Of a DNA stretch of 64,000 bases, positions 1 through 64,000 are shown piece by piece. The notes beneath the pieces are model-generated. The model worked only from the letters and a program-made list of their open reading frames with translations. It made no database searches and was not told the DNA's origin. The position numbers were made by a program, and so were the translations under genes. Each line of letters starts with the position of its first letter. The stretch's first letter is position 1. Origin of the DNA: an uncultured Chloroflexia bacterium (GTDB lineage Bacteria; Chloroflexota; Chloroflexia; QHBQ01; JADMIH01); assembly GCA_963797095.1 (NCBI GenBank), contig CAWCNY010000006.1, positions 896,001 to 960,000 on the forward strand. Direction: 5' to 3'.

Positions 1-1257
1 GCAGACGAAGCGATCTGCATTGGCCCTGCCGCGCCTGGGCGATCCTATCTACATATCCCTTCTATTATCAGTGCGGCAGAAATGACAGGGTGCGACGCCA
101 TACACCCAGGTTATGGTTTCCTTTCCGAGAATCCCTATATCGCGGAGATTTGCGAGAAGATCGACCTTACGTTCATTGGACCTACTACTGATGCGATCCG
201 GTCGATGGCAGACAAGGTGATGGCACGCAAAGTGATGCGCGAAGCTGGGCTACCGATCATCCCAGGTACAGAAGAAAGCCTCTTGAACGTAGACCAGGCC
301 CGCACGGTAGCGGAGGATATTGGTTATCCGCTGTTGATGAAAGCGGTAGGTGGGGGAGGCGGACGCGGCATGCGCGTGGTGAACTCGCCCGATGAGTTAG
401 CGGAGGCTTATAACGTGGCGCGAAGCGAGGCATCGCTGGCCTTCGGCAACCCCGATGTGTATCTTGAGCGGTATTTAATCAGGCCTCGGCACATCGAGGT
501 GCAGGTGCTGGCCGACAAGCACGGGAATGTGGTGCACCTGGGCACTCGCGACTGCTCGCTGCAACGCCGCCACCAGAAGATCGTGGAGGAAGCGCCCGCT
601 CCCGGTCTCTCTCGCTCCATGCTGGATGAAATTGGAATGACTGCTGTGCGAGGGGCGCGAGCGATAGGGTATACGACCGTTGGCACGTTCGAGTTCTTGC
701 TTGATGAGCAAGGCGATTTCTACTTCATTGAGATGAATACCCGCATCCAGGTGGAGCATGGGATCACGGAGATGATCACGGGTATGGACCTGGTGAAATG
801 GCAGATCAGGGTGGCTGCCGGGGATGCGCTTGATTTCGGCCAGGACGATATTGAATTCAGGGGACATGCAATCGAGTGCCGGATCAATGCGGAAGATGTG
901 TCACGCAATTTCCTGCCGGGCGGGGGTCTGATCGAGTTATTTCTGGCACCCGGTGGGCCTGGTGTGCGGGTCGATTCGCATCTCTATTCGGGTTATACGG
1001 CCCCTTCCAACTACGACTCTTTGCTTGGCAAATTGATGACCTGGGGGCGCGACCGCGACGAGGCGATCCGCCGGATGAGACGCGCTCTGATCGAGACGAT
1101 CATTATCGGTCTGCCGACAACCATACCGTTCCACCAGGAGATCATGGAAGACGAGCGTTTCGTGGTAGGTGAGGTGCACACATCGCTGGTGTCGGACTGG
1201 CTTGCAGAGCAGTCGGCGGCTCAGGAAGCCGAAGCTATAGCCTCCGGCAAGCGCTAG
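1..1257 (+). CDS. accC: Acetyl-CoA carboxylase biotin carboxylase subunit (5'-truncated by window)
   Basis: Frame open from base 1 (ADEAICIGP...). Motifs HPGYGFLSEN, GGGGRGMR, RDCSLQRRHQK, EMNTRIQVEH, YDSLLGKL. Confidence 0.97.
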   Translation, partial: ADEAICIGPAAPGRSYLHIPSIISAAEMTGCDAIHPGYGFLSENPYIAEICEKIDLTFIGPTTDAIRSMADKVMARKVMREAGLPIIPGTEESLLNVDQARTVAEDIGYPLLMKAVGGGGGRGMRVVNSPDELAEAYNVARSEASLAFGNPDVYLERYLIRPRHIEVQVLADKHGNVVHLGTRDCSLQRRHQKIVEEAPAPGLSRSMLDEIGMTAVRGARAIGYTTVGTFEFLLDEQGDFYFIEMNTRIQVEHGITEMITGMDLVKWQIRVAAGDALDFGQDDIEFRGHAIECRINAEDVSRNFLPGGGLIELFLAPGGPGVRVDSHLYSGYTAPSNYDSLLGKLMTWGRDRDEAIRRMRRALIETIIIGLPTTIPFHQEIMEDERFVVGEVHTSLVSDWLAEQSAAQEAEAIASGKR

Positions 1258-1281
1258 ATTGGTGGGTAAAGAGGAGTAACC

Positions 1282-1623
1282 ATGCAAGAAACTAAACTCG
1301 GCACAGTCCGGATCGCGCCCAGCGTTATCGCAATGATCGTGAGCCTGACGGCCCGCGCGGTTGAGGGTGTGGCTGAAATGAGCCAGGTATCGCATCCCCC
1401 AACGAGGATGATAGCCCGGTCCAACACAGGCACCGCGCCCGGTGTTACTCTCCAGGTGCGTAGCGGGTCTATTTCTGCCGATGTTTATATTGTAGCCCAG
1501 CCCGAAGCCAAGCTTCATAGACTTGGGTTGACCTTGCAACGAAAGATCCGCGAGGCATTGGACCAGATGGTGGGCATCCCAGCCGAGCAGGTGAACGTGT
1601 ATATCGAGGATGTCACCGAGTGA
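1282..1623 (+). CDS. Asp23/Gls24 family protein (YqhY-like)
   Basis: LGTVRIAPSVIAMIVSL...VEGVA and C-terminal VNVYIEDV. accC-yqhY-nusB synteny. RBS GAGGAG upstream. Confidence 0.88.
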   Translation: MQETKLGTVRIAPSVIAMIVSLTARAVEGVAEMSQVSHPPTRMIARSNTGTAPGVTLQVRSGSISADVYIVAQPEAKLHRLGLTLQRKIREALDQMVGIPAEQVNVYIEDVTE

Positions 1624-1667
1624 TTACGGATTACCCGAAAGCCGAGTAATTCGTTATCTTATATTGT

Positions 1668-2219
1668 ATGGTTTCTTCCCGACGCCAGGCTCGCATAGCT
1701 GCCCTACAGACCCTTTACGAGGTCGATTCGACCGGACATCTTGTTGAGGATGTGTTGCGCCGCAACCTGGACGAACCAGCCTCCGAGAATCCAAATTCGT
1801 TGCCTTTGGCCGATCCGGCGGGACGCGAGTTTGCGCGCGATCTTGTCCTGGGGGTGTTAGAGAACGCGCATGAGTTGGATGTGCTGATTGAAAAGTCGGC
1901 TCCCAACTGGCCTATCGAGCAGATGTCGCGTATTGACAAGACCATATTGAGGCTTGCAATTTTCGAGATTCTATTTGATAATAGAGTGCCTCTGAAGGCG
2001 GCGATCAACGAGGCTGTTGAGCTTGGGAAGCGCTTTGGGAGTGACAGCTCCAGCCGGTTTATCAACGGAGTGCTTGGCACAGTGGCTGCTGAGAATCAGC
2101 ACCGAGCACGCAAGGACGGTCCGAAAGGAAGCGTTGCCGCCACTTATGATGAGGCGGATACAGATTTATCTGGCGATACGGGTTACGGTATTGAAAATCT
2201 AGAAGAGGAGCAAGCATAG
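1668..2219 (+). CDS. nusB: Transcription antitermination factor NusB
   Basis: RRQARIAALQTLYE, IDKTILRLAIFE, AINEAVELGKRFG, FINGVLG. Acidic C-terminal tail. Confidence 0.96.
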   Translation: MVSSRRQARIAALQTLYEVDSTGHLVEDVLRRNLDEPASENPNSLPLADPAGREFARDLVLGVLENAHELDVLIEKSAPNWPIEQMSRIDKTILRLAIFEILFDNRVPLKAAINEAVELGKRFGSDSSSRFINGVLGTVAAENQHRARKDGPKGSVAATYDEADTDLSGDTGYGIENLEEEQA

Positions 2220-2274
2220 AATCGCACCGGACCATGCCTAGCATATGATCCGGGTGTGACCGCGCTCGCAGCAT

Positions 2275-2526
2275 ATGGCAATTAATCAACGGAATGAAGT
2301 TTACAAGAAGCTCAGGGGCCTGTTGGCCGACGCTTTAGGGGCCGATGAGGACGAAGTGACCTGGGAAACCAACGTCTATGATGACCTCAACGCTGACGCT
2401 ATAGAGTTCCACGACGAAGTGATCCCTATGATCGAGGAGGAGTTCGCCGTGGTGATATCGGACGATGATGTGCCGGACCTCACCACTGTACGTGATCTGG
2501 TAGACTACGTGGTAGAAATCATCTAA
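2275..2526 (+). CDS. Acyl-carrier-protein-like protein lacking the conserved Ser
   Basis: Acidic 83-aa ACP pattern (DDLNAD, IEEEFAVVISDDD, TTVRDLVDY), but it reads DAIEF where ACPs read DSLD. Confidence 0.8.
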   Translation: MAINQRNEVYKKLRGLLADALGADEDEVTWETNVYDDLNADAIEFHDEVIPMIEEEFAVVISDDDVPDLTTVRDLVDYVVEII

Positions 2527-2556
2527 TACCCCTTTGGGGAAAGGAGACAGATACGA

Positions 2557-2982
2557 ATGGCAACAGCTGCTGAACACCTCAGACAGGTGCTGGAGAAGGA
2601 ATACGGTGTAGGCGCAGACGAAGCGGAGGCTCTGGACAACGCTGCTCTGCGCGATATGCTGCTGAGCAAGATCGCTGAGAACAAGTACAAAGTGAGCCCT
2701 TCGGAGCTTGAGGGTAGCGATACTCAGGGCATGATCACCGTCCTCATGCAGAACATGGTCAGCGATCTGCTGAAGGTTGACAAGAGCAAGGTAACATCCG
2801 ACACATCGTTCTCCGACCTCGGAGCCGACTCGCTCGATATGGTCGAGTTGTTGATGACTATAGAGGATACCTTCGAGCCGTTTGGTGAACTGAAGATCCC
2901 CGAAGAGGACGCGAATATCGGTACTGTGGGTGAGGCTGTCGAACGCATAGACAGCTATATCAATGATTACGTACGTGCGTAG
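2557..2982 (+). CDS. acpP: Acyl carrier protein with ~60-aa N-terminal extension
   Basis: [16 protein letters not shown] motif (Ser92) and [24 protein letters not shown]. Confidence 0.85.
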
Positions 2983-3010
2983 TAGCAACCACGCACGGCG
3001 AATCAACACG

Positions 3011-3199
3011 AGTCATCCCGAATTTTGGATTCGTGCGTAACACCCATCAACGACGCATTCTAACGCCCTAACCTCTCCCCGATTTGTTGGAGGAGGGACG
3101 TTCTAAAATAGAGGAAAATGGCGGCGTAACCGCCATTTTCCTCTATTTTAGAAGCCGTGCTGTACGCCCGCGAACGTCAAGCTAGACTTCGGGATGACT
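3011..3199 (-). mobile_element. MITE-like element copy 1 (inverted relative to copies 2 and 3)
   Basis: Perfect 12-bp terminal IR AGTCATCCCGAA (3011-3022) / TTCGGGATGACT (3188-3199). Internal perfect 24-bp hairpin 3101-3153. Homologous to 47603-47780 and 57793-57959. Confidence 0.7.
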
Positions 3200-3285
3200 A
3201 ATGCCATCTTCATGAAATTGGGCGAGCCTGAAAGGTGTGCCTCTCTGGGTTGCGGCGGGCGCGCACCTGCGCCTATAATGATTTT

Positions 3286-4110
3286 GTGAGCACTCCAACT
3301 CGAACGCCCGCGCGCAGGACTCGCTTTGCCCTGCCTCGCAGAAGCCGCAAGCCAACTCCACCTGTCCATATTCGCCCCGATGGAAGCCGCGACGTTGAGC
3401 TTCCGCTTATTGAGCATTTGCGCGAGCTACGCGATCGCTTGATCAAGGCGGCCCTGGCCGTGGCTCTTACCACCGGGTTGAGTCTGATCTTCGCCCAGCA
3501 GGAGCTTGAGTTGCTGGTCAGCTTGAAAGGCGATCATAAGCTGATCGCTCTGGAACCTACAGAGACGTTTGTTGCCTATCTGAAACTGGGTTTCTATACG
3601 GGTATCGCGTTGTCTATGCCGCTGCTTGTATACCAACTCTTCAGGTTCCTGGCCCCTGGCCTGACGAGGACCGAGAGACGTTGGATACTCCTCAGCTTGC
3701 CTGCTGTGACCGTATTTTTCGTGTCAGGCATGTTGTTCTGCTATTTCATCATCTTGCCGAGCGCGATCGATTTTCTGTTCAACTTCGGCGGTGGGGTGGT
3801 AGAGAATTCCTGGAGCGTCTCGAAGTTTCTGTCGTTTGTGACTCAGTTCTTACTGGTGGTTGGGGTGGCGTTTGAAACGCCGGTTATCATCTTCTTGCTA
3901 TCCAAATTAGGGATCGCCACACCCAAGCGCCTGAGCCGCTTCCGGCGATGGGCTTATGTGCTGGCGTTCGTTATCGCGGCGATAATCACGCCCACGCCCG
4001 ATCCCGTTAATCAGACGATTGTTGCGGTCCCGATCATCATCTTGTATGAACTTGGGGTGCTTTTCGCCCGATTGGGCCTTAGACGTCCTACGTCAAATAC
4101 CACATCTTGA
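3286..4110 (+). CDS. tatC: Twin-arginine translocase subunit TatC
   Basis: LPLIEHLRELRDRL, PTETFVAYLK, FLAPGL, GVAFETP, IITPTPDP, LYELG. GTG start chosen 6 nt after TATAAT. Confidence 0.95.
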   Translation: MSTPTRTPARRTRFALPRRSRKPTPPVHIRPDGSRDVELPLIEHLRELRDRLIKAALAVALTTGLSLIFAQQELELLVSLKGDHKLIALEPTETFVAYLKLGFYTGIALSMPLLVYQLFRFLAPGLTRTERRWILLSLPAVTVFFVSGMLFCYFIILPSAIDFLFNFGGGVVENSWSVSKFLSFVTQFLLVVGVAFETPVIIFLLSKLGIATPKRLSRFRRWAYVLAFVIAAIITPTPDPVNQTIVAVPIIILYELGVLFARLGLRRPTSNTTS

Positions 4111-4518
4111 TTAATCCACTCTCCCCAATCCTTGTGGAATAATATCCAGTTGCTGCAATAGCTCCAACCAATCCCAGTTCGACCATACGATCTCGGAGAT
4201 AAGCCCGTCCTGCAAGCGCATGGTGGACGTGAAAGTAAAGGCGAAATGCTTACCTGTTGGTGGCAACGTTCCGAACGGGGTAAACCATTCTCCGGTGTGG
4301 GTTCCCCTGGTAGTGCCTATTGTCACCACGAGGTCCCCTTCGGCCACCTGATGTTCGATAGTTACCTTCCAATCAGGTATCGCCTTGCTGCGCATCTTCA
4401 GCCGCGGCTCCATGTGCGCCAGTAACTCCGGCGTTAGGAGTTCCTCGGCCACTTCCAGATGGCACTCGTTCACCACCGCTTCAAAATAACGGCGCACCAC
4501 ACTCTTGTTCGCTTGCAT
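4111..4518 (-). CDS. SnoaL-like ester cyclase family protein
   Basis: NKSVVRRYFE, AIPDWKVTIEHQVAEGDLV, RGTHTG...PPTGK. Confidence 0.88.
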   Translation of the reverse strand: MQANKSVVRRYFEAVVNECHLEVAEELLTPELLAHMEPRLKMRSKAIPDWKVTIEHQVAEGDLVVTIGTTRGTHTGEWFTPFGTLPPTGKHFAFTFTSTMRLQDGLISEIVWSNWDWLELLQQLDIIPQGLGRVD

Positions 4519-4526
4519 AACTATAT

Positions 4527-6398
4527 CTACCTCTCCCCTCGCCTCGGTTCTACCCTGATCGTATGCTCGTTCCTGTACGTTACCTGGCCTGGCGGCGCGT
4601 TGGGTATCCTCCGCACAAATTTCCTCTCAGTATAAACTACGTCTACCTGCGCGTCACCCCTGAGCTTGCTATAACCGGCAGCCAGCCTGGCCGCCTCAAG
4701 GATATCTTCCTGGCCGAGCCGAGGATCGTTCCTGAGGATGACGTGCGAGCCGGGTGTGTTGCGTGCGTGGAACCATATATCCTCGGGAGAGGCAAGACGG
4801 AATGTAGCCGTATCGTTCTGGCCCGCCGTCCTCCCGACCAGGACTCCTATCCCGTTGCTCGTCTGCAATCTTAGGGGTTGAGGTAGCTTTACCTGGGCTT
4901 TCTTGTCCTTCTTTCGCTTGTGTGTGCCCTGGACCTGCGTTTCCACAGGGGGACGCCCTGCTGTTTCCACTTCGGTTTGCACGCTCTTGATCTCGTCGTA
5001 GGTATTCGCCAGTTCCAGGCTTGTCGCCAGTTCATCCATGTAGGCAACGCGCATTTCAGCCTCTGCCATCCGCTCAGGAAGCCCCTCGATGGCTGATTGG
5101 GCCTTCCGGTACTCGCGGAAGATCGCCTGCGAGTTCTCCACGGGAGTGAGGGTGGGGTCAAGGTCAATAGTCAGATGTTCTTCGGGGATCACCAGTTTCG
5201 TTTGTCCAGGCTCCAAAGTGTGCATATAGGCAAGGAGCAGCTCGCCCTTTGTTCGCAGTTGCTCGAGGGCCTGGGCGCGCCGCCATTCTTCGCGCAAGGC
5301 GGCCAGTTTGCGGTCGTCTCTGCCTCTCATCTCGGCTATGCGTGCGGCGATTGAGGCGCGCAAGGCGCTGTGCCGTCCCTTCCCGTCAGCGCTCTCGAAG
5401 AAGCTCTCTGCGGCTTCCGAAATCGTGTTGACGTGTACTAGCGCGGCACCGCTTGCTTGAAGGTGCAACAGAGGGTAGGGCGCGAAATCGAGTGGCCTGT
5501 GCTCTTCATCAGCCTGGGTGGCAAGAGTTGGCTCCCAGCGTTGAGACTCCGGCAGCTGGAGCAACTGCTGCAACTCTCTGAGCACAGCTTCGAGCATTTG
5601 GGGTTGCCTGGATACATCAGCAGCCCTCGACTGGGCATCTCCCATGGCTCTGAATGTTGCCTCCCGCGCCAGCGTTGGGCTGACAGCAACGTACCCGCCA
5701 ACCAGACCCTTCCAGGCTGGTGCTTTTGGATCAGTTGCGTATGCACGCTCGATCTCCAGAGCAAGCGCGTTGATGGTTGTCCGCAGGGCGTCGCGCTTGT
5801 CCTGTGGAGGCGGGGGAACGTAGAGGTGATTGGGCAAGGTAACCCTGTAGCGATTGATACTGGACGGTATGCGCTTGATACTCTCCATGACCGTGCCATC
5901 CTCGCCCACGAGCACGATATTGCTTACTTTACCCATGATTTCGGCCACCAATTCGACCGTTACGAGGGGTGCGAATTCGTCCTCAGGCTCGTCATCCAGG
6001 CCGTTTTCCTGGGGGTTAGTATCCCTAAAGTCCCACCCAAAATGGTACTCTTGGTGCTTGTGTGGGGAAATCCTTTTGGCTATACTGAGTGTAAGCACCC
6101 GTTCCGAAGGGGGCTGCGTGATATCTACCAGCGTGCCGCCTCTAGCGTATTTGCGTAAGAGGAGCAGCAGCGGATGTTTCTGCGCTGGATCGCGGGACGG
6201 TGCCGACTTTACCAGATGAATACGAGCATTCTGCGGATGTGCCGAGATCAGGAGGTTGGTTCTGCCGGTGCCTGCTCGATAGAGTTGCAGGCCCATGGTC
6301 AACGGACCGGACATGACCACATCCTGTATCCGCCCGCCAACTACCTTATCAAGGAGTTCGGCGCGCAGAGCGGATAGGGTCAAAGCATCAAAAGGCAT
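4527..6398 (-). CDS. rqcH: RqcH/NFACT (FbpA) family ribosome quality-control protein
   Basis: MPFDALTL, EIMGKVSNIVLV, IDLDPTLTPVENSQ, VGRTAGQND, DIWFHARNTPGSHVIL, PGQVTY. Confidence 0.92.
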   Translation of the reverse strand: MPFDALTLSALRAELLDKVVGGRIQDVVMSGPLTMGLQLYRAGTGRTNLLISAHPQNARIHLVKSAPSRDPAQKHPLLLLLRKYARGGTLVDITQPPSERVLTLSIAKRISPHKHQEYHFGWDFRDTNPQENGLDDEPEDEFAPLVTVELVAEIMGKVSNIVLVGEDGTVMESIKRIPSSINRYRVTLPNHLYVPPPPQDKRDALRTTINALALEIERAYATDPKAPAWKGLVGGYVAVSPTLAREATFRAMGDAQSRAADVSRQPQMLEAVLRELQQLLQLPESQRWEPTLATQADEEHRPLDFAPYPLLHLQASGAALVHVNTISEAAESFFESADGKGRHSALRASIAARIAEMRGRDDRKLAALREEWRRAQALEQLRTKGELLLAYMHTLEPGQTKLVIPEEHLTIDLDPTLTPVENSQAIFREYRKAQSAIEGLPERMAEAEMRVAYMDELATSLELANTYDEIKSVQTEVETAGRPPVETQVQGTHKRKKDKKAQVKLPQPLRLQTSNGIGVLVGRTAGQNDTATFRLASPEDIWFHARNTPGSHVILRNDPRLGQEDILEAARLAAGYSKLRGDAQVDVVYTERKFVRRIPNAPPGQVTYRNEHTIRVEPRRGER

Positions 6399-6527
6399 CT
6401 TTGGGAGCGTGGTGTGCGAAACGGTTGCGCGGTTGTTCGTTCGCTAACTTGGGATTGCGGATTGCAGAGAAGGAAAGTATAACATAAGGAAACACTCCAC
6501 CCCTAGCAGAGGTAAGAGCCAAGCCTT

Positions 6528-7235
6528 ATGACCAATACCGCCACTCAACCGGATGAACTGCCTCCGGATATACAAAGGATAGTAGACGAAGCCGAAAATG
6601 CGCCTGAGTTTGATAAGTATATAGATCGTCCGCAGCCGCCTCTGTTGGTGGTGTTGACAGGCCCCTCGGGAGTGGGCAAAGATGTGACTTTGCAGGCTAT
6701 GGCGGCCAGAGGGATACCTTTTCACTATGTAGTAACGGTAACGACGCGAGAAATAAGGGACGGCGAGCTAGATGGTGTGCATTACTATTTCAAGACTCGC
6801 CAGGAATACCAGAGGATGAAGGATAATGGCGAGTTGCTAGAGAACGCCGAAGTTTATGGGAACTACTATGGGATACCGAAAAGTGAGGTTGTTGCGCCAC
6901 TGAAACGTGGAGAAGATGTGATAATGAAGCCGGACGTGCAAGGCGCACGCAGAATGCGAGAACTGGAGCCGGATGCGGTCTATATCTTTCTCGCTCCGCC
7001 CAGTATGAATGTTCTTGCCGAGCGGCTTTACCATCGTAAGACAGAAGACCCCCAGGAGCTAACGCGCAGACTGAAACTAGCACGAGAAGAGATGCATGAC
7101 CTAAGCGACTTCGACTATGTGGTGGTAAATAGGAGCAATGAACTGAATGAAACAGTAGAGGAGATCGAAGCCATAATCAAAGCCGAGAAATGCCGGGTTC
7201 ACCCCCGGAGAATCAGGCTGGCCGGGATGTCCTAG
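6528..7235 (+). CDS. gmk: Guanylate kinase
   Basis: GPSGVGKD P-loop, TTREIRDGELDGVHYYF, EVYGNYYG, FDYVVVN. Confidence 0.96.
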   Translation: MTNTATQPDELPPDIQRIVDEAENAPEFDKYIDRPQPPLLVVLTGPSGVGKDVTLQAMAARGIPFHYVVTVTTREIRDGELDGVHYYFKTRQEYQRMKDNGELLENAEVYGNYYGIPKSEVVAPLKRGEDVIMKPDVQGARRMRELEPDAVYIFLAPPSMNVLAERLYHRKTEDPQELTRRLKLAREEMHDLSDFDYVVVNRSNELNETVEEIEAIIKAEKCRVHPRRIRLAGMS

Positions 7236-7330
7236 CGTCGTACTTTAGGAGAATAAAGTCGAAGGAACAGGGCGGGCGTGGTGCGTAATCACGATCATAC
7301 CGCATCACGTACTATGCATAGGGGGATATC

Positions 7331-8944
7331 ATGTCAGTCAACACGCTAGAGCGCGATGTAGCACGTTTACTTCAAGAGGGCCAGGCCGCGGCCAGGCGCG
7401 GCGATAGAGCCATGGCACGCGCACTTCTTACCCAGCTCGTTGAACAAGACCCACGCAACGAAGAGGCGTGGATGTGGCTCAGTGGCGTCGTCACAGACCC
7501 TGATGAGCAGCAGATCTGTCTTGAAAACGCGCTGGTGATCAACCCTTACAACGCGCATGCCCGTAAGGGTTTGGAATTCGTGCTCACCAAGACCAATACG
7601 CCCTCTCGTGTGCCCCTTGCGCCTCCTGCCCCGGTTGTTTCGGGAGCCGCACGCCCAACTGTCCCGTCAGTTCCCGGCGAGTCACACGCTTCGGCTTTCG
7701 CCGCTGATACTGCCCCAGCAGCTCCAATGCCTGCCGGTACCGCGCCCGCAGTCGCAGTACCGGAACGCCCGCAAGAGATCGCTGCCGGTGGTGTTGCACC
7801 TGCTGCGAGCCATGAGTTTGCTTCTCGTATGAAGGATCCGTTCGCGCTCGTGAGTGGCGAATTACCCGCCGATTTCGATGCCGAACCGTTTGTCCCGCCT
7901 GGGATGGAGGATTTGAGTGAGCCTACGCCCGCCACCCGCCAGACCGGCCCGACAGGTTCGCTCTTGAAGGCGACCCCAGAACAAATAGGCGAAGAGCTGC
8001 CAAGCTGGTTGCAAGAATTGACCCCCAGCGAGCCGGTCCACTCTCATGCCCAGGAAGACTCGTCTTTCTCTCCTTTCAACATGTCCGATTTTCCTAACCA
8101 GCCCACTAACGGTGCCGGACCTTCGGGCGCAAACGGCATGAGTGGGATGCCTGGGATGCCTGGTATGCCTGGTATGCCCCCTAAGACCTCTACTGTGCAG
8201 CCCTTCGGCCCCGCAGACTTTACTGGTACCGGCGACCTTGGGATGGGCGCGTCTATGTCGGCTCCTGCGAATGGGCCTGTGGGGCCGTTCTCGGATATTC
8301 AGATGCCCTCGCCACACGAACTGCCCGGCGGCATGGAGGGCTTTGGCGCTCCTAAGTCCAACTCGGCGCAACCCTGGTATTTGCAGGGCAGTGGGAGCTC
8401 ACAGCATGGAAACGGCTCCGCATACCTCGATAGTACTATGCTCAAGAGTGGGGCGTTGGAAAGCTCCATGCTTACATCGACCATGCTGGACGACCAGAAG
8501 CGCAACAAACCCGTGGTTACCATACCGTGCCCTAACTGTGAGCAACAGGTCCCGGAGACATCGCTGGCGTGCCCCAATTGCCGGTACAGCTTCTTCGTCA
8601 ATTGCCCATTCTGCCACGAATTGATAGATACCACCGAGGCCGTCCCCAACAAGATTGAGCCTTGTCCATACTGCCACAAGGATGTCGATAAGTGGGCGCT
8701 TGGTTTGGGTGGGGTGCCTGACCTGGTGTCGCAGAAGAATCCCGGTTCGCGCCCCGCCGATTCCGGCCCTGGCCCCGATCCGGCCTTCCCGGCGATGAAA
8801 CATACGCTGGATATCAATACGGCACGCCAGAAAGGCTTGAGCTTTGCATGGGTGGTAGACCTGCTGTGGCTGATCGCGATAATAGCGATGGTGTGGGCAT
8901 TGACGCAACTGCCCACCTGGCTACACTTGTCCGGCCAGTATTAG
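7331..8944 (+). CDS. TPR / Pro-rich / double zinc-ribbon membrane-anchored protein
   Basis: N-terminal TPR-like helices (DPRNEEAWMWLS...LENALVINP), long Pro/Gly linker, four CxxC pairs (CPNC, CPNC, CPFC, CPYC) and a C-terminal TM helix. Confidence 0.75.
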   Translation: MSVNTLERDVARLLQEGQAAARRGDRAMARALLTQLVEQDPRNEEAWMWLSGVVTDPDEQQICLENALVINPYNAHARKGLEFVLTKTNTPSRVPLAPPAPVVSGAARPTVPSVPGESHASAFAADTAPAAPMPAGTAPAVAVPERPQEIAAGGVAPAASHEFASRMKDPFALVSGELPADFDAEPFVPPGMEDLSEPTPATRQTGPTGSLLKATPEQIGEELPSWLQELTPSEPVHSHAQEDSSFSPFNMSDFPNQPTNGAGPSGANGMSGMPGMPGMPGMPPKTSTVQPFGPADFTGTGDLGMGASMSAPANGPVGPFSDIQMPSPHELPGGMEGFGAPKSNSAQPWYLQGSGSSQHGNGSAYLDSTMLKSGALESSMLTSTMLDDQKRNKPVVTIPCPNCEQQVPETSLACPNCRYSFFVNCPFCHELIDTTEAVPNKIEPCPYCHKDVDKWALGLGGVPDLVSQKNPGSRPADSGPGPDPAFPAMKHTLDINTARQKGLSFAWVVDLLWLIAIIAMVWALTQLPTWLHLSGQY

Positions 8945-8961
8945 TGTGATACTATAGTTTT

Positions 8962-10599
8962 GTGCCGGATTCCAGGGACACTCACCTTTCCGGTGGTTCG
9001 GTCGAGGAGGATCAGGTTAAGGTAATCGTTCTACGCGATCACCAGGTCGCAGAACGTTTGCTGGAGGATCTTCTCGCCGCCGATTTCGCTTCGCCGGGAT
9101 ATACTCTTCTGCTGGCGCGCGCCTCGATGCTTGGTGCGCCCTTGCTCGCCGCCGTTACTCGCCGGCTTGATGCCTTCAATCCGCGCGCCCTGGATGTGCT
9201 GGGCAGGGTGGTTGCCGTCTATCCAGACGTGCGCAAGGTAGTGACAGCGCTTAGGCGCACCGCCAACGACCGCCGGTTGCCCGACCGACGCCGCATGGGG
9301 GCCGTGATGCTGTTAGAGCAGGCGTTTGGCCTCCAGCCGCCTGACGATTTCCTCTCTACCTTACAGGAGCCTGTCCAGTCGGCCACTGGTCTTTTGCTGG
9401 GTGCCCTGGACAATCACGTTGGGAATCCCACCGCCCTGCGCGATTATCTTCGCGCCCTGGTGTTTCAGCCGCTTGACCTGCTGTACTCGGTGCTTGGCGC
9501 ACTGGCCGACGCAGGCGATGACCGCACCGTAGATGTGTTGCGCCTTCTCGCACTGCAACCTGACCCCGATCTACAAGTAGGGGCTATAGAGGCATTGGCT
9601 GCAAGGGGCACCGAACGCGCTCTCAAAACGCTTGCGGTGCTTGAGCTTACCCTTCCTGAGGAGACAGGACGCGCCGCCAACCGTCACTTGCAGAAGCTCA
9701 GGCTGAGCGGAGCAGAGGTTGCCACCCTGAGGACACCAACGGCAGATTGCCGAGCCTGGCTGAGCGCCATTGATGGACGAGGTGACCGGCTTCTGTGGCT
9801 GGCAAGCCCCCAGCTGGAAGGAGCAGGCGGATATACCGTGCTTGGGCTGCTGATCAACGACCTCGCCGGTGTGCTCGATGCTATCGGGTCGGGTTCGGTT
9901 CAAGAGGCTGCTTTGCCGCGCAGTCTACCGGTTGGCACTCTGCTGCCGCGCCTTGATTTGAGCATCAGCGGCATCCAATCATCAGATTCGGCGCTAGGCG
10001 AACATACCGGCGGTTACCTGGTGGTGCCGTTTACTTATGCGCTGGCGGTTTTACGTGAGGCGGTGACGTCCAACTGGGCAATGGGCACTCCTTTGCCTAT
10101 TGAGTACCAACTGCTTAACGCCTCTACATGGGAATACGCAGGCGGGTTGCCTATTGAGTTGGCGAGCGGATCATCGGGTGATGATGAGCCTGGCTCGGAG
10201 GCAAACCAGGCGGGTGAGGGCGAGAGCGATCTCCTTTTCGATACGCTCTTTGATAGCTGGTATCTTGAGGGCACGTCCGTACATGGTGTGGCGGAGGATG
10301 TGGCCGAACTGGGAGGGGCGCTCCCAGATGAATTGACTGATGATAACTGGCGCATGTTGCTGCCCGCCCTTATCCGTCTTGCTCACGACGAATTTGGGCC
10401 GGAGCTGCGCGCCCGCTATGCGTCGCGCCTCATGCGGATGGCCGAATGGTTTGATTATGCTGAGAGGCATAATGCCGCCGAAATGTCGAGGCAGTGTGCT
10501 CACGCCATGCTTAATTCACCTCCTGAGGCCAATCTCTTTGTGTTGCGGCTTGTGCAAAAAGGGATCCTGGTGGCCTTATCGGAGATGTTGCGGAACTGA
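8962..10599 (+). CDS. Hypothetical HEAT-repeat-like helical protein
   Basis: 545-aa ORF directly after the preceding gene. HEAT-like segments ALADAGDDRTVDVLRLL and AIEALAARGTERALKTL. Confidence 0.65.
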   Translation: MPDSRDTHLSGGSVEEDQVKVIVLRDHQVAERLLEDLLAADFASPGYTLLLARASMLGAPLLAAVTRRLDAFNPRALDVLGRVVAVYPDVRKVVTALRRTANDRRLPDRRRMGAVMLLEQAFGLQPPDDFLSTLQEPVQSATGLLLGALDNHVGNPTALRDYLRALVFQPLDLLYSVLGALADAGDDRTVDVLRLLALQPDPDLQVGAIEALAARGTERALKTLAVLELTLPEETGRAANRHLQKLRLSGAEVATLRTPTADCRAWLSAIDGRGDRLLWLASPQLEGAGGYTVLGLLINDLAGVLDAIGSGSVQEAALPRSLPVGTLLPRLDLSISGIQSSDSALGEHTGGYLVVPFTYALAVLREAVTSNWAMGTPLPIEYQLLNASTWEYAGGLPIELASGSSGDDEPGSEANQAGEGESDLLFDTLFDSWYLEGTSVHGVAEDVAELGGALPDELTDDNWRMLLPALIRLAHDEFGPELRARYASRLMRMAEWFDYAERHNAAEMSRQCAHAMLNSPPEANLFVLRLVQKGILVALSEMLRN

Positions 10600-10619
10600 G
10601 CAGGCGGCAAAATATGCCG

Positions 10620-11321
10620 CTATTCGTGCACTTCGCCCCGAATTGTTGCTACCACCCTGATTACTGCGAGGGTGGAATTATCGTAAAGGGCGTAAGTTTG
10701 GACCCACCTGTAGACCAGGGGCCGATCCGGGTGCTTGGGTAGTTCTTTCCCGGTGTAGCTGTAGAGAAGATACCTCTTTGCTTCGTTGCTGCGGCCTATG
10801 GCCTCAAGTTCCAGGTCGCCCGTTTGGAAGTCGTCTGACGTTAGTTTTAGCTGCCCTGTGACTTCCTTGAATGGGTCGAGGGCAAGGCTCACATAGTTCA
10901 CGGCTGCCAGCTTTGTGCCCTCCGATTTGATAGCTGCGCCTGTGATTTCCTGCGCCCTGTCGTCCTGAACGAACTCGCTCTGTCCCGGCTCGATCCAGGT
11001 GATGTCGCCCAGGCCTCTGGTAATTGCGTCACGATATTTGCCCGTTTCGGGCACTTCGATGACCTCCATTTCAGCATATGTCAAACTAGTAATTGTCTGT
11101 TCACTTTCAGGTGTTGGGTTTGCAGGCAGGACCGTCGCCGGCGAAACAGCAGGCCCGACGGTAGGCGTTGGCTGATTCGAATCGCCACATCCCACAAGAC
11201 CTGGCGTCGCCAATAATAGCATCAGGAGTATGGTGACAGGGGGTGGATACAACGACTTTCTCGTCCTATGCTCCTTCGGCGTGATATCCGTGGTATCATT
11301 ATAAGGAGGAAATAAGCTCAA
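10620..11321 (-). CDS. Putative lipoprotein
   Basis: Hydrophobic stretch ending in lipobox-like LVGC followed by a PT-rich linker. Start codon uncertain. Confidence 0.65.
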   Translation of the reverse strand: MSLFPPYNDTTDITPKEHRTRKSLYPPPVTILLMLLLATPGLVGCGDSNQPTPTVGPAVSPATVLPANPTPESEQTITSLTYAEMEVIEVPETGKYRDAITRGLGDITWIEPGQSEFVQDDRAQEITGAAIKSEGTKLAAVNYVSLALDPFKEVTGQLKLTSDDFQTGDLELEAIGRSNEAKRYLLYSYTGKELPKHPDRPLVYRWVQTYALYDNSTLAVIRVVATIRGEVHE

Positions 11322-11410
11322 CAGTACAAATCAGAATAGGATAGACGCTTACCCCGGCCTATCCGGGGCCATTTTCACTAAGAGTATAATACCTGAAATT
11401 AGAGGATAAG

Positions 11411-11722
11411 ATGCCGATCTACGAATATGAATGTAAGAATTGCAACAACCGCTTTGAGAAGCTCCAGCCTGTGACCGCCGACCCGATCAAGGTGTGCCCC
11501 AATTGCGGGGAAGAGAGCGTGCGTCGCGTGCTCCACCCGGTGGGGATTATCTTCAAAGGAAGCGGCTGGTATGTCACAGACACACGTAAGGCTCCACCAT
11601 CAGAGACCTCGTCCGAAGGCAGCAGTTCGTCGGGCAAGTCTTCGGAGGGAAAGAGCAGCGAAAGCAAGGATTCGAGCAGCGGAAAAGGCGAATCAGGCAA
11701 AGAATCCGCCTCCACGCAATAG
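11411..11722 (+). CDS. FmdB family zinc-ribbon protein
   Basis: MPIYEYECKNC...CPNCG...GIIFKGSGWYVTD with Ser-rich tail. TATAAT and RBS GAGG upstream. Confidence 0.93.
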   Translation: MPIYEYECKNCNNRFEKLQPVTADPIKVCPNCGEESVRRVLHPVGIIFKGSGWYVTDTRKAPPSETSSEGSSSSGKSSEGKSSESKDSSSGKGESGKESASTQ

Positions 11723-11736
11723 GCGATGAACTCGCT

Positions 11737-12591
11737 ATGACCGAGTGGATCTATGGGCGGCACGCCGTCGAGGAGGCGTTGAAGGCGGGCAGACGCAAGG
11801 TTCACCGCCTGTTACTGGCTGAGGCGTCTCCGGCCCGCGATATAAGTGTCACCCCGTCGAAAGAGGATAAAAGTAACAGACCGGCGCGTGACTCTAGAGG
11901 TTCGAAACGTGGGCAGAACAAAGACAACGATAGGGCCGACAGGTTTGACGCCATGATCGCACTTGCTCACGAGCTTCGCGCCCAGGTCGAGCGTGTGGCC
12001 CCTGCACGTCTCGATGCGATCACGCGGGTGGGCCACCATCACCAGGGGGTGGCCGCCGAGGTGTCGCCGTTTCCTTACATGTCGCTAGCCGATACCATCC
12101 GGCTTTGTGAAGCAGCAGGCAAAGATGCGCTTGTCCTGATCCTGGACGCGATTCAGGACCCGCAGAACTTCGGTACACTGCTACGCACCTCGGAGGCTTC
12201 GGGCGTGACCGCTATTGTTATGCTCGACCGGAGGCAAGTGGAGGTAACGCCCGCTGTCTCGAATGCATCATCGGGAGCGGTGGAGCATCTCAAGATCTGC
12301 CTGGCGAACAACTTGACACGCGCCATCGATGGCCTGAAAGAGGTCGGTGTGTGGGTGTACGCGTTGCAAGCAGAGGCTGAGGCGACCCCTTATACAGCGG
12401 CGGATTTGCGAGGGCCTGTGGGCCTTGTGGTAGGCTCAGAGGGGAGAGGAGTGGGGCATCTGGTTCGGCAGCACTGCGATGCGGCACTGGCAATCCCCAT
12501 GCGAGGCAAGATAGAGTCGTTGAACGCCGCAGTAGCAGGTTCGATTGTGCTATATGAGGTGCTCCGGCAGCGTGAGCCTGAGGGCAAATGA
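11737..12591 (+). CDS. rlmB: 23S rRNA (G2251-2'-O)-methyltransferase RlmB, SPOUT family
   Basis: IYGRHAVEEAL, HQGVAA, LDAIQDPQNFGTLLRT, VVGSEGRG, IPMRGKIESLNAAVA. Confidence 0.93.
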   Translation: MTEWIYGRHAVEEALKAGRRKVHRLLLAEASPARDISVTPSKEDKSNRPARDSRGSKRGQNKDNDRADRFDAMIALAHELRAQVERVAPARLDAITRVGHHHQGVAAEVSPFPYMSLADTIRLCEAAGKDALVLILDAIQDPQNFGTLLRTSEASGVTAIVMLDRRQVEVTPAVSNASSGAVEHLKICLANNLTRAIDGLKEVGVWVYALQAEAEATPYTAADLRGPVGLVVGSEGRGVGHLVRQHCDAALAIPMRGKIESLNAAVAGSIVLYEVLRQREPEGK

Positions 12592-12624
12592 TAGACCTGA
12601 GGTGAGCCGGTACTTCTCGCCTGA

Positions 12625-13104
12625 CTAACCGCTGTACTTGAACCCCGCTTCCTTCATGGTAAGAGGCTCACCATCCTGGTTGTAATGGGCGTCTACCACT
12701 TCGCCGAGGAACAGGATGTGGTCACCTGCTGGCTGTCTCGCTACAACACGGCATTCAACAGCGCCCAGTGCCTCAGCTAGGAGAGGAGACCCGGTGCTGC
12801 CGGTGGTCCACTCGTAGCCTATGAGCTTGTCGCCCACTTTGGCGGTTGATTTGCCGAAATGCCCCGCGAATTCTCGCTGGCCGCTCTCAAGAACGTTGAT
12901 GGCGAACACACCGCTTTCTCTGATTACATCGAGGAAATGAGCGGTATTCTCTACTGCCAGCGCCAGCATGCGAGGTTCAAATGACACTTGCCAGACCCAG
13001 TTTACCAGCATAGACCCGGTATTCCCTGCCTTGTCTGCGGTGGTGGCAACATATAAGCCGTATGTGAAAAGTCTGAGGGTCTTCTTTGCAACCGCGTTAT
13101 CCAT
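12625..13104 (-). CDS. Flavin reductase family protein
   Basis: TYGLYVAT, WQVSFEP, FAINVL, GDHILFLGEVV. Confidence 0.9.
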   Translation of the reverse strand: MDNAVAKKTLRLFTYGLYVATTADKAGNTGSMLVNWVWQVSFEPRMLALAVENTAHFLDVIRESGVFAINVLESGQREFAGHFGKSTAKVGDKLIGYEWTTGSTGSPLLAEALGAVECRVVARQPAGDHILFLGEVVDAHYNQDGEPLTMKEAGFKYSG

Positions 13105-13123
13105 TCGATATCCTCCCTTGTGC

Positions 13124-13178
13124 GTGAAACGTGATATGTGAGGACAAGTGACGAGTGACGAGTGACGAGTGACGAGTG
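13124..13178. repeat. Heptamer tandem repeat (AGTGACG)x4 with flanking related units
   Basis: AGTGACG four times at 13147-13174, intergenic. Confidence 0.85.
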
Positions 13179-13240
13179 CGTTGGGAAGGGCGCAATACGC
13201 AGTATGCCATAGTCATGTATCACATATCCTGTTCATCTTC

Positions 13241-13648
13241 TCAGCGAGTGTTCTCGTCTACGGGAAGCCTGCCCGCGAAGCCTGTGGAGAGCTCATGCCA
13301 GTATCCCACTTCGGGTTCGCCAAGTTGCCAGCAGAGATAGACCTCGCGGCCTTCGCGCATAGCCCGGAAATCGATCAGGCCGATGGATAGGTCCTTTAGC
13401 TCAATATCCCACTCATCGAGCTGGCGCAGTCCGGCACGCAGAGCATCGGTTAGCGCCTGGGAGGCTTGCACGACGGTGGGATCCTCAATCGGGTTGTGAT
13501 GCCCGTTGCTCTTGACTTTGGTCAGAACCTCGTCAATCCGCCCATCCACCATCCCTTTCTGTCTGCCAAGCGCCTGCAACTGTGTGAGCAACTCGGACAG
13601 TTGAGGCAGCATCATATTAGCTTCTTCCAGGGTGTAATATTTGGGCAT
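13241..13648 (-). CDS. DUF2203 family protein
   Basis: YYTLEEAN, ELKDLSIGLIDF, EVYLCWQLGE, WHELSTGFAGRLP. Confidence 0.88.
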   Translation of the reverse strand: MPKYYTLEEANMMLPQLSELLTQLQALGRQKGMVDGRIDEVLTKVKSNGHHNPIEDPTVVQASQALTDALRAGLRQLDEWDIELKDLSIGLIDFRAMREGREVYLCWQLGEPEVGYWHELSTGFAGRLPVDENTR

Positions 13649-13693
13649 CTTGTGAAGTTGAGGATTATGTGTTTCTTACTCTATATAGGCGAC

Positions 13694-14209
13694 TCAAGTA
13701 TCGCGTTTCAGATTGTGCGCCTCGAATTCGTCCATCATCGCCAGTACTCGTTGCAGGCGTTCAATTGCGATGTTCGCCACGCGCCTCACTCGCTCGAACT
13801 GGACAGGCTCAAGGGCATCAAGCCAGGTGGCGATATCTTTGTCGGTCATCTCGGCCCAGCGCGAATCGGTGCTGAGGCGAGTGCCTATTAGCTTGATGGC
13901 GTCGCGCCTCCTGGTGCGTCTGGCTTCCAGCTTTGGTGTGAGGCCCGCCGGGGCGCTGCCTGTCCCGGCCTCTTCAACCTCTATGGCACTTTCTATGGCC
14001 AGATCGAGGTCCTGATTTGCCTGGTCAGTGAGAGCTATTTCGGCAAGCACTCGTTCTATATCGGATGTGCGAAAGACGCTGGCCTGGCCCTTGCCGCTGA
14101 AAGGTTTGATCCGGCCCTCGTCCACCCACCGCAACAACTCGTTGCGGGTGATGCCCAGGCGCTCTGCCGCGGTTGGCACATCTATGAATTTGAAGCTATA
14201 TCCTGACAT
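13694..14209 (-). CDS. Helix-turn-helix (MerR/excisionase-like) domain protein
   Basis: IDVPTAAERLGITRNELLRWVDEGRIKP...FRTSDI. Start moved to ATG 14209 because the upstream in-frame extension is heptamer repeat DNA. Confidence 0.75.
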   Translation of the reverse strand: MSGYSFKFIDVPTAAERLGITRNELLRWVDEGRIKPFSGKGQASVFRTSDIERVLAEIALTDQANQDLDLAIESAIEVEEAGTGSAPAGLTPKLEARRTRRRDAIKLIGTRLSTDSRWAEMTDKDIATWLDALEPVQFERVRRVANIAIERLQRVLAMMDEFEAHNLKRDT

Positions 14210-14217
14210 GGGAAGGA

Positions 14218-14337
14218 ACGTGCAACGTGATACGTGGAAACGTGACGAGTGGCGATGGACGATAGAAAGCAAGTGACAATTGGCGACGGAGTAAACGGAG
14301 TAAGTAGTATGCAATAGTCACGTATCACGTTGCACGT
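14218..14337. repeat. Heptamer-based 19-bp perfect inverted repeat
   Basis: ACGTGCAACGTGATACGTG (14218-14236) / CACGTATCACGTTGCACGT (14319-14337). Confidence 0.85.
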
Positions 14338-14343
14338 AGCACG

Positions 14344-14958
14344 CTAATCTTCGGTTACCAGCACGAAGTGCTCTTTGGGTGCGCCACAGTCGGGGCACCT
14401 GTCGGGAAGTTGCTCGGCCCTGGTGAGCAGGTATCCGCAGTCGGTACAGCGCCAGACCAGTTGCATATTCTCGGCGCGTCCAGATACCACCTGCCCCGAT
14501 TGGACCCTTGCTATGTCCATTGCCAGGTGAGGGCGTGTGATTATGCCTACCACACGGCGTTCGTCATCCACGACCACGATGGGACGCCGCCCCATCAGGC
14601 CCTGGCTGTTGCCGTTAGAACCGCGTCCAGGATCGGTGCTGCCTGCGGCATTCTCCATCTCCCGAGATAGTTGCGGCACCTCGATGAGGGCAGTCTCCAC
14701 ATCGGCATCGACGTACACTGTTTCATAGGTCTTGTCCATGTATTCGGCGACCACGCTTTCCTGTGGGTTGTTGCCTGAGGCTGTGCAGCGCATAACGTCT
14801 TTGTCCATGATCACGCCCACCACATGCCTGTTCTTGTGGGAATCTACCACAGGAACCAGCGAAGTGTGCAAGTCGTCAATACAACGGGCGGCTCTCGCGA
14901 TAGTGTCGTCACGCGTCACAACGGGCGGGTTATCGATCATTACTTCGCTGACTTTCAT
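14344..14958 (-). CDS. CBS-pair protein fused to a C-terminal rubredoxin-like domain
   Basis: MKVSEVM...LVPVVD...VVGVIMDKD and VVVDDERRVVGIIT, then WRCTDCGY...PDRCPDCGAPKEHF. Confidence 0.85.
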   Translation of the reverse strand: MKVSEVMIDNPPVVTRDDTIARAARCIDDLHTSLVPVVDSHKNRHVVGVIMDKDVMRCTASGNNPQESVVAEYMDKTYETVYVDADVETALIEVPQLSREMENAAGSTDPGRGSNGNSQGLMGRRPIVVVDDERRVVGIITRPHLAMDIARVQSGQVVSGRAENMQLVWRCTDCGYLLTRAEQLPDRCPDCGAPKEHFVLVTED

Positions 14959-15127
14959 TCCTGGTCTCCTCTAGTCTCGCCCGATGGGTTGTGCGGGCGC
15001 ACACTCACTTAGTCTATGAGCAGAAACGGCGTTGAGAGAGCCGGATATGTCCGGCGTAATAGGGGCGTGTGGCGGCGCACGCTCAAGCGGATTATATCAC
15101 AGGGGTGTAGGGGCAACAAGATCGATG

Positions 15128-15808
15128 TCAAGTGCCGGGCGCTGCCCTGTCTCCCCTTATAGCGGACACCCGCAACAGGATGTCGTTGCCAAGCCCGGCA
15201 GAGCGTAATTCGTCGTCGCTGAAAGTGGCCAGAGCGGCCAGGGCGATCTCGGCAACTACTGCTTCGTCGCCCAACGCGTCGGCCAGGGCAGGTATGGCCT
15301 CGGTGATGTGTAATTTGCCGAGGTCATAAGCGGCGTTGGCTCTGGCATTGGGGTCGCTCCTTTCCTTGACCGCCCGCGACAGCAATACAGGCAGGTTGCG
15401 AGAAAGGCGAGCAGGGTCGGGGGCGGTGGCTTGCGCCCAGTCCCGGGTGTATTGTGTTAGTTTATCTTCGCCTAACGCCCACTGCAAGGCACGAATCTCC
15501 CCGGAGGTGAGTTCGCGTTCTTCGGGCGAGAGGTCTACAAGCGTTTCATTGTCGGCGAGCTTATCGCGGACAATATTCAATCTGCTCCTGGCTTCAGTCT
15601 CGATCTTGTCGCGGTCGGGTTCGACGCGCCCGAATTGTGCCAGCGTTTCCAGGGTGGCTATCTCGTCCTTAAGCAGGCTCACGGTCACATCCAGGCGCTC
15701 ACGTCTGTCATCCGATAGGTCCGGCCTGCGCAGTTGCCGGGTGTAGCCCTTGTAGCTCAGATTCAGGTGGTCAATGCGATTGCGTATTTCGCCCTGGCTC
15801 ATGATCAT
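15128..15808 (-). CDS. Hypothetical protein with C-terminal HEAT/PBS-lyase-like repeat
   Basis: DPNARANAAYDLGKLHITEAIPALADALGD. Coiled-coil-like N-terminus. Confidence 0.7.
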   Translation of the reverse strand: MIMSQGEIRNRIDHLNLSYKGYTRQLRRPDLSDDRRERLDVTVSLLKDEIATLETLAQFGRVEPDRDKIETEARSRLNIVRDKLADNETLVDLSPEERELTSGEIRALQWALGEDKLTQYTRDWAQATAPDPARLSRNLPVLLSRAVKERSDPNARANAAYDLGKLHITEAIPALADALGDEAVVAEIALAALATFSDDELRSAGLGNDILLRVSAIRGDRAAPGT

Positions 15809-15813
15809 TGTGT

Positions 15814-15842
15814 TTGACTAACACCCCCATGTATTGCATAAT
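15814..15842 (+). promoter_or_regulatory. Sigma70-type promoter
   Basis: TTGACT-17 bp-CATAAT upstream of the 15880-17739 genes. Confidence 0.55.
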
Positions 15843-15879
15843 TGGCTTTGTATCCCCTTTATACCACAGGAGTTCCGAT

Positions 15880-16095
15880 TTGACCGCACGCCGTACGCCA
15901 TCCGACGCCACCCGCAGTATTTTTTCGCTGGCCTGCATAGTGGTTGGCGCACTTCTTTTGCTACTTGTGCCGCTCTTGCTTATCGTTCAGGCGTTCCTGA
16001 GCGTGCAAGATGTAGAATTGCCCGGCACGCTGGTGATCCTGACAGTAGTGGGCGGCATGGGGCTGGTGGTGCTTGGCCTTGCCTTTCGCGCCTGA
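15880..16095 (+). CDS. Small two-TM membrane protein
   Basis: AGGAG RBS then in-frame TTG at 15880. Two hydrophobic helices. Confidence 0.6.
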   Translation: MTARRTPSDATRSIFSLACIVVGALLLLLVPLLLIVQAFLSVQDVELPGTLVILTVVGGMGLVVLGLAFRA

Positions 16096-16125
16096 TCGCG
16101 AACCCGCGTTTCCTGACCTCTCGCC

Positions 16126-16857
16126 TTGGAACAACTTGCTCCCAACCCAGCCACACCTCTAATTGTAGGTGGGCTTGTGCTCGTGCTGGTGATGGCGCTA
16201 CTGAGCGCGGTTGTGTGGGCCTGGGCTATGCGGAAGTCTCCGCCTGTGCCTGCAACAACCTCTGAAGAATCTCCGCCGGAAGAACCTCAACCGCTCCATT
16301 ACGTGGCGATTGGCAACACGAACATCAATACGCTTTTCGAGAGCAAGCAAGGCTCAAGTGGTGAAGGTTGGGCCGAGCGGCTGCACACATTATTGCCTGC
16401 CGGTACGCTATACTCTTCTCTGGGTGCTAATGACCGCACTTTGAACGAGGTGAACGCGAACGCCGTACCTGAGGCTGTGAAAGCAAAGCCGGACATTGTG
16501 ACACTGTGGCAGGTGGTTGGTGACTCGACGAGCGGCACGTCTCTTTCGGCTTATGTGAGCGAGCTAAAGAAGGCGCTTGAGCGTCTTACACGTGAGACGG
16601 AGGCCCAGGTTGTGTTGCTCAATCTGCCGGATGTTACATTGCTGATGGATGACCAGGGTGAGGAGCGCCGGGCAATGATAAGGGGAGGGATCGAGCAGTG
16701 GAACCGGGTGATCGCTGAGGCAGCCTCTCGCTATGGCCGCCGAGTGCTCTTGATCGACCTCTATCCAATCAGCGCTCAAATCCTTGTTCTGTCTAGTGGT
16801 AATGGTAAACTGGCGGATGCGGCCTGGCAGGAGTTGGAAGGTGCGGTGCAGTTATGA
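16126..16857 (+). CDS. Membrane-anchored SGNH/GDSL-fold protein with degenerate active site
   Basis: N-terminal TM. SGNH scaffold (YVAIG, KPDIVTLW, QVVLLNLPD, WNRVIAEAA, LLIDLY) without the GDS, GxND or DxxH residues. Confidence 0.72.
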   Translation: MEQLAPNPATPLIVGGLVLVLVMALLSAVVWAWAMRKSPPVPATTSEESPPEEPQPLHYVAIGNTNINTLFESKQGSSGEGWAERLHTLLPAGTLYSSLGANDRTLNEVNANAVPEAVKAKPDIVTLWQVVGDSTSGTSLSAYVSELKKALERLTRETEAQVVLLNLPDVTLLMDDQGEERRAMIRGGIEQWNRVIAEAASRYGRRVLLIDLYPISAQILVLSSGNGKLADAAWQELEGAVQL

Positions 16858-16914
16858 CGAAAGACGAAGGACGCTTGCCGCGTATCTTGCGATTAGCTCA
16901 GTTGGGTACATCAT

Positions 16915-17739
16915 ATGTCTAGTGCTCATGAGTTTCTGGAAGCCAGCTATCGAGACCTCAGGTTGGCGCACTATTACGACCTGGAATACAGGGGTTACAC
17001 AGACGACCTGCATTTTTACGTGCAGTACGCTACCGGGCTTGATCCGCTGAAGGCTGCCCCCATCCTGGAGCTTGGGTGTGGTACGGGCAGGGTGGCGTTT
17101 GCACTGGCCTCTGCGGGTTTTCGCGTGGTGGGGCTTGACGTGTCGGACGGGATGCTGGAGGTGTGCAAGCAGCGAGCCACGACGCGAGGATTGGCCGAGC
17201 GGTTTGAGCCTGTGAAGAGCGATATGCGCCATTTGGGAGGCTTGCCGTATGGGCAGCAGTATGGGCTGGCGTATTGTGCACTCAATACTTTTGCCTACCT
17301 GACGACCACCGACGACCAGATCGCCATGCTCAGCGTGCTACGGGGGTTGATGCTGGCGAGGGGCACGCTTATTCTCGACGTTACGCCTCCGTGGCCCCAT
17401 CTGCTGCCGCCAGGGGAGGGCGAGGTGGTCCACCAGGGTACATATTCCGACAACGATGGTGCGGTCGTCCATAAGTTCGTGACGGGCCATGCGGAGCCGT
17501 CCACGCAGACGCACCATGTAACGCTCCTTTATGACCGCGAAGCCCAGGATGGCACTCTTACTCGCACCAGCCACAATATCGTATTCAGGTGGACCGGACG
17601 GTATGAGATGGAGTTGCTCCTTAAGGGTACCGGGTGGTCTTTGCTAGAGGTATACGGCGGCTATGACCTTGAGGAGTTCGGTGACGAGAGCGCGCGGATG
17701 ATATTTGTGGCGAAGGCGCCGGTGGGGTCGGGTTCCTAG
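16915..17739 (+). CDS. Class I SAM-dependent methyltransferase
   Basis: ILELGCGTGRV, VVGLDVSDGML, SDMR, VYGGYD. Confidence 0.9.
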   Translation: MSSAHEFLEASYRDLRLAHYYDLEYRGYTDDLHFYVQYATGLDPLKAAPILELGCGTGRVAFALASAGFRVVGLDVSDGMLEVCKQRATTRGLAERFEPVKSDMRHLGGLPYGQQYGLAYCALNTFAYLTTTDDQIAMLSVLRGLMLARGTLILDVTPPWPHLLPPGEGEVVHQGTYSDNDGAVVHKFVTGHAEPSTQTHHVTLLYDREAQDGTLTRTSHNIVFRWTGRYEMELLLKGTGWSLLEVYGGYDLEEFGDESARMIFVAKAPVGSGS

Positions 17740-17773
17740 TTCCAAGTTCCTGGTTTGTGGCCCTGGCTGATCG

Positions 17774-18844
17774 CTAACCTATGCCTAGCAGGGTTATTAG
17801 GGTGATGGCGGCCAGCAGAAGTGCTATCAGGGAGCCTGTTACTGCCAGAGCTACGGGCCTGCCCACCTTACCTACCGCACGTATGTCAACGCCGAGGCCG
17901 AGGGCTGCCATTGCTGCTATGGTGAGCCACCGGGAAGCCTCGCGCATTGGGTCGGCGATTTCGACCGGGAGAAGGCTGAGGGAGCGAAGGATCGCCAGCA
18001 GTATGAAGCCTATTATGAACCAGGGCACCAGCTTGTTTACTGAGCCTATCGATAGCTTGCCTGCCGCTTCGCCCTGTTGAGAACGGGTGCGCAGGGCGAA
18101 GAAGAGGACCACCGGGCCGAGCATTAGCACGCGCACAAGCTTGACGAGGGTGCCTATCTGGCCGCTCAGGGTGCTGACCGGGAAGGTGGCCGCGAGAACC
18201 TGCGGCACCGCGTAGACCGTCATGCCTGCGAGGACGCCGTACCGGTAGAGCGTGAAGTGGAGCAAAGGGATAAGGAGCGGCAGGCAGAGCACCAGCACCA
18301 CGCCGATCACAGCGGTGAGGGCAATTGATGATGCTATGTCTTCGGCGGTCGCGCCTATAACAGGGGCTACGGCGGCTATGGCGGAGTTTCCGCAGATGGA
18401 GTTGCCACAGGCCACCAGGGTTGCCAGCCTGGAGTTGAGGCCGAGCATGCGGCCTATGGTGCTGCTGACGAGCAATCCGATCATGACTACGAGCACGATC
18501 GACGCTATCAGGGCTGGACCTGCCTGCAAAAGCACCGGGAGGCTGACGGACGCGCCGAGGAGCACAATTGCCAGCTCTAGTACCTCCCTGGCCGTTAGCG
18601 CGATACCTGGCGTCCACCGGGCGGTGGGCTTCCAGAGAGTGCGCACAAGCATACCGAGGAGGATAGCCACCACCAGGGCTTCTATCACAGCCTGTCCGAT
18701 TGTCTGCTCTTCGAGCAGTTGGACGCCGAAGCCTGCCAGACCTAGGAAGGCAGATAGGGCAAGGCCTGGACCGTACCGGGTTATGGCTGCGATGGCGGGG
18801 CTGTTTGTCTTACTTCCGTTGCCTGATGTGTTGAGGGCGATCAC
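17774..18844 (-). CDS. YeiH/PSE family membrane protein
   Basis: LVACGNSICGNSAIAAVAPVI, YAVPQVLAA, VKLVRVLML, PWFIIGF. Confidence 0.9.
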   Translation of the reverse strand: MIALNTSGNGSKTNSPAIAAITRYGPGLALSAFLGLAGFGVQLLEEQTIGQAVIEALVVAILLGMLVRTLWKPTARWTPGIALTAREVLELAIVLLGASVSLPVLLQAGPALIASIVLVVMIGLLVSSTIGRMLGLNSRLATLVACGNSICGNSAIAAVAPVIGATAEDIASSIALTAVIGVVLVLCLPLLIPLLHFTLYRYGVLAGMTVYAVPQVLAATFPVSTLSGQIGTLVKLVRVLMLGPVVLFFALRTRSQQGEAAGKLSIGSVNKLVPWFIIGFILLAILRSLSLLPVEIADPMREASRWLTIAAMAALGLGVDIRAVGKVGRPVALAVTGSLIALLLAAITLITLLGIG

Positions 18845-19528
18845 TCAGGCTCCTTGTTGCGCCTGGTGTTGGCGCACCAGGGTTTCGAGGGTGTCAAGTG
18901 AGACATCTTCGAGGCTATTGACTATCAAGTCGGCCCCGGCTTCCTGAAGGGTTTCGCGGGTCTGGGTGTTGGTGACGGCCAGGCAGGCAGCGCCTGCCCG
19001 TTTGGCGGCCAGCACCCCGGCGGGCGCGTCTTCTATCACCACACCATCGCGTGGGTCTACGCCCAGGCGCTCGAATGCTATCAGGAATACGCGAGGGTCG
19101 GGTTTGCCAACCGTTACGTCGTCGCCTGAGGAGATGGCGTCCATGAGGCCGGTTAGCCCTGTCGCCAGCAGCAAGACGCGCAGATTTTCCATAGGGGCGG
19201 ACGAGCCAATGGCCTGCTTCCAGCCCGCGCTTTTGAGGGCCTTGACCAGGGCAATGACGCCGGGTAGAGGGCGTAAGTTTATTGCCTCGCGCCTGAAGGA
19301 GCCTTCTTTGCTGTCGGCCATTCGCTGGACGGTATTGGGGTCTGTTATGCCCCAGAGGCCGCTTATGATGTCGTTGTTGTGGCGGCCAAACATGGCTTTG
19401 AAGTCTTTGTCGGGGTCGTAGGGCAGGCCGAATTCGCGGGCCATATCGACCCAGGAGGCATTGTGCGCCTCGGCACTGTTTACGATCACGCCGTCCATGT
19501 CCCACACTACAGCTCTATTTTGAGTCAT
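18845..19528 (-). CDS. HAD family phosphatase (beta-phosphoglucomutase-like)
   Basis: WDMDGVIVNS, GKPDP, VIEDAPAGVLAAKRAG. Confidence 0.9.
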   Translation of the reverse strand: MTQNRAVVWDMDGVIVNSAEAHNASWVDMAREFGLPYDPDKDFKAMFGRHNNDIISGLWGITDPNTVQRMADSKEGSFRREAINLRPLPGVIALVKALKSAGWKQAIGSSAPMENLRVLLLATGLTGLMDAISSGDDVTVGKPDPRVFLIAFERLGVDPRDGVVIEDAPAGVLAAKRAGAACLAVTNTQTRETLQEAGADLIVNSLEDVSLDTLETLVRQHQAQQGA

Positions 19529-19580
19529 TGTTTATTGTCTTCCTTGTGCTTATTGGTTATGGGGCGTGTTTGTGGCCCGC

Positions 19581-19606
19581 TAGGGCGAGGCATGCCTCGC
19601 CCCTAC
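19581..19606 (-). repeat. GTAG-type REP palindrome
   Basis: Minus strand reads GTAGGGGCGAGGCATGCCTCGCCCTA: a GTAG tag followed by a palindrome. Intergenic. Confidence 0.7.
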
Positions 19607-19628
19607 AGAGGTTTGCTTTATATCCTGC

Positions 19629-21569
19629 TCATTTATGGTTGTATAGCTGCCTGCCGAGCAAGCCCAGCAGCACATCGTAGGGCGGTTGGTTTTCAGGGTG
19701 GTACTCGAAGCGGGCGCGCTCGAACCACTGCACTATGTAGGTTTTGCCGTCGGCGGCCTGCTCCTCGTACTGATCGGAGATGGGGAGGCCGACCACGGGG
19801 ATGCCTAGCTCGCGCCAACGGTCGAGGAACTTGCCCCAGACGCAGTGGCCCGTTTCTTTGGAGCAGACGCTTTCGAGGCCCGCTGGGGGCGCGACCTGCG
19901 GGAACTGCCTGCCCGCTACCGATTGAGTGCCAAGAAGGCCCAGCAGCACTTCGGCGTCGGTGCCCGCGTATTCGGGGTGGTACTCGAAGCGGGCGCGCTC
20001 GAACCACTGCACTATGTAGGTCTTGCCGTCGGTGGGGCTTGTCTCAAGCAGTTCGGGGCTGATGGCGTAGCCGAAGAGGGGGAGGCCGCCTTTGCTCTGC
20101 CAGAAATCCAGGAAGCGGGCCGAGGGTTTGAAACCGGTTGGAGAATTGCCATCGGCGGCAGGGTCAAGCTCCTGGCTGGCGCGCCCGTCGGGCTGCTTGA
20201 TCTCGTCGATGAAGACCGGGTCTTCGCTGATGGTGATGCGCACCTTGCCGTCCACTATGTCGGGCTTCTGGTGGCTGCCATCTTTTCGGACAATGTCTAT
20301 GTTGGCGCTGGCGACCGGCACATCAACCGTTTCGGGGTCGCCTATCTTCCAGAGGACATCGACCGTGGTGCCGCCCCTGGTGAACTCGTAGTGGTAGCGG
20401 TCGTATTGCTCCTGCCACCTGTTGGGGACGGAGCGGGTGAGGGGGCCCAGCCCCGCGAAAGTCGCGCCAGCAAGCTGGCCCGTAAGGACCCTGTAGGCCA
20501 CGAAAGCGGGCTTTTCGCTGAGGTCGTTGCGGAGGATGCCCATGTTACCCCATAGATCGTCAGGCCCGGCGTTGAATTTGTCCTTCATCTGGAAGTAGGA
20601 GAAGTGGGTGACGTTCTTCGCGCCCATGGCGATCACATAGAGCCTGATCAAGCGCCTTGCTTGCTCGTCCTCGCTTACTCCGAGGCTGCCGCAGTCGCAT
20701 GTGGAGTAGCCGTCCTCGGTGATCCATATCTCTTTGCCGGCAGCGCCGTGGGCCTCAAGCCATTTGTAAGACATATCGAGGCGGTAGGGGAAATTCTGGA
20801 CTACAGTGTTGGGGTCGGTGCTTTCGGGTGGCCTGTCGGGCATGTAGGGGTGGATGGAGAGGACATCGAAGGGCAGCCTACCGTCGAGGTGGGAGACCAC
20901 CGCATCGAGGAAGGCCATCCCGCCGTTATTGTAGTCGTGGATGGAGAGGCCGCCGATCAGGACGGTGGCGTTGGGGTCGGCGCGCTTTATGGCGTTGTAG
21001 CCGGCATCGAGCATCTGGGCGTAGCGTTCGGCGCGGTCGCAATCGCACTTGAAGGTGATCTCGACATCAGGCTCGTTCCATAGCTCCCAGGCTTCGACTT
21101 TGCCAGCGTAGTGGAGAGCCATCTGGTAGGCGAAGTCGGCGTAATCCTGGGGGTTGTTGGGGGCGTGCCAGTACCAGTCGGCGTCCGAGCGGTTGGCCCC
21201 GGAAGCCCAGGCGGGTGTGGTTTCGAGCACGCCGATGACCTTGATGTTGCGCCTGGCTAGCTCGTTGATCCAGTAGTCGTACGCATCCCAGTTGTAGTTG
21301 CCCTTGGAAAGCTCGATGTTTGCCCACGAAAGCTCCTCGCGTGAAACGGCGACGCCCAGGTATTGGGCCGAGTTGAGTAGGGAGAGCTTTTCTCCTTTGG
21401 GCCGCTCAAGGGCGCTGATGTAGAGGTTCATGCCGAAGAAGGAGATGCCGGACAACGGCCATGCCCCGGCCACCTGCTGGGTGCTTGAGATGTTATAGAT
21501 TGGTGTGATCGATAACAGGCAGGCCAACGTTACCAGGCAGGCCGTTGCCTTCTGTAAGCTGCGCTTCAT
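19629..21569 (-). CDS. Secreted clan GH-A glycoside hydrolase (GH39/GH5-like) with two C-terminal surface repeats
   Basis: Signal peptide, WELWNEPD acid/base motif, IWITEDG nucleophile motif, two copies of DGKTYIVQWFERARFEYHPE. Confidence 0.85.
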   Translation of the reverse strand: MKRSLQKATACLVTLACLLSITPIYNISSTQQVAGAWPLSGISFFGMNLYISALERPKGEKLSLLNSAQYLGVAVSREELSWANIELSKGNYNWDAYDYWINELARRNIKVIGVLETTPAWASGANRSDADWYWHAPNNPQDYADFAYQMALHYAGKVEAWELWNEPDVEITFKCDCDRAERYAQMLDAGYNAIKRADPNATVLIGGLSIHDYNNGGMAFLDAVVSHLDGRLPFDVLSIHPYMPDRPPESTDPNTVVQNFPYRLDMSYKWLEAHGAAGKEIWITEDGYSTCDCGSLGVSEDEQARRLIRLYVIAMGAKNVTHFSYFQMKDKFNAGPDDLWGNMGILRNDLSEKPAFVAYRVLTGQLAGATFAGLGPLTRSVPNRWQEQYDRYHYEFTRGGTTVDVLWKIGDPETVDVPVASANIDIVRKDGSHQKPDIVDGKVRITISEDPVFIDEIKQPDGRASQELDPAADGNSPTGFKPSARFLDFWQSKGGLPLFGYAISPELLETSPTDGKTYIVQWFERARFEYHPEYAGTDAEVLLGLLGTQSVAGRQFPQVAPPAGLESVCSKETGHCVWGKFLDRWRELGIPVVGLPISDQYEEQAADGKTYIVQWFERARFEYHPENQPPYDVLLGLLGRQLYNHK

Positions 21570-21664
21570 CGGTAGATTTTTCTTTCCAGGGGAACCCACC
21601 CGCTCAATATGGAGTCAAGAGAGTATACCCAGCGTTTGGAATTGGAGTCAAAGTGACCGTCGGT

Positions 21665-21744
21665 CTATAGTTGCCCTCACATACTAAATGGCATTGGGGG
21701 GACAAAACTGGACAGGTTTTGGGGTGTACTTTCGGGTGGTTTTT
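21665..21744 (+). repeat. 80-bp dispersed repeat, copy A
   Basis: 65/80 identical, ungapped, to the reverse complement of 57966-58045 (manual alignment). Confidence 0.85.
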
Positions 21745-21772
21745 ATGGTTTGAAGTCTACGTCGGAAGACGG

Positions 21773-21801
21773 TTGACAGGTTGGGCGTTGAGTGCTACAT
21801 T
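21773..21801 (+). promoter_or_regulatory. Near-consensus sigma70 promoter
   Basis: TTGACA (21773-21778)-17 bp-TACATT (21796-21801) with extended TG. Confidence 0.75.
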
Positions 21802-21849
21802 AATTGCACGGCGACCCTGGCCGAATCTGAAGAAAGGGGGCATTGGCAC

Positions 21850-21945
21850 GTGGGCGATAAAAGTCCAAAAAACCAGGACAAAAAGCGCGCGCAGAAGACC
21901 AAACAGGTTGCCAAGGAGAAGAAAACAACTACTACCGCTAAATAA
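21850..21945 (+). CDS. 31-aa Lys-rich small protein (MGDKSPKNQDKKRAQKTKQVAKEKKTTTTAK)
   Basis: GTG start after an AAAGGGGG RBS, TAA stop, own promoter and terminator. Below the ORF-track cutoff. Confidence 0.7.
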   Translation: MGDKSPKNQDKKRAQKTKQVAKEKKTTTTAK

Positions 21946-21974
21946 CTTATGCTTATCTGCACGCACAAGTTCCG

Positions 21975-22040
21975 GAGACCGGACGGCCTCTGCTCCTGTG
22001 ACATTTAGCTCAGGGGCGGTGCCGTCCGTCTCGTTTTATT
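21975..22040 (+). terminator. Intrinsic terminator-like long hairpin
   Basis: GAGAC-CGGACGGC...GCCGTCCG-TCTC followed by GTTTTATT. Confidence 0.65.
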
Positions 22041-22155
22041 GTATGAGTGCTTTCCTTTACGTTTAGAATTAGATTGCACAACTGCTAACACGTATCTAAA
22101 ATTCTGGCTGTTTCACATATGAGATATGGAGTGTGGACACTGATCAGCCGGACAC

Positions 22156-23451
22156 TTACCGAGGGTTTAGTTGCTGGCGGAGGAATTCTTCTTCGGCTGC
22201 GCGGTTGGGGAGTTTGCCGTCTAGCTTGGCGTCGAGGAGGGCTTCCAGTATGGGCCTGTAGGCTGGGCCTGGGGATAGGCCGAGCATGCGCAGGTAGTTG
22301 CCGTCGAGTTCGGGCTTGATGTGGCGCAGGTTGTCGAGATAGTTGCTCAGGTGCGCCGTGGCTTCGGTGCTGGCGGTAAGTGGTTGTATGTGGCGGAATG
22401 CTTCCAGGGCTGCCGGGTCTATGTCGTGCAGCAGCCTGTAGGTGGCCGACGGGGGTTGGTCTTCTTCATCGAGCTGTTGCCAAAGCGCCGCGACCTGGGC
22501 GGAGTCTCGCATGAGTTTGACCAGCGGGGACGGGAGATTTAGCCACCTGCCAAGTGCTTCGGCTTCGGCGGGAGCGTTTGCGCACTCGGCCGCGATCACG
22601 GCCAGGGCAGTGTCGCGGCGCTGCTCTTTGGGCAGATGTTCGGCGTCGTGGATTATTGTCCTATCGGGTGGGTAGGGCCATCCGAAGTTGGGGTGGACGT
22701 TGGTCAGGACGCCAAGCTTGTCGAGGTCGGCCAGTATTTGCTCGGCTTTGGGTTCTTCGAGGATCAGCAGTAGCTCGCGAGTGATCCTGTCGATTGAGAC
22801 GGTGGACAGCACGCCATCCCTGACGGCCTGGAGGACAAACTCAAGGGTGTGTGGTTCGATGCGCCAGCCCAGGCGGCGGGCCAGCTTGACGGCGCGGAAG
22901 ATGCGCGTGGGGTCGTCCACGAAGCTTTGGTCGTGCAGGACGCGTATCAGACCTGCGAGCAGGTCATCGAGGCCGTTGTGGGGGTCGTAAAGAGGACCGA
23001 ATGTGCCCGAAAGGATAGGGATGGCCATGGCGTTAGCAGTGAAATCGCGGCGGGCCATATCGTCGGCGATTGTGCCGCGCTGGACTGTGGGGAGAGCGCC
23101 GGGGTGCTCGTATCGCTCGTGGCGGGCGGTCACGAGATCCATGTCGAAGATGACGTTGTCGAAGGTGAGCACTGCTGTGCCGAAGTCGGGGTGCACTTCG
23201 AGCTGCGCGCCCGTTTCGTGTGCGAGGGTGCGGGCCAGAGTGGGGGCATCGCCCACTACCGCAACGTCTATGTCATAGTCGGGGATCTTGAGGAGACAAT
23301 CGCGCACGTAGCCGCCTACGAGATAGAGATCCCAGCCGTGATTGGTGGCAAGGTCGGCTGCGCGCATGAGCAAGGAGAGCGCCTCCTGAGGCATTACCTG
23401 CGGGATGCGCGTGGCGATGTAGGCGTTTATGTCTTGGGGGAGGTTGTTCAC
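22156..23451 (-). CDS. Class II tRNA nucleotidyltransferase (CCA/A-adding family)
   Basis: YLVGGYVRD...DYDIDV, TARHERY, RRDFTANAMA, SFVDDPTRIFR. Confidence 0.88.
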   Translation of the reverse strand: MNNLPQDINAYIATRIPQVMPQEALSLLMRAADLATNHGWDLYLVGGYVRDCLLKIPDYDIDVAVVGDAPTLARTLAHETGAQLEVHPDFGTAVLTFDNVIFDMDLVTARHERYEHPGALPTVQRGTIADDMARRDFTANAMAIPILSGTFGPLYDPHNGLDDLLAGLIRVLHDQSFVDDPTRIFRAVKLARRLGWRIEPHTLEFVLQAVRDGVLSTVSIDRITRELLLILEEPKAEQILADLDKLGVLTNVHPNFGWPYPPDRTIIHDAEHLPKEQRRDTALAVIAAECANAPAEAEALGRWLNLPSPLVKLMRDSAQVAALWQQLDEEDQPPSATYRLLHDIDPAALEAFRHIQPLTASTEATAHLSNYLDNLRHIKPELDGNYLRMLGLSPGPAYRPILEALLDAKLDGKLPNRAAEEEFLRQQLNPR

Positions 23452-23478
23452 GCTACGGCTTGTGTGCCCCGCTGCCTA

Positions 23479-23588
23479 TGTCAGCCTGAGCGAATTGAGA
23501 ACCCAGATCCTTGGCTATATGCATGAGCCTGGTTCGCTCCAAAGTGTGATCTTGGAGAGCGAGATCCTTCGCTTCGCTCAGGATGACA
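23479..23588. repeat. REP-like inverted element (TGTCA..CTGAGCGAA family)
   Basis: TGTCAGCCTGAGCGAA (23479-23494) pairs with TTCGCTCAGGATGACA (23573-23588). The right arm is extended by GAGATCCTTCGC. Confidence 0.7.
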
Positions 23589-23640
23589 AGGACCTGGAGA
23601 TGGGGCTTCTGGGCTGGTGGTTGTTTCCGTGGGTCGTAAC

Positions 23641-24819
23641 TCAGGTGCCGGTGATTTCGTGCAGGGCCCGGATCACTATCTCGTTCTCTTCTATGCTGTT
23701 GTAGAAGTAGGGGGAGATGCGGACCGTGCCGGGGCGGTAGTCTACGATGATATGGCGGTTGGCAAGCTCGCTTACTATGGGGCCGGGGTCATCGAATTCG
23801 AGCATGACGATGGCGGTGCGGTCTTCCTTGTTGGCGGGACCTCTTACTTTGTACCCTGCCTCGTGGGCGCGGTTGATCAGGTCTTCGGTGAGAGCGCTGT
23901 CGCGCTCACGTATTTTCTGGACGGTTATTTCTTCAATATAGGAGAGACCGCCTAGAGCAGCGTAGACGGAGGCCATACTGGGAGTGCCCATCTCGAAGCG
24001 CTGCGCGCCCTCGCGCCACTGTAGTGAGCCTATATCGAAGCTGAACATGTTGGACATGCCGAACCATCCGGCGAGGGACGGCTCAAGGTCTTTGTGGCGT
24101 TCGTGGACATAGAGGAAGGTGATGCCGGAGCCACCCATGAGCCATTTGAGGCTGCCCGATGTGTAGAAGTCGCAGTCCCAGTCTATGACATCGGTGGGGA
24201 CGTGGCCTGTGCCGTGGTAGGCATCGACCAGGAGGAGAGCGCCTTTGCGATGGGCGATCTCGGCAAGCTGCTTGATCTGCTGGATGGCGCCGCTGGTGAA
24301 GTAGACGTGCGAGGTGAGCACCAGGGCCGTATCGTCATCGATAGCTTCCTCGAACATTTCGAGCGGGACGGTGACCTTGTCTGGGCTGCGGAGGAACTCG
24401 ACCTCGATGCCGTCGCGGCGCTTGGCGAGGAGGCTATGGCCCACCGTAGGGAAGTCGAGGTCGGTGGCGATGATCTTCTTGCGCTTGCTGAGATCGAGGG
24501 CGCTCAACACGCTTGCCACGGTGGCGGAGATGGAAGGGCCGAGGGCTATGCGGTCTTCGGGAGCGCCCACGACGCGGCCATAGGCGGCGCGTAATTCGGC
24601 GCACTTGCCCAGCCACAGCCTGTACCAGGCGGATGCTCCCATCTCAGCCCACAGGCTCAGATACTCGTGCACGTTGGCGATGGCGCGCGTGCTGAGCGCG
24701 CCGAGCGAGCACGTGTTGAGGAATGTCTTATTGACCACGATGGGGAAATCGTCGCGGAGAGTGAGCAGATCGCGGTGGGGGTCGCTGCCTGTGCCTGTTG
24801 AGTGGGTTGTGGTTTGCAT
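23641..24819 (-). CDS. Class V PLP aminotransferase (kynureninase/cysteine-desulfurase-like)
   Basis: FLNTCSLG, LLVDAYH, GSLKWLMGG (PLP Lys), FEMGTP, RISPYFYN. ATG 24819 with GGAG RBS. Confidence 0.85.
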   Translation of the reverse strand: MQTTTHSTGTGSDPHRDLLTLRDDFPIVVNKTFLNTCSLGALSTRAIANVHEYLSLWAEMGASAWYRLWLGKCAELRAAYGRVVGAPEDRIALGPSISATVASVLSALDLSKRKKIIATDLDFPTVGHSLLAKRRDGIEVEFLRSPDKVTVPLEMFEEAIDDDTALVLTSHVYFTSGAIQQIKQLAEIAHRKGALLLVDAYHGTGHVPTDVIDWDCDFYTSGSLKWLMGGSGITFLYVHERHKDLEPSLAGWFGMSNMFSFDIGSLQWREGAQRFEMGTPSMASVYAALGGLSYIEEITVQKIRERDSALTEDLINRAHEAGYKVRGPANKEDRTAIVMLEFDDPGPIVSELANRHIIVDYRPGTVRISPYFYNSIEENEIVIRALHEITGT

Positions 24820-24970
24820 AGAGGTATCTCCTTCGATATCTATGCCGTATGATAACTGACTCCATGCGTCAATGCAATCAATTGGGTTCGATGTTCGATT
24901 GACAACGCGTTTCGGGCAGGCATATACTGAACTAGCGACCGTACCAATTAATGGGAGGCTGTTAAACGCC

Positions 24971-26696
24971 ATGTTCCAGACCGCGCGGCTTCAACGCCGC
25001 TTCAACCTGCCTTATGTTGTATTGTTCGTGCTTTCGACGGTGCTATCGTCTCTCGCGCTTGGTGCGTGCGACAACTCGAACAGCACGCCCACCAAGCCCG
25101 ATAACGCTATTGAGATCAGCTTTGCTTATTCGTCGGAGAAGCAGCCGTGGATCGATCCTCTGGCCGCCAAGTTCAACGGCGAGCGACATAAACTGCCTGG
25201 GAGCGACCGTCCCATTTACATAAACGCGTTTGTGGCAGACAGCGGCACTGAAGAGCAGGCAATCGCGCGTGGCACAGATCACCCGGTCGTCTATTCTCCT
25301 TCCAACTCGCTCTGGAAGTCGGTGCTCAACTTCGAGGCGGATTCGGAGCTTGGCGGATCGGGGCCGGGCGATGCCGATCCGCTGCTCCTTAACCCGGTGG
25401 TGCTCGCTATGTGGAAGCCGATGGCGGAGGCGCTGGGTTGGCCCAGCAAGCCGATCGGTTTGCGCGACATCCTGGCGCTGAACGAGAACCCCGAAGGGTG
25501 GGGCGCTGTGGGCCACCCTGAGTGGGGGCCGTTTAAGTACGCGCACACCAACCCTGACGTGTCGTCAACGGGACTGTCGACCGTGGCCGCCGAGTTCTAC
25601 GCGGGCGCGGGCAAGACGAGCGGCCTCACCGAAGACGATGTTAATAACGAGGATGTGCGCCAGTTCGTGCAGGCAATCGAGAGCAGCATCGTTCACTACA
25701 GCGCCACCACCACTATCTTCAAGGAGAACGTGCGTACCGGAGGCATGAGTTACATATCGGCGGTGGCCCTGGAAGAGCAGACGGTAATAGAGCTTAATAA
25801 GACGGGCACCATGCCGACACCGCTTGTGGGGATCTATCCTAAGGAGGGGACGTTCTGGCACGACAACCCTTACATCATACTCAAGGGTTCGTGGGTGACG
25901 GACGAGATGAGGCAGGCCGCAGGCATGTTCCGCGACTATCTGCTTCAGCCTGAGAACCAGCAGCAGGCCCTTGCCCTGGGGTTCAGGCCCGCCAACCCGA
26001 CAGTTTCCTATCGAACGGAGCCGTTTACGCTCAACAACGGCGTGGACCCCGATCAGCCCAAGACGACATTGCAGGTGCCTTCGCCCCGCGTGCTGGTGGC
26101 GGTGAAGGATGCGTGGGGAATCCTGCGCAAAGAGGCGAACATTATGCTTGTGCTGGACGTGTCGCCTTCGATGGACGACCAGGACAAGCTGCAAAACGCC
26201 CTGGATGGGCTGAGCCTGTTCCTTGACCAAACGCGGGATGTTGATCGCGTGGGGTTTGTGGCGTTCGACAGGGATGCCCACCTGCTGGTGCCGATCGATA
26301 CGCTATCCAAGAACTCGCTCTAGGATCATGTCGTACATAAACAACCCGGATAGGCTGCCGCGCAGCAATTCGACCGCTATTTACAATGGTGTGGCGAAGG
26401 CACTTGACGAATTGGACAGGTTGAACGACAAAGAGCACATAAACGCAATCGTACTGCTGACCGATGGGCAGGACAACTCAAGCTCAAGCGCGAACAAGAG
26501 GCAGGTGCCCACCCGCCTGCGGAAAGACCGCGACCAGTTGTGGGCTGTGAAGCTATTCCCTATAGCCTATGGCAGCGGCGACGCGGTGGATACCGATGTA
26601 TTGACCAATTTTGCCAGCATCACGCAGACCCGCCTGGTATCGGGGGACACGAGTGATATCAGGAAGATATACGACGAGATGAGCAACTACTTCTAG
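24971..26696 (+). pseudogene. Solute-binding lipoprotein with C-terminal VWA domain, interrupted by a +1 frameshift near 26315
   Basis: Lipobox LGAC, YSSEK, HTNPDVSSTG, VWA MIDAS LDVSPSM. Frame 2 stops at 26323 while the VWA remainder (TAIYNG, IVLLTDGQD, PIAYG) continues in frame 3. Confidence 0.8.
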
Positions 26697-26704
26697 GTGG
26701 GTCT

Positions 26705-29227
26705 TTAGCTGGAGATGCCGGGGCGGTCTTTGGCGTAGGCAACGGCGTCTGCGAGAGGCATGGCGTGCCCCACAGTCCAGGCCGCATTGAACTCAGGCTC
26801 GCTCAACGCTTCTTTGAGGGTTGATATGTCGTTGGCTATTTCGACTCGATTGGGTTCATCTATTGTAATGCCCGCGGACTGGCGGAGAGCATCTGCTACG
26901 GCAAAGAGCCGGGTGGCTTTGGCCGGGTTTCCCTGCTTGACGTCTATCCTGGCGATTTCCTCAAATGTATAGGCGATCATGGCGGTTGTACCCATCTCCA
27001 CAAACTCTGTGAGGCATCTGCCAAAGCGAGAGGCCGCGATCACGTATTCGCCCAACTCGTAGGCTGCTTTTCCGGCCAGGCCGTTGGAGAAGGTCACTAT
27101 CTCTTTGCTACCGACCTCGGCGTTCATGGCCGCACACTCGTCGGCGTATGCAATCGCGCGCCTGTACTCGCCCTTTCTGAGGGCTACCATGCCCAGGTTT
27201 TGCAGGATAACCGATATCTCAAAGGGAGCGCCAAGCTTGCGCCGGATGGCCAGCGCTTCTTCGTACAAGATAAGTGCCTGGTCGTGATCCTGCCTGCGTG
27301 ACAGGACAGAGGCCCGAATCGCCAGGCTCTTTGCCACGTCGAGTTGGTCGTCTAGCTCCCTGAAAACCGGCTCACACTCAAGGGCGCATTCCAGGGCGCG
27401 GTCATAATCGCCCATCAACAGGAAAACTCCCCCCAGACTGAGGAAGGCATTTGCAAGGAGGGGCCGGTCGCCCAACTCTCTGCTGAGGCTGATAGCCTCG
27501 GAAAGATAGTGCTCGGCCTCTGTGCGCAAACCTTGCCTGTTGGAAATCACACCTGCCGCAATCAGCGCCTCGATCCTTGCGTCCGGAGCGGCGTTCTTGC
27601 CCTGAGAGAGTGCCTGTTCAGTCCATCTAACTCCTTCCTGGCGATAGCCCCGGTTGAGCCAGAACTTCCTCATCACGCCCACCAATCGCAGCGCGATCTC
27701 GGTCTGGTTGTTCTTGAGGGTCCAATCGAGGGTGGTTCGGATGTCGCCATATACCGCTTCGATGCGATCAAGCCACAACTTTTGGGTTGGGCCTCTCATC
27801 TCCTGGTTGCCGGTGAGGGCTATGCCAAGGAAGTAGCGTGCGTGATTCAGGGCGATTTGATAGGTTTCTCCTGCCGTCTCTAGCTGCCTCAGGGCATACT
27901 CACGCACAGGAATCAACATCCCAAAGTGCGGCTCCGTATCTGGGCTCCGGCTTGTGACCTCCGGGGCATGGGACCGTTCGTACAGGTGCAGGAGGCTCTG
28001 GTCGAGGACCGCTTCCAGGTCTTCAAGGGTGGCCTCTGCCACCTTCTCGGCGGCGTCCAGGGTGAATGGCCCGGCGAAGATGCCCAGGCGACGGAATAAT
28101 TGTTGTTCATTGGCGCTCAGGAGCCTGTAGCTTGACTCCAGGGAGTCGAGCAAAGCTCTCTGCTGGACGGGTGCATCTCGCGGGCCACCTGTGAGCACGT
28201 TAAAGGGTTGTTCGAGCCGAGCGAGGAGGGTCGAGAGCGACAAGAGGCGGGTCCTGGCTGCTGCCAATTCGATGGCCAGGGGCAGACCTTCCAGGCGAGC
28301 ACAGATCGCGGCCACAATGGGAGCATTGTCGGGGGTTAGCTCGAAATTATCCTTGACATCGCGCCCTCGCTCGACGAAAAGGGCTACCGAGCCGATATGC
28401 GCCAGTTCCTCAAGCGGAGGCAGGTGTTCTGGATCGGGCACTTCCAGGGGCGGCACTTCTACCAATTTCTCGCCGCGCACATGCAGGGGCGAGCGGCTGG
28501 TCACGAGCACTTTCAATTGGTGCGCAACCGCCAGCAGGTCGGTGAGCAAGGGTGCAGCCCGCACTACCTGCTCGAAGTTATCCAGGATCAGGAGCATCTG
28601 CTTGTCTCGCAAGGCGATTTGCAGGCTTTCCAGCACCGGACGCCCAGGCGCTTCGCTCACACCTAATCGTTCGGCAATCGTGGGAGCCACAAGCGCGGGA
28701 TCGGCTATGGGACCGAGGGGCACATAAAGCAGCCCATCCTTGAAGTCGGCTTGCAACGCGGATGCCAATGCGTTGCTCAGGCTCGTTTTGCCCACACCGG
28801 GAGGTCCAAGCAGGGTAAGGAGGCGGGTGGTCGAGCGCCAGAGGAGGTTCTTCATGTGGGCGAGGTCCTGCTCGCGGCCAATCAGGGGCGTGGGCAGGAT
28901 CGGGAGGGTAGGTGCGGTGCCCGGCGCAGTAGCCGGTTGCGGAGTCGTGGCGGCAGCAGTCGTGGGGGGTTCACCAGTGGCCGGTGGGGATGCTCCGGAG
29001 ACGATACCACGCGCCCACAGCACAAAGGTCTCGCGCTCGCCGGGGTCAACACGAAGGAAGTCGGCCAGGATTTCCGCTATCTGACGGGACGGCCTGCGAT
29101 TCCCTGCTTCGATCTTGCGAATCGTGTCAGGGGAATAGCCTGTCCCCTCGGCGACCGCCTCCTGGGTGAGATCAAGCTCACGACGGCGCTGTTTTAGCCA
29201 TTGCCCAAATGTCGATGCGGAGTCCAT
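26705..29227 (-). CDS. XRE-HTH / NB-ARC-type STAND ATPase / TPR regulator
   Basis: FGQWLKQRRRELDLTQE...IRKIEAG, Walker A GPPGVGKT, Walker B LLILDNFE, GLPLAIELAA and C-terminal TPRs. Confidence 0.9.
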   Translation of the reverse strand: MDSASTFGQWLKQRRRELDLTQEAVAEGTGYSPDTIRKIEAGNRRPSRQIAEILADFLRVDPGERETFVLWARGIVSGASPPATGEPPTTAAATTPQPATAPGTAPTLPILPTPLIGREQDLAHMKNLLWRSTTRLLTLLGPPGVGKTSLSNALASALQADFKDGLLYVPLGPIADPALVAPTIAERLGVSEAPGRPVLESLQIALRDKQMLLILDNFEQVVRAAPLLTDLLAVAHQLKVLVTSRSPLHVRGEKLVEVPPLEVPDPEHLPPLEELAHIGSVALFVERGRDVKDNFELTPDNAPIVAAICARLEGLPLAIELAAARTRLLSLSTLLARLEQPFNVLTGGPRDAPVQQRALLDSLESSYRLLSANEQQLFRRLGIFAGPFTLDAAEKVAEATLEDLEAVLDQSLLHLYERSHAPEVTSRSPDTEPHFGMLIPVREYALRQLETAGETYQIALNHARYFLGIALTGNQEMRGPTQKLWLDRIEAVYGDIRTTLDWTLKNNQTEIALRLVGVMRKFWLNRGYRQEGVRWTEQALSQGKNAAPDARIEALIAAGVISNRQGLRTEAEHYLSEAISLSRELGDRPLLANAFLSLGGVFLLMGDYDRALECALECEPVFRELDDQLDVAKSLAIRASVLSRRQDHDQALILYEEALAIRRKLGAPFEISVILQNLGMVALRKGEYRRAIAYADECAAMNAEVGSKEIVTFSNGLAGKAAYELGEYVIAASRFGRCLTEFVEMGTTAMIAYTFEEIARIDVKQGNPAKATRLFAVADALRQSAGITIDEPNRVEIANDISTLKEALSEPEFNAAWTVGHAMPLADAVAYAKDRPGISS

Positions 29228-29268
29228 GTGATATAATAATCGCTATAGTTGCAAGGAGTCACCCACAT

Positions 29269-29700
29269 TTGTCCACAGGCTATTCTGACGCAGAGTACGC
29301 ACCCTACAGTGTGATCGACGTGCTCAATTACGGCGGGTTTTTCGGCGGCGAGACCGTCACACTGGACGCTCGTCCTTTCGCGAACCCCGACCGTATTATT
29401 AGTTATATCATCCCGGAGCACCTTTTTGACAATCTTACACAGCGTCATCTGATCCAGCCTGGGGTGGCCCTCGGGTTGGTGGTAGATGGTGGGGAGGTGC
29501 GCGCGGCTCGCGTGCTTGGCGCACCCACCCGCGAGCAGTTGAAGGAGCTGGTCAAGCCCCAGCCGCATGAGGAAGGTGGACCTGGCCCTCGCGCCCTGTC
29601 GTATCGCTGCGCGAATTGCGACCTGTGGATTACCGGCATGCCGGACCGTCGTGACGATGGCTCCTATTACTGCCGCCTGTGCGGCACTAAACTAGGCTAA
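29269..29700 (+). CDS. Hypothetical protein with C-terminal Zn finger
   Basis: AAGGAG RBS then in-frame TTG. YRCANCD...YYCRLCG. Ends 9 nt before the M42 gene. Confidence 0.65.
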   Translation: MSTGYSDAEYAPYSVIDVLNYGGFFGGETVTLDARPFANPDRIISYIIPEHLFDNLTQRHLIQPGVALGLVVDGGEVRAARVLGAPTREQLKELVKPQPHEEGGPGPRALSYRCANCDLWITGMPDRRDDGSYYCRLCGTKLG

Positions 29701-29709
29701 GGAGATATC

Positions 29710-30786
29710 ATGGACGATACCCTGCAATTACTGAAAGACCTGACGGACGCGCCCGGTGTACCGGGGCAAGAAGGACCGGTGCGCGAGGTGATGGAGCGCT
29801 ATCTGGCTCCTCACGGCGAGCTTATGTACGACAACCTTGGCTCTGTCGTGGGTATGAGACGCGGCAAAGGCGCGGGCGACAACGCACCCAAGGTGCTCAT
29901 AGCGGGCCACATGGACGAAGTGGGATTCATGGTCACCATGATAGATGACAATGGATTCATCAAGTTCCAGACGCTGGGGGGCTGGTGGGAGCAGGTGATG
30001 CTTGCCCAGCGCGTGCTGGTGCGCACCCGCAAGGGCGACCTGATCGGGGTGTTCGGCTCTAAACCTCCCCACATTCTCCCGGCTGACGAGCGCAAGAAGC
30101 CTGTCGAAAAGAGCGACATGTTCATCGACATCGGAGTGATGAGCAAAGAGGAAGCAATCGAAGCGGGTGTGCGCCCCGGCGACCCGATCATACCGATCTG
30201 CCCGTTCGCACAGATGGCGAACCCCAAGATGATGCTTGCTAAAGCGTGGGACAACCGCTTTGGGTGCGCCCTGGCGGTAGAGGCTTTCCGCGAGATAGGT
30301 AATGACCATCCCAACATTATCTACGCGGGTGCGACCGTTCAGGAAGAGGTAGGGCTGCGAGGCGCGGCAACACTCGCCAATATGACCAAGCCCGATATCG
30401 CGATCTCGCTCGACGTGGGGATCGCAGGCGATACGCCCGGCATCAAGAAGCATGAGGCGCAGAGCAAGATGGGCGATGGGCCGATCATCCTGATCTATGA
30501 TGGCTCGCTGATCCCGCATCTTAAGCTGCGTAATCTGTTCATCGACGTGGCCGAAGACGAGAAGATACCATACCAGTTCGACTCGGTGGCCGCGGGTGGC
30601 ACCGATGGTGGGCGCTTCCAGTTAGCCTGGGAGGGCGCTCCGTCGATCAACATCGGTGTGCCTACGCGCTACATACACTCGGCAACCTCGATGATGAACC
30701 TGGACGACTTCAACAACGCCACCCGCCTGCTGGTCGCGGTCCTGAAACGCCTGGACGCGAAGACGGTTGCGGAGTTGAAAAGATAG
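29710..30786 (+). CDS. M42 family metallo-aminopeptidase
   Basis: IAGHMDEVG, KAWDNR, TVQEEVGLRGA, GGTDGG, PTRYIHS. Confidence 0.95.
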   Translation: MDDTLQLLKDLTDAPGVPGQEGPVREVMERYLAPHGELMYDNLGSVVGMRRGKGAGDNAPKVLIAGHMDEVGFMVTMIDDNGFIKFQTLGGWWEQVMLAQRVLVRTRKGDLIGVFGSKPPHILPADERKKPVEKSDMFIDIGVMSKEEAIEAGVRPGDPIIPICPFAQMANPKMMLAKAWDNRFGCALAVEAFREIGNDHPNIIYAGATVQEEVGLRGAATLANMTKPDIAISLDVGIAGDTPGIKKHEAQSKMGDGPIILIYDGSLIPHLKLRNLFIDVAEDEKIPYQFDSVAAGGTDGGRFQLAWEGAPSINIGVPTRYIHSATSMMNLDDFNNATRLLVAVLKRLDAKTVAELKR

Positions 30787-30787
30787 G

Positions 30788-30889
30788 ACGTGATACGTGA
30801 TACGTGAACTACTGCGTACTTCGTATTGCGTAATTACTTGTCACTCGTCACTCGTAATCACGTATCACGTATCACGTATCACGTATCAC
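30788..30889. repeat. Inverted heptamer arrays (CGTGATA)n ... (TATCACG)n
   Basis: ACGTGATACGTGATACGTGA at 30788-30807 and TCACGTA x4 at 30858-30889. Confidence 0.85.
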
Positions 30890-30906
30890 CCACAGGAGAC
30901 ACAACA

Positions 30907-32103
30907 ATGAAGTTGAGACTCGCGGAACGGATGTATCGCCTGGGCACAGAGACCGCCTTCGAGGTGGCTGCGCGGGCGCGGGCATTGGAGGCTCAGGGCA
31001 AGCCGATCATCCACCTGGAGATCGGAGAGCCTGACTTTGACACGCCTACGCACGTGCGCAAGGCCGCAGCCGAGGCGCTCGACGAGGGCTATACCCACTA
31101 CACCGGTTCAACAGGCATACCGGAATTGCGCAAGGCGATTGCTGAATATGCAGGCAAGAATCGCGGGCTTGAGTTCGACCCAGAAAACGTGGTTGTCACT
31201 CCCGGCGCGAAGCCGATCATGTTCTACACGATTATGGCCCTGATCGAGCCGGGTGATGAAGTGATCTATCCCAACCCCGGCTTCCCGATCTACGAGTCGA
31301 TGATCAACTTCCTGGGGGGGGTGGCTATTCCCCTCCAACTGAGCGAGCGACGAGACTTTCGCGTCAACCTGGAGGAGCTTGAGGCCAAGATTTCTTCCAA
31401 GACGCGCATGATTATTATCAACTCGCCGCACAACCCCACAGGTGGGGTGCTTACTTACGACGATCTGGAGCAGATCGCCCGCCTCGCGGTCAAGCACGAC
31501 CTGGTTGTGCTGGCCGATGAGATCTACAGCGAGATTCTTTATGAAGGGAAGCATCACACAATACTGAGCTTTCCCGGCATGATGGGCCGCACGATCCTGC
31601 TGGACGGCTTCTCCAAGACATTCGCCATGACAGGTTGGAGATTGGGTTACGGCATATTCCCAGGGGAGTTGATCCCGCATATCGGACGCTTGATTGTCAA
31701 TAGCGTGTCATGTACTTCGACCTTCAGCCAGCGTGCCGCGATCCATGCGCTCACAGGCCCGCGCAAAGAGATTGATGCCATGCTTGATGCGTTTACCCGC
31801 AGGCGCGAGCTGATCTACAAGGGCATCAACGAGATACCGGGCCTGCGGTGCAACAAGCCGGAAGGGGCATTCTACTCCTTCCCCAATATCACCGACACCG
31901 GCCTTACTTCACGGGAGTACGCAGACTATCTCTTGAGTGAGGCGGACGTGGCGGTGCTACCTGGCACTTCGTTCGGTGAGTTCGGCGAAGGGTATATCCG
32001 TATCTCGTTCGCCAATTCCGAGGCCAACCTTGCGGAAGCGTTGAAGCGCATCCGCAAAGTCAACGAGAAGCTGCCAGCCGTAGCCGCCGAAGCACACGCT
32101 TAG
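30907..32103 (+). CDS. Class I/II PLP aminotransferase (aspartate aminotransferase-like)
   Basis: IGEPDFDTP, NSPHNPTG, DEIY, GFSKTFAMTGWRLGY. AGGAG RBS before ATG 30907. Confidence 0.93.
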   Translation: MKLRLAERMYRLGTETAFEVAARARALEAQGKPIIHLEIGEPDFDTPTHVRKAAAEALDEGYTHYTGSTGIPELRKAIAEYAGKNRGLEFDPENVVVTPGAKPIMFYTIMALIEPGDEVIYPNPGFPIYESMINFLGGVAIPLQLSERRDFRVNLEELEAKISSKTRMIIINSPHNPTGGVLTYDDLEQIARLAVKHDLVVLADEIYSEILYEGKHHTILSFPGMMGRTILLDGFSKTFAMTGWRLGYGIFPGELIPHIGRLIVNSVSCTSTFSQRAAIHALTGPRKEIDAMLDAFTRRRELIYKGINEIPGLRCNKPEGAFYSFPNITDTGLTSREYADYLLSEADVAVLPGTSFGEFGEGYIRISFANSEANLAEALKRIRKVNEKLPAVAAEAHA

Positions 32104-32148
32104 AGTAGTGCGGAGTTTGAAGTGCGGAATGCGGAATCGTTGAAATGA

Positions 32149-33852
32149 GTGGCAATGGCTGATGCTCATTCCTCTCGTTATTCCGCATTCCGCACTCCTT
32201 ATGTCGCGCTTTTTGTTTTCGCTATAGTCTGCGCGCTGGCTGTGTGCGCTGCTTCATTGCGGCATACGGGTTCGCTGGCCTTCCCCATAGACGACGGCTA
32301 TATCTACAGCAATTACGTCCTATCCGCCTCACAGGGCCAGCTATTCACCTACAATCCAGGCGAAACCAGCGGCGGTATCACGGGCTTTGGCTGGTATGCG
32401 CTATGCGTTGTCGCCTACTGGTTATTATCGCCCCTACACGGCTTGCTGGGCGGTCTCGCGCCACTGCAGGTACAGAATGTCGGTCAGGACCTGGCGCAAC
32501 AGGCGGGACACCTTTATCTGGCGGCTTATCTGCCTGGGGTGCTCTGTCTTGCTCTTTCGGCTGTGGGTGTGTACCGTCTTGCTCACCTTGCTTTGCCTCG
32601 GTCTGATCGCAACAGCAAGGCGCGAGACCTTTTCTGCATTTTGCTTGGAGGTGTGGCCGCTGCCGATCTGGGGTTGGTGTGGGGTGCGCTTTCGGGTCTT
32701 GAGGTAGCCCTCTCCTCGGCGCTGGCTGTGTGGGGGGTGGTGTTGCTCCTGGACGACTTGCGGCGCGGCTCGCTGCGCTGGTCGCTGCTCCTAGCTGCGC
32801 TCCTACCCTGGGCCCGCCCCGACCTGCTCGCCTTTTCGGGTGCGTGTGCTGTCTGGCTGATTGTGCGAGCGATCGCGAGCGGGCGCGCCGAGCGTGCTCT
32901 TGCCTGGCGAAATGCGTTGGCATTCTTCGGCGCAATCGTAGTTGGATTCGTTACCTGGAGCCTGATCTATCTTTTCGGATGGGGCAGGCCCTTTCCAAGC
33001 TCGTTTTATGCGAAGGTGGGCGGTCTGCGTCTCGGCTCCAAGATGCTGTCGGCGGTCGAGGAGATCGTCCTGGCGGGGCGCGTGCTGCCTTTCGTGGCAG
33101 CAGGTCTTGCAGTGCTGGGCGGCCTTGCAGGGATGTTGCCCTCGCGCAACTCGAAGATCGCAGATGAATCGGAAGCGTCGAAGCTTTCGACGCCACATGA
33201 GGAGCGTTGGGCGGCGCTCTTGTTGCTCATGGCTGTTGTGTTTTACGTGGTTGCGCTGCTCCTTACCATTCCCTGGTTCGGCCAGGAGGACCGCTATCTG
33301 CTGCCAATTCACCCCTTTGCGATTGTGCTCATTGGCCTGCCGGTGTGGCGCGTTGTGGCTCTGCTGCCATTGGATCGTGCGCTTGTTGCACCCATCGCCC
33401 GGCCCGCCGTGATACTGTTGGCGTTCCTTGTGCTGGCGGGGGGCGATTACCTGTGGGCGACGCGCGATTACGCGGTCGAGGTGCGGAACATCCGTGATGC
33501 CCATATTCTGCCTGCCCTCTGGATAGCAGCCAACACCCCGCCCAACAGTGTAATTGCGTCCGAGCCGATAGGCGCGGTCAGGCTCTTCTCAGGGCGGCGC
33601 ACGGTTGACCTGGTAGGCTTGACCACGCCGGTTACGCTTGGCACCTATCGTGATTGGCCCCACGCCTGGCCTGCGCTACGCTCGGCAGGCGCGACCTATT
33701 TATTCTTCTATCCCGATTGGTTTGCCGGAGGCGATGCGCCTCCCTGGGCTATCGAGCTTCAACGCTTCGATGTGCCTGACAACAGGATCGCAGGCTCAGA
33801 CGTTATTGCTGTATATGGACTCGACTGGTCGCGTTTTGCATCAGCAAGATGA
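32149..33852 (+). CDS. Polytopic membrane protein, GT-C glycosyltransferase-like
   Basis: PIDDGYIY, YNPGE..G.T, SGLE, ARPD, YAK, RYLLP, VDLVGL and many TM helices. Confidence 0.7.
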   Translation: MAMADAHSSRYSAFRTPYVALFVFAIVCALAVCAASLRHTGSLAFPIDDGYIYSNYVLSASQGQLFTYNPGETSGGITGFGWYALCVVAYWLLSPLHGLLGGLAPLQVQNVGQDLAQQAGHLYLAAYLPGVLCLALSAVGVYRLAHLALPRSDRNSKARDLFCILLGGVAAADLGLVWGALSGLEVALSSALAVWGVVLLLDDLRRGSLRWSLLLAALLPWARPDLLAFSGACAVWLIVRAIASGRAERALAWRNALAFFGAIVVGFVTWSLIYLFGWGRPFPSSFYAKVGGLRLGSKMLSAVEEIVLAGRVLPFVAAGLAVLGGLAGMLPSRNSKIADESEASKLSTPHEERWAALLLLMAVVFYVVALLLTIPWFGQEDRYLLPIHPFAIVLIGLPVWRVVALLPLDRALVAPIARPAVILLAFLVLAGGDYLWATRDYAVEVRNIRDAHILPALWIAANTPPNSVIASEPIGAVRLFSGRRTVDLVGLTTPVTLGTYRDWPHAWPALRSAGATYLFFYPDWFAGGDAPPWAIELQRFDVPDNRIAGSDVIAVYGLDWSRFASAR

Positions 33853-33987
33853 CAGCGGCCATTGTGCCCATCCATGACTTCTGTCAGGCCTCTAGGGCCA
33901 ATTTTCCCATTGATTATGCCTGCAACGTGGCTTATAGTCTTAAGGAATATCGTTTCTATCCTTAATTCTTGAACCGCGGAGTTGTAA

Positions 33988-34791
33988 TTGCAAGTTATTT
34001 ACGCAATGTTGGTCTTTCTGATCGGGTTGGTGGTCGGTTTTGTAGTGAACGTTGTGGCTACGCGCCTTGCTGCGCATCGTCCTTTAGTTGGGCCGCTCCA
34101 TTGCACGCGTGCGCCACACCCTATTACTCTGGTGCAGGCGCTGCCCGTGGTTGGGTATGCTTTGCAGGGTGGGCGCTGCTCGTCGTGCGGGAAGCGTATC
34201 AGCCTCTCTTATCCGCTGGTAGAGGCTGCAACCGGTATCCTGTTTGTGGTAGCTTATCTGTTTGATGGGTTTGGTCCTTCCTTCATCTTTCATGTCGTCT
34301 ACGTAGCGTTCTTGATGCTCGTGTTGATCGTGGACTGGAAACACCGCGATATATACCTCACGGTCATCGCGGGTGGAAGCCTGATTGCCGTAGCTGGGAG
34401 CTTCATCCTTCCGGAAGTGACCCCCTTTGGCGCGTTGATTGGTGCGGGTGTAGCCGGGTTGTTCTTCCTGCTGGCGTATGTCGCCGCCAGGCTGATCTTC
34501 CCCAGGATCGAGGAGCCGTTGGGAGTGGGCGATGTATTCCTTGCCCTGATGATGGGGTTGATGCTTGGTTGGCCCAACATAGTAGGTGCGCTCCTGATCG
34601 GCCCGCTTATCGCGGGGGCGGCGGCAATCCTCCTTCTGATTTCACAGCGTAGCAAGCTCGGTGATTTCATGCCTTACGGTGTTGCTTTATGTGTGGCCGC
34701 CATCTTGTTCCTGATCTATCCTACGCCTTTCGCGGATGCTCTGCACCTTCCTGCGCTTTCCTATATCGTCTCCAACCTTTTCAACCCATAA
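33988..34791 (+). CDS. A24 prepilin peptidase
   Basis: LQGGRCSSCGKRISLSYPLVE, catalytic Asp motifs IVDWK and GVGDV, MPYG. Confidence 0.88.
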   Translation: MQVIYAMLVFLIGLVVGFVVNVVATRLAAHRPLVGPLHCTRAPHPITLVQALPVVGYALQGGRCSSCGKRISLSYPLVEAATGILFVVAYLFDGFGPSFIFHVVYVAFLMLVLIVDWKHRDIYLTVIAGGSLIAVAGSFILPEVTPFGALIGAGVAGLFFLLAYVAARLIFPRIEEPLGVGDVFLALMMGLMLGWPNIVGALLIGPLIAGAAAILLLISQRSKLGDFMPYGVALCVAAILFLIYPTPFADALHLPALSYIVSNLFNP

Positions 34792-34971
34792 TAGGCACGC
34801 GAATACGCTATCGAAATGTTGCACTGGCCGATTCCTTGACGCTCATCAGCCGCTATCGTATACTCGTTTTAAGGGGTATGCGAATCATACCCCTTGCCTG
34901 AATTTGAGTTTGAACTCTGCGGCTGATCAGTCCCCGCGCCCCTCGATCTAAAAAGACTGGAAACGAAACTT

Positions 34972-36150
34972 ATGTCGTCACAAACATGCCCAACCTGTGG
35001 GTGGCTCAATCGTGCCAGCAACCGCTTTTGTTCCAATTGCGGCACTGCTCTGGTCCCCAGCACACCTGACGCCGGCGCTGCTGCGTTGGCTACGCAGGCT
35101 ACGCAGGCGCAGCCGGAAGGCGCAGCCACACAAGAGAATGCCGTTGGCACAGATGCCATGCCGGAAGCACCGGGCAATACTTCCGGTGATGCGGCTTCAA
35201 CCTTCGTCCTTCCTCTCTCCCCAGGCACATCAACGGCAGATACTCAGCCTGTTTCATATACGGTGAAGAGGTGGGAGGCAACCCCAACCGAGCCTGAGAC
35301 CCCACGTCCTTTCGTGCCTCCTGCTCCACAATCCGATTCTTCGGCTCCAACCATACCAATAGCCCCACCACCTGTCCCACCCGGCTCTTATCCCTATGGA
35401 TCGGGCGACAGCAACACTGTAGTTTTTGGGCCTGGTTCCGATTCCTCGTCCACCGCCATGCCGCACCGAGGTGAGGGCGGAACCTACGTGCCTTACACGC
35501 CCGACGCTGCTCGTCACCTGGAGGCGGACAAAGGCTCTCGCTCCTGGTTGATCCCGTCTATAGTGGTGGCAGTTCTGCTGTTACTGGTGGTAGGAAGTGT
35601 TGGCGGATTCCTTGTCTTCAACGGCCAACGACCTGCCAGTTCTGCCGGGAATACTCCTGGTGGGGCGCAATCCACTGAGCAAATTGCCTGCTCCGATCTG
35701 ATGTCCAAGCTCGACGCCAACGGGAACGCGGGCGACGATACGACCACATTGCGGGCTATCATCTGCAAGAGCAACGATGAGCAGATCAAAGCCTGGCGTG
35801 ATCTGGATACGGAGATACTCAAGGGCACCCGCACAGGTCAGGCTCTGGAAGAAAACATACAAGCCGTGCAGGACCTGAAAAACAAAGGTATGTACGCAGT
35901 GCCTAACAATAAGAGCATTGAATTCGGTGATGTGCAGGTAAACGGCGACTCAGCCACCGCCAAGACCGTCGAGGTATGGACTGTCACCTTCTACAGCAAG
36001 AGTGATAACAGAGTGGTATTACCGCCGCAAGCTCCCGACACGTTGCGCGAAACCTACCATTTCGTCAAGCAAGACGGTAAGTGGCTGATCACCTCGGTTG
36101 ATATCGTGTCGGACTCGCCGCCACCTACGCCCGGTACAAGCGACACATAG
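34972..36150 (+). CDS. Zinc-ribbon / Pro-rich / TM protein with C-terminal NTF2-like (ARC6 IMS/DUF4101-like) domain
   Basis: CPTCG...FCSNCG, single TM, then TGQALE...GDSATAKTVEVW...ETYHFVKQDGKWLI. Confidence 0.7.
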   Translation: MSSQTCPTCGWLNRASNRFCSNCGTALVPSTPDAGAAALATQATQAQPEGAATQENAVGTDAMPEAPGNTSGDAASTFVLPLSPGTSTADTQPVSYTVKRWEATPTEPETPRPFVPPAPQSDSSAPTIPIAPPPVPPGSYPYGSGDSNTVVFGPGSDSSSTAMPHRGEGGTYVPYTPDAARHLEADKGSRSWLIPSIVVAVLLLLVVGSVGGFLVFNGQRPASSAGNTPGGAQSTEQIACSDLMSKLDANGNAGDDTTTLRAIICKSNDEQIKAWRDLDTEILKGTRTGQALEENIQAVQDLKNKGMYAVPNNKSIEFGDVQVNGDSATAKTVEVWTVTFYSKSDNRVVLPPQAPDTLRETYHFVKQDGKWLITSVDIVSDSPPPTPGTSDT

Positions 36151-36158
36151 TTCACTGA

Positions 36159-36211
36159 ACACCAGGGATGAAAAATGGACGGCCTTGGCGTCCATTTTTC
36201 ATCCCTGGTGT
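36159..36211. terminator. 23-bp perfect hairpin between convergent genes (bidirectional terminator candidate)
   Basis: ACACCAGGGATGAAAAATGGACG-7 nt-CGTCCATTTTTCATCCCTGGTGT. Confidence 0.75.
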
Positions 36212-36222
36212 AGTTTTACGCC

Positions 36223-38088
36223 TTACTTATCTTGAACCTGGGCTGCGGTTGCCGCCAATCCCGCGCGACGTAGCACCCATCCACCCAGTACCATCATGCC
36301 CGCAGCGAAGCCGAGCCACATTGGCAGGGAAGAAGGTCCAGCCCCCGTTGTCGGGCTTACCACAGGCGGTGCGCCCTGGCCGGTGGAGGGGTTGCCGCCG
36401 GCGGCCTCACTGCCGGTCGAGTCACCGCCTGAACTGGCATCAATTATGCCGTTGCCGTCATTGTCAGGGGGAGGCGCGGGAGTGGGCGCAGGGGTAGCTT
36501 GAGTCTCGACAGTTGGCTTTTGGTCGCCTGCCGAAGAATTGTCTCCGGTCCCTTTTTCAACGGTTGGGGACGGTGTCTCAGTAGGCACGGAGGTCGGGAT
36601 GGGCGCGATAGTTGCCACGTTCGTGATAACCGGCACAGGGACCGCGCCCGTAGCCTGAGCGGGTGGTACAGGCACTTCACTGGTGGTTCTAGGGTCGGGT
36701 GCGAGCGTGCTTGGTTCCGACGTGTCAACCGCCTGTGGCGCAAACGTGGTACCTACCGGATTGGGCGCTAACGATGTGCCGCCCGCGGGCGTGTTGGTAG
36801 CGCTTGGTGGCAGCGAGGGTCCTTGCACACTGGACTCGGATTGAATTGGGGCACCGCCCGCGGCCTCACCACCTTGCGATTCGGCGGTCACGTTGTTGGG
36901 CTGTAAGTCTTTCTGTTCGCCGGTCGGCGCGGGCGCGCTCTCGCTCACCTGCGCGTTTCCACGTTGCGACTCTTGCTTGGCTCCCTGGCTATCTTGCGTA
37001 TCACTTGACTGCGGGGTCTGCGAAGAAGGCATTGAGCGATGCGGCTGCTGGCCTTCGTCCTTCGATTCGCCCGAAGTGGCCCCCTTAGAAGATGTTACCT
37101 CGGTGGGGGCGGGAATGGGCGTATCCGTGTCCGGAACAGTCGTTGGGGAGGGCGGCGCGGTGGTGGCTGTAGCTGACGGAAGGGTTGTAGGCGTATCCGT
37201 CGGAGGGGGTTCAGGTGTATCTGTGGCTGCGGAGCTTGGCGTACCTTTGTGCTCAAAGCCGGGCGGCTCGGTGGTTGCGGTGGGCGGTGCGGGAGGCAGC
37301 CCTCCCCCCTTGCTACTCACAGGTGTGGCGGTGGGGATTACAGGCTGGGGGGTGTCGGTGGGCGGAGCCGGAATGGCCGTTGCCGTTGCCTGCGGCTCGC
37401 TTGTAGGTGTGGCGTCCGCGCCTGACCCATCTTGCCCGGTGGCCCATACCAGAGCTTGCCCCAACGGCCCACCGAAAACCGTGCCATAAGGCAGGTAAAC
37501 GGTAAGGTCGTTTACCGATCTGTTTGTCACCTGAAGCGCACCGCTGCCCAATGACGGGTTTTGCGTTGAGGGTGTAAGAGTGAGCGGTGCGACGCTTGCC
37601 TGCCCGGATTGAACCAGGTTCAGCAGATTTGTGCCTTCGGGTATCCAGCTTGGAATGCCTGGAGAGGTAACGGCGGCCTCACCAATTCGTTCGGCAGTTG
37701 CATGGTTGCTCGACTGCCAGTTGCTGTCCTGCACCCACCATATCGCCAGCGCCACCTGGTACGGTTCGCTCTCCGCATAGCCCCAGTCGATGCCGTAGTA
37801 GAGGGCTGTGCGTACCCTGTCCGCCGCCAGCGGTTGCGAAGCCAGGGGAAGAGACCCGGCGCTCAGATTGGTGCCGGGACTCAGAGAAATAGCCTGAACG
37901 GTGATTGTGCCGGTGCCGCCCGCCGGTATGGTTACCGAGTAGCCTGGCACCGAGTGGAGTGGGGCTGCCGATCCGGCACTTGCCGGTGAGCCAAGAACGA
38001 ACGCTATACAAATGACGCAAGCCACCAAAAACTGTAGCGGAATTGTGAGAAACCGGGGCTTTTGCAACGTTGGCCTACCTTTCAGCAA
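36223..38088 (-). CDS. Secreted P/T/S-rich surface protein with sortase-like sorting signal
   Basis: Signal peptide, globular N-domain, long PT/S-rich stalk, C-terminal SPTTG + TM + RR. Confidence 0.75.
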   Translation of the reverse strand: MLKGRPTLQKPRFLTIPLQFLVACVICIAFVLGSPASAGSAAPLHSVPGYSVTIPAGGTGTITVQAISLSPGTNLSAGSLPLASQPLAADRVRTALYYGIDWGYAESEPYQVALAIWWVQDSNWQSSNHATAERIGEAAVTSPGIPSWIPEGTNLLNLVQSGQASVAPLTLTPSTQNPSLGSGALQVTNRSVNDLTVYLPYGTVFGGPLGQALVWATGQDGSGADATPTSEPQATATAIPAPPTDTPQPVIPTATPVSSKGGGLPPAPPTATTEPPGFEHKGTPSSAATDTPEPPPTDTPTTLPSATATTAPPSPTTVPDTDTPIPAPTEVTSSKGATSGESKDEGQQPHRSMPSSQTPQSSDTQDSQGAKQESQRGNAQVSESAPAPTGEQKDLQPNNVTAESQGGEAAGGAPIQSESSVQGPSLPPSATNTPAGGTSLAPNPVGTTFAPQAVDTSEPSTLAPDPRTTSEVPVPPAQATGAVPVPVITNVATIAPIPTSVPTETPSPTVEKGTGDNSSAGDQKPTVETQATPAPTPAPPPDNDGNGIIDASSGGDSTGSEAAGGNPSTGQGAPPVVSPTTGAGPSSLPMWLGFAAGMMVLGGWVLRRAGLAATAAQVQDK

Positions 38089-38200
38089 GAGAAATGCGCC
38101 ACTTGAGTATACACTCCGCCTGTCTCATTTGCAAGGAAAATGGACCATCGTCGCTGGCAGCCACGGCAAGAGCAGACACCCAAGAAATGGGGTCTGCGAT

Positions 38201-38229
38201 TTGATTCCGGGGCTGATTTGTGATATATT
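38201..38229 (+). promoter_or_regulatory. Sigma70-type promoter of the rpoA-like gene
   Basis: TTGATT-17 bp-TATATT with extended -10 TG (38221-38222). Confidence 0.6.
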
Positions 38230-38294
38230 ATAAGGTCGAAGGTGAATCTTCATGCCTTGCGATGTCTGTTTTGATTATCCCTGGGGGTGCTTCT

Positions 38295-39302
38295 TTGTTT
38301 GATGTAAATTTGCCTGAAATAACGCGCGACACCGGCGGTCACAACTACAGCCGCTACCGTATCGAACCTCTCCAACCCGGTTGGGGCACTACGCTTGGCG
38401 CGAGTTTGCGCCGTATCATGATTTCCTCCTTGCGAGGAGTTGCAGTTACCGGCCTTCGGTTGGCCGAATTGCCCGATGATCCCAGCGAGATCGCCGGGAT
38501 CGAAGAGAACCTGATAGACCTTGTCTTGAACGTCAAGCAGTTGCGCTTCCGCTACTCCGGCGATGGGAGCGCGGCCCAGGCGAACGATCAGTACCATATT
38601 GCTCTCAGCTACCCGAACGAAGAGGCTGGAGAGATAACAGGTGAGTACCTGGAACTGCCTGAGGACATTGAGCTTACCAACCCGGAGCTGGTGATTGCCA
38701 CGGGCACCGGTGGCGGCACGCCCTTTGAGCTTGAACTGCTGGTAGAGACCGGGATCGGGTATGAGACAGCCGAGAACCGTCTGAGCATCCCTGACGATAT
38801 GATCCCCGTGGATGCGATGTATACGCCCATCCCCCGCGTGAACTATGTCGTGGAGCACACCCGCGTGGGCCAGATGACCGACTATGATCGCCTGTTGCTC
38901 GAAGTGTGGACCGACGGCACGATCCAGCCCGACGATGCTGTGAGCCAGGCAGCGCGCATCCTTACGCAGTACGCAACCTCGGTGGCGACCTATGGCCGCG
39001 ATATGGCAGACCTCGGTATCGAGGAACCGCCCGCGCCCGTAGAGGACGACACCAACCGCTCTATCGAGGTGCTCAACCTGAGCATGAGAACCACCAACGC
39101 GCTAAAACGCGCCAACATCACCACCATTGCCCAGGTGCTATCACTGACCGATAACGATTTGCTCCACCTTCGCAACTTTGGTGCCAAGTCGCTTGACGAG
39201 TTGCGCGATGCCCTCACGGCCCACGGCTACGGTCCTAAACTCGATGCCGCCTCAGGCGAAGATGAAGGCGAAGAGGAAGACACAGACGTAGACGAAAGCT
39301 AG
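38295..39302 (+). CDS. rpoA: DNA-directed RNA polymerase subunit alpha (stand-alone, divergent copy)
   Basis: IEPLQPGWGTTLGASLRR, IPVDAMYTPI, TRVGQMTDYDRLLLEVWTDG, alphaCTD LSMRTTNALKRANI...RNFGAKS. TTG start after GGGGGTG (ATG 38262 is an alternative). Confidence 0.93.
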   Translation: MFDVNLPEITRDTGGHNYSRYRIEPLQPGWGTTLGASLRRIMISSLRGVAVTGLRLAELPDDPSEIAGIEENLIDLVLNVKQLRFRYSGDGSAAQANDQYHIALSYPNEEAGEITGEYLELPEDIELTNPELVIATGTGGGTPFELELLVETGIGYETAENRLSIPDDMIPVDAMYTPIPRVNYVVEHTRVGQMTDYDRLLLEVWTDGTIQPDDAVSQAARILTQYATSVATYGRDMADLGIEEPPAPVEDDTNRSIEVLNLSMRTTNALKRANITTIAQVLSLTDNDLLHLRNFGAKSLDELRDALTAHGYGPKLDAASGEDEGEEEDTDVDES

Positions 39303-39321
39303 CACGCGAATATGCAAAGAC

Positions 39322-39354
39322 AGACCCAGGCCACTACGGCCCGGGTCTTTTTTT
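39322..39354 (+). terminator. Rho-independent terminator after rpoA
   Basis: AGACCC-AGGCC-loop-GGCC-CGGGTCT followed by a T-run. Confidence 0.75.
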
Positions 39355-40672
39355 AGCGTCTGCGCCCACCCGGTATTCCGGCCATCGTGATAGAGGCCAG
39401 CACCATACATACCGCAGCTATGATAAACACCCCTCTGTAAGACTGTGTGGCATCGACCAGTATGCCTGCCAGCAACGCGCCTGCCGGTTGGGCAACCGAC
39501 CATACCATGTTGGCGTAACCCATAAAGGTTCCTGCCTGGTGCTTGGGAACCAGATCTGCCAGCAGCGAGAGGTATAGTGCCGTAGGGGCGGCATTGCCCA
39601 GCCCCACCAGCACCATGACAATTATAGCCATCGTCATGTCGTGTATCTGCGATCCAACCAGCGCAGCTATCGCAAAGAGAAAGAGCGCCGGCTGTAGCAC
39701 CTGCTTGCGCCCGATCTTATCGCCAAGCCAGCCGCAAAGCAATGCGCCCACAGAAGTGGCGATTATCAGCACAAGCAATAGTACGAAGGATGTGTCCTCG
39801 GAGATGCCAAGCTCATTGACCCCGAACCGTGTGATGAAGGGGGCTGCGGCTCCAGCGCCCAACCAGTAGATGCCCATCGCCACGATATATACCACCAGAG
39901 GTCGCTCTTGCAGGAGCGCTGATACCGAGGCCCGCACTCCGGTGTGTTCTGAGTGGGTAATTGCCTGCTGGCGAGATTCGCGTACACCAAACGCCACTAC
40001 TACCAGCGTCAGGGCAACCAGCAAGCCCGTGATCAGGAATACCCAGCCGCGGGCCGTGTCCCAAAGGGTGATCGACATGAGCACAAACGCGAGTGCTCCC
40101 ACTACTCCCGCGATGGCGATCAGGCCGCCGATCCTTCCTCGCTGAGCATATGGAGTGATATCAGCGAGGAGAGCCGAATAGGGGCCAAGCGCAACGAAGA
40201 GCGCCACACCCGCTAATGTGACGGTCGCGATCATCACCCAGAAGGGGGGTTGCAGCCCGAGAATGGCTACGCAAATGGCTGCGCCCACGCCGCCAGCCAG
40301 CAGATAAGGGCCCCGCTTGCCGATGCGGGTGCTTGTTCTGTCGCTCAGGTGCCCTACGAACGGCTGGATCAGCCCACCGAAAAGAGAGCGCTCATTGGTC
40401 AGCAGAGCCACTATAGTGGCCGGGATCGCGCCACCGGGGTTGAGGAAGGCGGGCAGGCCGGTAGGCATGGTGTATGCAAGGAGAAAAAGGGGCAGGGCAT
40501 TGTTCATCATGGTGAACACTAGCCCGCCCGCTATCCCGCCCATTGCGTACAGGAGTGATTGAGAAAGGCCCAGGGGTGTGATATGGTGTATATCAGCCGG
40601 GGCCGTGATTTCCAGTTCCATCTCTCTGGCCAGCTCTTCGCCGGCCAGCATTGACGTTTCTTCAGCTTGCAC
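39353..40672 (-). CDS. MFS transporter
   Basis: GHLSDRT...GKRGPY and GWLGDKIGRK loop motifs, about 12 TM helices. Confidence 0.9.
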   Translation of the reverse strand: MQAEETSMLAGEELAREMELEITAPADIHHITPLGLSQSLLYAMGGIAGGLVFTMMNNALPLFLLAYTMPTGLPAFLNPGGAIPATIVALLTNERSLFGGLIQPFVGHLSDRTSTRIGKRGPYLLAGGVGAAICVAILGLQPPFWVMIATVTLAGVALFVALGPYSALLADITPYAQRGRIGGLIAIAGVVGALAFVLMSITLWDTARGWVFLITGLLVALTLVVVAFGVRESRQQAITHSEHTGVRASVSALLQERPLVVYIVAMGIYWLGAGAAAPFITRFGVNELGISEDTSFVLLLVLIIATSVGALLCGWLGDKIGRKQVLQPALFLFAIAALVGSQIHDMTMAIIVMVLVGLGNAAPTALYLSLLADLVPKHQAGTFMGYANMVWSVAQPAGALLAGILVDATQSYRGVFIIAAVCMVLASITMAGIPGGRRR

Positions 40673-40704
40673 CTTGAAAGTATACCAGAGATGGCATTAC
40701 TTTC

Positions 40705-41451
40705 TTACCTGTACATACCGCGCATGCTGTTGAGCCTGATCTTCAGCAGGCCGAGGAAAGCGCGTGTGGCATCGCGTATCACGCGCACCTTGGTGCCGCG
40801 CTCGTCATGCCAGTGCACAGGCACTTCCTTGATGCGCAATCCGTGCTTCTGCGCGACAAACAACACCTCCGCGTCAAAGCTCCAATCGTCGATGATGGAG
40901 CGCGAGAAAAGCTCTTGCGCGGCGGCGTGGGTGAAACACTTGAACCCACATGTTATATCTGAAATGCCTCGCGTGGCGATCCTGTTGGTCAGCCATGTGA
41001 ACACCTTGCCCATACTCTCGCGCCAGAGGGGTTGATGGCGCTCCAGCACCGCGCCCTTCATTTTTCTGGAGCCGATCACAACATCGTAACCTTCGTCAAA
41101 CCAGTGCCAGAATTTGGCGATTTCGTCAGGCGGGGTGGACAGATCCGCATCGGTGAACAGCACAACCTCGCCCCTGGCTGCCAGCATACCCACCTTCAGC
41201 GCGTGCCCTTTGCCCCTGTTCGGGCTTTCCTCAAGCACACGCACATCCTCGCCGCTCCCCAGCAGTTCGCGCGATAGTTGTGCCGAGTCATCGGTCGAGC
41301 CATCGTCCACGACGACAAATTCAACACTGTACTTCTGACCCCGAAAATAATCGGCAAGCAGGGGCAGTGTGCGCCGCATTCGTCTAGCCTCGTTGTAGAT
41401 CGGCACCACTACCGATAATCTTGGACTGGTTGCGTCAAGCTTATTGCTCAC
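40705..41451 (-). CDS. GT2 polyprenyl-phosphate glycosyltransferase (dolichyl-phosphate beta-glucosyltransferase-like)
   Basis: SVVVPIYNE, VVDDGSTD, NRGKG, FTDAD, DITCGFK, FDAEVL. Confidence 0.9.
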   Translation of the reverse strand: MSNKLDATSPRLSVVVPIYNEARRMRRTLPLLADYFRGQKYSVEFVVVDDGSTDDSAQLSRELLGSGEDVRVLEESPNRGKGHALKVGMLAARGEVVLFTDADLSTPPDEIAKFWHWFDEGYDVVIGSRKMKGAVLERHQPLWRESMGKVFTWLTNRIATRGISDITCGFKCFTHAAAQELFSRSIIDDWSFDAEVLFVAQKHGLRIKEVPVHWHDERGTKVRVIRDATRAFLGLLKIRLNSMRGMYR

Positions 41452-41485
41452 AGTTTGTGAGTTCCTTTGTCACGGAATTAACCCC

Positions 41486-42724
41486 TTACCCTTGGATGAC
41501 CTCTGCAACCTTGTCAGCATCTGCGAGAGCTGTCTTCCTGGCGATGGCTGCCAACTCGGCAATCCGGCGGGACTCCTCTTCACGTGCAGCCCATAGTTCT
41601 CTCAACTTCGCTTTCATTTCTTCGGGGTCCGGTTGCTGCCGCTCAATTTCGATAACCCAGTGGTCGAGATCAAGCTCCTCCATGAAGCCTCGCACTTTGT
41701 GCGCGTAAGATAGAGCGATCATCGGCACGGCCTGCGCCGCCGCGAATATGAGGGCGTGCAGCCTCATGCTCACCAGCAGATCGGCCTTGCCCACATAGCC
41801 TGAGAACTTGCCCGGAGTATGCTCCAGCTTCGCGTAGATTATCATTTCCTGTGGCACTCCCATCGCCAGAGCCGCCTTCCCCACGACGGCCAGCATCTCT
41901 TCATCGCGGTCGGGCCAGAGGGGTAGCAGCACCGCTCGCGCCCCGAATTCCTCAACCGCTACCTTGATAGAGCCTGCCACCCCCTCCACCAACCTTTCGA
42001 GGCGGCCCGGCTCCTGTCTCCACTCGGTGCCCAGCCTGTGCCGCAGGCTTACCGGCAATAGATAGTGAAGCCCCAACCCCGGCCTGTTGGCAGGTAGATG
42101 CCGCACGCAGAAGATCACCACAGGTTTGCCATCGCCAGGCCAGTTGTCCTCCCCCAGTTCGGGTTTGAGCAAGATGGCGGGGTCTGCCGTTACCTTCACC
42201 CTGTGGGGAGGCACCCCGGCGCCCACCAGCAGCCGCTTCGAGGCCACATCGCGGACGCTGAAGTAATCCGCAGATCGGCAAATGAAGCGCGCCAGCAACC
42301 TGCCGAGCAGTGTCCAGAGCGGTTCCGCACCGAGGCCCCAACCGATCACCTTCAGGCCGAGCAACTTCGCCAGTGCTATATGCACCGCATAAATAGGGAG
42401 ATTGTACACACTCGTGCCGTCCTGAATAAGGCCTCCTCCCCCCAATATGAGAGCTTTGGCCCCGGCCAGGGCGCGGATCGTGCCTCGATTGAAGGGGTTG
42501 CGCGGCACGCTTGGAACTCCGAGCCGCCCGCCCGTCTTGCCGGGGTTGGTCGATATGGCTACCAGGTCATCGAAGCCGCGCTCTCTGAGGCTCTCGATGA
42601 TTACCTGCACAAGCGCCTCATCCCCCGTGTTGTTGCTCCCATACCACCCCAGGATCACTATTCGTTTGCGCTCGCTACTCGCTACTTTCTTTCCCCCCCA
42701 CTTGCTCGCCGCGTGCCTGGGCAA
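41486..42724 (-). CDS. Polysaccharide pyruvyl transferase (CsaB-like)
   Basis: GWYGSNNTGDEA, LGGGGLIQD, SVRD, TADP, SMRLHALI, SYAHKV. Confidence 0.88.
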   Translation of the reverse strand: MPRHAASKWGGKKVASSERKRIVILGWYGSNNTGDEALVQVIIESLRERGFDDLVAISTNPGKTGGRLGVPSVPRNPFNRGTIRALAGAKALILGGGGLIQDGTSVYNLPIYAVHIALAKLLGLKVIGWGLGAEPLWTLLGRLLARFICRSADYFSVRDVASKRLLVGAGVPPHRVKVTADPAILLKPELGEDNWPGDGKPVVIFCVRHLPANRPGLGLHYLLPVSLRHRLGTEWRQEPGRLERLVEGVAGSIKVAVEEFGARAVLLPLWPDRDEEMLAVVGKAALAMGVPQEMIIYAKLEHTPGKFSGYVGKADLLVSMRLHALIFAAAQAVPMIALSYAHKVRGFMEELDLDHWVIEIERQQPDPEEMKAKLRELWAAREEESRRIAELAAIARKTALADADKVAEVIQG

Positions 42725-43802
42725 TTCGCATGAACACTTGCAGGTAGCGGCGGGCGATTATGTCCCATGAGTACCGGCTGCGGACGAATTCGCGGGCCTG
42801 CTTGCCTAGCTCGGCGCGACGCTCGTCATCGGCAAGCAGGTCGAGTATCGTAGTTACGTATGTGTCGGTGTCCAGGGGGTCGATCAATATGCCGTTCTGG
42901 CCGGGCACTATGGCTTCCGGTATGCCATCCAGTTTGGAAGCCACCACATAGCGTCCCGCTGCCGCCGCTTCCAGGGCCACCAGGCCGAAGCCCTCTATAT
43001 CGTTTTGCACGGGAATATTAGGCATGATGAAAAGGTCGGCCACACTATAGGCTGCCCTCAGCGTATCGTCGTCCACTCTTCCCAGCAAGGCCACGTGGTT
43101 GCCCAGGTGCAGGGAGGCTATGCGTGTCTCGATCAGGTCGCGTTGCGGCCCTTCACCCACGATTAGGTAGGAAATATCATCGCGCTGCGCCAGCAGCCTC
43201 GGCATGATCTCGGTCAGGAAGTGCACTACACCCTTGCGCTCGATCAGCCTACCTACGGTGAGCAGCACTTTGCGGCCCCGGACCATCTTGCCCGCGTGGT
43301 TCTGAATATTGCGCATCCCAGCCGACGTGAACTGGTCGGCGAACTCCACCATATTGACCCCGTTTGGAATTACCTCGCACAGCGCCGCCGGAACGCCACG
43401 CCTGATGCACTGGGTGCGCGTGTAGCTGCTCACGCAGATGATTTTGTCAATGCGCCTGAGGCAGCGCGGGATCAGCCACTGGTAGAACCGGTTGTCGTAA
43501 GTAATATCGAGGCCATGCACGGTTACTACCACAGGCACGCGCAGGAGGGTGCGTAGGGCCAACCCAAGAGGGGCGAGCAATGCATCCGACAGGTGGATCA
43601 GTTTGATGTGATTCGACCGGGGCACGGTGAGCACCGCGCGCAGGAAGGCGTACACAACGAAGAACGGCACGAACAGCGTCGAGCCGCCCCAGTAGATCGT
43701 CGAGGTTGGTGTGAGACGCCCGGTCTCCTTGGTCAGGCTCTGGCTCAACTTCTGCATCCCGCCCACCGAAGGCGGGTGCTTTCGTGTAATGAAAAGTATC
43801 AT
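42675..43802 (-). CDS. GT4 family glycosyltransferase
   Basis: PPSVGGM, TVHGLD, IPNGV, VGRLIERKG, EGFGLVALEA. Confidence 0.92.
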   Translation of the reverse strand: MILFITRKHPPSVGGMQKLSQSLTKETGRLTPTSTIYWGGSTLFVPFFVVYAFLRAVLTVPRSNHIKLIHLSDALLAPLGLALRTLLRVPVVVTVHGLDITYDNRFYQWLIPRCLRRIDKIICVSSYTRTQCIRRGVPAALCEVIPNGVNMVEFADQFTSAGMRNIQNHAGKMVRGRKVLLTVGRLIERKGVVHFLTEIMPRLLAQRDDISYLIVGEGPQRDLIETRIASLHLGNHVALLGRVDDDTLRAAYSVADLFIMPNIPVQNDIEGFGLVALEAAAAGRYVVASKLDGIPEAIVPGQNGILIDPLDTDTYVTTILDLLADDERRAELGKQAREFVRSRYSWDIIARRYLQVFMRIAQARGEQVGGKESSE

Positions 43803-43962
43803 TCGTTCTCTGCGAGCAAGCTCATGCGGATTGCTCCGTTTATTTTACCTTATGAGCGCAAATCCACAGAGGCAACTGTATTGCGTATTGCGTACTTCGT
43901 ACTGCTTATTTTTGTTTGCTTGAACATTTACGCAATACGCAATACGAAGTACGCAGTATGTA

Positions 43963-44988
43963 CTATAGCCTCGTGCTGATCGCCCCCCATATGCCGATGC
44001 CTATCAGCGACCAGAGCCTTGCCAGCAGGGCGGCGGCTGTCGCCGCGGGTGCGGGCACGCCGAGCACCGCCAGCAGCGTCACGATGATGAACTCCCTCAC
44101 GCCCAACCCCTGCGGCACGAAGATCGCCATGTAACCGCCCACCCACGCCACAGTAAATATGCCTGTGACCACCGGCAGGTAAAGAAGGGAAATATCGGGG
44201 TAGACGGCGGCCAGCAGCATGTAGAAGATCGCGCCGAAGGCCAGCCAGTTGAGCGCGAAAGGAATTGTTATTCGTACCACGTCTGCCGTCGACAGGCGCA
44301 CTCCCAGCGGCTTTCGCCCGAACCTGACCAGCAGCCAATCCACCAATCTGAAGAAGATGTCAGGTCGCCACACGGCGGCGATAATGCCTATGGCGGCTGG
44401 TATCACGGCCCACAAAGGCGGGTCGGGCCATGCCGCCAGGCTCAGACTTGCAACCGCTATCGCCCCTAGCAGGTTAAGAGCCGACTCGATCACCACGCTC
44501 ACCGCCGTCATTAGCTTGGGCACTCCTGCCTGCTCGGCCAGGTACACACGGCTGACCGCGTGCCACATAGAGCCTGGGAGGAACCCCGCCAGCGACGAAT
44601 AATAGACCATCCTCACGCTCTTGCGGAAGGGGAGAGGGTAGCCAAGCCACCTCATGATCTGCCACCACGACCACACCGGCAACGGCCCACGTGCCACCAG
44701 CAGCAGGAACGCCAGCACCAGCCAGCCCGGCTCCAGCCTCCACTCATATGATGCGAACTTGGGTCCCAGGTCATACAGCGCCAGCCCGAAGAAGATCAGC
44801 ACCAGCGCGGTGATCGCCACCTGCGCCCACCTGCGCACTCGCGCATCCGCGATCCAGCGCCTTACTCCATCTATACTCCTGGCTTTCAACTTCCACGTCC
44901 TGGCGTGGGTCTTGCTGTACAAATACGACGGCGCATGTACCAAGTATATCATCTTGCACACGTACATTCGCGCTTGTAGCCCTTTCAC
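43963..44988 (-). CDS. UPF0104/LPG-synthase-TM family flippase-like membrane protein
   Basis: FLPGSMW...R, PQGLGVRE, multiple TM helices. Start uncertain. Confidence 0.8.
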   Translation of the reverse strand: MKGLQARMYVCKMIYLVHAPSYLYSKTHARTWKLKARSIDGVRRWIADARVRRWAQVAITALVLIFFGLALYDLGPKFASYEWRLEPGWLVLAFLLLVARGPLPVWSWWQIMRWLGYPLPFRKSVRMVYYSSLAGFLPGSMWHAVSRVYLAEQAGVPKLMTAVSVVIESALNLLGAIAVASLSLAAWPDPPLWAVIPAAIGIIAAVWRPDIFFRLVDWLLVRFGRKPLGVRLSTADVVRITIPFALNWLAFGAIFYMLLAAVYPDISLLYLPVVTGIFTVAWVGGYMAIFVPQGLGVREFIIVTLLAVLGVPAPAATAAALLARLWSLIGIGIWGAISTRL

Positions 44989-45095
44989 CTCTGTGCTATA
45001 CTTCCCGTTGCCCCATTTTCCAATTCTATTTCACGGGCACCAATTGTTTCTTACGGAATAATTTCGTCTTGCCAATATTTTCCTGGGAGGCTCCA

Positions 45096-47570
45096 ATGAA
45101 ATCCAGGTCGTCGCGCCTGACGCGCAATCTTGTCATTACTCTGGCTCTGCCGGCGCTTTTGTCTCTACCTTTTGTCGCTAACGCTTCGATGCGAACCTCG
45201 CTGCCGTCCGCCGCGACCGGGGTTGATCGCAGCAGCGGCCTGATCGGGGCGGGCGACTGGCCCATGTATGGGCGCGACTTTCAGCGCACTAACTACAACC
45301 CCGACGAGACCACTATCAACGCGGGCAATGTGGCGCAGTTAGTGCAACGCTGGCAGGCGAATATCGGCTTTAGCGGCTCGGCAACTTCGGCAGCGCCCAG
45401 CATTGCTAACGGCGTGGTTTACGCAGGCAGCAGCGCGGCTTCTCCCGCTAACAACTTCTTCGCGTTCGACGCGATCACAGGGAGTTCGGTCTTTTCCGAG
45501 GCAATAGGCTACCGCAATCCCGGCTGCTTCAACGTCGGCATCGGCTCAACACCAGCCATATCGGGGACGCAGGTGGTGATCGGGGCGGACAACGCCAGCA
45601 GCAACCCGTCGTATTACGGTTTCAGCACCTCCAACGGATCTCAGGTCTGGGACAATCCTATGGGAGTTGGGGCCAGCGGCTTTCCCTGGGCGTCTGCCTT
45701 CCTGTACAACGGGCGCGCTTACATAGGTATAGCTTCGCGTTGCGATAATCCATCGGTGCGCGGTGAGCTACGCGCCATCGATATGACCGATGGCAGCACG
45801 GTTGGCAGCGCCTTCATCGTGGGTCCGGGTGAGCGCGGGGGGGGCATCTGGAACTCGCCGGCCCTGTCGGTTGATGGCACTATCATAGCTATCGGGACGG
45901 GCGAGGACTATAGCTGCACCGATTGCTCGCTGACGCGCAGCATGGTGACGGTTGATGCAGATACGCTGGCGGTATTGCAGCACCACCAGGAGCCATCGCC
46001 GAACCAGGACCTGGACTTCGGCACCACCCCGGTGATCTTCCACGATAACCTGGGCCGCGATCTGGTGGGCGCCGGCCACAAGAACAATACCTTCTATGTT
46101 TACGACCTGAGCGATGTGAACAGTGGAGCGATCTGGACGCGCAGCACAGGTGGTGTCGCTGTAGGGCTGATGCCTGCCTATGATCCCGACTACGGGAGCG
46201 GCGGCACGCTCTTCATCGTCAACAGTAGTATCACGGCGGTGGACCCTGCCAACGGAGGTGTCAGATGGGGCCCCGTGTCGATAGGTACCTCCCACGGCAA
46301 CATAGCAATCGCCAACGGCCTGATCTTTGTCAACCGGGGCAGCAGTGGCCTGGATATCAGAAGCGAAAGCGACGGCAGCTTGTTGCGTAACCTCCCACCA
46401 CCCAACGCGGGATCGGCCAATTCGGGCGTAGCGGTATCGCATGGCTTTATCTACTGGCTCTCAGGCTCATACCTGAACGCATGGAGCCTCCCTGCTGGCA
46501 CACCTTCAACCACACCCACAGCAGGCTCGCCCACCGCCACCAATACTCCAACCAATACGCCTACCCACACCTCAACTTCCACCAACACTCCGACCCCCCT
46601 GCCTCCAACCGGCACTTCCACGCCCAGCGCTACCAACACCACAGGCCCCACCTCGACCTCTACTGACACGCCCTTGCCCACCAACAGCCCGACAAATAGC
46701 CCAACGGCCACCAACACGGCCACCACTGCGCCCACTCAAACACCGGGTGGTCCAACCGCTACTCCTGTGCCTACCGATACCGCCACCAATACCCCTGCGC
46801 CACCTACAGATACTCCCGTGGGTGCGAGTGCCACGCCTACATCTCCGCCTGCCTCCACTGCTACTTCCACCAGGCCACCCACGGCCACAGCCCCACCACC
46901 CGCAACCGCCACGCCCACAACGTGCGTAATAGAGTTCACAGATGTACCTCCTGGCAGCACCTTCTACGCGTACATAGAGTGTCTCGCCTGCCGTGGGATT
47001 ATCAACGGTTACACGTCAGGGTGTGAGACAGGCAACCCATGTTTCCGCCCCGGTGATCTCGTGACAAGGGGCCAACTAGCCAAGATAGTGTCCAACTCGG
47101 CGGGCTTCAACGAGGATCCGGGCCCCCAGCGCTTCCAGGATGTGCCTCTAGGCTCAACCTTCTTTGATTTCATAGGGAGGCTTGCCAGCCGCGACATCAT
47201 CTCCGGATATCCATGCGGTGGTCCTGGCGAGCCATGCGTGGGTCCTTACAATCTGCCTTACTTCAGGCCCAACGCCAACGTCACAAGGGGGCAGATGTCC
47301 AAAATTGTGGCAGAGGCGGCAGGTTATAGCGAGATTGCAGGCCCACAGCAGTTCCAGGACGTAGTCCCAGGCTCAACATTCTACGATTACATCTGGCGGC
47401 TGACCGATAGAGGTATCATAAGCGGTTATCCGTGCGGCGGGGTAGGAGAGCCATGCGTAGACCCTGGCGACCTGCCATACTTCAGGCCCGGAGCCAACGC
47501 CACCAGGGGACAAGCATCGAAGATCGTGTCCAATACCTTCTTCCCTGAGTGCCTACCCACCATTCGCTAG
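45096..47570 (+). CDS. Secreted PQQ-like beta-propeller protein with PT linker and C-terminal SLH domains
   Basis: GDWPMYGRD...R, GGGIWNSP, DLDFG, PT-rich linker, three FxDVxxGSTF...RGIIxGY...FRP...TRGQ units. Confidence 0.88.
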   Translation: MKSRSSRLTRNLVITLALPALLSLPFVANASMRTSLPSAATGVDRSSGLIGAGDWPMYGRDFQRTNYNPDETTINAGNVAQLVQRWQANIGFSGSATSAAPSIANGVVYAGSSAASPANNFFAFDAITGSSVFSEAIGYRNPGCFNVGIGSTPAISGTQVVIGADNASSNPSYYGFSTSNGSQVWDNPMGVGASGFPWASAFLYNGRAYIGIASRCDNPSVRGELRAIDMTDGSTVGSAFIVGPGERGGGIWNSPALSVDGTIIAIGTGEDYSCTDCSLTRSMVTVDADTLAVLQHHQEPSPNQDLDFGTTPVIFHDNLGRDLVGAGHKNNTFYVYDLSDVNSGAIWTRSTGGVAVGLMPAYDPDYGSGGTLFIVNSSITAVDPANGGVRWGPVSIGTSHGNIAIANGLIFVNRGSSGLDIRSESDGSLLRNLPPPNAGSANSGVAVSHGFIYWLSGSYLNAWSLPAGTPSTTPTAGSPTATNTPTNTPTHTSTSTNTPTPLPPTGTSTPSATNTTGPTSTSTDTPLPTNSPTNSPTATNTATTAPTQTPGGPTATPVPTDTATNTPAPPTDTPVGASATPTSPPASTATSTRPPTATAPPPATATPTTCVIEFTDVPPGSTFYAYIECLACRGIINGYTSGCETGNPCFRPGDLVTRGQLAKIVSNSAGFNEDPGPQRFQDVPLGSTFFDFIGRLASRDIISGYPCGGPGEPCVGPYNLPYFRPNANVTRGQMSKIVAEAAGYSEIAGPQQFQDVVPGSTFYDYIWRLTDRGIISGYPCGGVGEPCVDPGDLPYFRPGANATRGQASKIVSNTFFPECLPTIR

Positions 47571-47602
47571 GATATATACAATCAGATTAGGTTCCCAGCA
47601 GA

Positions 47603-47780
47603 AGACATCCAGAGTTTTAGGTTCAGGTTCGCGTGCGTAAGATCCGTTTCTAAAAAGAGCAAAATTGGCGGCCTTGCCGCCAATTTTGCTCTTTTTAGAA
47701 GGCCCCTCCCCAAATTTTGGGGAGGGGTTGGGGTGGGGTCTTTGGTCGTTCCCGATCTGAATCTAAAATTCGGGATGATC
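47603..47780 (+). mobile_element. MITE-like element copy 2
   Basis: Ends AGACATCCAGAG / TTCGGGATGATC. Perfect 25-bp hairpin 47648-47700, then CCCCTCCCCAAATTTTGGGGAGGGG. Confidence 0.7.
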
Positions 47781-47802
47781 CATGTTATATTCATGCTTAG
47801 AT

Positions 47803-50022
47803 TCAATAATACCCCAGATATGCCGCGAAGATGCTCCCCAGATCGGTCTTGGAGTGCTTCTGGAATATGGACGTAAGGCCAATGGGCGTGGCACGCTTGA
47901 ACTTGTACGTGATGTAGTAGTCCTGCAACGCCGCGTAAAACGCATCGTCCCCCATTGCTTTTCGCACTCGACCTAGTATTACCGTGCCACTATCGTATAC
48001 AGCCGCCGTGTATTGGTTCTCGCTGGCGAAGCCGCTATACACCCCTGCCGATACCGGCCTGCTGGTTGTTGCGCTATCGGTCATCGAAGCCCACGATCGA
48101 TCGTATACCAATGGGAAGTTCGCCCGGATATACTCCGTTGTTACATAGGTGGTCATCGCTTCGTCCAGCCAGGGGTCGGTCAACTGGTTGTTGCCTATGG
48201 TCGAATAGAACCACTGGTGCCCTACCTCATGCACAGGCGTATACCACGTCCATGTGCCTGGCGTGGTGCCCAGGCTCAGCCACGAGGTTGGTATGAAGTA
48301 TGCCATGGGGTACTCCTGGGCATAGTCGTCGGTTTTCTCAAGGGGCACACCCATCTCGGCTATGCTATACGTATCGAACGGGTAGGCCCCGATCTTGTCG
48401 CCGAACCACGCCAGCGCAGGCCCGCACAGCGCCAACTGTTTCTGACCTGCCGCCTTGTACCTCTGCAAGAAGAAAGCCAGCATCTTCACGTGCCCCTCCT
48501 GGCGGGTCATGCTGGCGTCCTCCCAGGGGTTGATGAAGCGCGGTGACACGACATACGCAACATCGCGCACGCTATCCGCCTGAAAACGCCAGAGCGTGCC
48601 GTCGGCGCTCCGCTCGGTAGATTTGCCTGTGCCGCCCACTACCAGCCTTTCGCCATCCGGCGATTGTACTGTGATCGAGTAATCGGCGGACGGGTTGTTG
48701 CCCAGGTCGCCCAGGTCAGAATACGGGTAATACTGCCAGCCGCCGTTCTCGAAAGGCACCACGGTAGGCAACATATCCCCCATGCTCAGAATATCGTTCG
48801 TTTTGTCGTAGCCGGTTCGCCCGCCCGCCGGTCTCGGCTTGAGGTCCGCCGATAGCTGAATGTTGACCTTATCTCCGGGCGCGGCTGCTTTCGGCAGGCG
48901 CACTTCAAGATTGATCCCGTAGCGCCAGCCTGTCTCGGCATCTTGCCCATCTACCTTCACGCTCTCAAGCGTAAACACACCCTTCCAGTAATTCCAGACG
49001 GAGCGCAGGATGGCCCGGTCTAGTGGCGCGCCGGTAGCGTTGGACAGGGTGACTGTCTCGTCAATATGCACGGCTCGCGTGGGCGCGCTACCTACCGTGA
49101 TCTGCGCGCTGTACTGCGCGTCCATTTGCGCCTCGTGGCGGTCGGCGTAACGCCACTGCCAGTAGTGCCTCCCCACGTTGCCCATCTCCACCTGGGTGGC
49201 GGTGGGGTTGGCCGGGTTATATGTGAGCGTGCGCCGCTCGAACAACTGCACAAGCACTGTGCTCATCTGCCCATTGATCGGCACGATGATCCAGTAGGGT
49301 TCGGTGATCGGGTATCCGAGCGTATAGAGCCAATCAAAGTTGCTCGGTCTGCCCTCTGAGTTGGCATAATCCCAGAACGGCGCTGCCCAGTTGTGCCCCG
49401 ATGCCTCCTCGAAGTGTGATAATGTCACCTGCGCGGGTGTATCCAGCCCGCCTACCTGCTCGATCTCGTCGCCGTTACGTCTCAGGTAGGAGTTGCCCGG
49501 CAACGGCTGGGCTGCCAGATTTGTGGCTCGGCCCGTGAGCCTGGAGAATTGCGCGTAAGTCGGCCCGCTATCGCCGCCGCCATCCCCTGCAATCTCCACG
49601 TTGGCTGGACCTATCGTGTACCAGTTGCCGCTCCCGGTCTCCACCGCGCCCGCCACCATTTCTTTGACCAGTAAGCCGCTTGTGACGTACCAGGGCGAGC
49701 TTTGGTCGCCTGCCGGGTCGTTGACCTCCAGCCTCCCTTTGTCGAAATACTGCACAAGGTGGTTGCCCTCGGGCGCGTCGGTGAGCGGCTCGTAATCGGT
49801 GTAGAACGGCCCAGGCCCCCACATCCATGCTCGTTCCACCTGGCCCGACGCGACCGGACCATCGTCGCGCTGCCACACGGCTCGTATCTGAGAATCGGCA
49901 AACCCCTCCGAAGGCGCTGCCAGCGCGCTCTGTGTGCTTGTGACTAATGCCTGGCATACAGCGCCCAGGCATATTAAGAGTGCGAGAATACGGGCGAGGT
50001 TTGTGGTTCGGCGCGCCGTCAC
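47803..50022 (-). CDS. Secreted M1-family (gluzincin) metallopeptidase with N-terminal surface repeats
   Basis: VQYFDKGRLE and VQLFERR repeats, AQEYP, HEVGHQWF...WLDEA. GTG start overlaps the upstream TGA. Confidence 0.88.
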   Translation of the reverse strand: MTARRTTNLARILALLICLGAVCQALVTSTQSALAAPSEGFADSQIRAVWQRDDGPVASGQVERAWMWGPGPFYTDYEPLTDAPEGNHLVQYFDKGRLEVNDPAGDQSSPWYVTSGLLVKEMVAGAVETGSGNWYTIGPANVEIAGDGGGDSGPTYAQFSRLTGRATNLAAQPLPGNSYLRRNGDEIEQVGGLDTPAQVTLSHFEEASGHNWAAPFWDYANSEGRPSNFDWLYTLGYPITEPYWIIVPINGQMSTVLVQLFERRTLTYNPANPTATQVEMGNVGRHYWQWRYADRHEAQMDAQYSAQITVGSAPTRAVHIDETVTLSNATGAPLDRAILRSVWNYWKGVFTLESVKVDGQDAETGWRYGINLEVRLPKAAAPGDKVNIQLSADLKPRPAGGRTGYDKTNDILSMGDMLPTVVPFENGGWQYYPYSDLGDLGNNPSADYSITVQSPDGERLVVGGTGKSTERSADGTLWRFQADSVRDVAYVVSPRFINPWEDASMTRQEGHVKMLAFFLQRYKAAGQKQLALCGPALAWFGDKIGAYPFDTYSIAEMGVPLEKTDDYAQEYPMAYFIPTSWLSLGTTPGTWTWYTPVHEVGHQWFYSTIGNNQLTDPWLDEAMTTYVTTEYIRANFPLVYDRSWASMTDSATTSRPVSAGVYSGFASENQYTAAVYDSGTVILGRVRKAMGDDAFYAALQDYYITYKFKRATPIGLTSIFQKHSKTDLGSIFAAYLGYY

Positions 50023-51281
50023 TTTGTTATAGCCACTTCCACCGGCAGCAGCCTCACCGTAGCGTTTTCGTAGGCCACCGCCAGTACCATGCCATCGGGC
50101 GACCATGCCACCCTGTTTACCTCTCCATCCGCATTATCGGCGCGGTAAAGCTCTTTGCCTTCCGCATCAAATATGCCTACGAGGCCGCTGTTGCTAATAC
50201 CCGATGCTCCTGCCGCTATCATCGTACCGTCGGGAGACCAATCCAGGCTGGTTACACTCGAGCGGAAGCCCCTGAGCGTGCCTAGCTGCAAACCACCGGG
50301 CCGCCAAAGCTCGTTAGCGGCGGCGATCAGCTTGCCATCCGGCGACCAGTCCATCACGTTTATGCTGGTCTGCGCGTGGAAATAAGTCACAAGATTTCCT
50401 GCTGTATCGTAGATTGCCGTGTAGCCGCTCTCGTCGCCTGTCGTCCACATTTTGCTGTCTGGCGACCATGCCATGCCCCAGGATGGCGTGCAATGGGAGC
50501 AACTGATGGCATTGGTGCGGGTAATCACAGTGCCCGTCGCATCCCACAGCGCGTAGTCAACCGCTCCTCCTGCCAGATACTTACCATCGGGCGACCATTC
50601 CAGGTTGTAGAACTTGGCTCCACTCCAATTTGTGTGCAATGTGTTTTCTAGCGTGCTCTCGCGCGTCCAGATTTGTGCGGTGTTCTCTGTGGTGCTCATC
50701 AAACCGCCTGCCGCGATCTTCTCACTATCGGGCGACCATGAAAGGGAGAAGATAGCGCCTACGTCAGTCCGGATGGTCTTATCGAGCGTTCCGTCTTTGT
50801 TCCACAACCTTACCGTGCTGTCTACCGAGCCGCTCGCCAGCGTCTCGCCATCGGGCGACCATGCCAGCGCCTGCACTCCCCCCGTGTGCCCTTGCAACTT
50901 GCCTAGAAGTTTGCCGTCAGCGCTCCAGAGCCATACGTCGTATGTGTTGCTTCCTTTGTCTATCCCGCCAAGACCGCCCATAGCCGTAGCAAGCAGCGTT
51001 CCATCAGGCGACCACGCCAGCGAAGTTACTCCGGATGGAAACCCTGATAGCACCGTTCCCTGCTCGTCACCGCCTGGCGTGGTAGCGGGGGTGGCGACGC
51101 CGATCTCTGTGCCTACCGCCGGTGGAGTGGCGGGGACGGCCGTATCGCTCAAAGGCGTGCTTGTTGCGATGGGTTGGGATGTGGGTTGTGCCATAGGGGT
51201 TGGGGTTGGTGTCTCGCTGTCGCACGCGGCCAGCATCAATAAGGAGAATAGTATCAGGAAGAATAAGAATGCTTGTTTCAT
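50019..51281 (-). CDS. WD40-repeat lipoprotein
   Basis: Lipobox LAAC, repeated SLAWSPDG..LA, GHTGGV...DSTVRLW. Confidence 0.9.
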   Translation of the reverse strand: MKQAFLFFLILFSLLMLAACDSETPTPTPMAQPTSQPIATSTPLSDTAVPATPPAVGTEIGVATPATTPGGDEQGTVLSGFPSGVTSLAWSPDGTLLATAMGGLGGIDKGSNTYDVWLWSADGKLLGKLQGHTGGVQALAWSPDGETLASGSVDSTVRLWNKDGTLDKTIRTDVGAIFSLSWSPDSEKIAAGGLMSTTENTAQIWTRESTLENTLHTNWSGAKFYNLEWSPDGKYLAGGAVDYALWDATGTVITRTNAISCSHCTPSWGMAWSPDSKMWTTGDESGYTAIYDTAGNLVTYFHAQTSINVMDWSPDGKLIAAANELWRPGGLQLGTLRGFRSSVTSLDWSPDGTMIAAGASGISNSGLVGIFDAEGKELYRADNADGEVNRVAWSPDGMVLAVAYENATVRLLPVEVAITK

Positions 51282-51300
51282 GGTTACAATTCCACGCCAG

Positions 51301-51891
51301 CTATTGCAAATCTATTCCCGCCAACTCTGTATACACCGAGCCGCCAGGCCTGAGTTCGCTTTTCATCAAACTGACATGGTAGGCTGTGAAGGGCTTCCTC
51401 TCTATTGGCTTGTTCTCTTGCTGCTTCAGGGTCCGCGAAACCTTGTCCAATTCGTCGCGCCTAGCGGTGTCGCGCATTCTGCCAAGAGTCACGTGGGGTT
51501 GGAATAATTTGTCGGGCCTGTAACCCAACTTCTGTAGATGTTCCGCGATGCGGGCCTGCAGAGTCACAAGCCGCCCCGTATCCCCCTCCAGGCCGATCCA
51601 GAGCACGCGGGGGCGGGTAATGCCGGGGAAGGCTCCTATCCTTCCGAGGGCCAGCCCTACCTCCTTTTGCCCTGCACACCCTTCGCGCATCCCGTCTGCT
51701 ATTCGTGGGATCAACTCCTCGGGCACATCCCCCAGGAATTGCAGTGTGAGATGCGTGCCTTCTGGCCTCGACCAACGCACGGCTTCCGCCGCCCTGCCCA
51801 TCGCCGCCCGCAACACGTCTTGCCGGGCCGCCAGCAGGTCCCGCATTTCTTCAGGCAATTCAACCGCTATAAATGCACGCAATAAAGCCAT
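51301..51891 (-). CDS. thpR: RNA 2',3'-cyclic phosphodiesterase (2H phosphoesterase)
   Basis: RAFIAV, HLTLQFLG, PRVLW, PHVTLGR, KSEL..GSVY. Confidence 0.93.
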   Translation of the reverse strand: MALLRAFIAVELPEEMRDLLAARQDVLRAAMGRAAEAVRWSRPEGTHLTLQFLGDVPEELIPRIADGMREGCAGQKEVGLALGRIGAFPGITRPRVLWIGLEGDTGRLVTLQARIAEHLQKLGYRPDKLFQPHVTLGRMRDTARRDELDKVSRTLKQQENKPIERKPFTAYHVSLMKSELRPGGSVYTELAGIDLQ

Positions 51892-51979
51892 AAACTCATT
51901 TCGGATTTTAGATTTTGGATCTTTGGTTGCGTGTACCCTCCGATGCTCACCAAACCATACTAAATCCGCAATCCAAAAT

Positions 51980-52738
51980 CTAAAATCGAAGGTCCCATGA
52001 CCGCAAGGTTTCGAGCAGGCTGTGGTTGGTCATATCGAGGTGGATGGGCGTGATTGACACGTAGCCATCGGCCACCGCTACCACATCCGTGCCTTGCTCT
52101 CCTTCGCTCCTGATGATATTGCCGCCGATCCAGTAGTAGGTACGCCCTCGTGGGTCCACGCCCTTGACCAATTGGTCCTCATAGATGCGCTTGCCCAGCG
52201 TCGTGATCTGCACTCCCTTGATCTCGTCGTAGCTCAGATTCGGGATATTCACGTTCAGCAGTATATCCTTAGCCAGTCCTCTCTCGGTGATCTGCTGCAC
52301 CAACCGCGACACAAACTGCGCGCCAACATCTACGGGCCAGATCGGCTCGTTCGCCATCGACACCGCGATAGACGGCAATCCTGAGATCACTCCCTCCATG
52401 GCGGCTGCCACCGTGCCCGAATAAGTGATATCGTCGCCCAGGTTGTTGCCCATGTTGATGCCCGACACCACCAGTTCGGGCGGCTGCTCAAGGAAACCGA
52501 GCACAGCCAGCGCCACACAATCTGCCGGTGCGCCATCCGACGAATAGGCCTTATACCCCTCGCCCATCGCCACCTCGGTCACGCGCAGGGGCCGGTCCAT
52601 GGTGCGGTTGTGCCCCGAAATCGACCAGTTTCGGTCGGGCGCGAGCACTGTCACTTCGTGCGCCGGCGCCAGCGCATCTGCGACTGCCTTCAGGCCGGGC
52701 GATTGGACGCCATCGTCGTTTGTAATGAGTATCCTCAA
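51980..52738 (-). CDS. surE: 5'/3'-nucleotidase SurE
   Basis: RILITNDDG, DGAPADC, VSGINMG.NLG, YSGTVAAAMEG. TTG start at 52738. Confidence 0.96.
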   Translation of the reverse strand: MRILITNDDGVQSPGLKAVADALAPAHEVTVLAPDRNWSISGHNRTMDRPLRVTEVAMGEGYKAYSSDGAPADCVALAVLGFLEQPPELVVSGINMGNNLGDDITYSGTVAAAMEGVISGLPSIAVSMANEPIWPVDVGAQFVSRLVQQITERGLAKDILLNVNIPNLSYDEIKGVQITTLGKRIYEDQLVKGVDPRGRTYYWIGGNIIRSEGEQGTDVVAVADGYVSITPIHLDMTNHSLLETLRSWDLRF

Positions 52739-52742
52739 CTGG

Positions 52743-54290
52743 TCACAATCGCTTCCAACGCACACCCTGCGGGGTATCCTCGATCTCTATGCCTGCCTCG
52801 CGCAGTTGCGCCCGCAACTCATCGGCGCGCTTCCACTCTTTGTTCTTGCGGGCTTCCTGCCTCGCGTCCACAAGCTCCTGCAACTCGGGCGGCAACTTGT
52901 CCTCAAGCCTCTGGCGGGCGGTCTCCTCAAGCCTCAATCCAAGCACGCGGTCCCAATCGAACAGCGTAGGCAAGACTGCTCTCTGCTCGCCGCGCCTGTT
53001 AGCCTCCTTGATCAAGTCGTGTACCGCCGCCAGCGCACCCGGCATGTTCAGGTCGTCGTCAATCGACGATAGGAAGCGCTCCTTGTAAGCCTCTTGCCAG
53101 CTTTGATCTCCCGTTCCGAGAGCATCGTCGCCCAATTGCATAGCGTTGGTCACGAAATCGTACAGCCCTTCCAACGCATTTGCGGCGGCGTCCATCGATT
53201 CGTCGGTGTAGTTCAGTTGAGCGCGATACTTGGCCGTGAAGCAGAAATACCTGTAGGCGAGCGGGTTGTATCCCTTATCAACCAGGCTCTGGAGCGTCAG
53301 GAACCCTCCGCCGCCCCTGTTGAGCGGCGTTATCCCCTCACCCATATCGCGATTACCGCTTTCGCTCGCCGCGCCTTTGCTCTTGCTCATCTTGCCCGCG
53401 TTGATCAGCAGGAACTCCGAGTGCATCCAGTAGCGCACGAACAACTTGCCTGTGCACCCTTCCGACTGCGCGATCTCGTTCTCGTGGTGGATTGGTATGT
53501 GGTCTACCCCGCCGGTGTGTATATCTAACGTCTCGCCCAGGTACTTCATCGACATAGCCGAGCACTCTATATGCCAGCCCGGATACCCCTCGCCCCACGG
53601 CGAAGGCCATCGCATGGCGTGGGTCGCATCGGCCCGCTTCCAGAGCGCGAAGTCGGCGGGGTTGCGCTTCTCGGTGTTCACCTCCACGCGTGCCCCGGCC
53701 TCCTGCTCCTCCAGGCTCTGCCTCGAAAGCTCACCGTACTTGGGAAAGGTCGAAACGTCGTAATAGACCCCGTCCTTGATTACATAGGCGTGCCCGTTCT
53801 CGACCAGGCATCGTATCAATGCAATCATGTCCTGAATGTGGTCGGTAGCGGGCGTCAGGATGTCGGGTCTCTTGATGTTGAGGCGCTCCATGTCCAGCAA
53901 GAATGCATCGGTGTAGAACTTGGCGATCTCCCACACCGACTTCCCCTCGCGCCTCATCGCCTTGATCATCTTGTCCTCGCCCTCGTCCGCGTCCGAGGTG
54001 AGGTGCCCCACGTCCGTGATATTCATCACCTGGGTGACATCGTAGCCATTGTACCGGAGGGTGCGCACCAGCACATCCTCGAAAATGAACGTCTTGAAGT
54101 TGCCGATATGCTGGAAGTTGTACACCGTCGGCCCGCAGGTATAAAGCCCAACCTTGCCAGGTGTCAACGGCACGAACACATCTTTTTCGTGTGTCAGCGT
54201 GTTATATAAAAGAATCTTATTTGCAGGATCTTGCAACGCGTCCCTCCATGCCCCTGATTGGTATGATTCTCCCATGTTATATGATAACAT
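52743..54290 (-). CDS. cysS: Cysteine--tRNA ligase
   Basis: YTCGPTVY, HIGN, NITDV, DFALWK, PGWHIECS, HHENE, KMSKS, IEDTPQG. Confidence 0.98.
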   Translation of the reverse strand: MLSYNMGESYQSGAWRDALQDPANKILLYNTLTHEKDVFVPLTPGKVGLYTCGPTVYNFQHIGNFKTFIFEDVLVRTLRYNGYDVTQVMNITDVGHLTSDADEGEDKMIKAMRREGKSVWEIAKFYTDAFLLDMERLNIKRPDILTPATDHIQDMIALIRCLVENGHAYVIKDGVYYDVSTFPKYGELSRQSLEEQEAGARVEVNTEKRNPADFALWKRADATHAMRWPSPWGEGYPGWHIECSAMSMKYLGETLDIHTGGVDHIPIHHENEIAQSEGCTGKLFVRYWMHSEFLLINAGKMSKSKGAASESGNRDMGEGITPLNRGGGGFLTLQSLVDKGYNPLAYRYFCFTAKYRAQLNYTDESMDAAANALEGLYDFVTNAMQLGDDALGTGDQSWQEAYKERFLSSIDDDLNMPGALAAVHDLIKEANRRGEQRAVLPTLFDWDRVLGLRLEETARQRLEDKLPPELQELVDARQEARKNKEWKRADELRAQLREAGIEIEDTPQGVRWKRL

Positions 54291-54340
54291 TCATTATACC
54301 GTATGCGCTGAGAAGCTGAGAAGCTGAGTAGCCGCCCAGC

Positions 54341-54817
54341 GTGGAGGACCCCGTGCCAGACAGCCCGAACCGACAGCCGCCCAAGCCCGCGAGCAGGCCC
54401 GTTCCTGCTTCACGGCCACGGCCTCTTATAGTGCCTCCCCCGCCCGTACAGCGCCCCCTCGGCATCACGATCCTCGCCATACTAAACTTCGTGCTGGCGA
54501 CCCTTTTCCTGGCGCTGATCGCGCTCACCCTCGCCAACTCTGCCGACGGCAGCTACACCCTCGCCTGCCTTGCTATCCTGCCTGTGGCGATCAGTACAGG
54601 CCTTGGCGTGGCCCTCTGGCGCATGCTCCCCTGGGCGCGTAACACCGCCATCGTGCTCTATGTGGTCTACGCCTTCTCAGCCCTCCTCAACATCTTCTCG
54701 CGCCCCGTCACCATCAGCGATATAGCAGGCATCCTGATCCCGGCAGTAATAGTGGCATACCTGTTGCAACCCTCCGTCCGAGAAGCCTTTGAGCGCAACG
54801 CCAATGTGCCGACGTGA
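54341..54817 (+). CDS. Four-TM membrane protein
   Basis: RPLGITILAIL...ALWRM.PWAR...YL.QPSVREAF pattern. Confidence 0.7.
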   Translation: MEDPVPDSPNRQPPKPASRPVPASRPRPLIVPPPPVQRPLGITILAILNFVLATLFLALIALTLANSADGSYTLACLAILPVAISTGLGVALWRMLPWARNTAIVLYVVYAFSALLNIFSRPVTISDIAGILIPAVIVAYLLQPSVREAFERNANVPT

Positions 54818-54825
54818 TCCAATCA

Positions 54826-54926
54826 GGTAGCCGGTAGCCGGTAGTCAGAGAACTATGGACAATATACGCAACCAGGAACCAGGAACTTCTGACTACCGGC
54901 TACCGGCTACCGGCTACCGGCTACCA
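54826..54926. repeat. Inverted heptamer arrays (GGTAGCC)n ... (CTACCGG)n
   Basis: GGTAGCC x2 near 54826, AACCAGG x2 in between, CTACCGG x4 from 54893. Confidence 0.85.
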
Positions 54927-54936
54927 ACCCAACAAA

Positions 54937-57115
54937 ATGACCGCCCGCAAACGTACCGACGCCGAACCACCCATCGAGATCACCCCACCCGAGGACGAAG
55001 CAGAGTCCTCGGGGCAAGCGCGCTATGACTATGGCGGCCTCGGCACCGTGATCGCACGCGAGGTGGCGATCCAGGCCCGTCGCGACCGCGCTCGCCGCGA
55101 GTTCTTCCGCATTGAGCACACCTCGCCAGAAACCCCCGGTAATCCCGAAAGCAAGTTCCTCGGCCTCTACAGGATCACAGGCGAGAGCAGCATCCCCTAT
55201 GACGTGCTGATCCGCGACCCCAACCCTGAGCACTTCGTCAATCGCTGCTCCTGCCCCGACTACGAGCAAAACAACCTTGGCACCTGCAAGCACGTCGAGG
55301 CGGTGATGGCCCACATCCGCCGCAAGCACGCGCCCCAGATCCGCGCCGCCAAACCGCGTCTGCTCGAAGTCAACCGCCTCACCGTCTACATCACGCTCCG
55401 CTACGTCGGCGACGGCTCATGGACCGCCGCCCCGGTGTACGACCACGCCCTGGATCCCGGCCTCCTGCGCCTTGTCAACCACTACCTGATGCCCTACCTC
55501 CACCTCCTTGAGGACGACCCACCCCGCTTCCTCGACCGTCTGAATCGCTTCCTGGAGGAAGTGCAGGACTTCGGCGGCACCGCCATAGTGGAGCCGGAGG
55601 TGTACGACTACACGGAGACCGCCCGCGGTCGCTCCGAGCGCGACGCCCGCCGCCGCGAGCTTATGTCGGCTGTAGAGGCAGGGCAAGCTCGTCTCGACCT
55701 CCTCAACCTCCCCCTCTACCCCTATCAGGCCGTGGGCACTCTCTTCCTTGCCTTTACCGAGCGCGCTCTCCTCGCCGACGACATGGGACTTGGGAAAACC
55801 GTCGAGGCGTTGGCGGCGGCTCATCTCCTGAAAGAATGGCACGACATCAAGAAGGTGCTGGTGGTCACGCCCGCCTCCGTCAAGTTCCAGTGGGGCCGCG
55901 AGATTCGAGCGATTCACAGGCGATAGCTACGTGGTGGTCGGTGGTACCAAGCAGAAGCGCGCCAAACAATACGAGCAAGACTCCTTCTTCACCGTCATCA
56001 ACTACGAATTGGTGCTGCGCGACCTCGAACACCTGCACGCCCTCAAACCCGACCTCGTGATCCTCGATGAAGCGCAGCGCATCAAGAACTGGCGCGCCAA
56101 GACCAGCCAGGCCCTCAAAGACCTCCCCCGTCCCTTCGCCTTCGTCCTTACGGGCACTCCCCTCGAAAACCGCCTGGAAGAGCTCTACTCCATCGTCGAA
56201 TTCCTCGACGACCGCCTGCTTGGCCCGCCCTGGCAGTTTATGGCACGCCATATTATCAAGGACGAGTGGGGCGGCATCATCGGCTACCGCGACCTCGAAG
56301 GCGTGCGCCGCGCCATCGCCCCCATTCTCCTGCGACGTCGCAAGGCCGATGTGCTCCAGCAACTCCCTGAGCGCATCGACAACGATTTCTGGCTCGACAT
56401 GGAGACCGAGCAGGAGCGCCTCTATCGCCCCCTCGAAAAAGACCTCAATGAGCTACTCCGCATGCCCGAATGGAACGCTCAGCACAGCGCCCTAGCTCTC
56501 TCCCTCCTTACCAAGCTGCGCGAGTGCGCCACCGCCGCCCAGCTTGCCGACCCCTCTGTGCGCTCCTCCGGCAAGCTCCGCGAGTTGCCCGCCCTCGTAA
56601 CCGAGATAGCCGCTGAGGGCCACAAGATGCTCATCTTCTCGCAATGGGAGCGCATGACCCGCTATGCCCAGGCCGCTATCGAGGGTACAGGCATCAAGAG
56701 CGTGCGCCTGCACGGTGGCCTCCCCATGCGCGAGCGCGCCCGCATCATCGAGCAGTTTATGACCGATCCCTCCGTTCAAGCCTTCATCTCGACCGATGCG
56801 GGCGGCCTCGGCCTCAACCTGCAGGCCGCCTCCTTCGTGATCAACCTCGACCTCCCCTGGAACCCGGCCAGAGTAGAGCAGCGCATAGGCCGCGCCCACC
56901 GCATCGGCCAGACCCAGCCCGTGAACGTGATCAACATGATCGCCATCAAGACGGTCGAACAGCGCGTGCTTGAGATCCTCTACCGCAAACAGGAGCTATT
57001 CGAGGAGATACTCGATGTAGAGCTAGACCCCGAAACAGGCACCCTCAAAACCGACGTCGACTTGCCCGCCGACCGCCTCAGGCGTATAGTGGAGATGTTG
57101 CTAGAGAAAGGATAG
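54937..57115 (+). pseudogene. SWIM zinc-finger SNF2/SWI2 helicase interrupted by a +1 frameshift near 55905
   Basis: SWIM CSCPD...CKH and LADDMGLGKT in frame 1. DEAQRIKN, TGTPLEN, IFSQW, GLNLQ, WNPARVEQRIGRAHRIGQ in frame 2. Confidence 0.85.
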
Positions 57116-57121
57116 ATAACT

Positions 57122-57712
57122 ATGCCTAAGTGGTCCCTCAAGGGGATATTTTCCCGATCTGATACAAACTCGCAGGCCCAGGACAACTCCGATGGCGAAC
57201 TAATCGAAGACGATACCGAAACCCCCGGTGATCTGAGCATGCCCGGCATGGCGGTCAGCCCCCTCGCCATGATGGACGAGCGCAGGCCCGAGGCGTGGCT
57301 AGGCAACTTTCTGGCGATCACCGGCGCGCCTCCCGCCCTCAACTATTCAACGATCGCCGCCGCCCAGCAAGACCAACAATTACGAGCACACCTGCAAGAG
57401 ATCTGGGAGCAGGCGATGGAGCATTCCCCCGCCAGCATGCTTGATTCCAAATATGCCGACGCCCTCAAAGCGAAGGATTGGGCGGCCTGGTGGCGCGGTC
57501 AGGAAGCGTTAGGCAGATATGCTTATTCCATACTCGCCCTCGCCCTTCTTGGTGACCGCTCCCACAACGCCGAGCTTGCCGACCTCTACAGGCAGGATGG
57601 CAACTCACGCATCAAAAAGGACGCTCACTACACCCTGACCTACATCCTAGGCAAAAGCTGGCCCGCCTACACCCCCACCGAAGCCGACCTGTCCCGCCTG
57701 ACATCTTCATAA
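57122..57712 (+). CDS. Hypothetical protein (HEAT-like C-terminal helices)
   Basis: 196-aa ORF 6 nt after the SNF2 stop, with RBS AAAGGA. Confidence 0.65.
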   Translation: MPKWSLKGIFSRSDTNSQAQDNSDGELIEDDTETPGDLSMPGMAVSPLAMMDERRPEAWLGNFLAITGAPPALNYSTIAAAQQDQQLRAHLQEIWEQAMEHSPASMLDSKYADALKAKDWAAWWRGQEALGRYAYSILALALLGDRSHNAELADLYRQDGNSRIKKDAHYTLTYILGKSWPAYTPTEADLSRLTSS

Positions 57713-57792
57713 TCTTTCACAAAGATCTTGAAACATTCCTCCCTGGAGTGTCACATGTAGGTTCGCAAGTACGCAATCAATTTCAAAACATG

Positions 57793-57959
57793 AAATATCC
57801 CGAACTTTAGATTCAGCTTTGCAGGCATACAATCTGGTTCTAAAATAGCCAAAATGGCGGCGAAGCCGCCATTTTGGCTATTTTAGAAGGCCCCTCCCCA
57901 ATTTGGAGTGGGGTTGGGGTGGGGTCGTCGATCGTACTCGCGCTAGTTTGCGGATGCTC
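57793..57959 (+). mobile_element. MITE-like element copy 3 (ends more degenerate)
   Basis: ATATCCCGAACTTTAGATTCAG left end, perfect 24-bp hairpin 57838-57888, then GGCCCCTCCCC...GGGGTTGGGGTGGGGTC. Confidence 0.65.
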
Positions 57960-57965
57960 TCATCG

Positions 57966-58045
57966 AAAAACCGTACCAAAGTACACCCCAAGACCTGTCC
58001 CGTTTTGTCCCACCAATGCCCTACAGTTAATGAGGGCAAGAATAG
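57966..58045 (-). repeat. 80-bp dispersed repeat, copy B
   Basis: Reverse complement matches 21665-21744 at 65/80 positions. Confidence 0.85.
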
Positions 58046-58110
58046 TTACCCTTTCAAACAAGGATCTCAAAACCCGCAAAAAAGGATCAAAAGAGGATGT
58101 AATGGTGCCT

Positions 58111-58452
58111 CTATGTCTGCTCGCCGCCCTCCGGCCCGTAGAACACCACCCAGCACACAAAATCGGAGGTGAATTGCATAAACCTGTGCTCAACGCCCGC
58201 AGCCACGAACAGCACATCGCCCGGCCCAAAATCGTAGGGCGTGCCGTCCGACACGAACTCCCCGCTGCCGCTCACCACGATATAAAGCTCGTCCTGCGTA
58301 TGCGGCGTCTGGGAATCGGTCTCCTTCGGCGCGAAGATCTCCACCGACATCGTGCCATGCGACAGCACCTCCGCATCCCAAACGCCAAGCTTCCACTTCT
58401 CGTTAGCGGGCAAAGGCAGCTTAGCAAGCGCTTCAGCGACAGTAGCCCTCAT
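58111..58452 (-). CDS. Cupin domain protein
   Basis: QTPHTQDELYIVVSGSG...PGDVLFVAAGVEHRF...WVVFYGP. Confidence 0.9.
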   Translation of the reverse strand: MRATVAEALAKLPLPANEKWKLGVWDAEVLSHGTMSVEIFAPKETDSQTPHTQDELYIVVSGSGEFVSDGTPYDFGPGDVLFVAAGVEHRFMQFTSDFVCWVVFYGPEGGEQT

Positions 58453-58515
58453 AACTATCCTCCAGGGAGGTCGATAACTGATGTTGAGATCCTATTACTC
58501 GCTACTCACTACTCG

Positions 58516-60537
58516 CTACTCGTCACTAATCGTAACCGTGTAATTTGCTATCTCCGTAGTCTTCGGTGCAAGCGGGGCAATCACCAGGATCGCCTCTCTC
58601 GTGTTCGTGCCGCTTCCTATACCCGAAACATCGAGCGATCCGGTGCCATCCTGAGACACATCCATCACGCGCACGCGGTTCACCCCGCCCGCACCCTTCT
58701 CTATCAGAGCCACAAACCACTTCTCAGGCACGCGGCTGCCGATCCTGAGCCACCCCTCCGCTTCCCAGTCGCGGCTAACCTCGGCGTCGTCGCTCCAACC
58801 GATCTCCGGGATGCTCAGATCATCGATTGCCAGGCCCGGCCTGTTATACCCTTCGTCCGTGATATACTCGAACCTCACAAGCACGCGCTTGCCCCCGAAG
58901 TTGCTCAGGTCAACCGATTCTTGCACCCAGGTGGGCGTTCCCTTGCCGCTGCCGTTAGTGGCCGCTCCGCTCACCCCCGTCCAGCCAGGTCCGTAGCTTG
59001 CGCCGTTGGGGTTGTCAGTCGTGGTGTACTTACCCTGCAACGGCGTCCACGTAGCGCCGCCATCCGTGGAGGCCTCTATGTACCCGTAGTCGAACATCAA
59101 CTCGATATCGTACCATGTCCAGAACTTGAGAGTGGCCCTCCGCGTGGTGGTCAGGTCGAACTCTCTGGTGAGGGTGGCATCGCCCAAATCACGCCTGTTC
59201 GAGTACCAGAACGCCGACCCGCTGTGAGGCTCGGCCCCGATCACCCGCACCGTATCATCTCCCTTGAACGAAATGGTCGCATCCTGCGTCGTCCCAGAAA
59301 GGCGGATGTAATCGGCGGCGTACTGGTGTACGGTATCGTTCCTGGTAGCCGGGTAGCTGCTGATCGTCCTGCCCGGTGACACCCTCCCGCCTGCCGAGTA
59401 TGAGTATCGTCCATCCGCCGGCCTATTGTCGTTCAGCACGTTGGCGATGGTCCAGTCTTTGAAAGCATCATCAAATCCGACCGGATACCCCGATGCAGCA
59501 AGCGCCTCATCGAATCCCGCCGGGCCTAGTCTATCGCTAGCCAGCAGTTTGCCGAGGAACCTTTCACCCCCAAAGTGGTCCATCGTGTATCTCAGGAACA
59601 AATAGCTCGCGCCGTAGTGCTGTATCGCTTTCGATGTATCGTCCCAGGCGTTCAACTGCGTATCAGGCGTTATAGCAAAGGAAACATCTGCCCCGCCCGG
59701 ATCGTACCCGTTGAGGAACATCGCGACCTCCGAGCTACCCTCATCGAGCCATACCTCGCGGTCGCGCTGTACGTTCCAGTGGATCATGTGCTGGAACTCG
59801 TGCGCCAGAGTCGCCATGAAGTAGTTATCGGGGTCTGCCGGGTCGCCCTTCGGCACGCTCGCCAGGTAGATCATATCTCGCTCGTTGCTGAACGGGTTCA
59901 CGATCTTCGGGTAGGCATCGGCGTTGGAAAAATAGCCGCCAACCCCCGGCACAGGCGCGATCAGCACCGTTAGGTGCTTGTCGTTGTCGACGCCTGGATC
60001 GGCTTCCGGCCCGAACACCTGCCTGTCCTTGATGTAAATATGGCTCTCGAAGTAGTTCGCCGCGCTTTGCAACGCCGGCCCGTTGACGTTGTACCCATCC
60101 TTCACATACCAGTAAGCATGCGGCGTCACAAACCAGATAGTAGCCGTGGCCGTGAAATACGACCGCTTCGTAATGTCCGCGATGTTAAACGTATGCTTTG
60201 TGCCTACATCGTAATTTGGCGGCGTGGCGTTTACTACGCTTGGGATTGGGGTGTCATCCTTTAGCCGCAACCGTTGCGTAAGTGTAATCAGGTCTCGTCC
60301 CGGCGCATCGGTGTCAGCGAGCAGGCTCGCGGTCTGTGTCAGGCTGAACGTTGGGCTTGCAGGAGTATCCAATGACGAACTGAGTGGCGCGGTCACTCCC
60401 GTGATGCGCGTACCGGTTTGATCCAGCAACCGCTCTTGCTCGTGCAGCATTTCGTTGTGTTGCGCAAACAAAACCCCTGCCAGGATCAGCAGGGCCGCCA
60501 GAAAGTTCGATCTGTGCATGAGATGATTATACTTCAT
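58516..60537 (-). CDS. Secreted zinc metallopeptidase with immune-inhibitor-A-like C-terminal domain
   Basis: TLAHEFQHMIH...WLDEG, WYDIE..FDYGYIEASTDGG.TW, RFEYITD, IDDLSIP. Confidence 0.85.
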   Translation of the reverse strand: MKYNHLMHRSNFLAALLILAGVLFAQHNEMLHEQERLLDQTGTRITGVTAPLSSSLDTPASPTFSLTQTASLLADTDAPGRDLITLTQRLRLKDDTPIPSVVNATPPNYDVGTKHTFNIADITKRSYFTATATIWFVTPHAYWYVKDGYNVNGPALQSAANYFESHIYIKDRQVFGPEADPGVDNDKHLTVLIAPVPGVGGYFSNADAYPKIVNPFSNERDMIYLASVPKGDPADPDNYFMATLAHEFQHMIHWNVQRDREVWLDEGSSEVAMFLNGYDPGGADVSFAITPDTQLNAWDDTSKAIQHYGASYLFLRYTMDHFGGERFLGKLLASDRLGPAGFDEALAASGYPVGFDDAFKDWTIANVLNDNRPADGRYSYSAGGRVSPGRTISSYPATRNDTVHQYAADYIRLSGTTQDATISFKGDDTVRVIGAEPHSGSAFWYSNRRDLGDATLTREFDLTTTRRATLKFWTWYDIELMFDYGYIEASTDGGATWTPLQGKYTTTDNPNGASYGPGWTGVSGAATNGSGKGTPTWVQESVDLSNFGGKRVLVRFEYITDEGYNRPGLAIDDLSIPEIGWSDDAEVSRDWEAEGWLRIGSRVPEKWFVALIEKGAGGVNRVRVMDVSQDGTGSLDVSGIGSGTNTREAILVIAPLAPKTTEIANYTVTISDE

Positions 60538-60647
60538 CCCCAACCTTCTGATCGCTATGCTATAATGGCATAGCTTGAGGCTCCGCACCGCCTCAATGTG
60601 CTTCTCTGACCTACTCTAAACTCCTCTTTGATGTGGAGGGTAACTAA

Positions 60648-62003
60648 GTGATAACAGGCACCTTATCAACAGACATATTGATCATCTACATTCCGGCGGT
60701 CCTGGCCGTCCTGATGGGAGTGTTGGGCATCCTTCGTGGTGCGCGCCGGGAAGCCGTGGTTTCCGGCTCGATAGTGCTGGCGGCCCTCATCATTATCGTA
60801 TGGGGCGTCCCGTGGGCCACCGACCTCAGCAACATGTTCCCCAACTTCTCCATATCTGATAGCCGCAATACGCTTGCTTACATCGTAATGGGCCTGTCGG
60901 TGCTGGTCGTCGGCTATATGTTGGGCAGTGCGCTCGTTCCGCGCACTCCGATCGGTGGTTTGTCACGCGTGTGCGGCTTCTTCCTGGGGGTCGCTAACGG
61001 TCTGGCGATTGGAGGTTACTTCATCCGGGGCCAGTACGACTCGGCAACTCTTGACCCATCAGGGGCCAATATCGATCTGATCAACACTCTCACTACCAAC
61101 ACCATCGCCCGCTACCTCTGGATATGGGCAAACTGGTTCCCCCTGGCGGTTGCTATTGTCGCGGCCATAGTTGCCTTGATAGGACCGTTCAGGCGCGCAC
61201 AGACTGTGGTCGCCACCCCTGCCGCTCAGACCGACTGGGGGCCGTCGGCTGCTCCCGCTATGGGTACACCGATGGGCGTGCCTCCTATGGCAGCGCCCGG
61301 CCCCGCCGCCTACACCACGGGCTACGGTCAGGGCTTCACCGGCCAGTACCCGCAGCAACAGCCCCAATACGGCCAGCAGCCCCAGTATGGGCAGCAGCCT
61401 CAGTACCCACAAGCGCCCACTCAGCCCAACCAGTACGCACCTACAAACCAACCATATTCGCAATATCCTCAGTTCGGCCAGCAGCCTGCTGCTCCTCCCG
61501 CCACGCCAGTGCCCTATCCCAGTTCTCCCTATTCACCTGCGCCCACCACGCAGGGTCGCCTTGAGGACGCGCCGCCCACCACGCTTATGCCAACCTCGGA
61601 TCAAACGCGCTCAACGCCGCCCAGTGGGCAGGACACCCGTTATTTTGGGGGCGCGCCTGCCGCCCAGCCGAAAGATACCGGCCCGCAGTCGAAGGCTCCC
61701 GATTGGTCGGGGCCAAGTGAGCCTTCCTGGCTAAGCTCTACCCCCGCTACGTCGAATATGGCCCCACAAGGCTCAAGCGCCCCTTCTTCACCTCAGCTTG
61801 ATAGCTCGCTGGTGTCGCGTTCGGAAGCGCCCACTATGGCCCAACCCATTGTTACATCCGCCCCCGATAATGAGATCGTTCAGAACTCGTCTCAGCCAAC
61901 CGGCGATTCGACTACTTCCTCGTTCGTCAACTGCCCGCGTTGCGGTACCCTTGTCCCATCTGATGCGGCTTTCTGTACTGAGTGCGGCAATAAAATAAGT
62001 TGA
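60648..62003 (+). CDS. CvpA-like membrane protein with Q/P-rich tail and C-terminal zinc ribbon
   Basis: GILRGARRE and SRVCGFFLGVANG (CvpA-like), QQPQY repeats, CPRCG...FCTECG. Confidence 0.7.
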   Translation: MITGTLSTDILIIYIPAVLAVLMGVLGILRGARREAVVSGSIVLAALIIIVWGVPWATDLSNMFPNFSISDSRNTLAYIVMGLSVLVVGYMLGSALVPRTPIGGLSRVCGFFLGVANGLAIGGYFIRGQYDSATLDPSGANIDLINTLTTNTIARYLWIWANWFPLAVAIVAAIVALIGPFRRAQTVVATPAAQTDWGPSAAPAMGTPMGVPPMAAPGPAAYTTGYGQGFTGQYPQQQPQYGQQPQYGQQPQYPQAPTQPNQYAPTNQPYSQYPQFGQQPAAPPATPVPYPSSPYSPAPTTQGRLEDAPPTTLMPTSDQTRSTPPSGQDTRYFGGAPAAQPKDTGPQSKAPDWSGPSEPSWLSSTPATSNMAPQGSSAPSSPQLDSSLVSRSEAPTMAQPIVTSAPDNEIVQNSSQPTGDSTTSSFVNCPRCGTLVPSDAAFCTECGNKIS

Positions 62004-62067
62004 AAGCCTGAAGGTAGCCGGTTGTCAGCTGGCAATGATTGGCCCCTGAGACCAAAGAGAGGTCACC

Positions 62068-63531
62068 ATGCAGAACAATAGATGGTTGCAAGCGTTGATC
62101 ATCTTGCTGGTGATCATCGCCTCCGCGTGGCTAGCGGGGCAGGTGTGGGGCTTCATCATCCAGTTCTCGAATATCCTGCTCCTCTTCTTCCTCTCCTGGC
62201 TACTTTCTTTCATACTACGTCCCATCGCACGGTGGCTGACCAATCGCGGTTTCCCCTATGGCATATCGGTGGGCATCGTATATCTTAGCCTGGCGTTGGT
62301 CATCGTTGTAGGTGGCTTCTTGCTGGTGCCTGTTATTACCCAGCAGATCACACAGCTAATCAATAGCAGCGATGAATGGGCGAAAGACCTGCAACAGCTT
62401 GCTCAGGATATCCAAAATACGCTGACCAGTTGGGGTGTGAAATCGACCGACCTCGATAATATCATCAGCGAGCTTATCGGCCAGGTGCAGACTGCTATTC
62501 TGGCGGTGCTACAAAATACCCTCCCCGTCATCCAGAGCATCGCCACCCTGGTGCTACAACTGATCTTCCTGGTGCTGGTGTCGTTCTACTTCATGAAGGA
62601 CGGCGACCGCCTTGCCGCAGGTCTGCTTCGCCTCTTGCCGCCCAGGTGGCAGGACGAGGCCAGGCTTGCCGCTCTCAGCATCGAGCGCAGCTTTGGCGGC
62701 TTCCTGCGCGGGCAGGTGGTGTTTGCCCTCCTTTACGGTGTGGTGACGGCAGTCATCATGATGATCCCGCCGTTCCAGCTTGACTACGTGGTAATTGCCT
62801 CGATTGCTGCCGGACTATGCATGATCATTCCGCTGGTTGGGGGCTTCATCGCGTACATACCTCCTGTGCTTGTGGCTCTTATCACGCCGGATAAGCCCTG
62901 GTGGTTGTTGTTTATCGTCCTGTTTGTCGTGCAATCGATCATGATCAACGTGCTTAGCCCGAGGATCATGTCTAGCGCGATTGGGTTGCATCCTATCTAT
63001 GTGGTGGCGGCGTTGCTCGTTGGGGGCCAGATCGCTGGCATCTGGGGCGCGCTTTTCGGTATCCCCATCGCTGGTGCGATCAACCTGATTGGCCGCCCTC
63101 TAATGCGCCGCGTACGCTCTCAGACCACGCTCTACCAGGAATCGACATCACATGTCCTTCCTACGAGTGCCTTTATTACGGGGCCGCTTGCCGCCTCGAT
63201 GGCACAGTACAACAAAACGCAAACGCTTCCGCAGACAGAGGTTGCAGCACCCACAGTAGAAACGCCGGGTGTAATGCCACCCAACATCCCTGTGACCGCA
63301 GACGCCGCGTCCGCAACTTCCGCTACTACCGCCCGAGCACCTGAGCCGCCTGTGCCTGCCCCGATTAGCCCTGCTGTCTATTTCGCCGAAGTCGAGCGCG
63401 ATGCCGAGGAGATGGCCCGGCATACGCCCACCCTTTCCGCAAGAGCGTGGAGCCTCGTCGTAGTGGTGGGATCACGCGCCGCCAGTTGGGCCTGGTCCAA
63501 AGCTCGCAGGAATGCCAGAAACCGCGCCTGA
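62068..63531 (+). CDS. AI-2E family transporter
   Basis: LSFILRP, SFYFMKDG, GFLRGQ, IPLVG, PRIMS.AIGLHP, GALFGIP. Confidence 0.9.
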   Translation: MQNNRWLQALIILLVIIASAWLAGQVWGFIIQFSNILLLFFLSWLLSFILRPIARWLTNRGFPYGISVGIVYLSLALVIVVGGFLLVPVITQQITQLINSSDEWAKDLQQLAQDIQNTLTSWGVKSTDLDNIISELIGQVQTAILAVLQNTLPVIQSIATLVLQLIFLVLVSFYFMKDGDRLAAGLLRLLPPRWQDEARLAALSIERSFGGFLRGQVVFALLYGVVTAVIMMIPPFQLDYVVIASIAAGLCMIIPLVGGFIAYIPPVLVALITPDKPWWLLFIVLFVVQSIMINVLSPRIMSSAIGLHPIYVVAALLVGGQIAGIWGALFGIPIAGAINLIGRPLMRRVRSQTTLYQESTSHVLPTSAFITGPLAASMAQYNKTQTLPQTEVAAPTVETPGVMPPNIPVTADAASATSATTARAPEPPVPAPISPAVYFAEVERDAEEMARHTPTLSARAWSLVVVVGSRAASWAWSKARRNARNRA

Positions 63532-64000
63532 GCATCGATCCTGGGTCCAGCGTCTAAGCTCCCTGTGGGTTGTCCTGGGCTATACTGTTCTCACCGTCAT
63601 ACTGACGTGGCCTATTTCCGGCAACCTCGCGACGCAGGTGCCTGGTGGAGGAGATGCCTGGCAGCATATCTGGAACCTGTGGTGGGTGAAGGATGCTCTT
63701 CTGAATCTGCATACCAATCCCTACCACACGGACCTGTTGTACTATCCCGATGGCGTCAATCTATACTTCCATACTCTGGTGCTCTCCGCAGGGCTGATCG
63801 GAATACCTCTGCAACTCCTTGGCCTCAATCTCCTCGCTACGTATAACCTGATCCTCCTCTCTACTTATGTGCTTGCGGGTTATGGCACTTTTCTTTTGTG
63901 CTGCCACCTGACAGGGAAAACCTGGGCATCTTTCGTTGGGGGGCTGGTATTTGCCTTCGCGCCTTATCACTCGGCGCATCTGTTTGGGCACATGAACCTG
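63512..64000 (+). CDS. YfhO/GT-C-like polytopic membrane protein (3'-truncated; absent from ORF track)
   Basis: ATG 63512 open to window end: ...LTWPI...GGDAWQHIWNLWWVK...YYPDG...AFAPYH...GHMNL. Confidence 0.75.
   Translation, partial: MPETAPEHRSWVQRLSSLWVVLGYTVLTVILTWPISGNLATQVPGGGDAWQHIWNLWWVKDALLNLHTNPYHTDLLYYPDGVNLYFHTLVLSAGLIGIPLQLLGLNLLATYNLILLSTYVLAGYGTFLLCCHLTGKTWASFVGGLVFAFAPYHSAHLFGHMNL

What the first reader, a model, noticed from the sequence alone, without database searches (positions are those of the whole stretch)
38201..39354. Stand-alone divergent RNA polymerase alpha gene: candidate specialised second alpha subunit
Seen: a full-length rpoA homolog with its own promoter and terminator, flanked by a surface protein and an MFS gene rather than rpsM/rpsK/rpsD and rplQ. 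The near-universal LGNxLRR reads LGASLRR, HEF/HEY-S/T is replaced by DDPSE, and ED reads EN. In contrast TRVGQMTDYDRL and the alphaCTD DNA-binding residues (SMR..N, NFGAKS) are kept. Known: rpoA normally sits in the alpha operon; in E. coli the R45/HEY region faces beta and R191 is tied to beta' assembly; Francisella uses an alpha1/alpha2 heterodimer. Inference: a second alpha that has relaxed the beta interface and may occupy the alphaII position, giving an alternative or heterodimeric RNAP core. This is the strongest candidate for an undescribed system in the window.
Basis: partly seen in the sequence, partly recalled or inferred. Interest (0 to 1): 0.75.

Follow-up and report, generated by a model that had tools for sequence, protein, structure and literature searches.

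The report
Second, specialised RNA polymerase alpha gene

Summary
The window holds a complete, stand-alone rpoA paralog (A2). Its true CDS is most likely TTG 38295..39302 (335 aa), followed by a strong hairpin-plus-U7 terminator. The same genome has an operon rpoA (A1, 454 aa) in rpsK-rpsD-rpoA-rplQ about 259 kb away, and only one rpoB and one rpoC.

Both copies occur in all three families of the order: all 9 genomes at least 90% complete, 25 of 31 overall. A2 sequences form one clade (SH-aLRT 100) whose branching mirrors A1's. Both are under purifying selection (omega about 0.03-0.24).

A2 has lost the near-universal His-Glu-Phe triad (0 of 24 keep it), which lies in the beta-protected segment. 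It keeps Arg191 (24 of 24), published as a salt bridge to beta'. A1 keeps His-Glu-Phe (23 of 23) but has lost Arg191 (0 of 23), with an acidic insertion at that site in the window's family.

Best reading (about 0.65): an oriented A1/A2 heterodimer, with A1 on beta and A2 on beta'. This is a new member of the Francisella alpha1/alpha2 kind. A second, independent duplication in another Chloroflexia family splits the same motifs with gene location reversed. No biochemical or expression data exist.

The parts
38201..38229 (+). Promoter-like site: TTGATT, 17-nt spacer with TG, TATATT
   Evidence: It scores 9 of 12 matches. Two sites were found in the region against 0.9 +/- 0.9 in shuffles, so it is not significant by itself. 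It overlaps the GTG at 38220, which argues against that codon as the start.
38283..38289 (+). Shine-Dalgarno-like GGGGGTG, 5 nt before the TTG start
   Evidence: Sequence. The 'GG' codons here are present in 12 of the 13 genus orthologs shown, although stops lie just upstream in 9 of the 12 other orthologs.
38295..39302 (+). rpoA paralog A2 (335 aa from TTG 38295; the longest frame starts at GTG 38220, 360 aa), stop TAG 39300-39302
38382..38384 (+). Trp at the dimer-interface position equivalent to E. coli Phe35
   Evidence: Trp occurs in 24 of 24 A2 sequences. It is Tyr or Phe in 115 of 124 background sequences and Tyr in 17 of 17 single-copy Chloroflexia.
38394..38414 (+). LGASLRR (E. coli 39-45): Asn41 replaced by Ala, Arg44 and Arg45 kept
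   Evidence: Asn is kept in 4 of 24 A2 and in 23 of 23 A1. Arg45 is kept in 21 of 24 A2 and is Lys in the other 3.
38475..38489 (+). DDPSE in place of HEF-S/T (E. coli 66-70), inside the beta-protected segment 65-75
   Evidence: His, Glu and Phe are each kept in 0 of 24 A2 and in 23 of 23 A1.
38505..38510 (+). EN in place of ED (E. coli 76-77)
   Evidence: Asp77 is lost in 13 of 13 A2 of family f1 and kept in 11 of 11 A2 of f2 and f3.
38487..38825 (+). Insert domain (Pfam RNA_pol_A_bac), degenerate
   Evidence: It scores 54 bits and the match starts at profile position 12. A1 scores 110 bits and a single-copy relative 108.
38859..38894 (+). TRVGQMTDYDRL (E. coli 190-201), holding Arg191 and the Lys200-equivalent Arg
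   Evidence: Arg191 is kept in 24 of 24 A2 and in 0 of 23 A1. Arg191 salt-bridges beta' D410 and D413.
39042..39218 (+). Alpha C-terminal domain with conserved DNA-binding columns
   Evidence: The R, N, L, N, G and E columns are kept in 24 of 24 A2.
39252..39299 (+). Short acidic C-terminal tail
   Evidence: Translation.
39322..39354 (+). Intrinsic terminator: GC-rich hairpin 39322-39348 followed by U7 to 39354
   Evidence: MFE is -33.3 kcal/mol for the 91-nt stretch, z = -3.43, and 0 of 200 shuffles fold as well.

Best explanation
The window gene (A2) is the beta'-side half of a two-gene alpha subunit. After an old duplication in the ancestor of this Chloroflexia order, the two rpoA copies divided the two assembly roles that a normal alpha homodimer plays with one sequence.

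The operon copy A1 kept the beta-facing determinants (Asn41, His66-Glu67-Phe68, an intact insert domain). It lost the Arg191-Val-Gly motif that contacts beta'. A2 kept Arg191 and the surrounding motif but let the beta-facing determinants and the insert domain decay.

The core enzyme is therefore most likely A1-A2-beta-beta', with A1 in the alphaI position and A2 in the alphaII position.

Shown: two conserved paralogs, the complementary motif loss, purifying selection, a single beta and a single beta'. Inferred: heterodimerisation, the orientation, and that both proteins are in the enzyme.
For: (1) The genome has two rpoA genes and one each of rpoB and rpoC.

(2) Both copies are in all 9 genomes of the order that are at least 90% complete, and in 25 of 31 genomes examined. 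The 6 others are 62-78% complete. In the 19 genomes where both were fetched, A1 always lies beside rpsD and rplQ and A2 never does.

(3) The 24 A2 sequences form one clade (SH-aLRT 100). Its internal order, f2 then f3 plus f1, repeats that of the 23 A1 sequences. So the pair has been inherited together since before the families split.

(4) Omega is 0.025-0.24 for A2 and 0.03-0.21 for A1.

(5) Among 63 columns at least 80% conserved in 153 other RpoA, A2 departs at 10 and A1 at 6, with one shared column. A2 keeps His66, Glu67 and Phe68 in 0 of 24 and Arg191 in 24 of 24. A1 keeps HEF in 23 of 23 and Arg191 in 0 of 23, with a 20-30 residue acidic insertion there in family f1. All 17 single-copy Chloroflexia RpoA keep both motifs.

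(6) Published maps place these residues. Beta protects alpha 30-55 and 65-75. Beta' protects 175-185 and 195-210, and a two-residue insertion at 200 abolishes beta' binding. Alpha Arg191 salt-bridges beta' D410 and D413.

(7) The genome's only beta' keeps that acidic pair, as Asp and Glu.

(8) Pfam domain scores are complementary. The insert domain scores 49-76 bits in A2 against 100-110 in A1. The dimerisation domain scores 64 bits in A1 of f1 and f3 against 78-82 in A2.

(9) Dimer-interface positions changed. Phe35 is Trp in 24 of 24 A2, against Tyr or Phe in 115 of 124 background sequences. It is a small aliphatic residue in 12 of 13 A1 of f1. Thr38 is Ile in 5 of 5 A1 of f3.

(10) An independent duplication in family f9 divides the same determinants.

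(11) Codon adaptation is similar: A2 0.525 and A1 0.538, the 70th and 75th percentiles of 1431 long ORFs.

(12) The complex prediction of the A1 and A2 N-terminal domains gave weak support: score 0.53 against a best control of 0.00. That mark was reached by 58 of 80 solved complexes and 2 of 110 mismatched pairs. At 0.60 or under it was reached by only 7 of those 80 and by both mismatches. The runs agree in at least 71% of contacts and partner pLDDT is at least 76. Alpha dimers are solved, so this may reflect likeness only.
Against: No protein-level or RNA-level data exist for this organism.

Arg45, the residue that defines beta binding in E. coli and that differs between the Francisella paralogs, is kept in both copies here. 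So the orientation rests on other residues.

A2 also departs at one conserved Gly next to the beta'-protected segment: E. coli Gly169 is Asp in 23 of 24 A2. The partition is therefore not perfectly clean.

E. coli R191C is temperature-sensitive, and its polymerase still assembles. An A1 homodimer enzyme is therefore not excluded.

In family f2, A1 keeps a normal dimerisation-domain score of 81.6 bits.

E. coli residue numbers were derived from alignment offsets and from landmarks in two papers, not from a direct alignment made here.

The position of the A2 clade relative to A1 is unresolved in the tree.
Confidence: 0.65

Rival explanations
1. There are two alternative polymerases. A1 and A2 each form homodimers, giving a housekeeping core and a specialised core whose alpha-CTD and tail recruit different activators or promoters. 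A2 expression from its own promoter sets the ratio.
For: A2 is monocistronic, with its own promoter-like site and terminator. The two proteins differ in linker and tail: A1 has about 120 acidic C-terminal residues and A2 about 16. E. coli tolerates R191C at low temperature. A minor alpha1 homodimer form is reported in Francisella.
Against: Each homodimer would lack a near-universal determinant at one of its two positions. The losses are complementary rather than random. The DNA-binding columns of both alpha-CTDs are the same. The same partition arose twice, which a regulatory-specialisation model does not predict.
Confidence: 0.15
2. It is a heterodimer with the opposite orientation: A2 on beta (alphaI) and A1 on beta' (alphaII).
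For: A2 keeps Arg44 and Arg45 (21 of 24) and Lys86, so a beta contact through Arg45 is not excluded. Footprinting segments are coarse.
Against: Arg191 is a direct beta' contact. It is kept only in A2, and beta' keeps its acidic partners. A1 carries an insertion between positions 180 and 200, the two positions where insertions abolish beta' binding in E. coli. HEF lies in the beta-protected segment and is kept only in A1.
Confidence: 0.07
3. A2 is no longer a polymerase subunit. It could be an alpha-like regulator or decoy that titrates alpha, activators or UP-element DNA.
For: The insert domain is strongly degenerate at 49-76 bits. The gene lies among envelope and transport genes.
Against: The full three-domain architecture, the dimerisation domain (78-82 bits), the beta'-contact motif and the alpha-CTD DNA-binding columns are all conserved across three families, with omega about 0.1. 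A1 alone lacks Arg191 in every genome.
Confidence: 0.05
4. A2 is a redundant or decaying duplicate, or a recently acquired foreign rpoA.
For: The A2 stem branch is long at 0.73 substitutions per site. Its position relative to A1 is unresolved.
Against: Omega is well below 1 and the frame is intact in all 24 sequences. The A2 tree mirrors the A1 tree. GC is 0.580 and GC3 0.691, against A1 at 0.587 and a genome median GC3 of 0.702. The AU test does not reject A1 plus A2 as one clade (p = 0.317).
Confidence: 0.02

Closest known systems
Francisella RNA polymerase alpha1/alpha2 heterodimer (PMC3294249: sections 9 and 10 and passages read; PDB 6wmp chain B 'alpha 2' appears)
   Same: There are two non-identical rpoA genes in every genome of the lineage, one in the ribosomal-protein operon and one elsewhere. 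Both branches are accelerated. Substitutions in beta and beta' determinants are complementary. The operon copy is proposed on beta and the other copy on beta'.
   Different: It is a different phylum and an independent duplication. The residues that mark the split differ. In Francisella alpha2 has Gln at Arg45 and alpha1 has Thr at Lys200. Here Arg45 is kept in both copies, and the split is at His66-Glu67-Phe68 and Asn41 against Arg191-Val-Gly with an insertion. In Francisella the heterodimer is shown biochemically. Here it is only inferred.
Chloroflexus rpoA1/rpoA2 duplication, listed in PMC3294249 (section 9)
   Same: It is a duplication within class Chloroflexia, with one copy in the operon and one elsewhere.
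   Different: That paper judged the Chloroflexus paralogs probably still equivalent. In my tree the only other Chloroflexia lineage with two full-length copies (family f9, handles only) is a separate clade from A2. The AU test of a joint clade gives p = 0.027. I cannot say from handles whether f9 is the Chloroflexus lineage.
Archaeal and eukaryotic Rpo3/Rpo11 (Rpb3/Rpb11) alpha-like heterodimer
   Same: It is an asymmetric platform in which the larger partner contacts the beta-like subunit through the Arg45-equivalent surface, as stated. That the smaller partner lacks the insert domain is my recollection. A2's decaying insert domain goes in the same direction.
   Different: A2 still has a complete insert domain and an alpha-CTD. 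There is no common descent of the split, and no Rpo10 or Rpo12 partners.
Ordinary bacterial RpoA homodimer (TIGR02027)
   Same: The domain architecture and family scores are above the cut-offs.
   Different: A2 is not in the alpha operon, lacks HEF and Asn41, and coexists with a second alpha that lacks Arg191.

Membership tests
Bacterial RNA polymerase alpha subunit (RpoA; TIGR02027 / NF003519) | Three-domain architecture: dimerisation domain, insert domain, alpha-CTD | tested here: met
   PF01193 77.7 bits, PF01000 54.3 bits, PF03118 69.6 bits, all above the gathering scores.
Bacterial RNA polymerase alpha subunit (RpoA; TIGR02027 / NF003519) | Whole-protein score above the curated equivalog cut-off | tested here: met
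   NF003519 288 against 277, and TIGR02027 250.2 against 227.8. Six other rpoA equivalog models fall below their cut-offs.
Bacterial RNA polymerase alpha subunit (RpoA; TIGR02027 / NF003519) | Near-universal N-terminal-domain residues Asn41, His66, Glu67, Phe/Tyr68, Asp77 | tested here: not met
   The window protein has Ala, Asp, Asp, Pro and Asn. His, Glu and Phe are each kept in 0 of 24 A2.
Bacterial RNA polymerase alpha subunit (RpoA; TIGR02027 / NF003519) | Arg45, Lys86 and the Arg191 motif | tested here: met
   Arg45 in 21 of 24 A2 (Lys in 3), Lys86 in 24 of 24, Arg191 in 24 of 24.
Bacterial RNA polymerase alpha subunit (RpoA; TIGR02027 / NF003519) | Alpha-CTD DNA-binding residues | tested here: met
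   The conserved R, N, L, N, G and E columns are kept in 24 of 24 A2, and the S column in 19 of 24. Their assignment to E. coli R265, N268, N294, G296 and S299 is recalled, not tested.
Bacterial RNA polymerase alpha subunit (RpoA; TIGR02027 / NF003519) | Gene located in the rpsM-rpsK-rpsD-rpoA-rplQ operon | tested here: not met
   A2 is flanked by an unclassified ORF and an MFS gene. The operon position is held by A1.
Oriented alpha heterodimer of the Francisella kind | Two non-identical rpoA genes conserved throughout the lineage | tested here: met
   25 of 31 genomes, and 9 of 9 at 90% completeness or more. Both sequences were fetched and typed in 19 genomes. The counts include two unpublished genomes (G016, G026). 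No sequence-level claim uses them.
Oriented alpha heterodimer of the Francisella kind | Lineage-specific duplication with acceleration of both copies | tested here: inconclusive
   stems are 0.32 (A1) and 0.73 (A2), and the relation between the two clades is unresolved; a joint clade is not rejected (p-AU 0.317), which does not prove it.
Oriented alpha heterodimer of the Francisella kind | Complementary substitutions in the beta- and beta'-binding determinants of the two paralogs | tested here: met
   read against the maps. The residues are different from those in Francisella.
Oriented alpha heterodimer of the Francisella kind | Preferential heterodimerisation of the two N-terminal domains | tested here: inconclusive
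   interface positions 35 and 38 are changed; weak support, 0.53 against a control of 0.00, possibly from likeness to solved alpha dimers. Homodimers were not tested.
Oriented alpha heterodimer of the Francisella kind | Both proteins present in purified RNA polymerase | not testable with these tools
   This needs purification or reconstitution. No RNA run was listed for the locus.

The most novel reading that the evidence does not exclude
Oriented alpha heterodimers have evolved repeatedly in bacteria by the same route. In two independent Chloroflexia duplications the same two determinant sets were divided between the paralogs: HEF, Asn41 and Arg45 on the beta side, and the Arg191 motif on the beta' side. 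In the window's order the operon copy became the beta-side subunit. In family f9 the operon copy became the beta'-side subunit.

If true, nature has twice performed the separation-of-function experiment that defines which alpha residues matter only in the alphaI position and which only in alphaII. A2, with its decaying insert domain, would then be a bacterial step toward the reduced Rpb11/Rpo11-type partner. The enzyme would also carry two different alpha-CTDs and tails at fixed positions, which would allow position-specific regulation.
Probability: 0.45. Interest if true: 0.72.

Novelty: new member of a known kind. Interest (0 to 1): 0.6.

Why it matters
Almost all bacteria build RNA polymerase on a homodimer of alpha, so one sequence has to serve two different positions. 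Francisella has been the only biochemically studied exception.

A whole order of soil Chloroflexia with a conserved, complementary pair would be a second natural system, and a parallel case in another family a third. The two positions could then be studied separately in these systems.

The pattern gives testable predictions about which conserved alpha residues are needed only against beta (His66-Glu67-Phe68, Asn41) and which only against beta' (Arg191-Val-Gly).

It also matters for practice. rpoA is used as a single-copy marker gene, and in these lineages annotation pipelines will find two 'rpoA' genes, one of them outside the ribosomal cluster.

Tried and rejected
- RNA evidence: no RNA holder was listed for window 38100-39400.
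- Complex prediction gave only weak support. It cannot separate hetero- from homodimers.
The terminator scan missed the real hairpin, which folding then showed.
- Conserved neighbours: A2's neighbourhood (unclassified Pro/Thr-rich ORF, MFS, GT2, further glycosyltransferase-like genes) is kept within the genus only. In f2 and f3 the only recurring similarity is through SLH domains of wall proteins. No partner gene was found.
- Rejected, simple relocation of the only rpoA.
- Rejected, a pseudogene or neutral copy.
- Rejected, a recent foreign gene.
- Rejected, a common origin with the f9 stand-alone copies (p-AU 0.027). This group was named after the tree had been seen, which weakens the test.
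- Second-copy 'matches' in other Chloroflexia families turned out to be alpha-CTD-like helix-hairpin-helix domains in unrelated proteins.
- Literature: searches found no paper on rpoA paralogs in Chloroflexia other than the 2011 list of Chloroflexus species. I did not find the Francisella polymerase structure paper in the library (one search failed on term syntax). So which Francisella alpha sits on which side in the solved structure was not checked.
- Supplementary files were not opened, including Additional file 1 of PMC3294249, which holds the paper's RpoA alignment.
Full report
**What is there.** The window is G000:C6:896001-960000. An open frame at 38220..39302 on the plus strand encodes 360 residues. 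It has the three RpoA domains and passes two NCBIfam rpoA equivalog cut-offs: 288 against 277 bits, and 250.2 against 227.8.

The real start is probably TTG 38295, giving 335 aa. In 9 of the 12 other same-genus orthologs shown, a stop codon lies within the 25 codons upstream. In four of them (G004, G007, G009, G018) that TTG is the only start codon after the stop, and it is the one start position shared by all 13. The conserved GGGGGTG at 38283-38289 lies 5 nt before it. Database representatives start at query residue 26.

A promoter-like TTGATT-17-TATATT lies at 38201-38229, but it is not above chance. A hairpin at 39322-39348 followed by U7 to 39354 is a convincing terminator: z = -3.43, and 0 of 200 shuffles fold as well. 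The gene is monocistronic. It lies between a 621-aa Pro/Thr-rich ORF without a Pfam family and a convergent MFS transporter.

**It is a true second copy.** The same contig holds another rpoA of 454 aa (A1, C6:674466-675830, about 259 kb away). It sits inside secY-adk-map-rpsM-rpsK-rpsD-rpoA-rplQ-truA-rplM. The two proteins are 42-44% identical. The genome is 93% complete in 8 contigs. It has one rpoB and one rpoC, since all matches for each fall in a single open frame.

**Distribution.**
- Order: among 31 genomes of the window's order (families f1, f2, f3), 25 have two rpoA matches, including all 9 that are at least 90% complete. The other 6 are 62-78% complete. These counts include the unpublished G016 and G026. 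In two genomes (G001, G008) the second match is a partial frame whose type I did not check.
- Gene context: in the 19 genomes where I fetched both genes, the A1-type lies beside rpsD and rplQ and the A2-type does not.
- Class: in a sample of 151 genomes, full-length second copies occur only in this order and in part of family f9.
- Phylum: in a sample of 201 genomes at least 90% complete, only 1 of the 178 genomes outside the class (G177) has two strong matches.
- Databases: an exhaustive search of 1.84 billion representatives found the A2 type only in P0001, P0004 and three fragments (P0002, P0042, P0107) among the best 150. Most of the rest are ordinary RpoA at about 33-45% identity.
- Identity: named records with the closest A2 orthologs are soil or other metagenome-assembled 'Chloroflexia bacterium' genomes.

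**History.** The tree has 84 RpoA rows over 341 columns (quick IQ-TREE search, SH-aLRT support only). Unpublished and duplicate loci were left out.
- The 24 A2 rows form one clade (support 100, stem 0.73) and the 23 A1 rows another (99, stem 0.32).
- Inside both, f2 branches first and f3 joins f1. The pair therefore predates the three families and has been inherited together.
- The relation between the two clades is unresolved. Holding them together costs 4.4 log-likelihood units (p-AU 0.317), so a duplication within the lineage is compatible but not shown.
- The seven stand-alone copies of f9 are a separate clade nested among f9, f13 and f10 operon copies. Forcing them together with A2 is rejected at p-AU 0.027. 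That group was named after seeing the tree.

**Selection and composition.** Nei-Gojobori estimates were made on 18 genome pairs. Omega is 0.025-0.24 for A2 in the 16 pairs with finite dS. It is 0.03-0.21 for A1 in the 16 pairs with data. GC, GC3 and codon adaptation of A2 resemble those of A1 and of the genome.

**The complementary pattern.** I aligned the 84 rows with 123 database representatives and took the 63 columns at least 80% conserved in 153 background sequences. A2 departs at 10 of them and A1 at 6, with one in common. Positions use E. coli numbering; counts are.

| Position | Role | A2 | A1 |
|---|---|---|---|
| Asn41 | beta-protected segment | kept 4 of 24 | kept 23 of 23 |
| His66, Glu67, Phe68 | beta-protected segment | each kept 0 of 24 | kept 23 of 23 |
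| Asp77 | just past the beta-protected segment | lost 13 of 13 in f1 only | kept 23 of 23 |
| Gly169 | next to the beta' segment | Asp in 23 of 24 | kept 23 of 23 |
| Arg191 | beta' contact | kept 24 of 24 | kept 0 of 23 |
| Gly193 | beta' region | kept 24 of 24 | kept in about 17% |
| Thr196 | beta' region | kept 23 of 24 | kept 2 of 23 |

- In f1, A1 has a 20-30 residue acidic insertion at the Arg191 site, and Gln replaces the Lys200-equivalent in 13 of 13.
- All 17 single-copy Chloroflexia RpoA keep both HEF and Arg191.
- Pfam domain scores show the same split. The insert domain scores 49-76 bits in A2, 100-110 in A1 and 108 in a single-copy relative. The dimerisation domain scores 64 bits in A1 of f1 and f3 (82 in f2), 78-82 in A2 and 86 in the relative.

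The numbering comes from the offsets of E. coli chains: query 42 to chain 22, and query 251 to chain 227. It agrees with the landmarks Arg45, Lys200 and Arg191 named in the papers. I did not make a direct alignment to E. coli here.

**What the residues do.** In PMC3294249 (sections 9 and 10 read) the following are reported:
- Beta protects alpha 30-55 and 65-75.
- Beta' protects 175-185 and 195-210.
- Arg45 is needed for beta binding.
- Lys86, Val173 and insertions at 180 and 200 affect beta' binding.
- Phe35, Thr38 and Ile46 are needed for dimerisation.

In PMC9177976 (passages read), alpha Arg191 salt-bridges beta' D410 and D413 on the domain carrying the catalytic carboxylates, and R191C is temperature-sensitive. 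In PMC8092217 (passages read), the R191C enzyme assembles but is unstable.

The single beta' of this genome keeps an Asp and a Glu at the two positions, in the stretch just before the conserved NRAPxLHR motif. The position assignment is from recalled E. coli motifs.

So A2 is the only alpha in the cell that can make this contact, and A1 is the only one with the intact beta-protected surface. Dimer-interface positions also changed. Phe35 is Trp in 24 of 24 A2 and a small aliphatic residue in 12 of 13 A1 of f1. Thr38 is Ile in 5 of 5 A1 of f3.

**Mechanism proposed.** The proposed enzyme is an oriented A1-A2 heterodimer, with A1 as alphaI on beta and A2 as alphaII on beta'. It would nucleate assembly of the single beta and beta'.
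- Shown: the pair, its age, the constraint on both copies, and the complementary losses.
- Inferred: the heterodimer and its orientation.

The one complex job (N-terminal domains of A1 and A2, each with its clade alignment) gave weak support. The score was 0.53, the best control 0.00, the runs agreed in at least 71% of contacts, and partner pLDDT was at least 76. The mark was reached by 58 of 80 solved complexes and 2 of 110 mismatched pairs, but at 0.60 or under by only 7 of the 80 and by both mismatches. Alpha dimers are solved, so this may only reflect likeness.

**Results against the reading.**
- Arg45 is kept in both copies.
- A2 also changed Gly169, next to a beta' segment.
- E. coli survives R191C at low temperature, so an A1-only enzyme cannot be excluded.
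- A1 of f2 has a normal dimerisation-domain score.
- There is no expression or protein evidence.

**A parallel case.** In all 7 two-copy genomes of family f9, the operon copy keeps the Arg191 motif. It has HEF altered in 6 (QET in three, EEF, QEF, HDF), or Arg45 to Gln with Asn41 to Ser in the seventh. The stand-alone copy keeps HEF and Arg45 in 7 of 7. It has His at position 35 and Ser or Pro at position 38 in 7 of 7. Its Arg191 motif is degenerate, with a clear Arg-Val-Gly only in G136 and an ambiguous case in G144. The 5 single-copy f9 genomes keep everything. The same two determinant sets are thus divided again, with gene location reversed. This independent repeat is the strongest indirect support for the functional reading.

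**Comparison with what is known.** The kind is the Francisella alpha1/alpha2 heterodimer. The 2011 paper lists further rpoA duplications: three Chloroflexus species, Streptomyces avermitilis, and two recent identical duplicates. It judged the Chloroflexus pair probably still equivalent, and it predicted that more cases of duplication and subfunctionalisation would be found.

Four full-text searches found nothing on this order. The present case is therefore a new member of a known kind, marked by different residues and with an unusually clean reciprocal pattern.

**Verdict.** Novelty is moderate and interest is 0.6.

Noticed in passing
L062-L075 (family f9 genomes G114, G120, G148, G136, G142, G144, G118): This is a second, independent rpoA duplication in class Chloroflexia. 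It divides the same determinants with reversed gene location. The operon copy has altered HEF (or Arg45 to Gln) and keeps the Arg191 motif. The stand-alone copy keeps HEF, has His at position 35 and Ser or Pro at position 38, and has a degenerate Arg191 motif. A 2011 paper judged Chloroflexus paralogs equivalent. Whether f9 is that lineage cannot be said from handles.
   Followed up: partly
L004:10467-11831 (A1 of the same genome, C6:674466-675830): The operon RpoA of family f1 is 444-476 aa. It has a 20-30 residue acidic insertion at the Arg191 site. It also has an acidic tail of about 110-120 residues after the alpha-CTD, ending in KPRSKRK. A1 of f2 and f3 is 345-367 aa and lacks both.
   Followed up: partly
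Proteins P0013, P0025, P0026, P0034, P0085, P0134, P0145, P0146; and P0005, P0020, P0031, P0078, P0110, P0115, P0148: Among the best 150 database representatives, some RpoA outside the A2 clade lack HEF and keep Arg191. Others keep HEF and lack Arg191. They may be split alpha pairs in further lineages. No genomic context was available.
   Followed up: no
G177 (another class of the phylum, family f26): This is the only one of the 178 sampled genomes outside class Chloroflexia with two strong rpoA matches. It has 4% contamination and was not examined.
   Followed up: no
G034:C1:654676-654849, G046:C6:14576-14740, G056:C92:314360-314527, G040:C31:10796-10945; P0102, P0122: Alpha-CTD-like helix-hairpin-helix domains occur inside large unrelated proteins of 813-1390 aa, one with 11 repeats. 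The window protein's CTD also weakly matches the BREX kinase PglW model.
   Followed up: no
window 36223-38088 (-): This is a 621-aa ORF with no Pfam family. It has a signal-like N-terminus, long Pro/Thr/Ser-rich stretches and a C-terminal hydrophobic anchor. It is conserved next to A2 throughout the genus at 34-43% identity.
   Followed up: partly
window 40705-44988 (-): A run of glycosyltransferase-type genes (GT2 at 40705-41451, then further ORFs of 412, 375 and 341 aa) is conserved in order with A2 and the MFS gene within the genus. Only the GT2 gene was checked against Pfam.
   Followed up: no
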